Shown: in pieces, positions 1-64,000 of the stretch
Layout: every line of letters starts with the position of its first letter
Numbering within the stretch: the first letter of the stretch is position 1
Assembly: GCA_963695545.1 (NCBI GenBank)
Contig: OY968796.1
Location: forward strand, 2,880,001 to 2,944,000
DNA length: 64,000 nt
Direction: 5' to 3'
From: Terriglobia bacterium
Lineage (GTDB): Bacteria > Acidobacteriota > Terriglobia > Acidiferrales > UBA7541
The notes under the pieces: generated by a model
The model's database searches: none
What the model was told of the DNA's origin: nothing
Seen by the model: only the letters and a program-made list of their open reading frames with translations
Position numbers and translations under genes: made by a program

Positions 1-270
1 GATGCTCCCTTTGCGCGCAGTCGCCGTGACCACCGGCACTGCATGCGGCGATGCCGCGGCCTTGGCTGCGGCGGCCGCTTCCGCCGCGGATTTCTGCCGG
101 AAGTAATACCAAACGCCGATCGCCAGCACGAGGATGGCGAGCGCCCAGATCCACCAATGGCCTTTTTTCTTCTCAAAGCCCGGCGGCTTGTCAAGTGGGG
201 ACGTAGCTGGAGCGTGCGCTTGTGTGGATGAGGCGTCAGGTGGCAGCGGCGAGCTCTTATAGTCAGTCAT
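1..270 (-). CDS. RND efflux periplasmic adaptor (MdtA/MuxA-like), 5' part, truncated by window edge
   Basis: Manual translation from ATG at 270: MTDYKSS...GHWWIWALAILVLAIGVWYYFRQ...AVPVVTATARKGSI; membrane anchor followed by the typical MFP 'VPV..A.A.KG.I' start. Confidence 0.75.
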   Translation of the reverse strand, partial: MTDYKSSPLPPDASSTQAHAPATSPLDKPPGFEKKKGHWWIWALAILVLAIGVWYYFRQKSAAEAAAAAKAAASPHAVPVVTATARKGSI

Positions 271-590
271 CGTGTTTGGTCGTCTTCAATCGTCGGCTTC
301 GGTCAGCGTGCTTCTTCCTGGCTTGGCCCGTTTGGGCAGTCCATCATATCCGTGCCAGAACACAGGTCAAGCGCACGCGCGATCAGGGCCACAACCTGCA
401 TATCCGACGCATGTGCCGCACATTTTGCGGCGCGGGGTCGCTTGCGATGGTTGGCTCTTGCGGCTAAGTTTCCGTCTCCCCCGCCCCGAAGGTATGTTCC
501 TTAGGTTTATAGGTGTTGCTTTGCGTTCTTTGATTGGACGAGTTCCAAGGCGAAAACGTTTCGATGGCCGCACGGCGCCGTGCGTGATAT

Positions 591-1028
591 TCAGCGGGCT
601 CTGAATGGCCCCGCGCCGGAATCGCCCTGGGGAATCCGCCGCGTGCGCGTGCTGTCGAGCGACGCGGCAGCGGGGATGTGCGGCGTCGCCCAGCCTGCGG
701 CGGGCACGAATGGCAGCAGCGTCATCACAGTGACCGATTGATTTTGCCGCGCGACGTACCAGCACGGGCTGTAGCCGTCATGCGGGAATAACGCGCGGAC
801 GCACGTTTGGGTTTGGGGATCGCCCAGGACGATTTCATCGCGGCCATCCTTGTGCGGAATCTCGATGATGGATTGCGTGGTCAGTGACTTCAAGGGATCG
901 TCGGCCGTCTTGCGCGACATGCGGACCCACACAGAGACCGTGTCGCCCAGGTAAGTTACCGCAATCGCCGCGGCGGCCACGATCAAGGTTCGTCTGACTA
1001 TGGTTCCAGCGCTCGTCTTGCCACTCAT
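591..1028 (-). CDS. hypothetical exported/membrane-anchored protein with a Cys pair (CVRALFPHDGYSPCWY)
   Basis: ORF with N-terminal hydrophobic helix; TATAAT 9 nt upstream of ATG. Confidence 0.65.
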   Translation of the reverse strand: MSGKTSAGTIVRRTLIVAAAAIAVTYLGDTVSVWVRMSRKTADDPLKSLTTQSIIEIPHKDGRDEIVLGDPQTQTCVRALFPHDGYSPCWYVARQNQSVTVMTLLPFVPAAGWATPHIPAAASLDSTRTRRIPQGDSGAGPFRAR

Positions 1029-1240
1029 GTGCGGGCTATTATACGGAAATGACCAGGCGTGTTGTATCCGCGCGCGTGTGTTATTGCTTGCGGACGAACA
1101 AGCTGCGTCGCACCTGCAGCGCGTGTCGCTGCCGCGGCGGATTCGTTCGCAACACCGGCTTTGAAAATCGTTGAACCCGATTTTCGGCGGGGCACATCTA
1201 AATTATTCCTGCCGTTTGAAAGGGGTTTCAAGCTTCCCGT

Positions 1241-4399
<3,159 letters not shown>

Positions 4400-4432
4400 G
4401 CCGCCGTCAATGGATTTCGCGATGAAATTGGA

Positions 4433-5689
4433 GTGCGAGCGTCGAACGATGTCTCGGTAGCGGAGTCTACCTTCTCGATGGACGAGACCCACAATCAAGG
4501 CGCGCAGCAGTCTCCAGCGCAGCGAGCGATTCCACCGCGCCGCCTAAGACCAGTGTGGATCGTGATTTTTCTGGTGATCGTCGCGTTGATCGTGGTGGCC
4601 GGCATCGTGCCGCGATTGCGCACGCGCGCGCAGGTGCGTTCGGAAACCGCGCAACTGGCCGTGCCCTATGTCGCCGTCGCTCATCCTCGCCGCCAGGACG
4701 CTTCCAATGAAATCATCCTTCCCGCAAATATCCAGGCGTACACCGACTCGCCGATTTACGCGCGCACCAACGGATATTTGAAAAAGTGGTACGTGGATAT
4801 CGGAGGTCACGTAACCAAAGGGGAGTTGCTCGCAGAGATTGAAACGCCCGAGGTCGATCAGCAGCTCTCCCAAGCGCGCGCCGACCAGGCCACGGCCCAG
4901 GCCAATTTGGATTTGGCGAAAATCACCGCGGATCGCTATGAGGGTTTGCTCAAGACCGATTCCGTGTCCAAGCAAGATGCCGACAATGCCGAAGGAGATT
5001 TCGAGGCCAAGCGCGCGGCTCTGGCCTCCGCTGCGGCCAACGTCAAGCGCCTGCAGGACCTGCAATCCTTCGAGAATATTTACGCGCCCTTCGACGGCGT
5101 GATCACCGCGCGCAATGTCGATATCGGCGATTTGATTGACGCCGGCGCCAGCGGCGGAACGCACACCGAGCTTTTCCACATCGCATTTACGCGCGTGCTT
5201 CGCGTCTACGTCAGCATTCCGCAGGCCGATTCCGCCGGCGCCAAGCCCGGTATCAAGGCCGAGCTCGCTTTGCCCGAATTTCCCGGCCGGCTTTTCCCCG
5301 GCAAACTCGTGAGCACCGCGCAAGCCATCGATCCCAGTTCGCGCACGCTGCTGGCGGAAATTTCCGTCGAGAATCCCACCGGCGAGTTGCTGCCGGGCGC
5401 GTACGCCGAAGTGCATCTTGCGATTCCCTCGGTCGCGCCCACGTTCGTCGTGCCGGTCAGCGCGCTGCTGTTTCGCGCGGATGGTCTGCACGTGGTCACG
5501 GTGGAAAATGGCGATCGCGCGGTGCTGATCGACGTCACGCTTGGCCGCGACTTCGGCAATGAGACGGAAATTCTCTCCGGATTGACGGGCGACGAATGGG
5601 TGGTTTTGAATCCGCCGGACTCCATCGTCACAGGTGCGCCCGTGCGCGTCGCGGATGCCGGCTCGTCGCAGCAGGGCGCGGGTCAATGA
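4433..5689 (+). CDS. RND efflux periplasmic adaptor subunit (MFP)
   Basis: IYARTNGYL, IYAPFDGVITARNVDIGDL, DPSSRTL motifs; start could be ATG 4478. Confidence 0.95.
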   Translation: MRASNDVSVAESTFSMDETHNQGAQQSPAQRAIPPRRLRPVWIVIFLVIVALIVVAGIVPRLRTRAQVRSETAQLAVPYVAVAHPRRQDASNEIILPANIQAYTDSPIYARTNGYLKKWYVDIGGHVTKGELLAEIETPEVDQQLSQARADQATAQANLDLAKITADRYEGLLKTDSVSKQDADNAEGDFEAKRAALASAAANVKRLQDLQSFENIYAPFDGVITARNVDIGDLIDAGASGGTHTELFHIAFTRVLRVYVSIPQADSAGAKPGIKAELALPEFPGRLFPGKLVSTAQAIDPSSRTLLAEISVENPTGELLPGAYAEVHLAIPSVAPTFVVPVSALLFRADGLHVVTVENGDRAVLIDVTLGRDFGNETEILSGLTGDEWVVLNPPDSIVTGAPVRVADAGSSQQGAGQ

Positions 5690-7239
5690 AGTTGGTCGGG
5701 TCAACGAGGTTCCTCGCGTCCACGGCACTGCGACGCGTGGCGCGTGCCGCGTTGCCCGCAGCCGCAGCCGTCGCGCTTCTCGCCGCCGGTTGCGTCGTCG
5801 GCCCGAATTATCATCGGCCGGACGTCGAGATTCCGCAAAGCTACAAGGAAGACCCGAACTGGCAGCCCGCGCAGCCCGCGGAGACGAAACTCGGGGGCGA
5901 CTGGTGGACTCTGTTCGACGATCCGCAGCTCTCCGCGCTTGAAGCCCAGGTCAGCGTCTCGAATCAAACGCTCAAAGAGTCGCAGGCGGAGTTCGATCAG
6001 GCCCGCGCCGAAGTCCGCTATTACCGCGCCGGATATTTTCCAACGCTTTCGGTCGCGCCCGAGGCCGACCGCAATCACGTCTCACAGCGCAAGCCGGAGG
6101 CCGGCACTTCGGCGGGTTCCACCTATTCCGATTTTGTTTTGCCATTCGACGTCAGTTGGGAGCCCGATGTCTGGGGGCTTGTGCGCCGCACGGTGGAAGC
6201 GGCGCGCGCGAACGCCCAGGCCAGCGCCGCCGATCTCGCCGCGGTGCAACTCAGTCTTGAAGCCGAACTCGCCGTGGACTACTTCCAATTGCGCACGCTC
6301 GATGCCGATGCGCAGCTTCTCGATTCCACGGTCGACGATTACACCAAGGCTTTGCAATTGACCAAGAACCGGCACGAGGGCGGCGTTTCCTCCGAGGTCG
6401 ATGTGGCCGAGGCCGAAACGCTGCTCGAAACCACGCGCGCCCAGGCGCAGGACGTGCACGTGGCGCGCGCGCAATTTGAGCACGCCATCGCCGTGCTCAT
6501 CGGCAAGCCGCCCGAAGAATTCAGTATCGCCGCCGAGCCGCTTGAGGTCGGGCCGCCCGCGATTCCCGCCGCGATTCCCTCGCAGATTCTCGAGCGCCGC
6601 CCAGACGTTGCCGCCGCCGAACGCGAAGTTGCTGCCGCCAACGCCGGCATCGGCGTCGCCAAGGCCGCTTACTATCCCTCCATCCCGCTCACTGCCGAGG
6701 GCGGCTTCGAGAGCGGCGCGATCACCACGCTCATCAACGGCCCTTCCAGCATGTGGTCGGTGGGCGCGAGTGCTCTCGAAACAATTTTCGATGCAGGCCG
6801 CCGACGCGCTTCCAATGATCAGGCCTGGGCCGTGTACGACCAGTCGGTCGCAACGTATCGCCAATCGGTGCTCACCGCGTTTCAGGAGGTTGAGGACAAT
6901 CTCGCGGCGCTGCGCATCCTCGAACAGGAAGCCGCCACGCAGGACGCCGCCGTCAGCGCCGCGCAACATTCGGTCGCGCTTTCCGTCAATCGCTACACCG
7001 GCGGAGTCACCGATTATCTCGAGGTCATCACCGCGGAGAGCACGGCGCTCGCCGACGAGCGCGTGGCCGTCGATCTTCGCGCGCGCCGCATGACCGCCGC
7101 GGTGCTGCTCATCAAAGCGCTCGGCGGCGGCTGGGATGCATCGTCATTGCAAACTGTAGCCTCGAGTTCACCGCCTTCTACTTCGGTGCCGGCTTCTCCC
7201 GCGCCGGCGCCTTCATCTCCTCAAAAGAGCTCTCCGTAG
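5686..7239 (+). CDS. RND efflux outer membrane lipoprotein (NodT/OprM family)
   Basis: ATGA overlap with MFP stop; lipobox LAAGC-VVGPNY; WWTLFDDPQL, ERRPDVAAAER, LIKALGGGW. Confidence 0.95.
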   Translation: MKLVGSTRFLASTALRRVARAALPAAAAVALLAAGCVVGPNYHRPDVEIPQSYKEDPNWQPAQPAETKLGGDWWTLFDDPQLSALEAQVSVSNQTLKESQAEFDQARAEVRYYRAGYFPTLSVAPEADRNHVSQRKPEAGTSAGSTYSDFVLPFDVSWEPDVWGLVRRTVEAARANAQASAADLAAVQLSLEAELAVDYFQLRTLDADAQLLDSTVDDYTKALQLTKNRHEGGVSSEVDVAEAETLLETTRAQAQDVHVARAQFEHAIAVLIGKPPEEFSIAAEPLEVGPPAIPAAIPSQILERRPDVAAAEREVAAANAGIGVAKAAYYPSIPLTAEGGFESGAITTLINGPSSMWSVGASALETIFDAGRRRASNDQAWAVYDQSVATYRQSVLTAFQEVEDNLAALRILEQEAATQDAAVSAAQHSVALSVNRYTGGVTDYLEVITAESTALADERVAVDLRARRMTAAVLLIKALGGGWDASSLQTVASSSPPSTSVPASPAPAPSSPQKSSP

Positions 7240-7873
7240 GCGCCGAGCTCTGTCGATCGGCGCCCGCCTGCGCGTTCTCCGCAACCGGCAGCAAGCGCAG
7301 GAAGATCCAGTGCGCCGGAAAAAACGCCACCAAAGCCCCCGCCATAATCACACCGAACTGAGCAGCCGCGCCTCCCCACGATCGATGTAAAATTGGATCG
7401 AGAAACGCAAAGTTGATGTTCAATGACGCGGGCGTGAATCGCGACGCCGCGAACAAGCCCGCGAATATCCCCAACTCTAGCCAAACGCCGCGCCGGTCGT
7501 AGCCCACGCGCACCAGCGCATAGATCAGCACGATCGGCAACGCAACATGAAAAAGCGACAAGAGACGCGCCACAAGAGGGAATTGCGTGTCCCACATATA
7601 CTCCGTGCCGCCGATCAAGTGGTGGCCAGAGAATACTCGCCATCCCGCGTCGAGATCCCACAACAGATCGGGCACCAGAATCCCGACGGCCTGACTCGAA
7701 AGCAGCAGCGCGTTCGAGTACCAAATTCCAATCACGCCCAGTATCACGGCAACGTCGCACTCATGCAGAAAATTCACCCATCCGTAATTTTTCGCGGTAA
7801 TCGGAATCCACACGGCGAGCCAGATCAGGCCCACCCATCGCAACACGGGGAATCGTTCTTGGCGAGGCATCAT
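7178..7873 (-). CDS. hypothetical integral membrane protein
   Basis: ~6 TM segments, conserved-looking GGTEYMWD and LSLFHV. Confidence 0.75.
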   Translation of the reverse strand: MMPRQERFPVLRWVGLIWLAVWIPITAKNYGWVNFLHECDVAVILGVIGIWYSNALLLSSQAVGILVPDLLWDLDAGWRVFSGHHLIGGTEYMWDTQFPLVARLLSLFHVALPIVLIYALVRVGYDRRGVWLELGIFAGLFAASRFTPASLNINFAFLDPILHRSWGGAAAQFGVIMAGALVAFFPAHWIFLRLLPVAENAQAGADRQSSAPTESSFEEMKAPAREKPAPK

Positions 7874-8109
7874 AGTCGCCGCAGGGCCACGACTTCTACC
7901 GCTTCACAAACACAGCAAACCATAGCGCGTTCCGATGCCGCGGGGAAGCTGGCGTGGCGCGTGGCCCGCTCGGCCGAGCAGTTTCCGGTTATCCGATTGA
8001 TCGGGGGTTGGCAATCCCGCGTCACTCCCGCGAGCAGGCAACATGAACCGGCGCATATCTGAACTAAGCAGTGAAAAGTATTTCTGTGGCCAGTATAATT
8101 CGGCCTCCA

Positions 8110-10827
8110 ATGGCATTAACCCCCGGCACTCGTCTTGGACCGTACGAAATCCTTGCCCCGTTGGGCGCGGGCGGCATGGGAGAAGTGTATCGCGCGCGAG
8201 ACACCAAGCTTGGGCGCGAAGTCGCGCTCAAAGTCTTGCCCGCGGCTTTTGCGGGCGACGGCGAACGCCTGGGGCGATTTCATCGCGAAGCGCAGCTTCT
8301 CGCGTCGCTCAACTATCCGGCCATCGCTTCGATTTACGGCTTTGAAGATTCCGGCAAAGTTCACGCGTTCGTGATGGAGCTCGTCGAAGGGCCCACACTC
8401 GCGGATCGAATCGGAATGGGCGCGATCTCGATTGGCGAGGCGCTTCCCATAGCAAAGCAAATTTGCGAAGCGCTCGAATTTGCGCACGACCGCGGCATCG
8501 TTCATCGCGATTTGAAGCCCGCGAACGTCAAGGTGACGCCCGAAGGCGCGGTCAAGGTTCTTGATTTCGGTTTGGCGAAAGCGCTCGAGACGCAGGACTC
8601 CGCTGCGAACATCTCGAGTTCGCCGACCTTGACTATTGCTGCGACGCGCGCGGGAATGATTCTGGGAACGGCGGCGTACATGGCTCCAGAACAGGCCAAG
8701 GGCAGACCCGCCGACCGGCGTTCGGACATCTGGGCGTTCGGCTGCGTGTTCTACGAAATGCTCAGCGGGAAACAACCCTTCAGCGGCGAAACCGTTTCAG
8801 ACACGCTAGCCGAAGTACTGAAATCCGATCCGGACTGGAGTGCGCTGCCGGCCGACACGCCTGCGAGCATTCAGAAACTGTTGCGCCGCTGCCTGGCGAA
8901 AGATCCGAAGCAACGTTTGCAGGCTATCGGTGAAGCGCGCATCACGATTGAGGAGGCTCTTGGCCTCTCCGTGCGCGGAAGCGCGACCGATCTCACGGCT
9001 CCGGTCGGAATGGCGGCTGGTAGTCGCCAAGCGACCGTGCGGCCATGGCGCCGCGCGCTGCCTTGGGCCCTGGCGGCACTCCTCCTCGTCACCACATCGT
9101 TTTTCGCCGCGCTAACTTGGCGCGACGCATCGGTTGCCGCACCTTCGGTTCGTTCGTACATTCTTCCTCCCGAGCAAAACACTTTCGGTTTGGAAGCGGC
9201 AGACGGCACACCCGCGATTTCTCCGGACGGCGCGCGCCTGGTGTTTGTTGCACGGGACGCCGACGGCAAGGGGATGCTCTGGGTGCGGGAACTGAATTCC
9301 CTGATGGCCCGGCAGCTCGACGGCACGCAAGGCGCGACGTTCCCCTTCTGGTCGCCGGACAGCCTTTTCGTAGGGTACTTTGCTGCCGGCAAGCTTATGA
9401 AGGTTGATATTTCCGGCGGACCGGCGCAGCCGGTTTGCGACGCTCCGAATGCGCGCGGCGGTGCATGGAGCCCGACAGGCATAATCGTTTTTGCCCCGAG
9501 GGTCTCTGGATCGCTCCAGCAGGTCCCCGCCGCTGGAGGAAACCCCACCGCGATCTATCCCGTCGATAACGGCTCGCAGCTGCTCACACTTCGCTGGCCG
9601 GTTTTTCTTCCCGACGGCTTTCATTTCTTGTACTGGGCGGGCAATCCGTTCTCTATGGGTTCGACCAATGCCAATGGAATCTATGTCGGGTCGCTCGACG
9701 GCAAAGAACGCAAATTCCTTTTCTCGACGGACAGCGATGCGCTTTACGCAACTCCCGGGTACCTGCTTTTCTTGCGCGGAGCGACGCTCATGGCGCAATC
9801 TTTTGACGCGAGCGGCCTGAAGATGATCGGTGACGCCGTTCCGATCGCCGACCATGTGGCCAACCCGGAAAAATATCGATTCGGCCATTTTTCCGTCTCT
9901 CAGCAGGGCGAACTCGTGTACGAATCCAATGCGGAAGATCGAAGTCAACTTGTCTGGATGGATTCTGGTGGAAAGCAACTGGGCACTTTGGGCGATCCGG
10001 CGCTCATCGCGGACGTGCGGCTTTCGCCTGATGGCAAAACTCTCGCCGAGTCGATCGAGGATGCGCAATCGACAAATTCTGATATCTGGCTGGTGGATTT
10101 GGCTCGCGGCGTGCGCACGCGTTTCACGTTCGATCCTGCGGTCCACCTTTATCCAACTTGGTCGCCGGATGGGACCGAAATTGCCTTCTCTTCAACCGGT
10201 GAAGGGAAGTTCAGCATTTATGAAAAGGCCGCCGACGGAACCGGGAGCAGCCTTCCGCTGGTCGAGGACAACGCGGAGAACCTTCTCAGCGATTGGTCAA
10301 GGGACGGCCGCTACCTCGCCTATTCGGGATTGGACCCTCAAGGCGGCAGCGGATTGGGCATATGGATTCTTCCGCTCTTTGGAGACAAAAAACCCTTCCC
10401 CCTCGTGCAAACCCAGTTCAACGAGTTGACGCCGAAATTTTCTCCGGATGGCAAATGGCTCGCTTATTCCTCGGACGAGTCCGGCAAACGAGAGGTTTTT
10501 GTCGTGTCCTTTCCGCAAGGCGGCGGCAAATGGCAGGTCTCGTCCGGCGGAGGTTCCGACCCGCGCTGGAGCGCGGACGGCAAGGAATTATTTTATCTTT
10601 CCCAGGACAACAAGTTGACGTCGGCGGAGATTCAGGAGAAAGCCGGCTCGATCGGAATCGGCAAAACACAAACATTGTTTCAGGCCAGCACTTTGCTGGT
10701 CGCCGGCTCGTCCTACGACATCACGAGCGACGGGAAGAAATTCATAGTCGCGCTCTCAGTCGTGCCGTCGAGCACGGAGCCGGTCACGCTGGTGACCAAC
10801 TGGCCCGCATCGCTGAAGAAACCATGA
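8110..10827 (+). CDS. Ser/Thr protein kinase with TM segment and C-terminal TolB-like/PD40 beta-propeller repeats
   Basis: LGAGGMGEVY, HRDLKPANV, DFGLAK, GTAAYMAPEQ; repeated WSPDG/FSPDG motifs. Confidence 0.96.
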   Translation: MALTPGTRLGPYEILAPLGAGGMGEVYRARDTKLGREVALKVLPAAFAGDGERLGRFHREAQLLASLNYPAIASIYGFEDSGKVHAFVMELVEGPTLADRIGMGAISIGEALPIAKQICEALEFAHDRGIVHRDLKPANVKVTPEGAVKVLDFGLAKALETQDSAANISSSPTLTIAATRAGMILGTAAYMAPEQAKGRPADRRSDIWAFGCVFYEMLSGKQPFSGETVSDTLAEVLKSDPDWSALPADTPASIQKLLRRCLAKDPKQRLQAIGEARITIEEALGLSVRGSATDLTAPVGMAAGSRQATVRPWRRALPWALAALLLVTTSFFAALTWRDASVAAPSVRSYILPPEQNTFGLEAADGTPAISPDGARLVFVARDADGKGMLWVRELNSLMARQLDGTQGATFPFWSPDSLFVGYFAAGKLMKVDISGGPAQPVCDAPNARGGAWSPTGIIVFAPRVSGSLQQVPAAGGNPTAIYPVDNGSQLLTLRWPVFLPDGFHFLYWAGNPFSMGSTNANGIYVGSLDGKERKFLFSTDSDALYATPGYLLFLRGATLMAQSFDASGLKMIGDAVPIADHVANPEKYRFGHFSVSQQGELVYESNAEDRSQLVWMDSGGKQLGTLGDPALIADVRLSPDGKTLAESIEDAQSTNSDIWLVDLARGVRTRFTFDPAVHLYPTWSPDGTEIAFSSTGEGKFSIYEKAADGTGSSLPLVEDNAENLLSDWSRDGRYLAYSGLDPQGGSGLGIWILPLFGDKKPFPLVQTQFNELTPKFSPDGKWLAYSSDESGKREVFVVSFPQGGGKWQVSSGGGSDPRWSADGKELFYLSQDNKLTSAEIQEKAGSIGIGKTQTLFQASTLLVAGSSYDITSDGKKFIVALSVVPSSTEPVTLVTNWPASLKKP

Positions 10828-10907
10828 GCTTCGCGGTGCACGCCTCGTTATGCGGCGCGAGTCCATTTCGGTGGCATTCGGTTCGCGCTTCTGGCGCTTG
10901 CCGTCGA

Positions 10908-10982
10908 GCGGTGTTCCCGGCTTCGCCGCAATCTGGTTCTCGGCTCGCAGGTACCGATAGCGGCGGCTCGTGCGATACATCG
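10908..10982. repeat. diverged direct repeat, copy A (about 77% identical to 11473-11547)
   Basis: Ungapped 75-nt alignment, 58/75 matches counted by hand. Confidence 0.8.
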
Positions 10983-11026
10983 CTTTCTCCGCCGACAGGC
11001 GTGCGTTTTTGTGCGAGACTCTGGCT

Positions 11027-11443
11027 ATGAATCGCAGCGCCAGGATGTTCACCCTCGCCTCGCTTGCTATCGTCGCTTTCGTCATCTTCAAGGCGCCTGA
11101 CGGGCCGTGGACCGCATTACAAATCCTCGGACTCGTGCTCATGATCTGCGGCCTGGTCGGTATGGCGATTGCGCGGTTTCAGTTAGGGAATTCTTTCTCA
11201 GTCACTCCCCAAGCAAGAGCGCTCGTAACGCGCGGGATCTACTCCCGGATTCGCAACCCCGTCTACGTTTTCGGAGCGATTCTCATCGCCGGCATGATCC
11301 TCTACGTCAACCGCCCACGATGGTTCTGGTGTTTTCTAATCCTGATTCCATTGCAGGTTGTGCGCGCTCGCGCGGAAGCGAAAGTGTTGAAGGAGCGTTT
11401 CGGCGAAGAGTACAGGCAGTACCGCGCGCGTACCTGGTTTTGA
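11027..11443 (+). CDS. isoprenylcysteine carboxyl methyltransferase (ICMT/PEMT)-family membrane protein
   Basis: LVTRGIYSRIRNPVY and EAKVLKERFGEEYRQY motifs. Confidence 0.88.
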   Translation: MNRSARMFTLASLAIVAFVIFKAPDGPWTALQILGLVLMICGLVGMAIARFQLGNSFSVTPQARALVTRGIYSRIRNPVYVFGAILIAGMILYVNRPRWFWCFLILIPLQVVRARAEAKVLKERFGEEYRQYRARTWF

Positions 11444-11461
11444 TCGGCGGCGTTTCTAGAG

Positions 11462-11818
11462 TCAGCGGCTCTGCGGCGTTCCCGGCGTCGAGGGAATTTG
11501 AATCTGGGCTTTCAGATAGCGATAGTGGCGGCTCGTGTGGTACGTCGGACTTGCGGGAGCCGGCAGAAACGGAGGCAACGGCGTCAGCGTCAGTTTGCGG
11601 CACGACGTGGCCCACGATTGATCTTCGTATTTCGGCAGCTCGCACATTTTCATGCAGCGCGCTTGTCCCATCGGCTTGTCGCATCCGCAGTAGCACAATC
11701 CGCGCTGCTCATGCTGGAGAATTTGCGATGGCGTCTCGGGCATCGCGAGCAACGCGACGGATGAAGCTGGTATCAAAAAACCCATTGCCGATTTCAGAAG
11801 GAAGCGCCGCTTGAACAT
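11462..11818 (-). CDS. small Cys-rich putative exported protein (CxCGC...CxxxC...C)
   Basis: KRRFLLK N-terminus, hydrophobic stretch, six Cys. Confidence 0.6.
   Translation of the reverse strand: MFKRRFLLKSAMGFLIPASSVALLAMPETPSQILQHEQRGLCYCGCDKPMGQARCMKMCELPKYEDQSWATSCRKLTLTPLPPFLPAPASPTYHTSRHYRYLKAQIQIPSTPGTPQSR
11473..11547. repeat. diverged direct repeat, copy B (inside the 3' end of the Cys-rich gene)
   Basis: Aligns ungapped with 10908-10982. Confidence 0.8.
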
Positions 11819-12000
11819 GCATATATCGTCGTCGGCGAGCGCGCGCGCAGGGATAGCGCGCTAGGTGGTTTAGGCCGGTATCCGAGGGCCAGTAGTACCC
11901 TTACCCTCACGGTCCCGATGTCATTGCAAGATAAGCAGTTACGGATTTTGGGTTTGATATGCGCTCGGCCGGGACGCGGATGTTCGGAAGGGAATCCTGC

Positions 12001-12522
12001 CTAGTTCTTTTTCAGCACCGCTTCGATGGATTCGATCACCGCTGGATCTTGCCAGTTTTGCGGGCCCACGATCTTGCGTGCGATGTCACCGTCGCGATTG
12101 ATCACGTAAGTTTCGGGGTACATCGACGTGCCATAAATGCCGGGCGTTTTTCCCGAGGTGTCGTCGTAGGTCGGAAATGAAACGCTGGCGTCCTGCAAAA
12201 ATTTCTCGTAGGCGCCAGGGTCTTCATCCACGCTGATTCCCAGCACCGTGCCGCCCTGCGGCGCAATCGTTTGTTGCAGTTCATTGAGCGAAGGCGTCTC
12301 TTCCACGCACGGCGGACACCACGACGCCCAGAAGTTCAGCACCACCACTTGGCCGTGCAGATCGGAAAGATGCTTGGTTTGTCCCGCGAGCTGAAACGCG
12401 AAATCCGGCGCCCGGCGCCCGGAGACGCTCGCCTCGCCCTGACGATAGCTCGGCGCCGCGAACACCCACAGCACCGCCCCGGCCCCCACCAGCGCCACCG
12501 TTCCCAAGATCTTGCGCTTCAT
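12001..12522 (-). CDS. TlpA-family thiol:disulfide reductase
   Basis: LNFWASWCPPCVEE motif, N-terminal anchor. Confidence 0.93.
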   Translation of the reverse strand: MKRKILGTVALVGAGAVLWVFAAPSYRQGEASVSGRRAPDFAFQLAGQTKHLSDLHGQVVVLNFWASWCPPCVEETPSLNELQQTIAPQGGTVLGISVDEDPGAYEKFLQDASVSFPTYDDTSGKTPGIYGTSMYPETYVINRDGDIARKIVGPQNWQDPAVIESIEAVLKKN

Positions 12523-12639
12523 CCCAACCACACGTTGCTCCCCCACGAAAGTCCCCGGTCAAGCGGAGCTTTCGCCATAGAGTAGGTATGATACCCTTCG
12601 CCTCGAAGCGGGGCGAGCCGCTTCTTATCGCCTCCACCC

Positions 12640-13671
12640 ATGAATCGTGCCCAGTCGGTCTCCGCAATCATTCCTGCGCGCAACGAAGAGGACACCATCG
12701 CACGCGCGGTTCGCTCGCTCGCCGCTCAACCCGAAATCTCAGAAATCATCGTCGTCAACGACCAATCGACCGACGGCACCGCGGCCGAGCTCGCGCGATT
12801 GCGTCTCGAGATTCCTCATCTGCGCGTTCTCGAAACGCAGGGCCTGCCCGCAGGCTGGGTCGGCAAGAACTACGCCGTGTCACTCGGCGCAGCGCAAGCG
12901 ACATCCCCGTGGCTGCTTTTCACCGACGCTGACGCCGAGCATCTGCCAGGTTCCACAGCCGCGGCGCTCGCCGACGCGGCGACGGCTGGCGCCGCTCTCG
13001 TCTCCTATTCGCCCGAACAATTGACTCGCACCTGGTGGGAGCGCGCGCTCATTCCATTTGTCTACGTGCGCCTCGCCGCGCACTATTCGTTTGACGCCGT
13101 GAGCGATCCCGATTCGCCGCAAGCCGCCGCTAATGGTCAATATCTGCTGATTCGCCGCGAGGCCTATGAAGCGATCGGCGGCCACCAAGCCGTCGCCGGC
13201 GAAGTCCTCGAAGACGTCGCCATCGCGAAGCTCGCCAAAGCCGCCGGCATTCGGATCCTTTTCGCCTCAGGAGCGGGGCGCGTGCGCGTGCGCATGTATC
13301 GCAGCCTCCGCGCGATGTGGCAGGGTTGGGCGAAGAATCTTTATCCACTCATGGGCGGCACACCGCGGGCCGCCTCGCACGAATTGATCGTCACCGTGCC
13401 GTGGATTTCGCTGCTCGCGCTGTTGCTCACGCCGCTCCATATTTGGTTTGGCGTGCTGGGCGTCGTTCTTCTGGCTGGCCGCCACGCCGCCTACGCCGCC
13501 GCCCTGCGCCGAAATCGTTTTCCCGCACGCTATGCTTTATACTATGTGCCAGGATTTCTGCTATACGCCGCGGCTTTGCTCTGGTCTGAACTGCAATATC
13601 TTCGCGGCACAGTTGCCTGGAAAGGCCGCGAGGTTCGCGTAGACGGTCCGTCCACCGCGCCACGGCCCTAA
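12640..13671 (+). CDS. glycosyltransferase family 2 with C-terminal TM helices (HpnB/CrtQ-like)
   Basis: IIPARNEE, DQSTDGT, WVGK, FTDAD, EDV, final WKGR. Confidence 0.9.
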   Translation: MNRAQSVSAIIPARNEEDTIARAVRSLAAQPEISEIIVVNDQSTDGTAAELARLRLEIPHLRVLETQGLPAGWVGKNYAVSLGAAQATSPWLLFTDADAEHLPGSTAAALADAATAGAALVSYSPEQLTRTWWERALIPFVYVRLAAHYSFDAVSDPDSPQAAANGQYLLIRREAYEAIGGHQAVAGEVLEDVAIAKLAKAAGIRILFASGAGRVRVRMYRSLRAMWQGWAKNLYPLMGGTPRAASHELIVTVPWISLLALLLTPLHIWFGVLGVVLLAGRHAAYAAALRRNRFPARYALYYVPGFLLYAAALLWSELQYLRGTVAWKGREVRVDGPSTAPRP

Positions 13672-13776
13672 GCGCCGCATCGGCAACCGCCCGCCGCGCA
13701 TCGAATTAGGAGTGCTGACGAGGCCGCGCAACGCCTCGATCCTGATCGGAACAGCACCACGCGGCCAAAATAGAAA

Positions 13777-14202
13777 ATGGTTTATATCACGCGCAAAATC
13801 GAGTTTTCGGCTTCGCATCTTTACAACAATCCGGCGCTTTCGCCGGAAGAAAATCGCCGCGTCTTCGGCAAATGCAACAATCCGCACGGCCACGGTCACA
13901 ATTACGTTCTCGAAGTCACCGTCGCAGGCGAACCCGATCCGCGCACCGGCATGGTTCTCGATCTCAAGGAACTCAAGCGCGTCCTACAGGACGAAATCAT
14001 GGAGCGCATGGATCATCGCTTCCTGAATTACGAAGTGCCCGAGCTCGCCGGCAAAATTCCCACCTGCGAAAACATCGCCGCCACGATCTGGACTTTACTC
14101 GAGCCCAGGATCGCAAGCGGCCACCTGCATCGCGTGCGCCTTTACGAAACTCCAGACCTCTTCGTCGATTGTTACGGCGAAAAAAACGGGAGCGCCCGAT
14201 GA
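13777..14202 (+). CDS. 6-pyruvoyl tetrahydropterin synthase / QueD-family protein, copy 1
   Basis: FSASH, GKCNNPHGHGHNY, PTCENI, LYET. Confidence 0.93.
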   Translation: MVYITRKIEFSASHLYNNPALSPEENRRVFGKCNNPHGHGHNYVLEVTVAGEPDPRTGMVLDLKELKRVLQDEIMERMDHRFLNYEVPELAGKIPTCENIAATIWTLLEPRIASGHLHRVRLYETPDLFVDCYGEKNGSAR

Positions 14203-14657
14203 CCCCGCAGTCGCAGCAACCGCAGCCTCACAAGCAGATGGATCTGCGCCTCACGCGCCGCTATCCTTTCTCCGCGTCGCATCGCCTGCACAGCGCGCAC
14301 CTCAGCGAAGAAGAGAACCAGCGCGCCTACGGCAAATGCAACAATCCCTTCGGCCACGGCCACAACTACATCGTCGAAGTCGCCGTCTCCGGCGCAGTCG
14401 ACCCCGCGACTGGAATGATCGCGAATCTCTCCGATCTCGACGCCTTCGTCGCGCAAAAAGTCATCGAGCCGTTCGACCGCACCTACTTGAATGAAGACGT
14501 CGCCGAGTTTCGCGAGACCGTGCCCACCACCGAAAATCTCTGCATCGAAATTTTCCGCCGCCTGCGCGCGTTCCCGCACGCCAAACTTGAACGCGTACTG
14601 GTCGAAGAAACCGGCCTGAACAAATTTGAATACACCGGCGAATCGCAAGGGAGCTAA
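14199..14657 (+). CDS. 6-pyruvoyl tetrahydropterin synthase / QueD-family protein, copy 2
   Basis: ATGA overlap; [30 protein letters not shown]. Confidence 0.92.
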
Positions 14658-14659
14658 TT

Positions 14660-15268
14660 GTGAGCCAAACCACTAAGCCGCTCGTGCTCGATGACAACCC
14701 GCGCGTCGTGGGCGAAGAAACCATCGCCGATCTGATGCGCCGCATTATCGCCATGCTCGGCGAAGACCCGAACCGCGAAGGCCTGAAGAACACGCCCGAG
14801 CGCTACGAGAAGGCCATGCGCTTCCTCACCAAAGGTTATGGCCAGGACCCTGACAAAGTTCTGAACGGCGCGACGTTCAGCGTCTGCTACGACCAGATGG
14901 TCGTGGTCAAAGACATCGAGATGTACAGCCTCTGCGAGCATCACCTGCTCCCTTTTTTCGGCAAGTGCCACGTGGCCTATCTGCCGAACAAGAAAGTCGT
15001 GGGCCTCTCGAAAATCCCGCGCCTCGTGAATCTCTACTCGCGCCGCCTGCAGATTCAAGAGCGCCTCACCAACCAGATCGCGCAGGCCATCGAGAAAGCC
15101 ATCGCTCCCATCGGCGTCGGCGTGGTCATCGAAGCGCGCCACATGTGCATGGTCATGCGCGGCGTCGAAAAGCAAAATTCGCAAGCCGTCACCAGCGCCA
15201 TGCTCGGCGCCTTCCGCGACAATTTGCAAACGCGCGAAGAGTTTCTCGCGTTGATCGGCAAAAAGTAA
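14660..15268 (+). CDS. folE: GTP cyclohydrolase I
   Basis: [44 protein letters not shown]. Confidence 0.97.
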
Positions 15269-15378
15269 GCTCACATCACTCCCCGCGCCGCTCACTGAGC
15301 GCTAACGCCGCCCTTCGGACGCACTCGCCCGCCGTCGGGAATTGCGTCACGTTTCATTTTTTGGCGGAACCTCGGATC

Positions 15379-16422
15379 TCAACTTTTCGGTTCGTCGGCG
15401 GTCAGCGCGGCCAGTGCGTCCTTCAAGCGGAAAACGACAGACTGCATCGGATTTTCTCCCACGATTCGCTCGCGAATGAATCCTTGCGGGTCAATCACGA
15501 TGTAGGTCGGAAACTCGTGAACGTTAAATCGCTGGCGCATTTCTCCGCCGGAGTCCAGGAACTGCGCCCAGTCCATGTTCTTCTTGGCGATAAATGAGCG
15601 CCACTGCGCCGCGTCGTCGTCGGCGCTGACGCTAATGAGCACCACCTGATCGTGCGAATATTTCTTCGTCAGGCTCTTCAGGTCGCTCACGGAGTCGCGG
15701 CACGGAGGGCACCACGTGGCCCAGAAATCGATCACCACAAATTTCCCCGCGAGTCCGTCCAGCGAAATGTCGTCTCCCTGCAAAGTCTTGATACTGAACC
15801 CCGGCGCCACAGTGAAGCCCGCGCGATCAGGATGTTCCATGAGCTTGCGCGCGGCGTCGGCAAATTGCCCCCGTGGCTCGAGCGAAAGATACGCGGCGAC
15901 TTCTCGCTTGCCATCATCGTCTTGCATTTCCTTCATCAGATCGATGCCCAGGTCCAGATGATACTCGGCGACTTTTCCATCCAGTTGAACGGCCTCGCGC
16001 AATTCCGCCTCGGCCGCCTTAAGGTTTTTTTCCGCAGGCGGAATCGACGCTACCACGATCCCTTTGAAATGGTGCGCCGCCGCGCGCTCCGAATCGTCGG
16101 ACGCAACGCTGAGCGATTTGCTTGACGCGTCCAAGGCTCCCTGGAGATCCCCGAGCTGATAGGAAGCCACCGCCAGGTCCATAGAGCACCGGAAACACTG
16201 GTCATGCTCAATCTTGCTGGCCTTTCGGAATGCCTTCGCCGCGGCGTCATACTCGCCCGCTTTTTGCGCCGCCTCCCCCGTCTGGAGCGCGCTCATAGCG
16301 GCGGGAGAGATTGCGGGGTCGGCTTGCTGAGCCGGAGTGGTTCCGGAAATCGGAGCCGCGAACGCGATCAACGCAATGTACGCCGCGAGTTTTTGGGGGC
16401 ACAATAGGGCGTCGCCTCTCAT
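15379..16422 (-). CDS. exported TPR-repeat + TlpA/redoxin domain protein
   Basis: signal peptide, TPR-like helices, DFWATWCPPCR. Confidence 0.88.
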   Translation of the reverse strand: MRGDALLCPQKLAAYIALIAFAAPISGTTPAQQADPAISPAAMSALQTGEAAQKAGEYDAAAKAFRKASKIEHDQCFRCSMDLAVASYQLGDLQGALDASSKSLSVASDDSERAAAHHFKGIVVASIPPAEKNLKAAEAELREAVQLDGKVAEYHLDLGIDLMKEMQDDDGKREVAAYLSLEPRGQFADAARKLMEHPDRAGFTVAPGFSIKTLQGDDISLDGLAGKFVVIDFWATWCPPCRDSVSDLKSLTKKYSHDQVVLISVSADDDAAQWRSFIAKKNMDWAQFLDSGGEMRQRFNVHEFPTYIVIDPQGFIRERIVGENPMQSVVFRLKDALAALTADEPKS

Positions 16423-16650
16423 TGGCGATTATCAGTCGTGGCGAAGATATCATAGGATGGTCTGTTTTTCACCGGCGAAGTTCCAAACTGCTTCCAGGCC
16501 CGCTCCACCCGCCTCGCGCCGCGGCTTTCCCGCTTCACGGATAGCGCCGGCGCCCCACGCCGGGCGCGCATGCCCGCCGCCCGAAATTTTTTTGCGTGCG
16601 CGCACAGCCCTGTGATACGCTCGAACCGTCGAAGAAGAGGATAAATAGAA

Positions 16651-16671
16651 CGTTGCATCAAGGGTGCAACG
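16651..16671 (+). promoter_or_regulatory. hairpin in the rpsO leader abutting the SD sequence (possible S15 autoregulatory element)
   Basis: CGTTGCATC-AAG-GGTGCAACG stem directly followed by GGAGAGG. Confidence 0.4.
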
Positions 16672-16682
16672 GAGAGGGTGAC

Positions 16683-16943
16683 TTGAGAGAAGTTAAGTCG
16701 GCGTTAATTGAGCAGTATCGCGCGCATGTCAAGGATACGGGTTCCCCGGAAGTGCAGATAGCTCTCCTGAGCGATCGCATCAATTACCTGACTTCGCATC
16801 TTAAGTTGCATATGAAAGATCATGCGTCCCGGCGCGGTTTGATCATGATGGTCAACAAGCGTCGTCGCCTGCTCGATTACCTCATCCGCCGCGACCCGGA
16901 TCGGTATCGCGAGATTGTCGAACGACTTAGTTTGCGCAAGTAA
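16683..16943 (+). CDS. rpsO: 30S ribosomal protein S15
   Basis: [24 protein letters not shown] start after GGAGAGG; upstream of pnp. Confidence 0.97.
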
Positions 16944-17184
16944 TCGCCGGCCCCACGCTCCATCCGAAATCCCGGGGTTTCAGCAGCGCTTCGTTGTCTC
17001 GAACCGCGCCGCTGCTGGTGTGCGCAGCCGCGCCGTTCGCCGGGCGTAGTTCCGGGTTTCGCTCGCGCCGACAGTCCGTTCCTCCTCGTTCCTCGACCGA
17101 ACTTTTTCTTATTTCAACGTGTATGCGGTTCGAAGCCCGCGCTCGATTGAGCCCGAGGCCGGCCGCGAAAGGATCACCGAATTT

Positions 17185-19338
17185 ATGTCGCAACCCGCAC
17201 CGCATCAAGTAACTCTCGACCTGGGTGGACGCCCACTCGTTCTCGAAACCGGCAAAATCGCGAAGCAGGCCAATGGCGCCGTCGTCGCGCGCTATGGTGA
17301 CACCATCGTACTCGTCACCGCCTGCATGGACTCGCGCGCGAACGACAAGGATTTCTTGCCGCTCACCGTCGATTATCGCGAGAACACCTATTCCGCCGGC
17401 AAAATTCCCGGCGGTTTCTTCAAGCGCGAAGGCCGCCCCTCGGAAAAAGAAATCCTCACCTCGCGCCTGATCGATCGCCAGCTGCGTCCGCTGTTCCCCG
17501 AAGCCTGGCGCAATGAAACCCAAGTCGTCGCGCTCGTGCTCTCCGCCGACAGCGAAAACGATCCCGACGTCATCGCCGTCACCGCCGCTTCCGCGGCCGC
17601 CTACATCTCGGATCTCCCGTTCACCACGCCGATTGCCGCCGTGCGCGTCGGCTTGCTCGAAGGCAAATTGATCGTCAATCCGAGCTTCGCGCAGCAAAAA
17701 GTCAGCCTACTCAATATTGTCGTCGCTGGATCGGACGAAGCCATCGTCATGGTCGAAGCCGGCGCTCTTGAAGTTTCTGAAGACACCGTCGCTGACGCAC
17801 TCGCCTTCGGCCACGAGCAAGTGAGGCGCATCATCACGGCGATCCGCGAATTGCACGCGCGCCTCAAGCCTGTGAAGGTCGTCGTCCCGCCTCTCGCGTT
17901 CGACGAAGAACTTGCCGCGCAGATCGAAAAACAGCACGGCGAACGCCTGCACGACGCGCTCGACACCGCCAAGCACCCCAAGAAGGAGAGCCATCACCTC
18001 GTCGGCGCGCTCCTCAAGGAAATCCTCGAAGCGATTCCGGCCGATCAAACCGATCGCCGCAAGCTCGCCGCGCGCGCTTTCGAGCGCCTGCGCGAAAAAT
18101 ATTTCCGCGAAGACATCCTGAATCGCAAGCGCCGTCCCGATGGCCGCGCCTTCGATCAAATCCGCCAAATCACCTGCGAAGTCGGCCTCTTGCCCCGCGT
18201 GCACGGCTCGGCTCTTTTCACGCGCGGCGAAACGCAGGCTCTCGCCACGCTCACGCTCGGCACCAAGGAAGATATGCAGCGCCTCGATCTGCTCTTCGAG
18301 GAAGACGCTTTTCGCCGCTTCATGCTGCATTACAACTTCCCGCCGTTTTCCGTCGGCGAAGTCAAATTCCTGCGCGGCCCCGGCCGCCGCGAAATCGGCC
18401 ACGGCGCGCTCGCCGAACGCGCTCTCGTGAATCTGCTTCCGCCCGAAGCCGATTTCCCCTATGCCATGCGTCTCGTTTCCGACATTCTCGAATCCAACGG
18501 CTCCTCTTCCATGGCCACCGTCTGCGGCGGATCGCTCGCCTTGATGGACGCCGGCGTCCCCATGAAATCCGCTTGCGCCGGAATCGCCATGGGTCTCGTC
18601 GTTGAAGGAGCTAACGCCGCCGTGCTCACCGACATCGCCGGCGCCGAAGATCACTACGGCGATATGGATTTCAAAGTTGCCGGCACGCGCGCCGGAATCA
18701 CCGCGCTTCAAATGGACATCAAAGTGGGCGGCATCAGCGTGGCCCTAATGCGCCAGGCGCTCGAACAAGCTCGCAAGGCCCGTCTGCAAATTCTCGACGT
18801 CATGGACGCCACGCTCACTTCGGGACGCGACGCCATGTCCGTCTACGCGCCGCGCTTGTACATGCTCAGTATTCCCACTGACAAGATTCGCGACCTCATC
18901 GGCCCCGGCGGCAAAAAAATCCGCTCCATCATCGAAGCCACCGGCGTCAAGATCGACGTTATGGACGACGGCAAGGTCCACGTCTTCGCTGGCGACGGCG
19001 AATCCGCCGACAAGGCTCTGCAAATGATCCGCGACGTCACCGCCTCCGCCGAAATCGGGAAAACCTATCTCGGCAAAGTCGTGCGCCTCGCTGAATTCGG
19101 GGCCTTCGTCGAAATTTTCCCCGGCACTGACGGCCTCTTGCACATTAGCGAAATCGCCGAACAGCGCATCCGCGACGTTCGCGACGAACTGAAACTCGGC
19201 GATCAGGTCCTCGTCAAGGTTCTGGCCATCGAAGGCAACAAAATCCGTCTCTCGCGCAAAGCCGTCCTCCGCGAGCAGCGCGAAAAACAACAACAAGCCG
19301 CCCCCGCTCCCGCCACGAGCGAGCCCACGCAGAGCTAG
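17185..19338 (+). CDS. pnp: polyribonucleotide nucleotidyltransferase
   Basis: GKIPGGFFKREG, RREIGHG, ESNGSSSM, GDMDFKVAG, KH and S1 domains. Confidence 0.99.
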   Translation: MSQPAPHQVTLDLGGRPLVLETGKIAKQANGAVVARYGDTIVLVTACMDSRANDKDFLPLTVDYRENTYSAGKIPGGFFKREGRPSEKEILTSRLIDRQLRPLFPEAWRNETQVVALVLSADSENDPDVIAVTAASAAAYISDLPFTTPIAAVRVGLLEGKLIVNPSFAQQKVSLLNIVVAGSDEAIVMVEAGALEVSEDTVADALAFGHEQVRRIITAIRELHARLKPVKVVVPPLAFDEELAAQIEKQHGERLHDALDTAKHPKKESHHLVGALLKEILEAIPADQTDRRKLAARAFERLREKYFREDILNRKRRPDGRAFDQIRQITCEVGLLPRVHGSALFTRGETQALATLTLGTKEDMQRLDLLFEEDAFRRFMLHYNFPPFSVGEVKFLRGPGRREIGHGALAERALVNLLPPEADFPYAMRLVSDILESNGSSSMATVCGGSLALMDAGVPMKSACAGIAMGLVVEGANAAVLTDIAGAEDHYGDMDFKVAGTRAGITALQMDIKVGGISVALMRQALEQARKARLQILDVMDATLTSGRDAMSVYAPRLYMLSIPTDKIRDLIGPGGKKIRSIIEATGVKIDVMDDGKVHVFAGDGESADKALQMIRDVTASAEIGKTYLGKVVRLAEFGAFVEIFPGTDGLLHISEIAEQRIRDVRDELKLGDQVLVKVLAIEGNKIRLSRKAVLREQREKQQQAAPAPATSEPTQS

Positions 19339-19362
19339 CCGTCCGCGAAGTTATCGGCGGAT

Positions 19363-19405
19363 CCCGTGTGCCCCACACGTCGCCTTTACGTGTGGGGCCT
19401 TTTGT
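19363..19405 (+). repeat. REP-like palindrome type 1 (CCCGTGTGCCCCACACGT..ACGTGTGGGG.CTTT); probably also the pnp terminator
   Basis: 11-bp stem followed by T-rich tail; near-identical copy at 21620-21660. Confidence 0.8.
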
Positions 19406-19501
19406 TTCCTACAGCCACAATTCAGGATTTCTAGCGAGATCAGAATAGGCGCCACAATTGAGTCCAGGGCGCAGACCGTAACTAACATCGCGTAGGTTTA
19501 T

Positions 19502-19530
19502 GTAGCGGAGGCCTTCAGGCCTCCATCTTT
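19502..19530 (+). repeat. REP-like palindrome type 2 (GTAG-C-GGAGGCCT-TC-AGGCCTCC)
   Basis: GTAG tetranucleotide followed by a GC palindrome, the typical REP architecture. Confidence 0.6.
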
Positions 19531-19627
19531 TTCTTGCGCGCGAAAGAAGGAAAGCCAAACTCCGTCCGCCAAAGCACTTGAACGCAATCCGGCCCTAACC
19601 GCCGACACTCCAGGCCAAAATCGCGCC

Positions 19628-19741
19628 CCATTCGAAATCCAGCCCCGTAGGGGCGGCACATTTTAGCCCAGGGCGGAAGCCCTGGGTACACAAGACGAAT
19701 TCGGGCAAGCCCCGTAGGGGCGACACATTCTTTTCGAATGG
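19628..19741. repeat. composite REP-like element: AGCCCCGTAGGGGCG x2 flanking CCCAGGGCGGAAGCCCTGGG, closed by 10-bp inverted repeats
   Basis: Direct repeats at 19641 and 19708; terminal CCATTCGAAA (19628) / TTTCGAATGG (19732). Confidence 0.8.
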
Positions 19742-19766
19742 CCCGGTTGAGCGCCCCAAACCTCGA

Positions 19767-20097
19767 TTCGAATACTATACTGATAAAATACTCTTGACGT
19801 GTGTTGACTCATATGCTATAAGATGGTATGAAGACCCCCGAATCGTTCGGTATCTCCCGCGTTCTTCGTCTTCCGGCCTCATCTCGCCCCGTCCCTCGCA
19901 CCACAACGTGCACTCAGCGCTCGAAAAACGCCCCAACAAATCGTTCATTTTCAATACCATCCGCACTCATCCAAAAGAGTGCGCATCTCATTGAAAAAAG
20001 GCGATATCAACTCACTTGTTTTCACACTCATCCGCACTCTTCTCCTGGAAGTCCTGTGTTCACATGCTTTTACGTTTTTTGTACCGGGGGTATATAT
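19767..20097 (+). repeat. AT-rich dispersed element with own promoter, copy 1 (candidate ncRNA/MITE-like)
   Basis: Shares identical 14-, 26- and 16-nt blocks with the reverse complement of 50653-50981. Confidence 0.8.
19794..19822 (+). promoter_or_regulatory. sigma70-type promoter TTGACG-N17-TATAAG with extended TG
   Basis: Consensus-like boxes at 17-nt spacing; same layout in the second element copy. Confidence 0.65.
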
Positions 20098-20241
20098 GCC
20101 CCGCCGCTTCCCACACCAAAAGTAACACTTGAACTTGTGGATCTAAACCGCGTGCGATCAATCAACTACGCAGTGCAAGGTGCCGCGGAAGCATGCCGCA
20201 CGATACTCGCCACTCTTCACTCCCCACAAACTACTCGCCCC

Positions 20242-21522
20242 TCACGCCGCACTCCCAATGCGCTCAATCCTCGCGCCCACGCCGCTGAGTTTCTCCACGA
20301 TCCGCTCGTACCCGCGATCGATATGGTAAACGCGATCGATAATCGTTTCGCCCTGCGCCACCAACCCCGCCAGCACCAGCGACGCGCTCGCGCGCAAGTC
20401 CGATGCGATCACCGTTGTGCCCGTCAGCGCCGCCGGACCGTGCACCACCGCTCGATTCGTCTCAATCGAGATGTTCGCGCCCATGCGCACCATCTCGCTC
20501 GCGTGCATGAACCGATTCTCAAAAATCGTCTCGGTAATCGCGGAATCTCCGTTGGCCTGCGTCATCAACGCCATGAATTGCGCCTGCATGTCCGTCGCGA
20601 ACCCGGGATACTCCTCGGTTTTCACGTCGGCCGCGATCAATTTCTTCGGCGCGCGCACGCGCAGCGCGCTCGCGCCTTCCGGGCGTATATCGACCCCGGT
20701 TTCCTTCAACTTCGCGATCACCGCGCCCAGGTGCCCCGGCTCGCAGCGCTCCAGCAGCAATTCTCCCCCGGTGATCGCGGCCGCCACCAGGAATGTACCC
20801 GCCTCGATGCGATCGGGAATGATCCGGTGCGTAGCCCCGCGCAATCGCGCAACACCGCGCACGCGCAGCGTCGAAGTTCCCTCGCCTTCAATCTCGGCGC
20901 CCATCTTGATCAGCAAGTCCGCCAAATCCGAAATCTCCGGCTCCCGCGCCGCGTTGTCAATCCGCGTCTCGCCGTCCGCCAGCGCCGCGGCCATCATCAG
21001 ATTCTCCGTGCCCGTCACCGTAATCTTTTCAAACACGATGTGCGCGCCGCGCAGCCGCCCGCTGCCCGGCGCGCGCGCTTCCACGTAACCGTGCTCGGTC
21101 GAAATCTGCGCGCCCATCAATTCGAGCGCCTTCAGATGCAAATCCACCGGACGCGCCCCGATCGCGCATCCGCCCGGCAACGAAACCCGCGCATGCCCCA
21201 GGCGCCCCACCAGCGGCCCCAGCGTCAGAATCGAAGCGCGCATGGTCTTCACCAGCTCATAAGGAGCCTCGGCGCCGGAAATCCGTTTGGCTTCGATCGT
21301 CATCTTCGTTGTCGGCAATTCCGGCGTCTCCACGCGCGCGTCCATATGGGCCAGCAACTTGCTCATGGTGATGATGTCACGCACATGTGGAACGTTCTCA
21401 AGTCGCACGGGTTCGTCGGTCAACAGCGCAGCGGCCATCGCCGGCAGCGCCGCGTTCTTCGCTCCGCTGATGGTCACGCGCCCTTCCAGGCGCCGTCCGC
21501 CTTCAATGCGAAACTTATCCAT
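20242..21522 (-). CDS. murA: UDP-N-acetylglucosamine 1-carboxyvinyltransferase
   Basis: MDKFRIEGG, SGAKNAALP, LPGGCAIGARPVDLH, SDLRASASL, DRGYE. Confidence 0.98.
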   Translation of the reverse strand: MDKFRIEGGRRLEGRVTISGAKNAALPAMAAALLTDEPVRLENVPHVRDIITMSKLLAHMDARVETPELPTTKMTIEAKRISGAEAPYELVKTMRASILTLGPLVGRLGHARVSLPGGCAIGARPVDLHLKALELMGAQISTEHGYVEARAPGSGRLRGAHIVFEKITVTGTENLMMAAALADGETRIDNAAREPEISDLADLLIKMGAEIEGEGTSTLRVRGVARLRGATHRIIPDRIEAGTFLVAAAITGGELLLERCEPGHLGAVIAKLKETGVDIRPEGASALRVRAPKKLIAADVKTEEYPGFATDMQAQFMALMTQANGDSAITETIFENRFMHASEMVRMGANISIETNRAVVHGPAALTGTTVIASDLRASASLVLAGLVAQGETIIDRVYHIDRGYERIVEKLSGVGARIERIGSAA

Positions 21523-21619
21523 TTGTCTCCGAGTCCTTACCGCGCTTCTCAGCTCTCTAAGCTTCCTCGCGCTCGATTCTCGACGTCCTCGCACGGCCGA
21601 TTTTCGGCGCAGCCGTTTC

Positions 21620-21660
21620 CCCGTGTGCCCCACACGTCGGTTTCACGTGTGGGGTCTTTG
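21620..21660 (+). repeat. REP-like palindrome type 1, second copy; contains the murQ stop codon
   Basis: CCCGTGTGCCCCACACGTCGGTTTCACGTGTGGGGTCTTTG. Confidence 0.8.
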
Positions 21661-22617
21661 ACGTTTCCCGACGGGCGCGTCCCATCGCCCGCCCAGCAAC
21701 GCGCGCCGCACATTACCGCCCGCCGCGTCCAATCGCCGACGCGCTTCCACCGCGCCCACGTCGGCTTTCAACATCACCAGCGCTACACGCAACCGGTCTG
21801 CGCGAAGCGCATTGATTTTACCGTGTCCCGATTGACGCATCGCCTGTGCCGCGCGCGCCACGCTTGCGCCGCTGGATTCCTCGAGAATCCGCAATCCGCG
21901 CCGCCGCAGCTTGCGATTCGTCAGCGCCACGCCGACCATCCAATTGTCGTACACGCGCCCGAGCCGCACCATCGCCGCGGTACTCAGCAGATTCAGCACC
22001 ATCTTCTGCGCCGTGCCGGCCTTGAGGCGCGTCGAGCCCGCAATCGCTTCCGGCCCCGTCTCGACGACAATCGCAATCTGCGCCGCGCGCCCGAGCGGCG
22101 TTCCGCGATTGCTCGCGATCCCAATCGTCATCGCCCCTCGCCGCCGCGCGAATTCGAGCGCGCCCAAAACGTATGGCGTCGTTCCGCTCGCCGCGATTCC
22201 GACCACCACGTCGCGCGCCGAAACCTTGCGCTTCGCCAAATCGCGCGCGCCCTGCGCCGCCGAATCCTCCGCGCCTTCGCTGGCCTCGGTCAGCGCGCGC
22301 CGTCCGCCCGCGAGCACGGCCTGAATCATTCCGCGTGGCGTGCCGAATGTCGGCGGGCACTCCGCCGCATCGAGCGCCGCCAGCCGTCCGCTCGTGCCCG
22401 CGCCGACATAAAAAAGTCTGCCGCCGCTTCCAACCGCTTTCGCGATCGCATCCACCGCGCGCGCAATCGCTGGCAGCGCGCGCCGCACTGCTGGCGCCAC
22501 ACCCGCGTCCTCGCGATTCATCGCGCGCACCACTTCGAGCGTGCTGCGCACATCGAGTCCGCGCGTGTGCGGGTTCCGCCGCTCCGTCGCTCTCGTCAAT
22601 TTACGCGCGCGTTTCAC
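21643..22617 (-). CDS. murQ: N-acetylmuramic acid 6-phosphate etherase
   Basis: TERRNP, GAGTSGRL, DAAECPPTFG, GSTRLKAGTAQKMVLN. Confidence 0.97.
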   Translation of the reverse strand: MKRARKLTRATERRNPHTRGLDVRSTLEVVRAMNREDAGVAPAVRRALPAIARAVDAIAKAVGSGGRLFYVGAGTSGRLAALDAAECPPTFGTPRGMIQAVLAGGRRALTEASEGAEDSAAQGARDLAKRKVSARDVVVGIAASGTTPYVLGALEFARRRGAMTIGIASNRGTPLGRAAQIAIVVETGPEAIAGSTRLKAGTAQKMVLNLLSTAAMVRLGRVYDNWMVGVALTNRKLRRRGLRILEESSGASVARAAQAMRQSGHGKINALRADRLRVALVMLKADVGAVEARRRLDAAGGNVRRALLGGRWDAPVGKRQRPHT

Positions 22618-22788
22618 AGCCGCGATTATAACCGCGCCGCCGTGGACGCCGTGGCAACGTTATTGCCGGGTGTTCCTCGGGACAGTGGCATCTTGCGCGT
22701 CACGCCCGGAAATTTGTGGTTGGCATTTCTAAACGCCCATGTAGAATACGGCCTCGTCTTCATTTGCACCGGAGCGCCACAGGGAACC

Positions 22789-23691
22789 GTGAAACGCGGC
22801 ATCCATCAAAGCAACGCAATTCGCGCGCGCCGGTCGCGCCTGATTTTGATTGTCCTCGCATGCCTGGCTCTTCTCGCGTCGTTTTCGCCGCCGGCGTTTG
22901 CCCGCTCCACGCGCGTCGCACGCTCCACACGCGCCGCCCGCGCTGCGCGCATGGCGCGCGCTGCCAGATACGCCAGGGCCACTCGCTCGACCAGAACTCC
23001 GCGCCCCGTCGTTCGCGACAACTTTCGCACAACTTTTCCCGAACCAGCCGCGCGTGTCCATCGCGCGCTGTGGACGCCGCTGTTCCGTCCGTCGCACGAA
23101 TCCATGGTGATTCAGAACGAAGAAATCGATCGGCTCGGTCTGCCGCGCATCCAGAATCAGGAGCAGCTCGACGAACTGGTCGAGAGCGGAGACTTGGTTC
23201 CCATCGTTCCGAATCAAACTCTGCGCATTGATCCGCGCCTTGATCCCGATCGCCGCTATTGCCGTCCGTGGACGCTCGATTTCGTGAACGATCTAAGCGA
23301 AGCTTATTTCCGCGAGTTCCACGACCAGATTCAAATCAATTCCGCCGTTCGCACCGTCGAAGTGCAGGAGCAGCTGCGCCGCTACAATTCAAATGCCGCG
23401 CCCGAGTCGGGCGATCTGGCCTCCTCTCATTTGGCCGGCATCACCGTGGATATCCAGCGTCTCGGCATGACCATGCCCGAGATCAAGTGGGTCGAACAAT
23501 ATATGTTGCCGCTCCACGATGCGGGCTTGATCGAGCCCGAAGAAGAGCGCCATCAGCGCTGCTTCCACGTGATGGTCTCGAATCGTTATGAAGACTGGCG
23601 CGCACCGCAAGCGCGCGCCGGCACCGGCTCCGATGCGGCGCCCGATGACACCACACACGCTTCGCCGGACCCATCGGACGCGCCGCAGTAA
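22789..23691 (+). CDS. exported DUF5715-like protein, possible M15/Hedgehog-fold Zn peptidase
   Basis: signal peptide ending PAFA; SAVRT..Q..L...N.NAA, SSHLAGITVDI, EEE...CFHVMV. Confidence 0.75.
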   Translation: MKRGIHQSNAIRARRSRLILIVLACLALLASFSPPAFARSTRVARSTRAARAARMARAARYARATRSTRTPRPVVRDNFRTTFPEPAARVHRALWTPLFRPSHESMVIQNEEIDRLGLPRIQNQEQLDELVESGDLVPIVPNQTLRIDPRLDPDRRYCRPWTLDFVNDLSEAYFREFHDQIQINSAVRTVEVQEQLRRYNSNAAPESGDLASSHLAGITVDIQRLGMTMPEIKWVEQYMLPLHDAGLIEPEEERHQRCFHVMVSNRYEDWRAPQARAGTGSDAAPDDTTHASPDPSDAPQ

Positions 23692-23731
23692 TTTTCTGAG
23701 GTTTGTTTCACCGGAACGCGGCGGAAAAAAA

Positions 23732-26632
23732 TCAGGGCGTTCCGAGTCCCAGGCCCGCGAGAATCGCGTCGTGCACTGCAGGCCGAGCCTGCACAATTTT
23801 CTCGTTCTCGCGCGTCGGGTAAACGCGATTCGTCAGCAGCACCACGAACAAATCGCGCGATGGGTCGATCCAGATTGAAGTGCCGGTGAATCCAAGATGT
23901 CCGAAAGTTCCCGGCGCAAAGTAATGCCCGCTCGCGGAATCCGCCGTCGGCAGCATCCAGCCGAGCGTGCGCGTCGCCGGCGCCAGCGGCGCGGGCGAAG
24001 TGAATTGCGCGATGGTCGCGCGCTGAAGCATTCGCCGGTGCGCATAAATGCCGCCGTTCAGCAGCATCTGGCAGAACGCGGCAAGGTCCGGCGCGCTCGC
24101 GAACATCCCCGCGTGCCCCGCCACGCCGCCCATCGCGAACGCATTCTCGTCGTGAACTTCGCCGTGAATTAAACGCTTCCTCCACGTCGCGTCCATTTCG
24201 GTCGGCGCGATCTGCAACATCAGCGCGGCCGGCGGGCGATACATCGCGTGCGTCATACCGAGCGGATCGAAAATTCGTTCGCGCGCCAGTTGATCGAGCG
24301 GCCGCCCCGTTACTCGCTGCACAATTTCGCCGAGCAAAATAAATCCAAGATCCGAATAAACCGATTGCGTTCCCGGTTCGTACGCCAGCGGTACGGCGCA
24401 AATCGCTGCGATCATTTCCTGCGGCGTCTTCACCGTCTTGTAAAAATCTTCGTGCGCCGGCAATCCCGAAGTGTGCGTGAGCAAATATCGCAGCGTGACT
24501 TTCGCTCTCCACTCCGGCTGCGGCCCCGTCGCCCATTCCGGAATGTAGCGCGCCACCGGCGCATCGAGATCGAGTTGCCCCGCTTCCGTCAGCATCGCCA
24601 CAAGCGTCGTCGTCACCACGGATTTCGTGAGCGACGCCGCGTCGTACATCGTATCCGCCGTAACGGCAGGCGATGTCGCGTCGTAAGTCTGCCGCCCAAA
24701 CGCGTGCACCGCGAGTTGTCCGTTGTATCCGACGGCGACGACTCCTCCCGGGAACGCGCGATCGGTCACGGCCGCGTCAAGCGCGGCGTATGCTGGCGCG
24801 AGTTTTGTTTCCATCGCGGCATCGGCCGGAACAAGTTTCATCGGATTCGCGGGCACATCGATCCCCGCGCCCAGCGCGGCCCCCCCGGGAATCGTCACCG
24901 GCAATCGTCCGCCTATTGCAACCTGACCAAACATCGCGCGCCCCACGGCGCGCTGTGCCACGTCGGAAGTGCTGAATGCGGCGATCCAGGTTTTTGCATT
25001 TGGAAATCGCGACTGAAGATATGGACTGCCGAAGCACGCCACAATCGATGTTTTACCCGACGCGAGCACCGCATTCACCAGCGCCGCTTCGTCGTCCGGC
25101 AATCCGACCGAGCCTTTGCGGTCCGCCACTTGAACCAGCACGGCCGCGATGGCCACGTCATAGCTCGAAGCTGGCGGCAACTTTATCTGCGCCGCGCTCG
25201 AAAATCGTGTGTCGGCGCGCAGCACTTGCAGCGAATCGACGCGCGGCCGAATCTCCTGCTCGAAATCTCCGCCCGGGTTGGGATTCGGATCGGCCGAAAC
25301 AATCACCAGCAACACGCGCAGCGGCCGCGTGGAATCGAGCGGCAGCGCGTGCTGCGAATCGGTCAGCAGCGTCACGCCGCGATCGGCAATATCCTGCGCC
25401 GTGCGCTCGAATTCCGGCTTGCCGAGCGTTTTCGCGATGTCGTCGAGGTTCACAAATCGCTGCGTCTCGAGATTCAAGTGAGCCTTGGCGACCAGAATGT
25501 GCGTCACCGCATCGTCGATGCGAGAGATTGGGATGCGCTTGCTCACGACCGCTTCGCGCAGCGCGGCAAACGCCGCATCGGGGGTTGGTGGAATCAGTAG
25601 CACATCAGCACCGGCAAGCACGGCGCGCACCGCGGCTTCTCCGGGAGGATAGATTGCCGTGACGCCGCCCATGTCCATCGCGTCAGTGACGACGAGGCCG
25701 CGAAATCCCATGGTCTTGCGCAATAGATCGGTGGTAATCAACGGCGAAAGCGACGCCGGAACTTTCGGATCGGGATCAAGCGCGAGCACAGCCAAGTGAC
25801 CCGTCATGATTGTGCTCGCGCCCGCGGCGATCGCCGCGCGAAACGGCGCGAGGTCCACGCGATCGAGCTGCGCGCGATCCTCGGTGACTGTGGGCAGCGC
25901 AAGATGCGAATCGGTGCTGGTATCGCCGTGTCCGGGGAAATGTTTCGCGGAAGCCAGCGCGCCGTTTTCCTCCACGCCGCGCACAAACGCGGCCACGAAT
26001 TCGGAAACGCGCTCCGGATCTTCGCCGAACGAACGCGTGTTGATGATGGGATTAGCGGGATTGCTATTCACGTCCGCGTCCGGCGCGAGCACCCAATTCA
26101 CTCCGACGGCGCGCGCTTCAATCGCGGTGATTCGGCCCATCGCATAGGCGTCGGCGGGGCGGCCCGTCGCGGCCACGGCCATGGCGTGCGGAAACGAAGT
26201 GCCTTCATCGAGACGCATGGCGGTGCCGCGCTCGAAATCCGCCGCGACCAGGAGCGGAATTGCCGCGCGCCGTTGCAAGTCGTTCGCCAGAATCGCTGTG
26301 GGATACGCCTGGCTGAAAGTCAGGCCCGTCGGAGTCACCTGCGTTTTCAGAATGAAGCCGCCGACGTGCAGTTGCTCGACATCGCGCACCAGCTCGCGAT
26401 GCTCGGGACTCTCCGCCGGGGTGAATCCGCCGTAGTAGTAGACCACCAGTAGCTGCCCGATCTTCTGATCGAGCGTCATTTTTGCCAAAGTGTCGCGCAC
26501 CCAGCGCTCGCTCGCGGCGCTATCGGTTGAGCGAGCAGATGCGGCTTGTTTCGGGCGCGTGGGTTTGGCGGTGCCCGCGGTGCGTGCCATCAGAAGAATG
26601 GAGAGCAGAAGCAGCCAGACATTCGTTTTCAC
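23732..26632 (-). CDS. GH3 beta-N-acetylglucosaminidase (NagZ-type) fused to a C-terminal beta-lactamase-family serine hydrolase (AmiE-like)
   Basis: KHFPGHGDTSTDSH NagZ motif, TDAMDM; ASLTK (SxxK), YSD, GHAG, GHLGFTG. Confidence 0.93.
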   Translation of the reverse strand: MKTNVWLLLLSILLMARTAGTAKPTRPKQAASARSTDSAASERWVRDTLAKMTLDQKIGQLLVVYYYGGFTPAESPEHRELVRDVEQLHVGGFILKTQVTPTGLTFSQAYPTAILANDLQRRAAIPLLVAADFERGTAMRLDEGTSFPHAMAVAATGRPADAYAMGRITAIEARAVGVNWVLAPDADVNSNPANPIINTRSFGEDPERVSEFVAAFVRGVEENGALASAKHFPGHGDTSTDSHLALPTVTEDRAQLDRVDLAPFRAAIAAGASTIMTGHLAVLALDPDPKVPASLSPLITTDLLRKTMGFRGLVVTDAMDMGGVTAIYPPGEAAVRAVLAGADVLLIPPTPDAAFAALREAVVSKRIPISRIDDAVTHILVAKAHLNLETQRFVNLDDIAKTLGKPEFERTAQDIADRGVTLLTDSQHALPLDSTRPLRVLLVIVSADPNPNPGGDFEQEIRPRVDSLQVLRADTRFSSAAQIKLPPASSYDVAIAAVLVQVADRKGSVGLPDDEAALVNAVLASGKTSIVACFGSPYLQSRFPNAKTWIAAFSTSDVAQRAVGRAMFGQVAIGGRLPVTIPGGAALGAGIDVPANPMKLVPADAAMETKLAPAYAALDAAVTDRAFPGGVVAVGYNGQLAVHAFGRQTYDATSPAVTADTMYDAASLTKSVVTTTLVAMLTEAGQLDLDAPVARYIPEWATGPQPEWRAKVTLRYLLTHTSGLPAHEDFYKTVKTPQEMIAAICAVPLAYEPGTQSVYSDLGFILLGEIVQRVTGRPLDQLARERIFDPLGMTHAMYRPPAALMLQIAPTEMDATWRKRLIHGEVHDENAFAMGGVAGHAGMFASAPDLAAFCQMLLNGGIYAHRRMLQRATIAQFTSPAPLAPATRTLGWMLPTADSASGHYFAPGTFGHLGFTGTSIWIDPSRDLFVVLLTNRVYPTRENEKIVQARPAVHDAILAGLGLGTP

Positions 26633-26775
26633 GTCCGCGGCCGGTCGCGCGAAGTTGACGCGTGCATCGTGTGGCAGTATATAGCACGGCGCTCGCAGCG
26701 GACAATGAGGCCGCCGCACGTTGCGGCACAAATTCGCCAACATGCGCCGCGCTGCGCTTCGAGACTGAAAATAAA

Positions 26776-28065
26776 ATGACGCTCGGGCGAAAATCGAGAT
26801 CGCGGATCCACCTCGTCCGGCGGCGCGCGCGGCCGCTCACGCCACATTTTCTGTTCGCCATGTGGTGCGCGCTTGCCGCGCTCGCTGCTCCAAAGCTACT
26901 CGCGCAGAGCGCGCCGTCGGCCGGCGCAAGCGATGGCGGAACGCTCGCCGGAATCGACGTCCTCGAAGCCGAGAATTTCCGACCACTCGCCGGCAAGCGC
27001 ATCGGCCTCGTCACAAACCAGACCGGCGTCGATCGCGAAGGACGCGGCACAATCGCGCTGCTGGCGCATGCACCCGGAGTGAAACTCGTCGCGCTGTTCA
27101 GTCCCGAGCACGGCATCGCGGGGACCGCCGACGCTACAGTGGCTTCGTCCACCGATATCGCGACTGGCGTGCCGGTTTACAGTTTGTATGGCGAAAACAA
27201 GCGTCCGACCGACGCGATGCTGAATGGAGTGGATGCGCTGGTGTTCGATCTTCAGGATGCAGGCGTGCGCTTCTACACCTACATCACGACGATGGGCTAC
27301 GCGATGGAAGCGGCCGCGCAACATCACATCGCGTTCTACGTTTTGGATCGTCCCGATCCGCTCGGCGGCGAGCGCGTTGAGGGACCAATGCTCGATCCCG
27401 ATCGAATTGCCTACACCGCGTATTTCCCGATGCCCGTGATTCCCGGCATGACGCTCGGCGAAATGGCGCGCATGTTCAACGCCGAAAATCATATCGGCTG
27501 CGATTTGCGCGTGATCGAAATGCGCAACTGGCGGCGCAGCGAGTGGTTCGATCAAACGGGTCTCCCGTGGATTAGCCCATCGCCAAATCTGCGTTCATTC
27601 CAAGCCGAGATAGTTTACCCCGGCCTCGAAATCTTGCAGAACGCCGGAGTCTCGGTGGGCCGCGGCACGCCCGCGCCATTCGAGCAGTTCGGCGCGCCAT
27701 GGATTCAGAGTCAGCAACTCGTCGACGCGCTCAATCGACGCAATATTCCCGGCGCGCGTTTCGCGCCCGCGCAATTCACACCGGCGACGGACCTCTATCA
27801 AGGCCAGATTTGCGAAGGCGCGCGCATGGAGGTGACCGATCGCGCGGCGTTTGACCCCATGCCGGCGGGCGTTGAAATCGCGGCGGCGCTCCGGCAACTG
27901 TATCCCGCGAATTTCGATCCGCAGAAAATGATGTTCTTGCTCGGCAGCGAGACTACGGTTGATCAACTCGAGCACGGCGACGCGCCAAAGATGATTGTGG
28001 CCCGGTGGAAGGAAAGTCTGGCGCCTTTCATGGCCATGCGAGCAAAATACCTGCTGTATCCGTAG
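26776..28065 (+). CDS. exo-beta-N-acetylmuramidase NamZ family (DUF1343)
   Basis: GLVTNQTG, FSPEHG, DLQDAGVRFYTY, DRPDP, SPNL, SVGRGT. Confidence 0.92.
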   Translation: MTLGRKSRSRIHLVRRRARPLTPHFLFAMWCALAALAAPKLLAQSAPSAGASDGGTLAGIDVLEAENFRPLAGKRIGLVTNQTGVDREGRGTIALLAHAPGVKLVALFSPEHGIAGTADATVASSTDIATGVPVYSLYGENKRPTDAMLNGVDALVFDLQDAGVRFYTYITTMGYAMEAAAQHHIAFYVLDRPDPLGGERVEGPMLDPDRIAYTAYFPMPVIPGMTLGEMARMFNAENHIGCDLRVIEMRNWRRSEWFDQTGLPWISPSPNLRSFQAEIVYPGLEILQNAGVSVGRGTPAPFEQFGAPWIQSQQLVDALNRRNIPGARFAPAQFTPATDLYQGQICEGARMEVTDRAAFDPMPAGVEIAAALRQLYPANFDPQKMMFLLGSETTVDQLEHGDAPKMIVARWKESLAPFMAMRAKYLLYP

Positions 28066-28114
28066 GTTCGGCCGAGACACCGCGCAATCTGGGCGGCGAT
28101 CCGCAAGGTGGCGA

Positions 28115-28798
28115 ATGGCACGTGAAAAAATCTGGTTGTCGTGGAGCAGCGGCAAGGACAGCGCCTGGAGTCTGCACACACTGCGCCAGGGAGATGAGTA
28201 CGAAGTTGTGGCGCTGCTGACGACCGTCAACCAGGAATTCAATCGCGTCGCGATGCACGCCGTGCGTGAAGCGGTGCTCGAAGCGCAAGCCGCCGCGCTC
28301 GGATTGCCTCTGGTGAAAGTTCCGATTCCGTCGCCGTGCCCCAACGAAGTCTATGAGTCCGCCATGGCGCAGGCCATGGAGCGGGCGCGCGCGGAAGGAA
28401 TTTCTCGAATCGCGTTTGGCGATTTGTTTCTTGAAGATATCCGCAAATATCGCGAAGAAAAACTGGCGTCGGTGAACATGCAGCCGGTGTTTCCGATCTG
28501 GGGAATTGAAACGCGATCGCTGGCGCACGCCATGGTGCGCTCAGGCCTGCGCGCAATTGTCACCTGCGTGAATCCGAAACTGCTCGATCCGCGATTCGCA
28601 GGGCGTATTTTCGACGACCAGCTTCTGGCGGAGTTGCCGGAGTCGGTGGATCCGTGCGCGGAACGCGGTGAATTTCACACCTGCGTCTACGCTGGGCCGA
28701 TGTTCATAAAGCCGCTGCCCGTTCACGCGGGCGAAATCGTCATGCGCGATGGGTTTGTGTTCGCCGATGCGCTGCTATCGGATGCGGCGCAGGGCTGA
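28115..28798 (+). CDS. PP-loop ATP-binding protein (diphthamide-synthase/DUF71-like)
   Basis: SWSSGKDS, FGDLFL, DPCAERGEFHT. Confidence 0.9.
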   Translation: MAREKIWLSWSSGKDSAWSLHTLRQGDEYEVVALLTTVNQEFNRVAMHAVREAVLEAQAAALGLPLVKVPIPSPCPNEVYESAMAQAMERARAEGISRIAFGDLFLEDIRKYREEKLASVNMQPVFPIWGIETRSLAHAMVRSGLRAIVTCVNPKLLDPRFAGRIFDDQLLAELPESVDPCAERGEFHTCVYAGPMFIKPLPVHAGEIVMRDGFVFADALLSDAAQG

Positions 28799-28812
28799 TT
28801 TTTCCGACCGAT

Positions 28813-29748
28813 ATGGCGAACATGCGCATCGTTTCTCTGATCCCTTCGGCCACGGAAATATTATTCGCGCTCGGACTGGGCGATGAAATTTGCGGCGTCA
28901 GCCACGAGTGCGATTTTCCGGCCGAAGCGCGCACCAAGCGAGTGGTGGTGCATCCGCGCATTCCGGAAGGTTTGGCCGCCGGCGAAATTGAGCGGCGAGT
29001 GCGCGATTACGTCTCGCGTGGAGAGAGTTTGTATGTCGTGGACGCCGCGGCGCTTGCCGAACTCGATCCGGATCTGATCATCACGCAGGATTTGTGCCAC
29101 GTGTGCGCGGCGACGCCGGACGATCTGGCCGCTGCTCTCAATGGCCTAGCGCGCATGCCGCGCATTCTAACGCTCGATCCGCAATCGCTCGACGACGTCT
29201 ATGACAATATTCGGCTCGTCGCCGAGACCGCCGGTCGCGCATCCGAGGCTGCGCGAGTAATCGGCGCGCTGCAGAGTCGCGTCGCGGCCGTCGGGCGCGC
29301 TGTCGCTGGCCGCACGCGCCCGCGAGTGTTGTGTCTTGAGTGGCTCGACCCGCCGTATCCCGGCGGGCACTGGGTTCCTGAGATGGTCGAGCACGCTGGA
29401 GGAATTGACGTGTTGGGCAGCGTGCGCGTGCCGTCTGCGCCCGTCGCTTGGGACGCGGTGCTCGCGACGCAGCCGGACATCGCAGTGATCATGCCGTGCG
29501 GCTACGGCGCCGAAAAAGCTGCGTCGGAATATGCCGCGGCGCCATTTCCGGCGGGATGGACCGATCTGCCGGCGGTTCGCGCGGGTCGCGTGTTCTGCGT
29601 GGATGGCTCAAGTTATTATTCGCGTTCGGGGCCGCGACTCGTGGACGGAATCGAAATCCTTGCCGGGTTACTGCATCCCGAATGCGCGGACGTAATCGCT
29701 CCGCCGCCGGCCGGCGCGATCGCGCCGCTAGCGCGAGCGGTGCGTTAG
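28813..29748 (+). CDS. cobalamin/iron-siderophore binding protein (BtuF-like)
   Basis: RIVSLIPSATEILFALG, PDLIITQDLC, EWLDPP, SRSGPRLVDG. Confidence 0.88.
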   Translation: MANMRIVSLIPSATEILFALGLGDEICGVSHECDFPAEARTKRVVVHPRIPEGLAAGEIERRVRDYVSRGESLYVVDAAALAELDPDLIITQDLCHVCAATPDDLAAALNGLARMPRILTLDPQSLDDVYDNIRLVAETAGRASEAARVIGALQSRVAAVGRAVAGRTRPRVLCLEWLDPPYPGGHWVPEMVEHAGGIDVLGSVRVPSAPVAWDAVLATQPDIAVIMPCGYGAEKAASEYAAAPFPAGWTDLPAVRAGRVFCVDGSSYYSRSGPRLVDGIEILAGLLHPECADVIAPPPAGAIAPLARAVR

Positions 29749-29779
29749 CGCCCACGCGATCACGTGTGCAAATCGCAAA

Positions 29780-31276
29780 TCAAGCCTCGCGTTGCTCGCG
29801 AGTGGGAGTGCGCGCGCCGAAGATCAGGCTCGCGAGCGCCCCGACAGCAAATGTGACGAGCGCGCCGGCCAGCACGTACCATGTCCAATCGAGCCATTTC
29901 ATTTTGTGAATCAGCACCAGCGCCGCGAGGCCTGCAAACATTCCAAGTATCGCGCCGGCTTGATTCGCGCGCCGATCGAGCGTGCCAAGCAGAAAGAGTC
30001 CGAGCAAACTTCCGTAAGTGATCGAAGCGATCGTGAGGCCCGCTTCGAGCACAGGTCCCCAATGCGCGGTTCCCAGCGCGAGCACGGCCGCGCCCCAGGC
30101 GACCGTCATCCATCGCGAACGACGAAGCAATCGCGCTTGATCCGCGCCGGCGACATCGCCGCCAAACCCGCGCGCGCCGGCCCAGATCGCGCGAAAATCG
30201 AGCACGCTGGAAGCCGCAAGGGAATTAAGCGATCCGCTCAGATTGGACATGGCTACAGCCAAAATCGATGCGATCACCAAGCCGCGCAGCCCCACCGGCA
30301 GCGCGGTGATGATGAACTGCGGAAAAACACTGTCGTAACTTTGCCCTGCGACGATTGCGGGAGCGCCATCGCGCACAAACAGCATCACGCCTATCAGCAG
30401 GAACAAAGCGAACTGCGCGAAAATAATCACACCGCTCGCGAGCAACGCCCATTTGCTTTCGCGCTCGGATTTCGCGGAGAGCAGACGCTGCACGATCGTT
30501 TGATCGGTTCCGTGACTCGCCATCGTCAAGAACCCGCCGCCGATCACGCCGGACCAGAACGTGTAAGTCTTCGCAGGATTTCCGAGAGCGCGCCAACTGA
30601 ACGAAAAATCGAACACACGCAATTTGTTTCCGGCAACGGCGGAAACGCGCACGACTTCGCTCCATCCGCCCGGAATGCCGTGCAAGAGCAAAGCAAACGC
30701 CAAAAGTGAGCCCGCGAGATAGAGGCATGCCTGCACCACGTCGGTCCAGATCACGGCTTTCATTCCGCCCTCAAACGTGTAGAGCAGTGTTAGCGCCACA
30801 ACCACCGCGGCCGATGCGCGCGGACCGGTGCCGAGCGCGGCGCTCACCACCAGGCCGACCGCGGCCACGCGCACGCCTTCGGCGAGCACGCGCGTAAGGA
30901 GAAAAGTGGCGGCCGCGGCACGTTTCGCTTCTTGACCGAACCGCCGCTCGATAAATTGATACGCAGTGAAGAATTCACCGCGAAAATAGTGGGGCAGAAA
31001 CAGCAGCACGATCGCGACGCGGCCCACCAGATAGCCCATCACCACTTGCAGAAATCCCAGGTTACCGGCGTAGGCGAGAGCCGGCGTGCCGATGATTGTC
31101 AGCGTGGAGGTTTCCGTGGCGACGATGGAAAATGCCAGCGCCCACCACGGCGCGGTGCGCCCGCCGAGCAGATAATCGCGCAGCGAGTGCTGATTACGCC
31201 GAAACGCGATTCCGAGCAGCGTAACGCCCGCCAAATAGGCGATAATGATGCCCAGGTCGATCGCGCGAAGTTGCAT
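29780..31276 (-). CDS. sodium:solute symporter
   Basis: SIVATETS, GGMKAVIWTDVVQ, GTDQTIVQRLL; ~13 TM. Confidence 0.95.
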   Translation of the reverse strand: MQLRAIDLGIIIAYLAGVTLLGIAFRRNQHSLRDYLLGGRTAPWWALAFSIVATETSTLTIIGTPALAYAGNLGFLQVVMGYLVGRVAIVLLFLPHYFRGEFFTAYQFIERRFGQEAKRAAAATFLLTRVLAEGVRVAAVGLVVSAALGTGPRASAAVVVALTLLYTFEGGMKAVIWTDVVQACLYLAGSLLAFALLLHGIPGGWSEVVRVSAVAGNKLRVFDFSFSWRALGNPAKTYTFWSGVIGGGFLTMASHGTDQTIVQRLLSAKSERESKWALLASGVIIFAQFALFLLIGVMLFVRDGAPAIVAGQSYDSVFPQFIITALPVGLRGLVIASILAVAMSNLSGSLNSLAASSVLDFRAIWAGARGFGGDVAGADQARLLRRSRWMTVAWGAAVLALGTAHWGPVLEAGLTIASITYGSLLGLFLLGTLDRRANQAGAILGMFAGLAALVLIHKMKWLDWTWYVLAGALVTFAVGALASLIFGARTPTREQREA

Positions 31277-31378
31277 CGCCCCCAGCCCCGCAAATTCGCG
31301 CGATGATAGTGGCGAGATCGGAATCGGGTCAAGCCAAGTTCGCCGCTTGCAGTTCTTGGGTCAGGAGAAGTTTCTAAA

Positions 31379-32335
31379 ATGTCGAAGTATTCGCTGGGCG
31401 TGGACGGGGGCGGCACGAAAACCGACTGCGTGATCCTGCGTGGCGACGGCGAAATCGTGGGACGCGGCTCGGCCGGCGCCTCGAATCCATTGCGCGTGGG
31501 ATTTCCGGCCGCGTTTGAGGCCGTGCGCAGCGCCGCGTCCATCGCGTTGGGCGAAGCCGATTTGTTGCCGCTGCAGATCGGCGCGGCGGTCACAGGTCTT
31601 GCCGGAGCCGGGCGGCGCAACACTGTGCGCCGCGCGCTGGTATTTCTCACGCAGATGCTTCCGAACGCCACGAATTTTGTGACGACCGATCTTGAAATTG
31701 CGCTCGAGACCGCCGTCGGTGAGGGAGAAGGCGTGGTGCTGGTTGCGGGAACCGGGTCGGCGGCATTTGGCCGCAGCGCCGCGGGAGAAACGGCGCGCGC
31801 CGGAGGTTTCGGTCCGTGGATCGGCGATGAGGGTAGCGCGTACGATGTCGGTCGACGCGCCGTGGCGGCCGTGGCGCAGACGCGCGATCACGCGGCGCCG
31901 GTGACGCTGCTGGCGGAAATGATCGCGGCGGATCTCGATTGTCCCTCTTGGGACGATCTCCACGATCGCATCGCACAGAATCCCGACAGCGTGTTTCCAA
32001 AGATTTTCCCGGTGGTTGTGGCTGCGGCCGACGCCGGGGACAGCGCGGCGCAAGAAATTCTGTTCGCGGCGGCGCTGGCGCTGGCGCAGTTGGCGCTGAT
32101 TGTCGCGCGCCGACTCGATTTGCAAGCCAAAACGTTTCCGCTGGCTTGCGCGGGCGGCGTGTTCGGCAGGAGCCGCACGCTGGATGGCATGCTCGAATCG
32201 GTGCTGCGCAGCGGCGCGCCATTGGCGGATATCACGCAACTGAAAATTTCTCCGGCCGTCGGCGCGGCGCGCATGGCGCAGCGACTGGCGGGGCCGCTGG
32301 CCGCTTCGGCGACACATGGCGGAGCGTACCGCTAG
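31379..32335 (+). CDS. BadF/BadG/BcrA/BcrD-family amino-sugar kinase (GlcNAc/MurNAc kinase-like)
   Basis: GVDGGGTKT, AGTGS, GGFGPWIGDEGS. Confidence 0.9.
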   Translation: MSKYSLGVDGGGTKTDCVILRGDGEIVGRGSAGASNPLRVGFPAAFEAVRSAASIALGEADLLPLQIGAAVTGLAGAGRRNTVRRALVFLTQMLPNATNFVTTDLEIALETAVGEGEGVVLVAGTGSAAFGRSAAGETARAGGFGPWIGDEGSAYDVGRRAVAAVAQTRDHAAPVTLLAEMIAADLDCPSWDDLHDRIAQNPDSVFPKIFPVVVAAADAGDSAAQEILFAAALALAQLALIVARRLDLQAKTFPLACAGGVFGRSRTLDGMLESVLRSGAPLADITQLKISPAVGAARMAQRLAGPLAASATHGGAYR

Positions 32336-33158
32336 CTCTTCCGCCGCAGGTGACGAGGGCCGCGGCCGCGGGGCTGCGGAGCGCGCGGCGTCGCGCGACG
32401 CGGCGAGTTCTGAGCTCGTCGAACTCGTGCAATCCGCGCGCGATGAAGCGCTCGCCGCGCTGCTCGAAAATCCCGATTTCGATCAAGATCACGCCGCGCT
32501 GCTTCCGATTCTTCTCGATCGCAAAAATCTGCCCGAGGGCATTCTCGAACGCATCTCGAAACGCACGCGCTGGATGGGCGACGCGGCGGTGCAGCGCAAA
32601 CTCGCGGCGCACGCGCACACGCCGCGGCGCGTGGCAATGCGCTTGCTGCGCGAATTCCATCTGCTCGATCTTGTGCAATTCAGTTTGCAGCCGGCCACGC
32701 CGCCCGAGGCACGGCGCTTGGCGGACGAATTGCTGGTCGCGCGGATTGGTCAGTTGCCGCTGGGCCAAAAGAAAATGCTGGCGCGGCGCGGCTCGGCGCA
32801 AGTAGCGTGCGCGCTGCTGGCCGACGCCTCCCCGGAGGTTGTGGCGGCCGCGCTCGACAATTCGTTCCTCACCGAAGCGCAGGTGCTGAAGGCGCTCGCG
32901 CGGCGCTCGCTCGAGGCCCGCGCGATTTCAGCGATCGTGGAGCATAAAAAGTGGTCGCAACACCGGGCGGTGCGAATGGCTGTGGTTGCGCACGCGCGCG
33001 CGCCGCTGAACGTGGTGATGCCCATATTGCCGGAATTGCCGCGGCGCGATCTTGAAGACCTGGCCGCGCTGCCGAATTTGCCGGCGAGCGCGAAGCAATA
33101 TTTCCAGAACGAACTCGCGCGGCGATTGCGTGCCGCGAAGAAGCCGGGCGCGCCCTAA
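32316..33158 (+). CDS. hypothetical alpha-helical repeat protein
   Basis: 280-aa ORF overlapping the kinase stop; LLENP/AHTP/LDNSFLTE helical repeats. Confidence 0.7.
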   Translation: MAERTASSSAAGDEGRGRGAAERAASRDAASSELVELVQSARDEALAALLENPDFDQDHAALLPILLDRKNLPEGILERISKRTRWMGDAAVQRKLAAHAHTPRRVAMRLLREFHLLDLVQFSLQPATPPEARRLADELLVARIGQLPLGQKKMLARRGSAQVACALLADASPEVVAAALDNSFLTEAQVLKALARRSLEARAISAIVEHKKWSQHRAVRMAVVAHARAPLNVVMPILPELPRRDLEDLAALPNLPASAKQYFQNELARRLRAAKKPGAP

Positions 33159-33328
33159 ATCGGCCGCGTCGCGTCCAGTTGCATCATTTCAAATAGTGAT
33201 ACGATACTGGGCGAGAAACATGTGCTTCACTGTGCACTTCGGGCCGCGAACTTGCCTTGACACCACGGTATCCGGCGCTTAGCATCCAAGCTCAGAACCA
33301 GTCCGACATCTTGGGAAGGGTCGGGTTT

Positions 33329-33661
33329 ATGGAAACTCACCCTAGCGCTCCTCGGGCAACAGAGCGGCGGTTGGCTCGTCGCTGCACGTTCGACGCGCCC
33401 CTGGAGATCGAGTGGGGCTCCTCCACTTTGCCCGCCCGCGTTTCGCAAATCAGCGCATCGGGAATGTTTATTCAGATCGACCAACCACTTTGGGTGGGCG
33501 CGCGTTTTGAGGCGCGGCTGGGCGTGAAGCCTCCGCTATTGCTGCAGTGCGTGGTGCGTCGCGTGGCGCCTGGAAAGGGAATGGGCGTTAGTTTTGAAGT
33601 CGTCGAACCGAAGGGCATCGAGCGATTGGAGGAGTTGGTAGCGTCTTTGCTTCGCTCATGA
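33329..33661 (+). CDS. PilZ domain protein
   Basis: ERRLARR (RxxxR), QISASG (D/NxSxxG variant), GMGVSF. Confidence 0.85.
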   Translation: METHPSAPRATERRLARRCTFDAPLEIEWGSSTLPARVSQISASGMFIQIDQPLWVGARFEARLGVKPPLLLQCVVRRVAPGKGMGVSFEVVEPKGIERLEELVASLLRS

Positions 33662-34257
33662 CTCCACGCCGCGCGCATTGCCTGGAATGCGGAGAGGAAC
33701 GTTCCTCCGAGCAGTGTTTATCCTGTGGGCTGACCGTCGTGGCGGCCGAGATTTTATTTCGCAGGCGTTTGGTGAACCGCACGGCTTGGTTCCTTGTGGG
33801 CGCGGTGGTTTTCGTTCCCGCCAGTCAAGTTTATCCGCCGCTTGAGATCGACCGCATGTGGATTTTCGCGGGCACGCTGTTCTTCGTGACGCTCGGCCTC
33901 GCGTTCTGGCTGGACTATCGCGCGCGGCGTCATGAAGGAGTGGAGATTTTGAAGCGCGTCTGTTCCGGGTTAGTTCCGGTGCTGTGGGTGTTGGCGGCGT
34001 TGCTTTATGCGAACGGGCGATTCGATCGAAGCCAGCCTGTAGCGCACAGCGCCAACGTGGTCGGCTCGCTCAGCATGGCGGGCTTGCCTCGGAGTTATCG
34101 CCTGATCGTCACGTCGTGGCGGGAAGGCCATATGTTTGAGCGTGTGTCGGTGGATCGAATGGACTTCGACCGTTTCCGATTGGGCGACGGAGTGGTGGTC
34201 CTGGTTCAGGAAGGACTCGCAGGAATCCCCTGGGTCTATGGCGTTAATCGTCCGTAA
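33658..34257 (+). CDS. hypothetical membrane protein with N-terminal zinc-ribbon-like CxxC...CxxC
   Basis: CLECG...CLSCG then 3 TM; ATGA-coupled to PilZ. Confidence 0.75.
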   Translation: MTPRRAHCLECGEERSSEQCLSCGLTVVAAEILFRRRLVNRTAWFLVGAVVFVPASQVYPPLEIDRMWIFAGTLFFVTLGLAFWLDYRARRHEGVEILKRVCSGLVPVLWVLAALLYANGRFDRSQPVAHSANVVGSLSMAGLPRSYRLIVTSWREGHMFERVSVDRMDFDRFRLGDGVVVLVQEGLAGIPWVYGVNRP

Positions 34258-34951
34258 TCTCCGAAGTATCGCGTACCGCGCAAATTCGCATCGGTTGTTC
34301 TGCAGATCGCTTCTACTAGTTCCGTGGATTCTCGCGGCGCTGGTTTCGCCGGCGGCGTTCGCCGCGCCAAACGCGCCAGGAGCGTGCCGCATCATCGTGG
34401 TCGGCTACACCGGCGGCACGGAGACGCCGAATTATTCGATGTCCGGCATTGTGCAGATCCGCGACCGCTTGCAGGGCTTGAATGATGCCGGCCTTTGCGC
34501 GCACACCTTCTCCGCGTACGAATGGTGGCACGCGTATGGCTGGGTGCGCTCGCAATTCGGCGCCACCGGGCGCGGGCGCATGACGCCGCAAGAGGTCGCG
34601 CAAGGGCCGAAGGTCGTGCTCTACGGCCATAGCTTGGGAGGATGGGCGACGCTGTGGCTCGCGCGCAGGCTCGAAGGTCAGGGCGTGAGCGTCGAGCTTA
34701 CGGTGCAGATGGACAGCGTGGGCTTCACGGACAAGACCGTGCCGGCGAACGTGAAGGAAGCGGCCAACTACTTCGAGAAGGACACTTTCGTGCTGCGCGG
34801 GCGCGATACGATTTGCGTCGGCGACAGCAACAAGACGCAACTCCTGGGAAATTTTCAGGTCCCCGGCGTGGTGCACTACAACATTTCTCGCGCGCCTGAG
34901 ATTTCGGATTTGATTGTCGACAAAGTGCAGGAAATTTACGACGACCCGTAG
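34238..34951 (+). CDS. exported alpha/beta-hydrolase-like protein
   Basis: signal peptide, YGHSLGG nucleophile elbow, late His (VHYNI). Confidence 0.7.
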   Translation: MALIVRNLRSIAYRANSHRLFCRSLLLVPWILAALVSPAAFAAPNAPGACRIIVVGYTGGTETPNYSMSGIVQIRDRLQGLNDAGLCAHTFSAYEWWHAYGWVRSQFGATGRGRMTPQEVAQGPKVVLYGHSLGGWATLWLARRLEGQGVSVELTVQMDSVGFTDKTVPANVKEAANYFEKDTFVLRGRDTICVGDSNKTQLLGNFQVPGVVHYNISRAPEISDLIVDKVQEIYDDP

Positions 34952-36327
34952 GTCTTGCGCCGCAGAAATTCGCCCGCGCCGGCGCGCCCCAGAAATTTTC
35001 CGTTTTCCACGAGAACGCGGCCGCGCGAGAGCACGATCTTCGCCACGCCTTTGACTTTGATGCCCTCGAACATCGAGTAATCCACGCGCATGTGGTGCGT
35101 CTTCGCGCTCAACACCTGCTCTTCGTTCGGATCGAAAATCACAAGGTCCGCATCGGAGCCCACCGCGATCGTGCCCTTGCGCGGATACAAACCGAACAGT
35201 TTGGCCGGCGCGGTCGATACCAGTTGCACGAAGCGATTGGGCGAAAAATGTCCGCCGTGCACGCCGCCGCTGTAAATCAAGCTCAAGCGATGCTCCACGC
35301 CCGGGCCGCCGTTCGGAATTTTGGTGAAATCGCCCTTGCCGAGTTCCTTCTGCTCTTTGTAACAGAACGGGCAATGGTCGGTGGAAACCACTTGCAGCGT
35401 GTCGCGCGCCAATCCCTGCCATAATTTTTCCTGATGCCATTTTTCGCGCAGCGGAGGCGTGAAAACGTACTTCGCGCCCTCGAAGCCCGGCGCGTCCATA
35501 TTCTCGAGCGAAAGATATAGGTATTGCGGGCAGGTTTCCGCGTAGACCGGCAATCCGCGGTCGCGCGCCTCGCGCACTTTCTCGAGCGCCTCATTGCACG
35601 AAAGATGCACGATGTAAACGGGCGCTCCGGCCATTTCCGCAAGCGCAATCGCGCGTCCCGTGGCTTCGGCTTCCGCGGTGGTGGGCCGCGTCAACGCGTG
35701 ATATTTCGGCGCGGTTTTGCCTTCGGCCAGCGCGCGTTTCACGATCACGTCGATCGCGCCGCCATTTTCCGCGTGCATACAGATCAGGCCGTTGTATTTG
35801 GCCGCTTGCGACATGGCCTTGAAGATCGAGGCGTCGTCCAGCATGAACACGCCCGGATAGGCCATGAACAGTTTGAAGCTCGGCACGCCCTCGCTCACCA
35901 GAGTGCCCATTTCTTCGAGCTGCGCGTCGCCCAGATCGGTGATGATGCAGTGGAACGAGTAGCCGGCAACCGCTTTCGACACGGCCTTGGCCATCCACGT
36001 GTCGAACGCCTGGTGCAGCGATTGCCCTTTGTACTGAATCGCGAAATCCACGAGCGTGGTGGTGCCGCCGAACGCCGCGGCGCGCGTGCCGGTCTCGAAA
36101 TCGTCGGCGCTGGTTGTGCCGCCGAACGGCATGTCGAGATGCGTGTGCACGTCGATCCCGCCCGGGAGCACGAGGCGCCCGGTGGCGTCGAGCACCTTGT
36201 CGGCATTTTCGACGGGGAGGGAAGCGGCGAGGTCGGTGATTTTTCCGCCGACAATTCCGACGTCGCTCGCAAACGTATCCGTCGCGGTGACAACTGTCCC
36301 GTTCTTGATAATGGTGTCAAATCGCAT
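34936..36327 (-). CDS. hydA: dihydropyrimidinase
   Basis: PGGIDVHTH, SFKLFMAY, HAENG, STDHCPF, IPNGGPGVE. Confidence 0.96.
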   Translation of the reverse strand: MRFDTIIKNGTVVTATDTFASDVGIVGGKITDLAASLPVENADKVLDATGRLVLPGGIDVHTHLDMPFGGTTSADDFETGTRAAAFGGTTTLVDFAIQYKGQSLHQAFDTWMAKAVSKAVAGYSFHCIITDLGDAQLEEMGTLVSEGVPSFKLFMAYPGVFMLDDASIFKAMSQAAKYNGLICMHAENGGAIDVIVKRALAEGKTAPKYHALTRPTTAEAEATGRAIALAEMAGAPVYIVHLSCNEALEKVREARDRGLPVYAETCPQYLYLSLENMDAPGFEGAKYVFTPPLREKWHQEKLWQGLARDTLQVVSTDHCPFCYKEQKELGKGDFTKIPNGGPGVEHRLSLIYSGGVHGGHFSPNRFVQLVSTAPAKLFGLYPRKGTIAVGSDADLVIFDPNEEQVLSAKTHHMRVDYSMFEGIKVKGVAKIVLSRGRVLVENGKFLGRAGAGEFLRRKTYGSS

Positions 36328-36515
36328 CGCAGAATTTTAGGTCACGCGCCACGCCACCGCAAGCGCGCGTGCGCGCAACACGTGCCTTGCTTGCGGCTCC
36401 CGCATGAACTTTCATGGCGTGCGACGCCGCTCCGGTGTACATTCTTTCGGCGAAAGCTTGCAAACTCGACGCGCCTGATACGACGTGGTAGCGGCGAGGA
36501 GACTCGTAAATCATC

Positions 36516-37178
36516 ATGGCGAAACTCGAAAAAATCGGATTGGTCGTGCACGCGGAAGAAGGAGTCGGGCTGCTGCACCGGCTCACCGGCGTGATCGGCG
36601 AGCACCGGGGCAATATCGTCTCCGTTGCCATCATCGATAATTCTCCGCCCGAAGCGCAGGTCTACTTCGAGATCGAGTTGCCCGCGGAATTGCCGAAGCT
36701 CATCGCCGATCTCATGAAGTTGCCAGTTGTGCGCAGCGTCGAAGAGGTCAAGAGCCTCGAGCGCATCTACGGCAAGCGCATCATCATCATGGGCGGCGGC
36801 GCGCAAGTCGGGCAGGTGGCCATCGGCGCCGTCTCTGAGGCCGATCGCCACAACATTCGCGGCGAGCTGATTTCGGTCGACACGATTCCTCTCGTCGGCG
36901 AGCAAAATCTGGCGGACGCCGTGCGCGCCGTGGCGCGATTGCCGCGTGTGAAGGCGCTGGTGCTGGCCGGCGCGCTAATGGGCGGCGCGATCGAAAAAGC
37001 GGTGCTCGAAGTGCGCCGCACGGGGCTCCTCGTGATCAGTCTGAATATGGCCGGCAGCGTGCCTGACGCCGCCGATTTGGTAGTGAGCGATCCGGTGCAA
37101 GCCGGAGTGATGGCCGTGATGGCCGTGGCCGAAACCGCCTCGTTCAACGTAGCGCGCCTCAAGCGCCGCGTTTTCTAG
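36516..37178 (+). CDS. ACT domain + DUF5612-like protein (COG2150-like, mostly archaeal family)
   Basis: N-terminal ACT-like GLLHRLTGVIGEHRGNI; GGGAQVGQVAIGAVSEADRHNIRGELISVDTIPLVGE. Confidence 0.8.
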   Translation: MAKLEKIGLVVHAEEGVGLLHRLTGVIGEHRGNIVSVAIIDNSPPEAQVYFEIELPAELPKLIADLMKLPVVRSVEEVKSLERIYGKRIIIMGGGAQVGQVAIGAVSEADRHNIRGELISVDTIPLVGEQNLADAVRAVARLPRVKALVLAGALMGGAIEKAVLEVRRTGLLVISLNMAGSVPDAADLVVSDPVQAGVMAVMAVAETASFNVARLKRRVF

Positions 37179-37187
37179 CTCAACGCC

Positions 37188-37931
37188 TCACGTCACGCGC
37201 ACATCGAAAATCGTCAGCCAATATTGAAGCGATTGAAGCGCGAACCCGCAAAAAATCAGTCCCACGCCGACGGCCCCAAGCCAGCGCTGCGGAAGATTAT
37301 CTGCATAATATTCGATGAAGGGAATGAACGTGAGTCCAAACGCCGAGACGATGCCCGTGACGAGTCCAATGCGCAACGCGAAAGCCCATGGGTGGTCCAC
37401 GTGATGTACAAGCAGACCGCAAACCAGCGCGGCCGCGGTGTTTCCGGCGGTGCGCACCACCGTGCCCCAGAACTGGCGGCGAGTTAAGCGCGGCCGGCGA
37501 TTCGCAGCATAATCCTGCGAAGGACGCGTCCCGCGAGAATAACCGAAGATTTGCCCAGCCGTGACGAGTATGGCAAATGCGATCGCGAAATCGGGCCCCA
37601 CAATCCTGTACAGTCCGGCCGCAAAAGCGAGTCCGCGAACCGCGGCGAAGAAACCTTCCCACGGCAAGGAGTAATGTTTGAGCCCGCGCGCGACGCGATT
37701 GAGTTCGATCGAGATCGTGATGCCGGTCGCGGCCCCCGCCACAAAGCCGAAGTACGCGCCGAGAGCAACGCCATAGCCGACGCCGAAGACGATGGAATAC
37801 GTCACCGCGCGCGTCAGCAAGCGCAGCGGCCCGTGCTGGCCACCCAACAAATCGTACGCAAGATAGAGGCTGCCGAGTACATCCAGGCAGCTGCCCGCGA
37901 TGCTTACGGCCGCGACTGTGTGATGGTCCAT
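37188..37931 (-). CDS. hypothetical multi-pass membrane protein
   Basis: ~7 hydrophobic Gly-rich helices. Confidence 0.75.
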   Translation of the reverse strand: MDHHTVAAVSIAGSCLDVLGSLYLAYDLLGGQHGPLRLLTRAVTYSIVFGVGYGVALGAYFGFVAGAATGITISIELNRVARGLKHYSLPWEGFFAAVRGLAFAAGLYRIVGPDFAIAFAILVTAGQIFGYSRGTRPSQDYAANRRPRLTRRQFWGTVVRTAGNTAAALVCGLLVHHVDHPWAFALRIGLVTGIVSAFGLTFIPFIEYYADNLPQRWLGAVGVGLIFCGFALQSLQYWLTIFDVRVT

Positions 37932-38138
37932 GGTCACGAGTGGCTCACAGCGTGACAATATACACTGGCATGGCCAACGCAAAAGCTTCTCTCGCCAAAG
38001 AGTTTTAGCCGCTCTGCCTCCATCCGCTTTGCGGAAATTCGTCGCAAGCCTCGCGCGGCGGGCGGGCGCGGGTGTACATTTCTGGCGCGCAACGTGGCGG
38101 CGTTCGATTAACGCTGACGCCGCGAGGAGAATGCAACG

Positions 38139-39734
38139 ATGATTCGCCTGCCGCTAAAATTCTGGATGATGATCGCGATCCTTGCCGGCGGCGTGCTCGC
38201 CCAAGGCCGCGGCTCCGACGCGCGGGCGCAAGGCGCGATGGCCGACGCGCCAGCAGCGGCTCCGACAACGCGATCAACGTGCACGATGACGAGCGTGCAG
38301 GCGATTGCGCCGGCTGACACCACGATCACTGCTGTGGCGCTGACCGCGGCCACGGCGACTCTACCGGAATACTGCCGCGTTGATGCTTACGTGGCGACGC
38401 TGGGGAATACCGTGCCGTTCCGATTGGGATTGCCGACGGCGTGGAATGAAAAATTTCTGTTCGTGGGCGTGGGCGGATTCGCCGGAACGATTCCATCGAT
38501 CGATTCGGGCTTGCTGCGCGGATACGCCACGGCGGCGACGGACACGGGCCACCAGGCCGCGAAGAGCACCGACGCGACTTGGGCGTATCACAATCTGCCG
38601 AAGGAAATCGATTATGGTTACAGAGGCACGCACGTCACCGCCGTCGCCGCGAAAATTATCTCGGAAAAATTCTACGGCGAGCGATTGCGCGAGGCTTATT
38701 TCAACGGTTGCTCAAACGGAGGCCGGCAAGCGCTGATGGAAGCGCAGCGCTATCCCGGCGATTTCAACGGTATCGTTGCCGGAGATCCGTCGTTCGTGGT
38801 CGACGGAAATATCAACCGCGCCTGGGCATACCAGGCGCTTTTCTCTGACGCCGATCACTACATTCCGGCGAGCAAGCTGCCGCTGATCGCTTCCGCGATC
38901 ACGGCGGAGTGCGATGGCAAGGATGGCTTGGTGGATGGCCTGATCGACGATCCACGCAATTGCGGATTCAAGGCGGCGACACTGCTTTGCGCGAAAGGCG
39001 ACGAGGCGAATTGCTTGACCGCGGGCCAAGTGGACAGCTTCGAGAAAATCACCGCTGGTCCATCCGACGCGCATGGGAAACAAATCGCGCGCGGATTCAC
39101 GCTCGGCGGCGAAGATGGCCCGGGTGGTTGGGCACAGTGGGTCGTGGGAACCAGCGCGACCCAGCCTGACGCCGAAGGATTCGCGTACATGCAGGATTTT
39201 CTGCGATACCTCGCGTTTCCCGACAACCAAAATCCGAATTTCGATTATCGTACGTTCAATTTCGCAACCGACATGCCGTTGCTCGCAAAGGCCACGGAGA
39301 TCCTGAGGCCAGGCGATCCGAATCTCGCGCCATTTGCAGCGACCGGCGGGAAGCTGCTGATGTACCACGGCTGGGCCGATCCTTCGCTCTCCACGCTGAC
39401 CACGATCGATTACTACAACGAGGTCGTCGCAGCCAGCGGCGGCCACGCAGCCGCCGATGCGTTCGTGCGATTTTTCACCGTGCCGGGAATGCATCACTGT
39501 TCCGGCGGGCCGGGGCCGAACACGTTTGATTCTCTCGCGGCGCTCGAGCTGTGGGTCGAGCACGGGACGCCGCCGGACAAAATCATCGCGACGCATCGCA
39601 CAAACGGCGTTGTGGATCGCACGCGGCCTTTGTGCCCCTATCCGCAAGTGGCGCGCTACACCGGAACCGGCAGCATCGACGATGCGGCAAATTTTGTGTG
39701 CAGAATGCCGGAGCAAGCGAAGCCCGCTCAGTAG
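38139..39734 (+). CDS. tannase/feruloyl esterase family hydrolase
   Basis: TDTGH, GCSNGGRQ, HGWAD, GMHHCSGG, RPLCPYP. Confidence 0.95.
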   Translation: MIRLPLKFWMMIAILAGGVLAQGRGSDARAQGAMADAPAAAPTTRSTCTMTSVQAIAPADTTITAVALTAATATLPEYCRVDAYVATLGNTVPFRLGLPTAWNEKFLFVGVGGFAGTIPSIDSGLLRGYATAATDTGHQAAKSTDATWAYHNLPKEIDYGYRGTHVTAVAAKIISEKFYGERLREAYFNGCSNGGRQALMEAQRYPGDFNGIVAGDPSFVVDGNINRAWAYQALFSDADHYIPASKLPLIASAITAECDGKDGLVDGLIDDPRNCGFKAATLLCAKGDEANCLTAGQVDSFEKITAGPSDAHGKQIARGFTLGGEDGPGGWAQWVVGTSATQPDAEGFAYMQDFLRYLAFPDNQNPNFDYRTFNFATDMPLLAKATEILRPGDPNLAPFAATGGKLLMYHGWADPSLSTLTTIDYYNEVVAASGGHAAADAFVRFFTVPGMHHCSGGPGPNTFDSLAALELWVEHGTPPDKIIATHRTNGVVDRTRPLCPYPQVARYTGTGSIDDAANFVCRMPEQAKPAQ

Positions 39735-39782
39735 ACCCGCGAAAATCGCCCCAACGAGCGTTGCAGGGGAAAATTATCAGCG

Positions 39783-41252
39783 CTACTTCGCCACGCGGTT
39801 GCGGTGTCCCTTTTCCTGCTGCGGAGCCTGCTGATCCGCGCCCGGAAAAGTCGGCGAGGGTAGCCTATTCGTCGAATACTTCGCCAGCGTGAGCGGGCCG
39901 GTCGTGTCGGGAAGCTCTGGCGGCGGCGCGGTCGCGTCGTTGAATCGGAACGGCGCTGTCAGATCGCCGAATGTGCTTCGGCGCCAATCGCTGATGTTCG
40001 GTTCGCGCACGCCGGTGAATTTCTCCAGGAACTGCAGCACCGAGGTGTGATCGAAAAGCTCGCTGCACACGTAACCGCCCGCGGTCCACGGCGAAACGAT
40101 GATGCAGGGCACCCGAAATCCTCCGCCGATCGGCAAGCCGGCAACGAATTCGCCGGGCCTGCCCGCGGGAGGAACCGGCGGCGGCACGTGATCGAAAATT
40201 CCATCGTTCTCGTCGTAATTCAGTATGAATGCGGTTTTCGCCCACACCTCGGGATTCGCGGCGATGGCATCGAGTTTCGCGGCGACGAAGGCCGCGCCGT
40301 CCGCGGGCATGTAATCGGGATGTTCGGATTGCGTGCTCGTGGGGATGATCCATGAGACGGCGGGCAATTTGTCGTTGATCGCGTCGTACTCGAATTGGCC
40401 GAGCGGGCCGCGCATCATTCCTTTCAGGTAGAGCTGGGGATTTCTGTCGGCGTCCTGAAATTGTTTGAAATTCGCGAGCATGTTGCAGAAATAATTGTCT
40501 TCCTGCTGATAGACCTTCCAACTCACGCCCGCGGCCTCCAGGCGCTCGGCGTAGGTCGTCCATGTGTAACCGCCCGGCGGCGTGACGTTCTTAACGATCG
40601 GGCCGCGATTCTGTCCGTTGGGATCGATCGTGCCGGTCATCCACATCATGCGATTCGGCCAGGTCGGTCCGAGCACCGAACAGTGATAGGCGTCGCATAT
40701 CGTGAAAGCTTCCGCCAGTGCGAATTGGAAGGGGATATCCGCGCGCGTGTAATACCCCATGCAGTACGGTCCGGCCCCGCCGTCCGCTTTGCGATGCGCT
40801 GCCATCCACCCATCCATTTTGCCGCCGTTCCAGGCGGCGTGTTGCACGCTCCAGGCGTGGCTGGTGGAAGGCGTCAGTTGAGCGCTGCTCGTGCGCGTGT
40901 CCAGATGAAAGGGCAGCAAATATCCATTCGGATTTTCGACGTCCGGCTGATAGAACGCGGAGCGGCCGGTCGATAGCGTGATGGCCGTCGGATCGTCGAA
41001 GCCGCGCACGCCCGCGAGCGTGCCGAAGTAGTGATCGAACGAGCGATTTTCCTGCATCAGCAACACGACATGCTTGATGTCGCGAATCGAACCGCTCGAC
41101 GGCGGGCCTTGCGCCAGCACGCGCCGGAGGTTCGGCGGCATGAGCGTCTCGGCGGCGGCCGCGACGGCGAGCGTGGCCGCGCCTTTCAGAAGGCGACGGC
41201 GCGTGAGTGTTGTTCGAGAATCGGCAGGATCGAAGGGACGATTCGTTTTCAT
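39783..41252 (-). CDS. Tat-exported phospholipase C/phosphoesterase
   Basis: TRRRLLK Tat motif; MQENRSFDHYFG, PTWPNR, SEHP, YDENDG, DHTS. Confidence 0.94.
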   Translation of the reverse strand: MKTNRPFDPADSRTTLTRRRLLKGAATLAVAAAAETLMPPNLRRVLAQGPPSSGSIRDIKHVVLLMQENRSFDHYFGTLAGVRGFDDPTAITLSTGRSAFYQPDVENPNGYLLPFHLDTRTSSAQLTPSTSHAWSVQHAAWNGGKMDGWMAAHRKADGGAGPYCMGYYTRADIPFQFALAEAFTICDAYHCSVLGPTWPNRMMWMTGTIDPNGQNRGPIVKNVTPPGGYTWTTYAERLEAAGVSWKVYQQEDNYFCNMLANFKQFQDADRNPQLYLKGMMRGPLGQFEYDAINDKLPAVSWIIPTSTQSEHPDYMPADGAAFVAAKLDAIAANPEVWAKTAFILNYDENDGIFDHVPPPVPPAGRPGEFVAGLPIGGGFRVPCIIVSPWTAGGYVCSELFDHTSVLQFLEKFTGVREPNISDWRRSTFGDLTAPFRFNDATAPPPELPDTTGPLTLAKYSTNRLPSPTFPGADQQAPQQEKGHRNRVAK

Positions 41253-41451
41253 GGGCGCGAAGTTCCTCGGTTCCAGGAACGAGAAATAAATCCCGCTGCA
41301 CCACAACATTACCCGCATTCGGCGGCGCAAATCCATGAATTTTCCGTGAATGAATACGCAGGGGCCCTGTTGCACATTTCTTAGCGCGCTCGGTGAAATG
41401 ATTTTGTAGTTCTGCGGCAGGTGCTAGAATTCCGCGTAGCGGATTTTGTTG

Positions 41452-41495
41452 GCAACCCGGTGGGAGCACGATCTTCCCGCCGGGTTGCGCGTTTT
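41452..41495 (+). promoter_or_regulatory. 15-bp stem-loop with short T tail in the preT leader (possible attenuator)
   Basis: GCAACCCGGTGGGAG-cacgatc-TTCCCGCCGGGTTGC-gcgtttt, downstream of TGCTAGAAT at 41422. Confidence 0.45.
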
Positions 41496-41554
41496 AGAGC
41501 AGGCGCGGGCGCCACTGGGCGCCACCGATCCGGGAAGGTTGGAAAAGGACAAAC

Positions 41555-42919
41555 ATGGCACTGCGGCAAACTGCTCCGAAAATTGCGCCCGAAGAGTACG
41601 AGCGGAATTTTGCGGACATTACTCCGGCGATGACGCCGCGCCAGGCCGCGATCGAAGCCGAGCGATGCCTATATTGTTTCGACGCGCCGTGCACGATTGC
41701 TTGTCCGACGCGCATCGATGTGCCCGGTTTCATCAAGCGCATCATGACCGGAAATCTTCTGGGCTCGGCGCGCGTGATTTTGGAAGCCAATATCCTGGGC
41801 GAAAGCTGTGGCCGCGTCTGTCCCACTGAAGTGCTGTGCGAGGGCGCTTGCGTGATGCACGAAAAGGGCGAGCAGCCCATCGAGATCGGCCGGCTACAAC
41901 GCTACGCCGTGGACGCGGCGTTCGCGCGCAAGACGCCGATGTTTCATGCAGGAGCCGCAAATGGCAAACGCGTGGCTTGCATCGGCGCGGGACCCGCTTC
42001 GCTTGCGTGCGCCGCGCAACTTGCGCGCCTGGGATATGGCGTCACGATCTTTGATCGGCGCGAATTGCCCGGCGGCCTGAACACTTACGGCATCGCGGCG
42101 TACAAAACGCGCGCCGCGGACGCGTTGCGCGAAGTCGAAATGATCCGCGCGTTGGGCGTGGAGTTTCGCCAGAAGATTGAGATCGGCAAAGACGTTTCCT
42201 TCGCCGATCTCGAAAAGCAATTCGACGCGATCTTCATCGGCGTGGGATTGGGCGAAACCACGCCGCTCAAGTTGCCCGGCGAAAATACGCCCGGAGTGTT
42301 CGGCGCGATCGAATTCATCGAAATGACCAAGACGCGACCGTTCGAGCACGTCGAGATCGGCAATCGCGTGGCCTGCATCGGCGCGGGCAACACGGCGATC
42401 GACGTAGTCACCGCGGCGCGGCGCCTGAATGCGTCGAACGTCTATTTGATTTATCGCCGCAGCGAGCACGAGATGCCTGCGTTCCGCTACGAATTTACGA
42501 TCGCGCAGAAAGACGGCGTCACATTCATGTGGCAAACCCAGCCGGTGCGCGTGGTCGCGCGCGATGGCGCAGTCGCGGGCCTTGAATGCGTGCGCACGCG
42601 CCTCGGCGAGGCGGACGCGCGCGGGCGCCGCCAGCCGCAAGCGATCCCGGGCAGTGAATTCACGATTGATGTGGATATGGTCGTGCGCGCCGTCGGTCAG
42701 AAGCCCGTCACCGAATTTCTCCGCGCAGTGAAAGGCATCGCGCTGCGCGAAAACGGCACCGTGGTTGTGGACGAGAAGCACCGCACGGGCAATCCGAAAT
42801 ATTTCTCCGCCGGCGATTGCGTGAATGGCGGCAGGGAAGTTGTGGACGCCGTCGCGGAGGGCAAAGCCGCGGCGCTCGCGATGGATGCCGCGCAGGGAAT
42901 CCCGCGTGGCCGCGCCTGA
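41555..42919 (+). CDS. preT: dihydropyrimidine dehydrogenase subunit PreT (GltD-like)
   Basis: CLYCFDAPC, CGRVCPTEVLC, GAGPAS, GAGNTAID; upstream of preA. Confidence 0.9.
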   Translation: MALRQTAPKIAPEEYERNFADITPAMTPRQAAIEAERCLYCFDAPCTIACPTRIDVPGFIKRIMTGNLLGSARVILEANILGESCGRVCPTEVLCEGACVMHEKGEQPIEIGRLQRYAVDAAFARKTPMFHAGAANGKRVACIGAGPASLACAAQLARLGYGVTIFDRRELPGGLNTYGIAAYKTRAADALREVEMIRALGVEFRQKIEIGKDVSFADLEKQFDAIFIGVGLGETTPLKLPGENTPGVFGAIEFIEMTKTRPFEHVEIGNRVACIGAGNTAIDVVTAARRLNASNVYLIYRRSEHEMPAFRYEFTIAQKDGVTFMWQTQPVRVVARDGAVAGLECVRTRLGEADARGRRQPQAIPGSEFTIDVDMVVRAVGQKPVTEFLRAVKGIALRENGTVVVDEKHRTGNPKYFSAGDCVNGGREVVDAVAEGKAAALAMDAAQGIPRGRA

Positions 42920-42924
42920 TCGCG

Positions 42925-43524
42925 ATGCGCGTGCCCGATGCGATCGTCGACCGCGTTCCGCAGCTCGGCGTGCTGACGGAAGATTGGGAGCCGGTTTCGC
43001 GCGGCGCCGCGATTGGTTGGCTTGTTTTCTACGCGGTGATGCTTTTGAGCGTGGCGACAAACGGCACGCTCAAAAATCTGATGGATTTGGTTTTCGTCCC
43101 GATCCACGAGGGCGGCCATTTGCTGTTTCGCTTTTTTGGCGAATGGATCATGGTGGCGGGCGGGACGTTTCTACAACTTTTCGTGCCGTTTGCGCTGGCC
43201 GTGTATTTCATTTTGCGGCGCCAGGTGCCGGGAACGGCCTTTTGCGCGTTTTTCTTTTTTGAACAATTCTTGCCGATCGCGATCTATATGGCCGATTCGC
43301 ATTGCCAGTGTTTGACGTACGTAACGGTGGGCGATTCGGATACGGCCATTCACGATTGGTTTTATTTGTTTTCGAGCGTTGGATTGCTCGAGCACGATAC
43401 GCAGATTGCCGCTCTCGTGCGCACGCTCGGCTGGATCGGGATGCTGGCAACCGTCATTTGGTTCGCCGTGCGCTCGCTGCGAAGCGGCGAAATCGCGGCG
43501 GTCCCGGCGGCGCAAACCGAGTAG
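42925..43524 (+). CDS. membrane protein with HEGGH motif (M50B-like zinc metalloprotease)
   Basis: PIHEGGH, later HDW motif, 4-5 TM. Confidence 0.75.
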   Translation: MRVPDAIVDRVPQLGVLTEDWEPVSRGAAIGWLVFYAVMLLSVATNGTLKNLMDLVFVPIHEGGHLLFRFFGEWIMVAGGTFLQLFVPFALAVYFILRRQVPGTAFCAFFFFEQFLPIAIYMADSHCQCLTYVTVGDSDTAIHDWFYLFSSVGLLEHDTQIAALVRTLGWIGMLATVIWFAVRSLRSGEIAAVPAAQTE

Positions 43525-43558
43525 GCGGCGCGACAGCAGGAATCGGGAGGTAACGCAC

Positions 43559-44833
43559 ATGGCGGATTTACGCGTGAAGTTTTGTGGGATTGAATCGCCG
43601 AATCCATTTTGGTTGGCCAGCGGGCCGCCGGCCAATACGGCCGGGCAAGTGATCCGCGCGTTTGAAGCCGGCTGGGGCGGCGCGGTGTGGAAGACCATCG
43701 GCGATCCCATCGTCAACACCAGTTCGCGTTACGGCGCGATCGACTACAACGGCGTGAAGGTCATGGGCCTGAACAATATCGAGCTGATCAGTGACCGGCC
43801 GATTGAAACCAACTTCCGCGAAATCGCTGAAGTGAAGAAGCGCTTTCCGAAAAATCTGGTGATCGCGTCGCTGATGGTTGAATCGAAGCGCGAGACTTGG
43901 CACGACATGGTGCATCGCGCGGAAGACGCGGGTTCGGACGCACTCGAACTCAATTTCGGCTGTCCGCACGGCATGAGCGAGCGCGGCATGGGCGCTTCGG
44001 TCGGACAAGTGCCGGAATATACCGAAATGATCGCGGGGTGGGTGAAGGAAGCGGCGAAGACTCCGGTAATCGTGAAGCTCACGCCCAACGTTACGGACAT
44101 CACCAAAGTCGCGCGCGCTGCCGAGCGCGCCGGCGCCGACGCCGTGAGCTTGATCAACACGATTAATTCGGTGATGAGCGTGGATCTCGATACGTTTGCG
44201 CCTACGCCGAATGTCGGCGGCCGATCCTCGCACGGCGGTTATTGCGGACCGGCGGTGAAACCCATCGCGCTGCACCTGGTTTCGTCGGTCGCCAAGGCCG
44301 TGAAAATTCCGATCGTGGGAATCGGCGGCATTACGTATTGGAACGACGCTGCTGAACACATCGCGCTGGGCGCTTCGTGCGTGCAGGTGTGCACGGCCGT
44401 GATGCATTATGGATTCCGCATCGTAGAGGACATGGCCGAGGGATTGTCGCAATACATGGACGAGCATGGCTTTCGCTCGATCGAGGTTTTTCGCGGGCGC
44501 GCCGTGCGCAACGTTGTGGATTGGGGCGATCTCGATTTGAATTACAAGATCATCGCGGATATCGATTCCGCGTTGTGCATCGGATGCCAGCTTTGTTATG
44601 TCGCTTGCGAGGACGGCGCGCATCAATGCATCGCGCCGTACGGCGTCGCGGGAAATGGCAAGAAAAATCCCAACGGGATGGGGGTGCACGTGCCGCGCAT
44701 CATCGAAGACGAATGCGTCGGCTGCAATTTGTGCGCACTCGTTTGCCCCGTGCAAAACTGCATCACCATGCGCCAGATCGATACGGGCAAAGCGCCGCAA
44801 AGTTGGAACGAGCGCGTGCGCGCGGCTGGCTGA
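43559..44833 (+). CDS. preA: dihydropyrimidine dehydrogenase subunit PreA
   Basis: NPFWLASGPP, GLNNIELIS, ELNFGCPHGM, KLTPN, C-terminal 2x[4Fe-4S] ferredoxin. Confidence 0.96.
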   Translation: MADLRVKFCGIESPNPFWLASGPPANTAGQVIRAFEAGWGGAVWKTIGDPIVNTSSRYGAIDYNGVKVMGLNNIELISDRPIETNFREIAEVKKRFPKNLVIASLMVESKRETWHDMVHRAEDAGSDALELNFGCPHGMSERGMGASVGQVPEYTEMIAGWVKEAAKTPVIVKLTPNVTDITKVARAAERAGADAVSLINTINSVMSVDLDTFAPTPNVGGRSSHGGYCGPAVKPIALHLVSSVAKAVKIPIVGIGGITYWNDAAEHIALGASCVQVCTAVMHYGFRIVEDMAEGLSQYMDEHGFRSIEVFRGRAVRNVVDWGDLDLNYKIIADIDSALCIGCQLCYVACEDGAHQCIAPYGVAGNGKKNPNGMGVHVPRIIEDECVGCNLCALVCPVQNCITMRQIDTGKAPQSWNERVRAAG

Positions 44834-44841
44834 GCGGTGCT

Positions 44842-46284
44842 CTAAGCTTCGACTTCGGCCGGGCGAGCGCGCATCAGCGCGTAATAGGCCACGAAGCTCA
44901 CGCCGAATCCAACAAACCACGCATAGTTGTAAAGCACGCGCACGGCCGGAACGACAAGCCCCACAAACGCTACCGCACATCCCGATGCCAGCGCCGCAAC
45001 GGCGCGCCAATTTATGCCGTGCGTGAATTCGTAGAAGCCGCCGCGCCGATACAAATCCTCGACCAGGATGATTTTCTTGCGGATCACAAAATAGTCGCAA
45101 ATCATCACGCCCGCAATTGGCCCGAGAAATCCGGAATAGCCGACGAGCCAGCCGTTGATATAGCTGCCGTGCGTGGCGAGCAATCGCCACGGCTGCATCG
45201 CGAGGCCGAGGAAGCACGTGATTAGGCCGCCGGTGCGAAATCGGATATGGCGCGGCGAGAGATTCGAGAAATCGTTGGCGGGCGAAACCACGTTGGCCGC
45301 GACGTTCACGTTCAGCGTGGCGACTAGCAGCGCGACCATCGCTACGATTACTGCGGCGGCGCTGCCCAGGCGCGCGAGAACTTCGACCGGATTCCACAAT
45401 GCTTCGCCGAATATAACCGTCGTCGCCGAGGTCACCGCGATCCCGATGAAGGAATAGAACGTCATCGTCGTTGGCAAACCCAGCGCCTGGCCCAGCATTT
45501 GTGCGCGCTGGCTGCGGGCATAGCGCGTGAAGTCCGGGATGTTCAGCGCCACAGTGGCCCAGAAACCCACAACGCCCGTGAGCGATGGTGCGAAAACGCG
45601 AAAAAATGATCTGAAGTCGTGGAATTGCGATGGCGTTCGCAGCATCGGTCCGAAGCCGCCGGCCTTCGTGCCGGCCCACGCGAGCAACGCCACGCCGAGC
45701 AGGAGCAGGCAGGGCGCGGAAACTCCCTGAAGAAAACGGATCGTGTCGATGCCGCGCACGATCACGAGCACATTCAGCAGCCAGAACGCCGTGAAGCAAA
45801 TCGCGACGCCCCAGTGAAAACTGGCCCAGCGCGGATCGAGCGCGATGATCATCGCGTTGATGGCTTCGCCGCCGATCCATGCGTTGATGCCGAACCAGCC
45901 GCAGGCCACCAGCGCGCGCAACACAGCGGCGATGTTCGCGCCCATCACGCCGAACGACGCGCGCGCGAACACCGGGAAGGGAATTCCGTAGCGCGCGCCG
46001 GCGTGCGCGTTCAATAGCATGGGCACGAGCACTAGCACGTTGCCGAGAAAAACTGTACCGAGCGCCTGCTTCCAATTCATTCCCGCGGCGATCATTCCGC
46101 TCGCCAGCATGTAAGTCGGGATGTTCACGCTCATGGCGACCCACAGCGCAGCGTAATCGTAGGTGCCCCAAGTGCGGCGCGAGTAGGGAATCGGCGCGAG
46201 GTCTTCGTTGTAGAGCGAGCTTGCGCGAATCGTTTCGCTGGCGAGCGCGCCGTCGACTAATCCAGTGCCGGCGTTCATGGTCAC
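44842..46284 (-). CDS. NCS1 family nucleobase:cation symporter
   Basis: LYNEDLAP, YGIPFPV, NIPDFTRY, NVAANVVSPANDF. Confidence 0.95.
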   Translation of the reverse strand: MTMNAGTGLVDGALASETIRASSLYNEDLAPIPYSRRTWGTYDYAALWVAMSVNIPTYMLASGMIAAGMNWKQALGTVFLGNVLVLVPMLLNAHAGARYGIPFPVFARASFGVMGANIAAVLRALVACGWFGINAWIGGEAINAMIIALDPRWASFHWGVAICFTAFWLLNVLVIVRGIDTIRFLQGVSAPCLLLLGVALLAWAGTKAGGFGPMLRTPSQFHDFRSFFRVFAPSLTGVVGFWATVALNIPDFTRYARSQRAQMLGQALGLPTTMTFYSFIGIAVTSATTVIFGEALWNPVEVLARLGSAAAVIVAMVALLVATLNVNVAANVVSPANDFSNLSPRHIRFRTGGLITCFLGLAMQPWRLLATHGSYINGWLVGYSGFLGPIAGVMICDYFVIRKKIILVEDLYRRGGFYEFTHGINWRAVAALASGCAVAFVGLVVPAVRVLYNYAWFVGFGVSFVAYYALMRARPAEVEA

Positions 46285-46766
46285 GGGCCGAAAATGACTA
46301 CGGGGTGGGGAATGTCGATGTCAAAGACGCGGCCTTCGGTGTCCAGGCGAAAATGGGTTCGATAGGCTTCGCCGACGTCGCGCACGATCCATCCGGAAGT
46401 CGCCAGCGGAGTTGCCGGACGATCTTCCTCGCGCCAGGAAATGTCGTCCTGGCTGTGCTCAAGTTTTGCGGGATCGAGTTCGTAGACTCGGCGGTCATTC
46501 GCAAGGACGAGCAGATACCTTGCGCCCAATTGGATCAGCAGGCGGTCATTTTTCTTGTCGGCGGTGTAGAGATTCCAATTCGCGGGCGGATGATCGTCGA
46601 CGCGCAGCAGCGCGGAGGGAACGGGTTTCCATTCGACTTTCTCGGCCGCGCGAAGGAACGGTGAGAGAACGCCGACGAGAGCGACAAGACACGCGCCGGC
46701 CAAAATCCACAAATGCGAACGCAGCGACAACTGTCCGGAATGTTCCGCGTCGCGCACCTCAGCCAC
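46281..46766 (-). CDS. hypothetical exported protein
   Basis: signal-like N-terminus; overlaps both neighbours (translational coupling). Confidence 0.7.
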   Translation of the reverse strand: MAEVRDAEHSGQLSLRSHLWILAGACLVALVGVLSPFLRAAEKVEWKPVPSALLRVDDHPPANWNLYTADKKNDRLLIQLGARYLLVLANDRRVYELDPAKLEHSQDDISWREEDRPATPLATSGWIVRDVGEAYRTHFRLDTEGRVFDIDIPHPVVIFGP

Positions 46767-48240
46767 GTTTGCGCGCGTAGTCGATGTATACGGTCTTGAT
46801 CTCGGTGTAGAAATCGATGGCCACGTGGCCCATTTCGCGCAGGCCGATACCGGTGCCTTTGACGCCGCCGAAGGGAAGATGCGCTTCGCTCGAGATGGTG
46901 GGGAGATTGACGTGGGTCATGCCGCTTTCGATGCGCTCGATGAACTCGAAGATTTTTCGCGCGTCGTTGGTGTAAATCGAGCTCGAGAGGCCGTACTTCA
47001 CGGAATTCGCGACGCGAATGGCTTCTTCAAAATCGCTGACGCGAATCACGGAGATCACCGGGCCGAAAATTTCTTCCTGCGCGATCACGCTGTCCCACGG
47101 GACGTGATCGAAGACGGTGGCGGCGACGAAAAGGCCGCGATCCATCTCGCCACCAGTGAGGCGCGAACCGCCGGCGACCAATTTCGCTTCTTTCTTGCCG
47201 ACTTCGAGATAGCGCAACACGGTCTCGAGTTGTTTTTCGTCGACCACGGGGCCGAGGTCCACGCTCGAATCGAGGCCGTTGCCGGCTTTGCATTGACGCG
47301 CGCGCGCGGCGAGCGCTTCGACGAAGCGATCGGCGATGGCGTCTTCGACGACAACGCGGCTGGTGGCCGTGCAGCGCTGGCCCGATGAGCCGAATGCGCC
47401 GACGACGGTCGATTCGACGGCGAGATCGAGATCAGCGTCACGCAACACCACGACCGGATTTTTGCCGCCCATCTCGCACTGGCACTTTTTCATTTTGCGC
47501 GCGCCCGCGGCGTAGATCGCGCCGCCGATGGCGTTTGAGCCGGTGAAGGAAAGCGCGCGCACGTCGTCGTGCTGCACCAATTCGTCGCCGACTTCTTCTC
47601 CTGCGCCCAAGATCATATTCAGCACACCGGCGGGCGTTCCGGCTTCAGAGAAAATCTCGACGATGATTGCCGCGGTGAGCGGCGTCACTTCCGCGGGCTT
47701 AAAGACCATGGTGTTTCCGGTGACAAGCGCGGGGCCAGCCTTCCACACCGGAATCGCGACGGGAAAATTCCACGGAGTGATCGCGCCGACCACGCCGAGC
47801 GGCTGCTTGGATGTGTAGACGAAATTGCGAGGCAGCGCCGAAGGCACGGTTTCGCCGCCCATGCGCAGGGCTTCGCCGGCGGTGAATTCTAAAATGTTCA
47901 CGGAGCGCGAAACTTCGCCGAGCGAATCTTTGAGCGTCTTGCCTTCCTCGCGCGTCAGCAGGCGCGCCACTTCTTCCTTGCGCGCTTCGAGAATCGCGGC
48001 GGCGCGCGCCACGATTTTGCCGCGCACGGGTGCCGGCGTATCGCGCCAAGCAGGGAAGGCGGCTTTCGCGGCGGCGATGGCTTCGCGCGCTTCTTTGCGC
48101 GTAGAGAGCGGAACGATGGCGACGACTTCATCCTGGTCGGCTGGATTGCGCCGCTCAATCGTTAGATTGGAGCTGGATTGAATCCATTCGCCGTTGATGA
48201 AATTGCGGCAAACCTGCGCGGTGGTGGTGGCTGTGGGCAT
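46759..48240 (-). CDS. aldehyde dehydrogenase family protein
   Basis: ITPWNFP, FTGS, EMGGKNP, GQRCTA, EEIFGPV, PFGG. Confidence 0.96.
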
Positions 48241-48249
48241 GGGCGCGGC

Positions 48250-49576
48250 CTAGACGCGGACCTCGGAAAACGATTTGTCGAGCAGTCGAATGGCTTCGTC
48301 GACGTCGGCCTTGGCGATATTGAGCATGGGCGCGAGGCGAATCACGTTGCCGTAGAGGCCGCCCTTGCCGATCAAGAGGCCGTTGTCGCGCGCGCGCTCG
48401 AGCAGCTGCGTTTGTGGCTTCGGGCGCGGGCTCTTTGGTTTGGCGGTCTTTTACGAGTTCGATGCCTTGCATCAGCCCCATTCCGCGCACGTCGCCGATC
48501 ACGCGCATGCTTTTCCTTCAGCTCGTCGAGTTTTCCGCGGAAATAGTCGCCGACGACATCGGCGTTATCGAGCAGATTTTCTTCTTCGATCACTTCGATG
48601 GTGGCGCGCGCCGCAACCGACGTGACCGGATTGCCGCCGAAGGTGGAAATCGTCGAGGCCCTGGAAGGCGTCAGCGATTTCGGGCGTCGTGATGGTTGCG
48701 CCGATCGGCGTGCCGTTGGCCATGCCTTTGGCGCAAGTGATGATGTCCGGCGTGACTTCCCAGTGCTCGATGCCGAACCAGTTTTTCCGGTGCGGCCGAA
48801 GCCGGTTTGCACTTCGTCGGAGATGAACAGGCCGCCGTATTTTTTCACGATCTGAAAAACAATCTTGAAATATTCCGGCGGAGGAGTGATGAATCCGCCG
48901 ACGCCCTGAATGGGCTCGGCGATGAAGGCGGCGATCTGGCCGCTGGTGCCGGTTTGGATCAGATTTTCAACGTCATTGGCGCAAGCTACGCCGCAATCGG
49001 GATATTTCATGCCCAGCGGGCAGCGATAGCAATAAGGATTGATGGCGTGCGAGACGCCGACGCTGATGATTCCGGTCCGCGGCGATAGGGCGCGACGGCG
49101 GTCATCGATTTCGTGAGCGACGATCCGCCGGAATACGCGTGGCGCAGACCGACGACATCGTAGCGGCCGGTGGCCATGCGCGCGAGTGAGAATGGCCATT
49201 TCGTTGGCTTCGCTGCCGGAATTGGTGAAGAAAGTTTTTTCGCAGGCGGCCGGGCGTGATCTGCGCCATTTTTTCGGCCAGATCGACGATGGCCTCGTTG
49301 GGATAGAGCGTGGAGAGATGCTGCAGGCGATCGACCTGCGCTTTGATTTTCCCGGTGACCTTGGGATTGGTGTGTCCGACGGAGATGGTGAGGATGCCGC
49401 CGAAGAAATCGAGATATTTCTTGCCCTCGACGTCCCAAACGTATTGCATCGAGGCGCGGTCGGCTACGAGCGGCTGCTTGTAATAATTCGACGACCGCGG
49501 GCCAGACGTATTCTTTGTATTTGGCGACGACTTCTTCGCTACGTGTGGCTGACCGTCTTGGTCTTCAGTCGCTCAT
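48250..49576 (-). pseudogene. class III aminotransferase (beta-alanine aminotransferase-like), broken by multiple frameshifts
   Basis: Fragments in different frames: YVWDVEGKKYLDFFGGI, EPIQGVGG/DEVQTGFGRTG, STFGGNPV, GDVRGMGLMQGIEL; may be an assembly artefact. Confidence 0.8.
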
Positions 49577-49602
49577 GAAGCTCCCCTGAAATCGTTTTGC
49601 AA

Positions 49603-50508
49603 CTAATCTGCTGCTTGCGCCGAGCCGGCCGCGAGCGTGCGCGTGATTTCGCCGTAAGATTCCGGACGGCGATCGCGGAAGAATTGCCAGACGCGGCGCA
49701 CTTCTTCGATTTCGTCGAGATTCGAGTTCGGCGGCGAGCAGTTCGTCTTTGTTGCGGCTGGCTTGCGCCACGATTTTTCCGCGCGGACTGCAGAAATAGC
49801 TCTTGCCGTAAAATTCGCCGATCTTCCACGGTGCTTCGATGCCCACGCGATTGATGGCCGCGACAAAATATCTGATTGGCCACGGCATGAGCCGGCTGCT
49901 CGAGTTCCCACAAATATTCGGAAAGCCCGGCGACGGTGGCCGATGGGTTATAGACGATTTCCGCGCCGTTCAGGCCGAGGCATGCGCGCGCCTTCGGGGA
50001 AGTGACGGTCGTAACAGATATAGACGCCGACTTTGGCGAAACGCGTTTGGAAAACGGGATAGCCGGCGTTGCCGGGCGTGAAATAAAATTTCTCCCAAAA
50101 ACCGGGATGGCAGTGCGGGATGTGGTGCTTGCGATATTTTCCGAGATATTTTCCGTCGACGTCAATCACCGCGGCGGTGTTGTAATAGACGCCGGGCATT
50201 TCGACTTCGTAGATCGGGACGACCAGGACCATTTCGTGTTTCTTCGCGAGTTTTTGCATGCGCGCGATGGTTGGGCCGTCGGGAACGGGCTCGGTCAAGT
50301 CGTACCAGCGCGTTTGCTGCTCGGCGCAGAAATAAGGGCCGTAAAAGAGCTCCTGCAAACCGAGGACTTGCACTTTCTTCTTGGCCGCTTGCGCGATGAG
50401 ATCCTCGTGCTTCGCGATCATCCGCTTCTTGATTTCGTCGAGCGAATATTTTTCCGGCGACCACTCGCACGACGCCTGGATCAAGCCGCAGCGGACCATT
50501 CGAGACAT
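49603..50508 (-). pseudogene. nitrilase-family beta-ureidopropionase/N-carbamoyl amidohydrolase, frameshifted in its 3' half
   Basis: GGAGGT SD; LQELF, YRKHHIP, ICYDRHFPE, then frame jumps (GLNGAEIVYNPS; INRVGIE; WQFFRDRRP). Confidence 0.82.
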
Positions 50509-50652
50509 CGCGCACCTCCGGTGCTGTAAGGGCAGTTTACCGCTGGCGGGCGCGTGGGAACAAGGCGCGCGCCGCGCTTGTGAGAACTCTATGATTGCAG
50601 GGGACTTCGGAATTTCGGGGCGGCGGGCGGCTAACGACAGACGGAAACGTGT

Positions 50653-50981
50653 ATATATACCCCCGGTATGTTTTTGCGAACTTGCTGAAAACGCGGCGGT
50701 TGCAGGGAAAGAGTGCGGATGAGTGTGAAAACAAATGGGGTTAAAACGTCTATTTTTCAGCATGTTGCGCACTCTTTTGTAATTGACTGAAAACAAATGG
50801 GGTTGTGTAGGGGCTTTGGTCGTCACAGGAACGAAATCGAGACGGCGAGGGCGCAGGTCGAGGGAGCGCGCGGGACGCAAATCCAGAGTGGGCTGCGTGG
50901 ACAGTTCGAAATGGGGAAGCGCGAACATTCAAAATGATAACATTTGTGCACGCTAGTGTCAACTACTATATGAGTATTCGA
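50653..50981 (-). repeat. AT-rich dispersed element with own promoter, copy 2
   Basis: Reverse complement shares TTCGAATACT, CAAAAGAGTGCGCA, TTGTTTTCACACTCATCCGCACTCTT, TACCGGGGGTATATAT with copy 1. Confidence 0.8.
50934..50962 (-). promoter_or_regulatory. sigma70-type promoter TTGACA-N17-TATCAT with extended TG
   Basis: Perfect -35, 17-nt spacer, TGnTATCAT. Confidence 0.7.
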
Positions 50982-51198
50982 AACAAATCTCGCACGCACG
51001 GAGAGAGCGGATAAGGGGCGCCAGGCCGCGCCCTTCCCCGGGGCATCTGGAGGATAGGCTAATCGCGGCGCGACCCGGCGGCCGAGATTCCTAAACAAAA
51101 TATAAAAATCCGACCGGCGATTTTGAGGCTAAGGTACAGCGCGCGCCGAGATGTCTTTCGGTTGCGCGGCCCGGGTCGTATATAATCTCGCCGCGCTC

Positions 51199-52023
51199 AT
51201 GGATGCCTTTTGGAAGCGTTTGTACGCAGCTGCGCGCCGCGTGGTTCCCAATTGCGTGGCGCAGTCGCAGGGCGTGGCGTTCAACATGTTTCTGGCGGCC
51301 ATGCCCATGCTGCTGATCGTGATGGGAGTGGCCTCTCTTTCCGCGCGGACCGGCGAAGGCTTTCAAGAAATGTTGTCGCGCCTGAGCGCGTTCATGCCTC
51401 CGGGCGTGCGCGCGATCGTTTTGCGATTTGTGCTGACGCACAGCACATACCCCTGGCGCTGGATTTCGCTGGGAATGGGCGGCACGCTGCTGGCCGGAAT
51501 GCAGATGATGCGCCTGGTGATCGACGGCTTTCAGATGCTGCGCGGCAATTGCGCGCCGCACGGCGGCTGGAGCAAACAATTTCGCGCGCTGCTGCTATTG
51601 CTGGTGACCATCGCGCCGTGGCTGGTGGCGGCGAACCTGCTGGTATTCGGCAAGCAATCGCGTCAGTGGCTGATTCAAAATTCCGCATCGCCGCTGCTGG
51701 TCAGATTTTTGTGGGTCGCATTATATATTTTTGCGGCGTTGTTTCTGGCCATGCTGGCGCTGGCGGTGATCTATCGCGTGGGGCGGCCGTCGGGCGACCG
51801 CGGCGGGCCGGTGTTGCCGGGCGCGGCGCTGGCGACGCTGCTGTGGTGGATTGTGAGCGGCGCGTTCGGGTTTTACATGCGGCACGTTCCGTATTCGCTG
51901 GTGTACGGCGGGTTGGCGGTGGCCATCGGGTTGATGTTGTGGATGCAGCTCACCGCGACGATATTATTTCTCGGCGCAGCGTTTAATATAGAGGTGGCCG
52001 CAAGCCGGAGCGCGGCGGCGTAA
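51199..52023 (+). CDS. YihY/BrkB family membrane protein
   Basis: GVAFN.FLA, VLPGAALAT, YSLVYGGL..., LFLGAAFN. Confidence 0.9.
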   Translation: MDAFWKRLYAAARRVVPNCVAQSQGVAFNMFLAAMPMLLIVMGVASLSARTGEGFQEMLSRLSAFMPPGVRAIVLRFVLTHSTYPWRWISLGMGGTLLAGMQMMRLVIDGFQMLRGNCAPHGGWSKQFRALLLLLVTIAPWLVAANLLVFGKQSRQWLIQNSASPLLVRFLWVALYIFAALFLAMLALAVIYRVGRPSGDRGGPVLPGAALATLLWWIVSGAFGFYMRHVPYSLVYGGLAVAIGLMLWMQLTATILFLGAAFNIEVAASRSAAA

Positions 52024-52092
52024 GTCCCGCGATCGCGTGAGAGCGAGTCGCGCGAGGCGTTTCCAACCATCTCAGAGCGAGGCGAATTCTCG

Positions 52093-52986
52093 ATGCCGCC
52101 ACAAACGAAACCTAACATCAGTTTTCTTGGCTTGGGGATCCTTGGAACGGGCGTGGCTGAACGATTGCTCGCGCAGGGATTCGCCGTGACGGTGTGGAAT
52201 CGCTCGCCGGAGAAGGTCGAGCCGCTGATGCGCGCGGGCGCCATGCGCGCGGCGACGCCGCAAGAAGCAGCCGCGCACGCGGACGTGGTCATCACCATGG
52301 TGCTCGACGGACCGGCGGTGGAATCGCTGGCGCTCGGACCGGCGGGGATTGCGGCGTCGCTCGGCCGCGGCAAAATCCACTGCGATATGAGCACGATCGA
52401 CGCGGCCACGTCGCGCCGCTTGGCCGAGCACTATCGCGCGCTGGGCAAGGATTTCGTGAGCGCTCCTGTTTTGGGCAACCGCTTCGCGGCCGCGGCCGGG
52501 AAATTACTGATCTTCGCCGGCGGCCGGGCCGAGGCAATCGATGTTTGCGCGCCGATCTTCGCCGCGCTCGGCGAGAAATTGTGGCGCTTCGACCGGCCGG
52601 AGATCGCGGCGGCGGCCAAATTGTGCTGCAATCTGATGCTGGCGGGGATGATGGAGATTTTCGCGGAGTCGCTGCTGCTGGCGGAAAAATCCGGGATCGC
52701 GCCGAAAACGTTTCTCGATGTGCTGGGAAGCTCGAACCTGGGCGCGTTGCTGTATCAAGTGAAGGGCGACCTGATTATGCGGAAGGATTATCAGAAGACG
52801 TTCTACGCGCGGAATTTATTGAAGGATTTGAATCTCGCGCTGGACGCCGAAGGCTCGGTGGGCGCGAAATTGCCGGGCACGCGCGCGATGCGGGACATTT
52901 TCGCGGCGGCGTGCGATCAGGGTTTTGCGGAGAAGGACTACGTGGAAATCTTTGAATGGCTCGCGCTGCAATCCGGCGGCGGCTGA
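52093..52986 (+). CDS. NAD(P)-dependent oxidoreductase, 3-hydroxyisobutyrate dehydrogenase family
   Basis: FLGLGILG, WNRS, DMSTI, SAPVLG, KLCCN, KDL. Confidence 0.92.
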   Translation: MPPQTKPNISFLGLGILGTGVAERLLAQGFAVTVWNRSPEKVEPLMRAGAMRAATPQEAAAHADVVITMVLDGPAVESLALGPAGIAASLGRGKIHCDMSTIDAATSRRLAEHYRALGKDFVSAPVLGNRFAAAAGKLLIFAGGRAEAIDVCAPIFAALGEKLWRFDRPEIAAAAKLCCNLMLAGMMEIFAESLLLAEKSGIAPKTFLDVLGSSNLGALLYQVKGDLIMRKDYQKTFYARNLLKDLNLALDAEGSVGAKLPGTRAMRDIFAAACDQGFAEKDYVEIFEWLALQSGGG

Positions 52987-53014
52987 GTTGGTGGCGCGCT
53001 CCCGCGGATAAGCG

Positions 53015-53965
53015 TCAAACGTTCTTGTTCTCGGCCTTACTCTCTGCAAACAAACTTCGCAGAACAAACCAGCAATTCGCCGGCCGCTCGGCCAGGCGGC
53101 GCATGAAGTAAGGGCACCAATCGACGCCGAACGGCACGTAAATCTGAAGCGGGTGTCCGGCGGCGAGCAATTGACGCTGCAGATCGCGGCGAATGCCGTA
53201 AATCATCTGGAATTCGTAGTGCGCGCGCCGCAAATCGTGTTCATTGATCAGGTGCTGAGCATGCTCGATCATGGCCGGGTCATGCGTGCCGATCGCGGCG
53301 AAAATGCGCCTTTTGTTTTCCGGCACAAGCAGGCGGTCGAGCAGAAGGCAATAGTTCGCGTCCACCTCGCGCTTGGATTGAAAAGCGATCGCGGCGGGCT
53401 CGCGATACGCGCCTTTCACGAGGCGAATCTTCGGCGCGCTCGGCCGCAGGCGATCGACATCGGCCGCGGTTCGCCGCAGATAGGCTTGCAATGCGACGCC
53501 GGCGTTTCCGGCGCGCCGCTGCACAGCCTCGTAAATATCGAGCGTGCGATCGGTATAGGCCGAGCCTTCCATGTCGAGTTCGATCGTGCGGCCGAGGCGC
53601 TTGGCCTCTTCGGCAATTTCGATCGTGAGCGATTGGCAAAAGTCAGTGCCTAGATCCAGTCCCAATTGCGTGGGCTTCACGGAAATATTTCCCGTGAGTT
53701 GCGCTTGATCGAGCGCGCCCAGCATCTGGACGTAGCTGGACCTGGCCTGTTCGGCCTGCTCGCGCGTGCTCACGTTTTCGCCAAGATGATTCAGGCTCAC
53801 GGCGTAGCCGGCTCGGCCGAGCGGGGCGCTCGCGGCGATCACGTCGGCGAGCGTCTCGCCGGCGACGAAGCGCCGCGCGAAACCTTGTTTCATTCCGCGC
53901 CGCGCGATGGCGTCCGTCAGTTTTTTCTTCGTCGAAAGCCACAGCACGAAATCTCGCGTGAGCAT
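53015..53965 (-). CDS. monofunctional proline dehydrogenase
   Basis: RFVAGET, SVKPTQLG, DMEGS, RLVKGAY, YFMRRLAERPAN. Confidence 0.94.
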   Translation of the reverse strand: MLTRDFVLWLSTKKKLTDAIARRGMKQGFARRFVAGETLADVIAASAPLGRAGYAVSLNHLGENVSTREQAEQARSSYVQMLGALDQAQLTGNISVKPTQLGLDLGTDFCQSLTIEIAEEAKRLGRTIELDMEGSAYTDRTLDIYEAVQRRAGNAGVALQAYLRRTAADVDRLRPSAPKIRLVKGAYREPAAIAFQSKREVDANYCLLLDRLLVPENKRRIFAAIGTHDPAMIEHAQHLINEHDLRRAHYEFQMIYGIRRDLQRQLLAAGHPLQIYVPFGVDWCPYFMRRLAERPANCWFVLRSLFAESKAENKNV

Positions 53966-54190
53966 CGGATCGGCTCAATCCTATTCGGCGCGAATTACGC
54001 GTATATCGTGCACAGTCCGGAGCTCGAATGCAAAGGCCCCTTGCGAGGCGCCCGGCCTGCGGTCCGATAACGGTTACGCAAGGCCGTAGTTCCCATGCGC
54101 AACTTTCCCGCCCGAGCGGGGTTACTATGGATACGGCGCCTTAGGTATGGTGTTTGTGCGCGGGCGCCCGTCACGTCCGGGAGGTAGTAG

Positions 54191-56416
54191 ATGCGTGGAA
54201 GAGCTTTTCGCCGCCTCAGACGGCCCGCGCCGCGCAGGCAAGTCCTGACCGCATCGCTGGCACTTTCGTTCCTCGCCGGTCTCGCGTTCGTCACTCCCAT
54301 CGTATTTGCCGCGAAAAATAACGACACCGGCTCCGGCTCCGGCGCCGCCACCGAAGTGCCGGGCGCCAAGCAGAATCCCGTTCTCGCCGGTCTGCCGATC
54401 ACCGATCTCACCGAGCAGCAGGCCATTCTCCACGCCCTCGATCGGCTGAGCTATGGATTGCGGCCCGGCGATGTGGAACGCGTGGAACGCATGGGCCTCG
54501 CGAAGTGGGTCGATCAGCAGTTGCATCCGGAATCGATCGACGATTCGGCGCTGGATGCACGTCTGCAAATATTCCCGACGCTCAATGAGTCGTCCGGCAA
54601 GCTGATCGCCGATTTCCCGCGGCCGCAGGAGGCCGCCAAGCGCGAAGGAATCACCGTGGAAGAATATCGCAAGCAGCAGCAGGACGCCGCGCGCGCCGCC
54701 ATGGAGGCCGAAGTCGCGCGCGAAGGCGGAGCGCCGGCGGATTCGTCACAGGATTCGCAGTCAGCGCCCGCGGCCGCGCCGCCCGCGCAATCCGCACACG
54801 CGGACGCAACTCCTGCGGACAACACTTCCGCCGCGGCACCGAACGATTCTTCGATGCAAGCGTCCACGTCCACGGATAACGCCACGAGCGATCCATTGGA
54901 TTCATTGGCGCCGCCTTCGTCGTCGGCGCGCGCAACTTCGAGCGCGGCGTCGAATCAGACGCAGGGCGATGCTTCAAGCGATTCAGGCCAAATGTCGAAC
55001 GACACGCCAAACAATAATAACGGCGGCGAGATGGCCGGCCCACCGCGCGGCGGAAAAAACAAAGGCCAGTCCGGTCCGGGCAATCAGATGTACAACTACC
55101 AAAATATCCACACGCCGCAGCGCATCGTCGCCGAGCTGGCCATGGCCAAGGTGGATCGCGCGGTTTACAGCGAACGGCAGCTTTACGAGCAAATGGTGGA
55201 TTTCTGGTTCAACCATTTCAATATTTACGTTGCGAAGGGCCAGGACGCTTGGCTCGTGACTTCCTTCGAGCGCGACGCCATCCGCCCGCACGCCATGGGC
55301 AAGTTCCGCGATCTGCTCGAAGCCACGGCGAAAAGTCCGGCAATGCTCTTTTATCTCGACAACTGGCTGAGCGTCGATCCCGATGCGGCGAAGCGCTTGC
55401 AGGCCGAGCGCCAGGAGCGCATGCAACGATTCGGAATCGGACCCGGCGGCTTCCCGCGTTTTCCGAACGCCAATCAACAACAGCAAGCCAAGAAGCAACA
55501 GGATCGCGGCCTGAATGAAAATTATGGCCGCGAGCTGATGGAACTGCACACGCTCGGCGTCGATGGCGGTTACACGCAGCAGGACGTCACCGAAGTCGCG
55601 CGCTGTTTCACCGGCTGGACTATTTCGACGCCGCGCATCAATCCCGAATTTCAATTCAACGATCGCCTGCACGACACGAAGCCCAAGCTCGTCCTCGGTC
55701 ACAAAATCGATTACGGCGGCATCAAGGACGGCGAAGCCGTGCTGGATCTATTGGCCAGCGATCCGCACACGGCGCATCACATCTCGCTTGAGATCGCGCA
55801 GCATTTTGTCGCGGACAAGCCGCCCGACGCGCTAGTCGATCGCATGACGAAAACATATCTCTCATCCGACGGCGACATCCGCGCCGTGTTGCACACCATG
55901 ATTTACTCGCCGGAATTTTGGTCCAAGGACTCTTATCGCGCGAAGATCAAGACGCCGTTTGAGCTCGTGGTTTCCGCCGCGCGCGCCACCGGCGCCGACG
56001 CCACGATTCCGTTGCTGCTCGTGCAATGGTCGGCGCGCATCGGCGAGCCGCTCTATCAATGCCAGCCGCCGACCGGTTATTCGGATATGGCCGACGCCTG
56101 GGTGAATACCGGCGCGCTTCTGAATCGCCTGAATTATTCGCTCGCGCTCACGGGCAATCGACTGCGCGGCGTTGAGACCAACGTCGCCGCCGTCCTCGGC
56201 GACTCGGCGACGGGCAGCGATGCGCACGCCGCGCTCGATGCGGCACTCACGATTTTTCTCGGCGGGGAAGTGAGCGCCGAAACGCGCGACACGCTCGAAA
56301 AGCAGCTCGATACGCCGCAAGTGCTCGAAGCCAAACTTGACGATCCGGTGCGCGCGGTGAACGCCGACCTGATCGCCGGCCTGGTTCTCGGCTCGCCGGA
56401 ATTTCAGCGGCGATGA
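54191..56416 (+). CDS. DUF1800 family exported protein
   Basis: FWFNHF, SPAMLFYLDN, NENYGRELMELHTLG, GSPEFQRR. Confidence 0.92.
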   Translation: MRGRAFRRLRRPAPRRQVLTASLALSFLAGLAFVTPIVFAAKNNDTGSGSGAATEVPGAKQNPVLAGLPITDLTEQQAILHALDRLSYGLRPGDVERVERMGLAKWVDQQLHPESIDDSALDARLQIFPTLNESSGKLIADFPRPQEAAKREGITVEEYRKQQQDAARAAMEAEVAREGGAPADSSQDSQSAPAAAPPAQSAHADATPADNTSAAAPNDSSMQASTSTDNATSDPLDSLAPPSSSARATSSAASNQTQGDASSDSGQMSNDTPNNNNGGEMAGPPRGGKNKGQSGPGNQMYNYQNIHTPQRIVAELAMAKVDRAVYSERQLYEQMVDFWFNHFNIYVAKGQDAWLVTSFERDAIRPHAMGKFRDLLEATAKSPAMLFYLDNWLSVDPDAAKRLQAERQERMQRFGIGPGGFPRFPNANQQQQAKKQQDRGLNENYGRELMELHTLGVDGGYTQQDVTEVARCFTGWTISTPRINPEFQFNDRLHDTKPKLVLGHKIDYGGIKDGEAVLDLLASDPHTAHHISLEIAQHFVADKPPDALVDRMTKTYLSSDGDIRAVLHTMIYSPEFWSKDSYRAKIKTPFELVVSAARATGADATIPLLLVQWSARIGEPLYQCQPPTGYSDMADAWVNTGALLNRLNYSLALTGNRLRGVETNVAAVLGDSATGSDAHAALDAALTIFLGGEVSAETRDTLEKQLDTPQVLEAKLDDPVRAVNADLIAGLVLGSPEFQRR

Positions 56417-56510
56417 CGACCGCGATCGCGGGAAACGGCATCTATCGATCCAGTGGGCGCGGGCCGCACTTCTCGCTCGCCGGAACAAGAAGTTTGAAAG
56501 GAACACGACC

Positions 56511-57758
56511 ATGAAAGTTTCGCGCCGGTTATTTCTGAAAAGCGGTGGCATCGCCATGATCGGCATGAGCACGCTGCCGGGATTTCTGCAGCGCGCCGTC
56601 GCGGCCACGCCGACTTCCAGCAAGAAAAAACTCGTCGTGCTGTTTCAGCGCGGCGCCGCCGACGGCCTGAACATCGTCGTGCCATTCGCCGAGCCAAATT
56701 ACTATCGCATGCGTCCGACCATCGCGATTCCCGCGCCGGGCCGCGCCGCGGATCAATCGGCGGTCGATCTCGACGGATTCTTCGGACTCCATCCGAGCAT
56801 GGCCTCGCTCGCTCCGCTGTTTCACAGCGGCTCGCTCGCCATCGTGCACGCCGCGGGCTCGCCCGATTCCAGCCGCTCGCATTTCGACGCGCAGGACTAC
56901 ATGGAATCCGGCACGCCGGGCGTGCGCGCCACAGATGACGGCTGGTTAAATCGCGCGCTCGTCGAATCGCCCGAGCCAGACGCCTCACCCTTTCGCGCCG
57001 TCGCCATGGGCGCGAACCTGCCGCTCACGCTCCGCGGCACGGCTCCCGCGATCGCGCTGCCCGATGTGAGCCAGTTCAAAGTCTTCGCGCAATCGTCCGC
57101 CGTCGAAGGCGGGTTCGAGGCGCTCTATGCGCAAACCGTTGACACCGCTCTGCGCGGCACGGGCAACGAAACTTTCGCCGCCGTAGACATGCTGCGCAAA
57201 GCCGATCCCGCGCATTTCCAGCCCGAAAACGGCGCGCAGTATCCCGCCGGACGCGTTGGCCAGACGATGTTGCAAGTCGCGCAGCTTTTGAAAGCCGACG
57301 TCGGCATGGAAGTGTCGTTCGTGGACACCGGCGGATGGGACAATCACGTGAACGAAGGCGGCGCGCAAGGTCAGCTCGCGAATCTGCTGCGCGATTTGAG
57401 CCAAAGCCTTTCGGCCTTCTCTCAGGATTTGGGCGATCGCATGGAAGACATTGTGGTCGTGACCATGTCCGAATTCGGCCGCACCGCGCATGAGAATGGC
57501 AACCGCGGCACCGATCACGGCCACGGCAATTGCATGCTGGTGATGGGCGGCCCGGTGAAAGGCGGAAAAGTTTACGGCCAATGGCCCGGCTTGAACGACG
57601 AGCAATTGAACGAGGGCCGCGATCTCACGCTGACCACCGATTTCCGCTCCGTGCTCGGCGAGCTGATCGTGAATCATCTCGGCGGCAAGGATTTGGATAC
57701 CGTTTTCCCGGGCTTCGACAATTCCGCCGCAAAATTCCGCGGCGTCCTAAAAGCCTGA
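56511..57758 (+). CDS. DUF1501 family Tat-exported protein
   Basis: SRRLFLK, RGAADGL, RSHFDAQ, WDNH, SEFGRT, GTDHG. Confidence 0.92.
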   Translation: MKVSRRLFLKSGGIAMIGMSTLPGFLQRAVAATPTSSKKKLVVLFQRGAADGLNIVVPFAEPNYYRMRPTIAIPAPGRAADQSAVDLDGFFGLHPSMASLAPLFHSGSLAIVHAAGSPDSSRSHFDAQDYMESGTPGVRATDDGWLNRALVESPEPDASPFRAVAMGANLPLTLRGTAPAIALPDVSQFKVFAQSSAVEGGFEALYAQTVDTALRGTGNETFAAVDMLRKADPAHFQPENGAQYPAGRVGQTMLQVAQLLKADVGMEVSFVDTGGWDNHVNEGGAQGQLANLLRDLSQSLSAFSQDLGDRMEDIVVVTMSEFGRTAHENGNRGTDHGHGNCMLVMGGPVKGGKVYGQWPGLNDEQLNEGRDLTLTTDFRSVLGELIVNHLGGKDLDTVFPGFDNSAAKFRGVLKA

Positions 57759-57786
57759 GCGCTCCTGCACAGAAATTAGAAGGCGC

Positions 57787-57845
57787 AAAAAAAACCGGCG
57801 TCGCCGAACTCCATCAAGCGGAGTTCCGCGGCGCCGGAATCTTTT
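57787..57845. terminator. bidirectional intrinsic terminator between convergent DUF1501 and OmpA genes
   Basis: A8-CCGGCGTCGCCGAACTCC...GGAGTTCCGCGGCGCCGG-AATCTTTT. Confidence 0.75.
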
Positions 57846-57864
57846 AGCGCGACCGTTCGGCGAT

Positions 57865-59517
57865 TTATCTCTGCGGCGGCGCCGGCGTCTGCGTCGCGGC
57901 CGGCGGCGTGGTCGGCGCAGGGCTTGTGCCGATCTGCGTGCCGATCACCTCGCCGGAGATGATGATCTCCACGCGGCGATTCTGCTGACGCCCTGCTGCC
58001 GTGTCGTTGCTGGCCACCGGATTTGCTTTTCCAAATCCCGTCGCCGTCACGGAATCAGCGTCAATCCCTTGCGACACGATATAGACGCGCACTCCTTCCG
58101 CGCGCTGCTCGGAAAGAGTTTGATTGAAGGCGTCGCTGCCGATGCTATCGGTGTAGCCGTCGATCGCGAGCTTCAATCCGGGATGCCCCAGCACGATTCC
58201 CGAAAGTTTCGCCAGCGCCTCGCGCGCCTCGGGTTTCAAGTCATATTTCCCGAACGCGAAGAGCACGTCGGCCATATTTACTTTCAATCCCTGCGGCGTG
58301 TCCGTGGTCGGCAGAATCTTGTTGAATTGTTCCAACAGCATCGCGCGGAGTTGTTCTTTCTCGGCTTGCGCCTGCGCCGCCGCCTGCTGCGCCGCCTGCG
58401 CCGCGGCCGCCGATTGAGCAGCCTGAGCCTGCGCCGCCGCTGCGGCATCCTGCGCCTGCTGCGCCGCCAATCGCTGCGCCTCCGCTTGCGCCTCCGCCGC
58501 CGCTTGCGCGGCTTGTGCCTGAGCCTGTGCTGCCGCGGCCTGCGCGGCTTGCGCCTGTGCCTGCGCTTGCTGGAGTTGCGCTTGTTGCGCCGCTGCCGCC
58601 TCGGCGTCGGCCTGCGCCTTCGCAGCCGCTTCGCGCTGCGCTGCTGCGGCTTTTTCAGCCGCGTCTGCCTCGGCGATTTCGGCCTGGATGGTGAGGTGAT
58701 GCGCGTCGGCCGCGTTCTGCACGGCGTCGCGCGAATCCTGAATGATCACTTTTTTGTCGCCGTGGTGCGCTTCAAGTTGCTGCGCATTCGTCAACGAAGT
58801 CTGTGCTTTGTCGAGCGCGTCCGGCGCGTATTTTTGCGCGCCTGCGTTGACCGCAATCTGCACGGCGTTCTCCGCCTCGAAAAACTCGAGCGGCGCCTTG
58901 GAATTCATATTCGCGCTCGGCGGCGTCGCCGACGGATCGTAGCTGTACGCCCCGGCGCCCAATATTTCGTAGTTCACGGGAGCCTGCTCGATGGTTCCGG
59001 CGGTCTCCGAAGTCACCACATTTTGCAGCACGACCACGTTGCTCGGCTGCGACACCGCGAAATACGGTTCCGCCGTCACGATCAATCCAAACGTTTGCAG
59101 CGAAGTGGTCACAGTGATCTTGGTCGTGTCGCCGCTTAGCAGAATTTCGCCGAGATTGTTGGCTTTTCCTTCCGGGGTGATGGCCCAGAGCACGTACGTC
59201 AGATATTCGGGGCCGAACTTGGTGGCGGGGTCGAGTTTGCTGAATTCCGCGTCGATCTGAATTCGCCCGACCTTGCCATTCACCTTGGCGCTTCCGGTGG
59301 CCAGCGGTTCGATCGGCGAGCCTTGGAAGCCAATCTCGGTGGCGCCCATGCGGTGCTGGTAATTGATGGTGACGATGGTTGCCGGCTCCATCGTCACGCG
59401 GTAGAGCGGCTGGTTCTGCTGCGCCGCGGGAGCGGGCGCTGGCGTCTGCGCCCCGGATGCCACGGCGAACGAAACAATCACAACAAGCGCTGCGATCGTG
59501 AACGCTGTTTTTCTCAT
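57865..59517 (-). CDS. OmpA-family peptidoglycan-binding protein with Ala/Gln-rich coiled-coil linker, paralog 1
   Basis: signal peptide; DVLFAFGK, DGYTDSIG, LSEQRA, QNRRVEI. Confidence 0.92.
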   Translation of the reverse strand: MRKTAFTIAALVVIVSFAVASGAQTPAPAPAAQQNQPLYRVTMEPATIVTINYQHRMGATEIGFQGSPIEPLATGSAKVNGKVGRIQIDAEFSKLDPATKFGPEYLTYVLWAITPEGKANNLGEILLSGDTTKITVTTSLQTFGLIVTAEPYFAVSQPSNVVVLQNVVTSETAGTIEQAPVNYEILGAGAYSYDPSATPPSANMNSKAPLEFFEAENAVQIAVNAGAQKYAPDALDKAQTSLTNAQQLEAHHGDKKVIIQDSRDAVQNAADAHHLTIQAEIAEADAAEKAAAAQREAAAKAQADAEAAAAQQAQLQQAQAQAQAAQAAAAQAQAQAAQAAAEAQAEAQRLAAQQAQDAAAAAQAQAAQSAAAAQAAQQAAAQAQAEKEQLRAMLLEQFNKILPTTDTPQGLKVNMADVLFAFGKYDLKPEAREALAKLSGIVLGHPGLKLAIDGYTDSIGSDAFNQTLSEQRAEGVRVYIVSQGIDADSVTATGFGKANPVASNDTAAGRQQNRRVEIIISGEVIGTQIGTSPAPTTPPAATQTPAPPQR

Positions 59518-59714
59518 GATTCTCCTGTCGCTGAATCTCATCTCGGCGGACTGGGAGCCCTATTTGCGGCCAAAATAGTATAACGGCAAATCCCGCGCCG
59601 CGCACCAGAACAGGAATCGCCCCGCCGAACTCGGCTACCTCAATTGGATGCCGCTGATCACGGCTTTGGCAAAAGGCGCAAGCATTTCTAACTGCGAGTC
59701 GCATCCAAATGCAG

Positions 59715-59760
59715 ATCCGGCGCGCGAACTCTTGGCGATCGAGTCCCGCGCGCCGGATTG
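59715..59760 (-). terminator. stem-loop downstream of OmpA paralog 2, similar to the one after paralog 1
   Basis: ATCCGGCGCGCGAACTC...GAGTCCCGCGCGCCGGAT. Confidence 0.5.
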
Positions 59761-59820
59761 AATCTGCGATTCGGTGCGCGCGCGGGCTCTAGCGAGAGCC
59801 CGCGGAACGCACGATGGTGG

Positions 59821-61584
59821 TTAGCGCTGCGTAGGCGGCAGCTCGGGCATGTTTTCGCCGATCTGCGTGCCGATCACCTCGCCTGAAATAATGATTTCAA
59901 CGCGGCGATTTTGTTGCCTCCCGGCGGCCGTGTCGTTGCTCGCAACCGGATCTGATTTTCCAAATCCCTGCGCCGTGGTGGACGCTGGGGCCAGACCTTG
60001 CGCCACTACATAATCGTGAACCGCGCCGGCGCGTTGATCGGATAGATTTTGATTGAATGCATCGGTCCCGACGCTGTCCGTGTAGCCGTCGATGGTGAGC
60101 TCCAATCCCGGATGACCCATCACGATACCGGTTAGTTTCGCGAGCGCCTCGCGCGCCTCGGGTTTCAAATTATATTTTCCGAACGCGAAGAGCACGTCAG
60201 CCATATTCACTTTCAAGCCTTGCGGCGTGTCCGTGGTGGGCAGAATTTTGTTGAATTGTTCGAGCAACATCGCGCGAAGCTGTCGCTTTTCTAGTTCAGA
60301 CTGCGCTGCCGCTTGCTGCGCGGCCTGTGCTTGAGCCGCCGCCTGTGCCGCCTGCGCTTGAGCCGCCGCTGCGGCATTCTGCGCATCTGTTGTGGCCTGT
60401 TGCGCAGCCTGCGCTTGTGCCGCCGCTAACGCCGCCGCTTGTGCCGCCTGAGCCTGCGCCGCCGCCGTGGCATCCTGCGCCTGCTGCGCCGCCAAACGCG
60501 ACTGGTCCGCCTGCGCTTCCGCCGTTGCTTGGCTGGCCTGCGCTTGCGCGGTGGCCGCTTGCGACTGCGCGGCATCGCGCTCGGCCTGCGTTCTTTGGAG
60601 GTCCGCCTGTTGTGCTGCCGCCGCTTCCTGCTGCTGAGCTATCGTCGCGGCGTCGGTCTTTGCTTGGGCGTCGGCCACGCGCTGCGCCGCCGCGGCTTGT
60701 TCTGCCGCCGCTTGCTCGGCAAGTTCGGCTTGAATCGTGATGTGATGCGCATCCGCCGCATTCTGCACGGCGTCGCGCGAATCTTGCACGATCACCTTTT
60801 CGTCCTGGTGCCTGGCCTCGAGATCCTGCGCGTTCGTCAGGGAATCCTGAGCCTTGGCGAGCGCGTCCGGCGCATACTGTTGCGCGCCGGCCATGATTGC
60901 GATCTGCACCGCGTTTTCGGCCTCAAAGAATTCCAGAGGCGCCTTGGAATCGGACATCGTGCTGCTCGGTGCGCTGATCGTCGCGCCCGTCGCGCTCGAA
61001 GCCTCGTAGCTGTAAACGCCGGCGCCCAGCAATTGATAGCTCACCGGCGCCTGCTCGACCGTCCCGGTAGTCTCCGCCGTCACCACGTTTTCCAGCACCA
61101 CAACGTTGCTCGGCGTGGACACCGCGAAATATGGCTCCGCCGTCACGATCAATCCGAAGGTTTGAAGGGAAGTGGTCACGCTGATCTTGGTGTTATCGCC
61201 ACTCAAGAGAATTTCGCCGAGGTTGCTTGATTTTCCTTCCGGCGTGATGGCCCACAGCACATAGGTAAGGTATTCGGCGCCAAATTTCGTGGCCGGCTCG
61301 AGTTTGCTGAATTCCGCGTTGATCTGAATTCGTCCGACCTTGCCGTTCACTTTGGCGTGTCCCGTGGCCGTCGCCAGGTAGGGCGTGCCCTGGAATCCGA
61401 TCTCCGTCGGTCCGCTATGGTGCTGGTAATTGATGGTGACGATCGTGGCGGGCTCCATCGTTTGGTAGTACTTCCAGCGATCGTACCGCGCCTCGGATTT
61501 CGACGCGGAGGTCTGCGCCTGCAATGCCGCTGCGAACGAGCAAACTACAACGAGTGTTGCGAAAGTCAGCGCTGCTTTTTTCAT
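59821..61584 (-). CDS. OmpA-family protein with longer Ala/Gln-rich linker, paralog 2
   Basis: Same architecture and long identical peptide blocks as paralog 1. Confidence 0.92.
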   Translation of the reverse strand: MKKAALTFATLVVVCSFAAALQAQTSASKSEARYDRWKYYQTMEPATIVTINYQHHSGPTEIGFQGTPYLATATGHAKVNGKVGRIQINAEFSKLEPATKFGAEYLTYVLWAITPEGKSSNLGEILLSGDNTKISVTTSLQTFGLIVTAEPYFAVSTPSNVVVLENVVTAETTGTVEQAPVSYQLLGAGVYSYEASSATGATISAPSSTMSDSKAPLEFFEAENAVQIAIMAGAQQYAPDALAKAQDSLTNAQDLEARHQDEKVIVQDSRDAVQNAADAHHITIQAELAEQAAAEQAAAAQRVADAQAKTDAATIAQQQEAAAAQQADLQRTQAERDAAQSQAATAQAQASQATAEAQADQSRLAAQQAQDATAAAQAQAAQAAALAAAQAQAAQQATTDAQNAAAAAQAQAAQAAAQAQAAQQAAAQSELEKRQLRAMLLEQFNKILPTTDTPQGLKVNMADVLFAFGKYNLKPEAREALAKLTGIVMGHPGLELTIDGYTDSVGTDAFNQNLSDQRAGAVHDYVVAQGLAPASTTAQGFGKSDPVASNDTAAGRQQNRRVEIIISGEVIGTQIGENMPELPPTQR

Positions 61585-61897
61585 GGTGCTCCTGTCGTTA
61601 CCGCGGAAATCTTCGGAAGTCGTCTGTAGTCGTGGTGCCTTATGGCGGGCCGTGTGGCCGACCGCAGCATCATAGGCAGACTCGCCGCCTCGCGGCTGTC
61701 ACCTTACGGACAGTATCGTTGTTCGTCGTAGTTGATTGTTCTCGAGCGTCCGCAGACCGCCCGCCAGCGCGATGTGTCCGTTACAGTACAGACACAGGAA
61801 TCGAACCCGCGCTACCGTAACCGGCATGCGCGTAGAAATACCTTCGGCGTCCAAACCTCGTTCAAAGCGCGCCCGGAAAGAGAAGAGCAAGACTCAA

Positions 61898-62392
61898 ATG
61901 GCTCCCGCACCAGGAACGAAGAAGTCTCACGATCTCCGGCCGGTTGGGATTTCCGCAAAATCGCCGTTCACCGCGTTTCGCAAGCTGTTCGAGTGCGTCA
62001 AGATCAATGATTTCGACGCCATGGCCGACACAATCGCCGATGATTGTGAGTGGGTGCTGATGTCCGACATGCGGAAATTCAAAGGCAAGCAGGAGGTCGT
62101 GGCGTTCTGCCAGGCGCGCAAGCTCGCTTGCGAGGAAGAACCCGAAATCATCTTTGATGTCGCCACCTCGGAATGGGGCGTTTTTGAATACTTGAATCGC
62201 GGCACGGTTACGGCGAATCTCTCCGCCCTGGCGGCGGCCTCCGGCTGGAAATTCCCGATGGACCCCGGCACCCACGCGGGCCGCCAATACGCGGTACGCG
62301 TCTGTTTCGTTTATCGCGTGAATCTGGAAGGGAAGATCTATATGCTCAACGAATATCTCGACCTCGCCAGCCTAATGAGTCAGTTCGCGTAG
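61898..62392 (+). CDS. NTF2/SnoaL-like protein
   Basis: DFDAMADTIADDCEW, GKQEVVAF, EGKIYMLNEYLD; start uncertain. Confidence 0.75.
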   Translation: MAPAPGTKKSHDLRPVGISAKSPFTAFRKLFECVKINDFDAMADTIADDCEWVLMSDMRKFKGKQEVVAFCQARKLACEEEPEIIFDVATSEWGVFEYLNRGTVTANLSALAAASGWKFPMDPGTHAGRQYAVRVCFVYRVNLEGKIYMLNEYLDLASLMSQFA

Positions 62393-62483
62393 ATACGCAT
62401 TTCGCTGCGAGTTTCCAAACGAGTTCCGGCCGAAATAAGGACGCCTTGCCCGGATAAAGACTTGCTGTTATTCTCCAATTGAT

Positions 62484-62714
62484 ATGAGGAATTCAAGGCA
62501 GAAGTCTGCGCTCGATAAATCTGTCGCGAAGGCTGCCGCCATCATCGCCGCGCATCTCAGCACGTTGACGATGGCCGAATCGAAGGCCATGCGCCGCGAC
62601 ATTCACAAGCTGGCCGTTAAGTCTTCCCGCTCCGCAGCGCGCGGAAAAGCTTCAGGATCTCGGCGAAGCGGGGATCCTCGTCCTTTATCCCGTGCTTCCG
62701 CAAGACCTGCATAA
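62484..62714 (+). CDS. small basic hypothetical protein
   Basis: TTGCCC-N17-TATTCT promoter ends 9 nt before ATG. Confidence 0.45.
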   Translation: MRNSRQKSALDKSVAKAAAIIAAHLSTLTMAESKAMRRDIHKLAVKSSRSAARGKASGSRRSGDPRPLSRASARPA

Positions 62715-62802
62715 ATTCTCGCTCGTCGCCATATTTGAAAATCTGCTCAAGGTCACGCAATAGCGCATTCTGTTCAGCGCGAGTGTGCTTGAACTTTTCC
62801 AC
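62617..62802 (-). CDS. small helical hypothetical protein, convergently overlapping the previous ORF
   Basis: Protein-like amphipathic sequence; TGaTATATT 6 nt before GTG. Confidence 0.55.
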   Translation of the reverse strand: MEKFKHTRAEQNALLRDLEQIFKYGDEREFMQVLRKHGIKDEDPRFAEILKLFRALRSGKT

Positions 62803-62910
62803 CGGCGGAATATATCATCCGGAAAGTATCCTAGGAGTACAGCTAGCGTGGGTTGGCCTCTGGAGTGGTGCCGGAAAGGGACAAGGAGCTTGGCCGTTCG
62901 CTCCGGCCGG

Positions 62911-63426
62911 ATGGGGCCGGCGATTTTTCTTATCCTGCCGGTCCTCGCACTTGCGTACATGGCCAGTTGCGCAACCGACAAGGCAACGCCACCGCCCTCT
63001 GAGAAAGTGGATCGCATCATCGTCAAAAAGTCGGCACACACGATGACCCTGATGCATGGCGACGAAATCCTTAAATCGTATAAAGTTGCGCTGAGTCGCG
63101 ATCCCATCGGACCGAAAGAGCGGCAGGGCGACCACAAGGTACCCGAAGGTGCGTACGTAATCGACGCAAAGAATCCTAATAGCCGATTCCATATGGCACT
63201 GCATGTCTCTTATCCAAACGCAGCGGACAGCGAGAGGGCGCGCAAGCTCGGAGTGAATCCTGGGGGCGACGTCGAAATCCACGGTTTGGAACGCGGGTTC
63301 GGCTGGATTGGTAGCCTGCAACGCGACGTCGACTGGACAAATGGATGTATCGCTGTGACGGACTCGGAGATCGAAGAGATCTGGCCGCTAGTTCCGGTCG
63401 GAACGCCCGTCGAGATACGCCCCTAA
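62911..63426 (+). CDS. L,D-transpeptidase (YkuD family), putative lipoprotein
   Basis: GPKERQGDHKVPEG, SYPN, IHG...WTNGCIA. Confidence 0.92.
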   Translation: MGPAIFLILPVLALAYMASCATDKATPPPSEKVDRIIVKKSAHTMTLMHGDEILKSYKVALSRDPIGPKERQGDHKVPEGAYVIDAKNPNSRFHMALHVSYPNAADSERARKLGVNPGGDVEIHGLERGFGWIGSLQRDVDWTNGCIAVTDSEIEEIWPLVPVGTPVEIRP

Positions 63427-63429
63427 CGA

Positions 63430-64000
63430 TTACAAAAACAGCGGCGCCATTACAAACGTCACCGTGCACAGCAGCTTGATCAAGACGTGCAGCGACGGCC
63501 CCGCCGTATCCTTGAACGGATCGCCCACCGTATCGCCCACCACGGCAGCCTTATGCGCTTCCGATTTCTTTCCGCCCAGTTCGCCGGTCTCGATATATTT
63601 CTTGGCGTTGTCCCACGCGCCGCCGCCGTTGTTCATCATCGTCGCAAGAAGCACGCCCGAAATTGTGCCGACCATCAGCACCGCGGCCACGGCTTCCGCG
63701 CCCATCGTGGGATCTAGAGCCGTCTTGAAGTATCGGAATATGAAGCCGACCGCGACCGGCACGCCCACCGCCAAGAGTCCCGGCGCGACCATGGCCTTCA
63801 GCGCCCCGCGCGTCACCAAATCCACGCAGCGCGCGTAGTCCGGCTTCGACGTGCCGGCCATAATTCCCGGATCGTCTCGAAATTGCCGCCGCACTTCCTG
63901 GATCACCAACTGCGCGGTTCTGCCCACGGCCTGAATCGCCCACGAGCTAAACAGAAACGTCAGCGCCGCGCCGATCAACGCCGCGATGAACACCGGCGGC
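63430..64000 (-). CDS. hppA: membrane-bound Na+/H+-translocating pyrophosphatase, 3' part
   Basis: NNGGGAWDNAKK, GDTVGDPFKDTAGPS. Confidence 0.95.
   Translation of the reverse strand, partial: PPVFIAALIGAALTFLFSSWAIQAVGRTAQLVIQEVRRQFRDDPGIMAGTSKPDYARCVDLVTRGALKAMVAPGLLAVGVPVAVGFIFRYFKTALDPTMGAEAVAAVLMVGTISGVLLATMMNNGGGAWDNAKKYIETGELGGKKSEAHKAAVVGDTVGDPFKDTAGPSLHVLIKLLCTVTFVMAPLFL

Follow-up and report, generated by a model that had tools for sequence, protein, structure and literature searches.

What is the AT-rich, promoter-bearing element that occurs at two places in this stretch of DNA? The stretch (the window; 64,000 nucleotides) belongs to genome G000, a 4.16-Mb single contig from Ca. 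Acidiferrales, as judged by the names of homologues. An initial annotation, made from the window alone, considered a self-promoted structured RNA, a non-autonomous element, or a protein-binding array mobilised in trans. That annotation gave correct coordinates for the three identical blocks, for the two TTCGAATACT motifs and the two promoters, and for the ATG that follows each -10 by 5 nt (Table 1). It also described the element as present twice, which was a large underestimate: the cassette family has 112 copies in the genome. And it overlooked the even spacing of the copies, the selection for an open leader frame, a linked zinc-finger gene, and a switch in strand bias. The family is real and large, its anatomy and compositional footprint are directly observed, and from these we infer a mechanism: the cassettes are likely to be start sites of an undescribed DNA-exchange process rather than RNA genes.

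Table 1. Features of the two cassette copies in the window (positions are those of the window)
Feature	Positions	Strand	Details
Copy 1, upstream TTCGAATA motif	19767..19776	+	near-invariant across the cassette family
Copy 1, predicted sigma70-type promoter	19794..19822	+	-35 TTGACG 19794-19799; extended -10 TATAAG 19817-19822
Copy 1, leader frame	19828..20097	+	ATG at predicted +1; open across the whole element
Copy 1, class I repeat core	19935..20075	+	TTGTTTTCA-type units: direct, inverted, direct, direct
Copy 1, terminal G-tract motif	20082..20097	+	
Zone 3' of copy 1 with the sign switch of fourfold-site GC skew	20100..30000	none	
Copy 2, upstream TTCGAATA motif	50972..50981	-	
Copy 2, predicted sigma70-type promoter	50934..50962	-	-35 TTGACA 50957-50962; extended -10 TATCAT 50934-50939
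Copy 2, leader frame	50653..50928	-	from ATG; open through the element
Copy 2, class I repeat core	50675..50805	-	
Copy 2, terminal G-tract motif	50653..50668	-	
DNA present at copy 2, absent from the orthologous site in relatives	50580..51145 (approximate)	-	

Copy 1 is flanked by pnp and a convergent murA-type gene, and copy 2 by a BrkB/YihY gene and a nitrilase gene. No transposase is adjacent, as the annotation had said, and the element has no covariance-model match in Rfam at the gathering score. The sole Rfam match is an Acido-Lenti-1 repeat at 19641-19686, which flanks copy 1. Acido-Lenti-1 or REP-like repeats occupy 19641-19735, immediately 5' of copy 1, and similar ones are often found 5' of other copies. 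A suspected degenerate half-unit at 11915-11943 had no match by the promoter, 3'-end, or core profile and is not supported. The core of copy 1 also contains AAGAGTGCG / CGCACTCTT. Its leader frame runs on antisense to murA and is not protein-like according to a codon model; the leader of copy 2 is in the same frame as the nitrilase gene downstream. The core of copy 2 had a depth of 225-423 in four metagenome runs from one study, versus about 5-9 in the flanks.

The nitrilase gene (49539-50499) appears to be split. The break is probably an assembly error, because one base at 49983 is missing from metagenome contigs in three of four runs. The mutS gene of G000 likewise appears in two pieces, and the assembly has some single-base indels.

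A profile of the core had 101 matches in G000, or 91 non-overlapping copies (45 on the + strand and 46 on the - strand), and no matches in the reversed genome. The recurrence is far in excess of chance, and the initial reading as a dispersed family is supported. A promoter profile identified 21 further copies (E < 0.01), again with no matches in the reversed genome; most of these have a second class of repeat (class II). The 112 copies are evenly spaced, with a mean gap of 37 kb and a coefficient of variation (CV) of 0.55. None of 100,000 random placements was as regular (mean CV, 0.99), and neither was any of 20,000 placements on intergenic sites. Each cassette is 200-650 bp long and has the same layout: TTCGAATA, TTGACA-N17/18-extended -10, usually a start codon, a variable C-rich stretch, three or four phased repeats (about 20 bp each), and an A-tract together with a G-tract. 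An ATG or GTG lies 5 nt after the -10 in 83 of the 91 copies (86 if 6 nt is allowed). The sequence of the repeats differs between classes and genera, and the layout is kept. Many copies are within 150 nt of a gene, and the next gene is on the same strand for 82 of the 112 copies and on the opposite strand for the other 30.

The copies have diverged from each other: among 61 cores compared, the mean identity is 61%, the maximum is 83%, and no two are near-identical as recent copies would be. Over stretches of 120-180 nt, copy-to-copy identity reaches 80-87%. The family therefore falls within the putative mobile promoters (at least 80% identity over at least 50 nt upstream of unrelated genes), which is an operational class only. 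TTCGAA is near-invariant upstream of the cassette promoters. The same hexamer is strongly under-represented in G000 (564 occurrences versus about 1,860 expected from 5-mers), and it is a possible site for restriction, methylation, or a regulator.

The frame that begins at the start codon is kept open. It contains just 9 stops in 8,409 codons, as compared to 127 and 187 in the other sense frames and 268-328 in the antisense frames, and it is open through the element in 80 of the 86 copies that have a start codon. This replicates in other genomes: the frame is open in 41 of 44 copies in G003 and in 37 of 42 class II copies with a start codon. However, a conserved small protein was rejected as the explanation, since the frame shifts from block to block and, at -0.21 per codon (+0.17 for genes), the coding score is below zero. 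Because copies differ in the frame in which the conserved blocks are read and the codon score is that of noncoding sequence, we conclude that selection is for an open frame and not for a protein. The annotation's argument for conservation at the nucleic-acid level is supported. Its observation that the reading frame shifts between blocks is correct for the blocks themselves, but the frame from the ATG is open in both window copies, as in most of the family. Among 48 copies with a same-strand gene within 300 nt, the stop of the leader meets the start of that gene in 19, where permutation gives a mean of 4.8, and the leader is fused in frame to the next gene in 8 more cases (genes were called with a simple custom caller). 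This coupling suggests that the leader is really translated.

The copies also mark a switch in strand bias. On the strand of the element, GC skew at fourfold sites is close to -0.36 between -6 and 0 kb, changes sign at about +4 kb, has its maximum of +0.20 near +10 kb, and has faded by about 25 kb. The profile is tied to the orientation of the element: it is the same for the 56 copies that are co-oriented with their replichore as for the 56 that are head-on, for the 82 copies with a same-strand downstream gene as for the 30 with an opposite-strand gene, and for both element classes. The profile is also identical for genes on either strand, which rules out an artefact of gene orientation; similarly, replication-transcription conflict was rejected because co-oriented and head-on copies share one profile. 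Of 91 upward flips, 62 are at -2 to +10 kb from a core-defined copy. Twenty-five flips are well outside that range, and 14 of them have a copy that was found later, lies 0-6 kb upstream, and points at them, which is an out-of-sample check of the link between copies and flips. For 4 of the remaining 11, G003 has a copy at a site shortly upstream of the flip. Where gaps exceed 50 kb, the skew is back to about 0 in mid-gap, so its reach is finite. It does not scale with gap length, and the gap-scaled, N-shaped skew of regularly firing origins was not seen. In the window, the flip associated with copy 1 was called near 25500, with fourfold-site skew of -0.45 upstream and +0.08 downstream. Copy 2 is a young copy and has no skew (-0.07 and -0.04).

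The local signature is an excess of C over G on strands that point towards the switch (log odds of 0.83-1.19), in all 8 fourfold boxes and all neighbour contexts. On the same C/G measure, the contrast between leading and lagging strands from oriC gives -0.06 to 0.07, and with the elements modelled, the oriC replichore term is -0.002 +/- 0.006. The oriC-ter axis is still followed by T/A (+0.036), by KOPS-like octamers (194/292), and by context-free transitions; the local transition term appears only where C has a 5' pyrimidine. Two-fold sites are not flat (G/A log odds of -0.46 upstream). The skewed zone shows no increase in fourfold divergence from G003 (0.39-0.40 versus 0.42-0.44 far away). 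C/G differences from G003 are 0.162 in that zone; by a hand calculation, this should be about 0.16 under fixation bias and about 0.21 under one-sided extra mutation. Thus, fixation bias is favoured over extra mutation, in a test that involves one genome pair, saturated transitions, and about 40% site turnover. At fourfold sites, C/G transversions are the commonest difference between G000 and G003 everywhere (0.14-0.17), about twice as common as C/T. The skew profile is fit (rms of 0.027) by a model in which a start lies downstream of the cassette at a roughly exponential distance (mean of about 10 kb) and is followed by equal two-sided tracts of about 12 kb. A pattern search did not find a dif-like site near the terminus, and a crude motif scan for a dedicated deaminase returned three proteins of about 150 residues.

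Gain and loss of sites is supported, as the sites turn over among relatives. G003 also has a cassette at the site of copy 1, which is empty in four further congeners, and the site of copy 2 is empty in 4/4 informative congeners. In three congeners (G005, G001, and G002; loci L137, L138, and L139), the pnp-murA site has a small gene, which we take to be an XRE-type regulator, in place of the cassette of G000 and G003. Copy 2 is absent from all four relatives and lacks skew, which suggests a time lag between arrival and skew. We found no metagenome contigs with an empty site 2. An ordinary non-autonomous transposon, as the annotation had entertained, is not supported: core identity is at most 83%, and the one alignment of a filled and an empty site (site 2) had no evident target duplication or terminal repeat. 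For terminal repeats, the flanks of 91 copies among those listed were inspected, and old insertions could have lost such marks. We also took 50 of the 55 promoter matches in G003 for comparison with G000, and mapped 47 of them: 27 copies are shared, 18 are absent, and 2 are in the opposite orientation. The flanks of shared copies are about 72-89% identical, yet among 26 G003 copies, just 3 have their orthologue as best match (one shared pair was left out). The upstream flank failed to map at 17 of the 50 loci, versus 6 of 50 for the downstream flank, and called genes cover 0.46 of the DNA upstream of copies versus 0.86 downstream. Together, the rarity of orthologous best matches, the unmapped upstream flanks, and the low upstream gene cover imply that the sites are rewritten and gather foreign DNA.

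A zinc-finger gene lies downstream of 4 of the 112 copies. It encodes 139-170 residues, in which a C-C-C-H finger is accompanied by a helical hairpin and a loose tail (model pLDDT of 76). The protein has no match in Pfam, PHROG, or NCBIfam, including any known Rep family, and its finger has a weak, non-significant similarity to that of MCM10 (E = 0.11). A profile built from it matches 3,745 clusters at 50% identity. Matches are present in 25 of 41 related genomes and in 6 of 150 other genomes across the phylum, all 6 in one further family of the class. In several other genera, among the loci listed, the same layout with different repeat letters precedes a zinc-finger gene, although not at all of the loci. 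The zinc-finger protein would bind the repeats, and the initial idea of a protein-binding array that acts in trans gains support. In G022, the zinc-finger gene precedes the repeats instead of following them (L048; G022:C13 351300-351800), and skew in that genome is weak.

G000 also carries a phage head cluster near the predicted terminus (G000:C1:3384000-3419000; L006 and L007), with terminase, capsid, lysin, and a replication-initiator-like gene. It looks domesticated, and an insertion just upstream of the capsid gene is presumably IS-like. The cluster is conserved in 14-16 of the 41 genomes and does not track skew.

The same skew geometry was seen at copies in G015, G018, and G001, and in G122, which is from another order. 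We quantified the sawtooth as the standard deviation (SD) of skew across 4-kb bins, using 120-320 kb per relative; the sampling SD was about 0.06 where computed, and the related genomes are kin rather than independent samples. The SD was 0.335 in G122, 0.28 in G021 (no cluster and no zinc finger), 0.245 in G018 (no cluster match), 0.24 in G015, 0.20 in G027 (no cluster), 0.19 in G023, 0.16 in G001, 0.14 in G016 (which has the cluster), and 0.09 in G022 (which has copies and no cluster), as compared to 0.20-0.29 in G000 and 0.08 in G044, from another class. In G021, which has no zinc-finger gene or head-cluster match anywhere in its genome, a sharp flip from -0.5 to +0.5 at about 178000 of contig C5 (L335) has no recognised element. 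We recognised no copies of the cassette family at the flips of G021, G023, G027, or G016. Because flips occur without a recognisable copy in some relatives, the cassette may be one lineage's version of a wider system. Neither the head cluster nor the zinc finger is strictly required for skew. Near skew flips in G023, which has no cassette family, is a different repeated AT-rich motif that starts with TTCTAATCGC (G023:C1 619400, 631800, and 656800; L099-L101); it is possibly a second cis element for the same process.

With the anatomy, copy number, spacing, open frame, oriented skew profile, base signature, and site turnover observed, our preferred explanation, which we put somewhat short of an even chance, is that the cassettes start two-sided recombination tracts and that the skew arises from C:C mismatches that escape repair. 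Firing of the promoter and translation of the leader would carry RNA polymerase across the repeats. These would be bound by a protein, possibly the product of the linked zinc-finger gene in lineages that have kept it. A machine would then move a random distance downstream (approximately exponential, with a mean of about 10 kb) and make a DNA end. Both ends would pair with homologous DNA from other strains over about 12 kb, and the invaders would be the strands whose 3' ends point at the break. C:C mismatches would escape MutS and G:G mismatches would not, so C would drift upwards on the invading strands. In E. coli, by the available text of the source, C:C correction is very poor, and G:G is the mismatch corrected with the highest efficiency (PMC3167615), a ranking that may not be the host's. 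Escape of C:C and correction of G:G give the observed sign of the skew if the strands that point at the switch are the invading strands of the break. A MutS domain was found in 39 of the 41 genomes. The copies would be evenly spaced because coverage of the whole genome is selected for or because neighbours exclude one another. We count the fit of symmetric two-sided tracts and the finite reach of the skew in favour of recombination, along with the orientation-tied profile, the out-of-sample check, the suggested time lag, the C-over-G signature that differs from that of oriC, the unraised divergence, and the rewriting of sites. Against it, the prediction of flat two-fold sites, as first stated, failed; the zinc-finger gene is at just 4 of the 112 copies; the sawtooth of G021 is strong (SD of 0.28), with no zinc-finger match, no head-cluster match, and no recognisable copy at its flip; and G022 has copies yet weak skew (SD of 0.09). 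We identified no nuclease, helicase, or loader for it. More broadly, one class of soil Acidobacteria may have dedicated loading cassettes, transcribed and translated, at intervals of 30-80 kb along the chromosome, from which DNA exchange (or local synthesis of DNA) would begin at a random distance downstream, with a zinc-finger reader and a strand-specific C-over-G conversion drive; this is a tentative picture, a little less probable than its opposite.

The transition term, confined to C that follows a 5' pyrimidine, is explained by damage to exposed single-stranded DNA no less well than by recombination. Because of this, and because the two-fold prediction failed, non-standard local synthesis stays a close rival. 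Each cassette would be a local replication origin, with short bidirectional forks run by machinery other than the oriC replisome, and the exposed template strands would give the skew; the repeats would be iteron-like, with transcriptional activation and a zinc-finger initiator. The polarity of the skew is indeed origin-like (G-rich strands point away), C is lost after pyrimidines on the outward strand, as would suit exposure of a single strand, and the combination of phased repeats, a strong promoter, and an adjacent small gene is reminiscent of iteron origins. DnaA-like boxes (at most one mismatch) lie upstream of 46 of 112 copies, with a control that was not AT-matched, and the faint resemblance to the MCM10 finger points the same way. 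Phage-derived run-off replication is known in Bartonella, as far as the available text describes it (PMC2697382). However, all 27 near-complete genomes have dnaA, and the oriC-ter axis keeps its KOPS-like bias and its own context-free transition signature, with no C/G term. Also, the switch lies about 4 kb from the cassette, the skew does not scale with gap length, and C/G exchange is not raised. A phage replication-initiator-like gene is present in just 11 of 41 genomes, and not in G018. Local origins are, in our judgement, rather unlikely. It is more doubtful still that the cassettes are packaging starts for the head cluster, which would act as a gene transfer agent with the zinc-finger protein as terminase adaptor. 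The capsid gene is single-copy and 55-92% identical in 14 of 41 genomes, a 91-residue frame within the one cluster of G000 has the same tail as the zinc-finger protein, and transferred fragments would recombine too. But G018, which is 100% complete, has copies, 14 zinc-finger matches, and a skew SD of 0.245, and no terminase or capsid match. The sawtooth is also present without the cluster in G021 and G027, so packaging is weakened by skew that is kept in relatives without the cluster. Conversely, G016 has the cluster and has no zinc-finger match and no recognised copy in 200 kb. Copies without a cluster match, in both G018 and G022, show that the two do not consistently co-occur, although recent loss of the cluster or use of other phages is possible. 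The 91-residue frame was not found in 80 kb spanning the G015 cluster, the cassette has no match in viral contigs, and there is no second peak at a multiple of a headful length.

The cassettes might also be mobile promoters that give their neighbours strong transcription and coupled translation; the skew would then be a side effect of transcription, of repair, or of selection for strands that are rich in C and Rho-friendly. The bias towards same-strand downstream genes, the meeting of leader stops with gene starts and the in-frame fusions, the turnover of sites, and the operational definition of putative mobile promoters, as given in the available text of PMC3575422, are all consistent with this. 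It does not explain spacing that is more even than any of 20,000 intergenic placements, skew that is strongest upstream of the promoter and independent of gene direction, conservation of the repeats and G-tract across genera, or frames that are open even when they face a convergent gene, as for window copy 1; we think it improbable. A family of structured noncoding RNAs, as first proposed, is by now largely refuted and very improbable. The element has its own promoter, and individual copies fold better than expected (z of -2.6 on the sense strand, 40 cores), but the antisense strand is nearly as foldable (-2.0). RNAalifold on 61 cores gave no consensus fold and no covariation of pairs, and the pairs with the highest mutual information are mostly not base pairs. 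The proposed TGAAAA/TTTTCA stem is broken in 76 and compensated in 1 of 366 cells. Neither a repeat sequence that varies by class and genus under a constant layout nor an open frame is what a structured RNA would require. All remaining explanations together have a small share of the probability.

GC skew in bacteria is usually taken as the mark of replication from one origin. In G000 it flips about a hundred times, mostly at a definable cassette, without a C/G component from oriC, and a similar sawtooth is found in genomes from two orders of abundant soil bacteria. Whether the cassettes are programmed starts of recombination or many non-standard origins, this would be a chromosome-wide DNA process that we did not find in our literature search; a full-text search (subscription papers and supplements lay outside it) returned no published description of the cassette or of the sawtooth. 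If the recombination reading is true, bacteria have programmed, evenly spaced recombination hotspots whose conversion drive outweighs the skew from whole-genome replication. It would also be a natural test of escape from mismatch repair as a driver of bacterial base composition. The cis element and its candidate binding protein are open to cloning and testing.

Among known systems, MITEs and Correia, ERIC, and REPIN elements are dispersed, noncoding, promoter-bearing, and gained and lost between species. The cassettes are likewise dispersed and promoter-bearing, with sites gained and lost, but no terminal inverted repeats, target duplications, or near-identical copies were seen among them, and their spacing is regular rather than random or clustered. 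Chi sites, with RecBCD or AddAB, and eukaryotic hotspots are oriented sites that act in cis on where recombination tracts tend to start or stop, and biased gene conversion at eukaryotic hotspots leaves a compositional mark. The cassettes too are oriented cis sites with a compositional mark, and they would be comparable if recombination does begin at them. Chi is a short motif that acts on an already loaded nuclease; in contrast, the cassette is a composite of 200-650 bp that is predicted to be transcribed, and with 56 of 112 copies co-oriented, it has no replichore skew. Our literature search did not find a strand-specific C-over-G conversion bias around dispersed bacterial sites. The origins of iteron plasmids and lambdoid phages have phased repeats, a strong promoter, DnaA-like boxes, and a small gene alongside. 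The cassettes share these features, with repeats of about 20 bp, and also the origin-like polarity of skew, but they have about 110 chromosomal copies, a linked protein that matches no Rep family, a switch about 4 kb away, and a finite reach, and oriC is still in use. The Bartonella gene transfer agent with run-off replication has one amplified region, according to the available text (PMC2697382). G000 and some relatives similarly have a conserved single-copy head cluster with a replication-initiator-like gene; unlike that system as described there, the cassettes are at many dispersed sites, and relatives in which no cluster was found can still have both cassette and skew. Putative mobile promoters (Nijveen, Matus-Garcia, and van Passel, 2012) are, in the available text, mostly pairs at about 92% identity (PMC3575422). 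As with the cassettes, similar promoter-bearing sequence precedes unrelated genes. Compared with that account, the cassettes are distinguished by their number (112 diverged copies), their even spacing, their phased repeats and open leader frame, the linked gene, and a strand-bias footprint of 50 kb.
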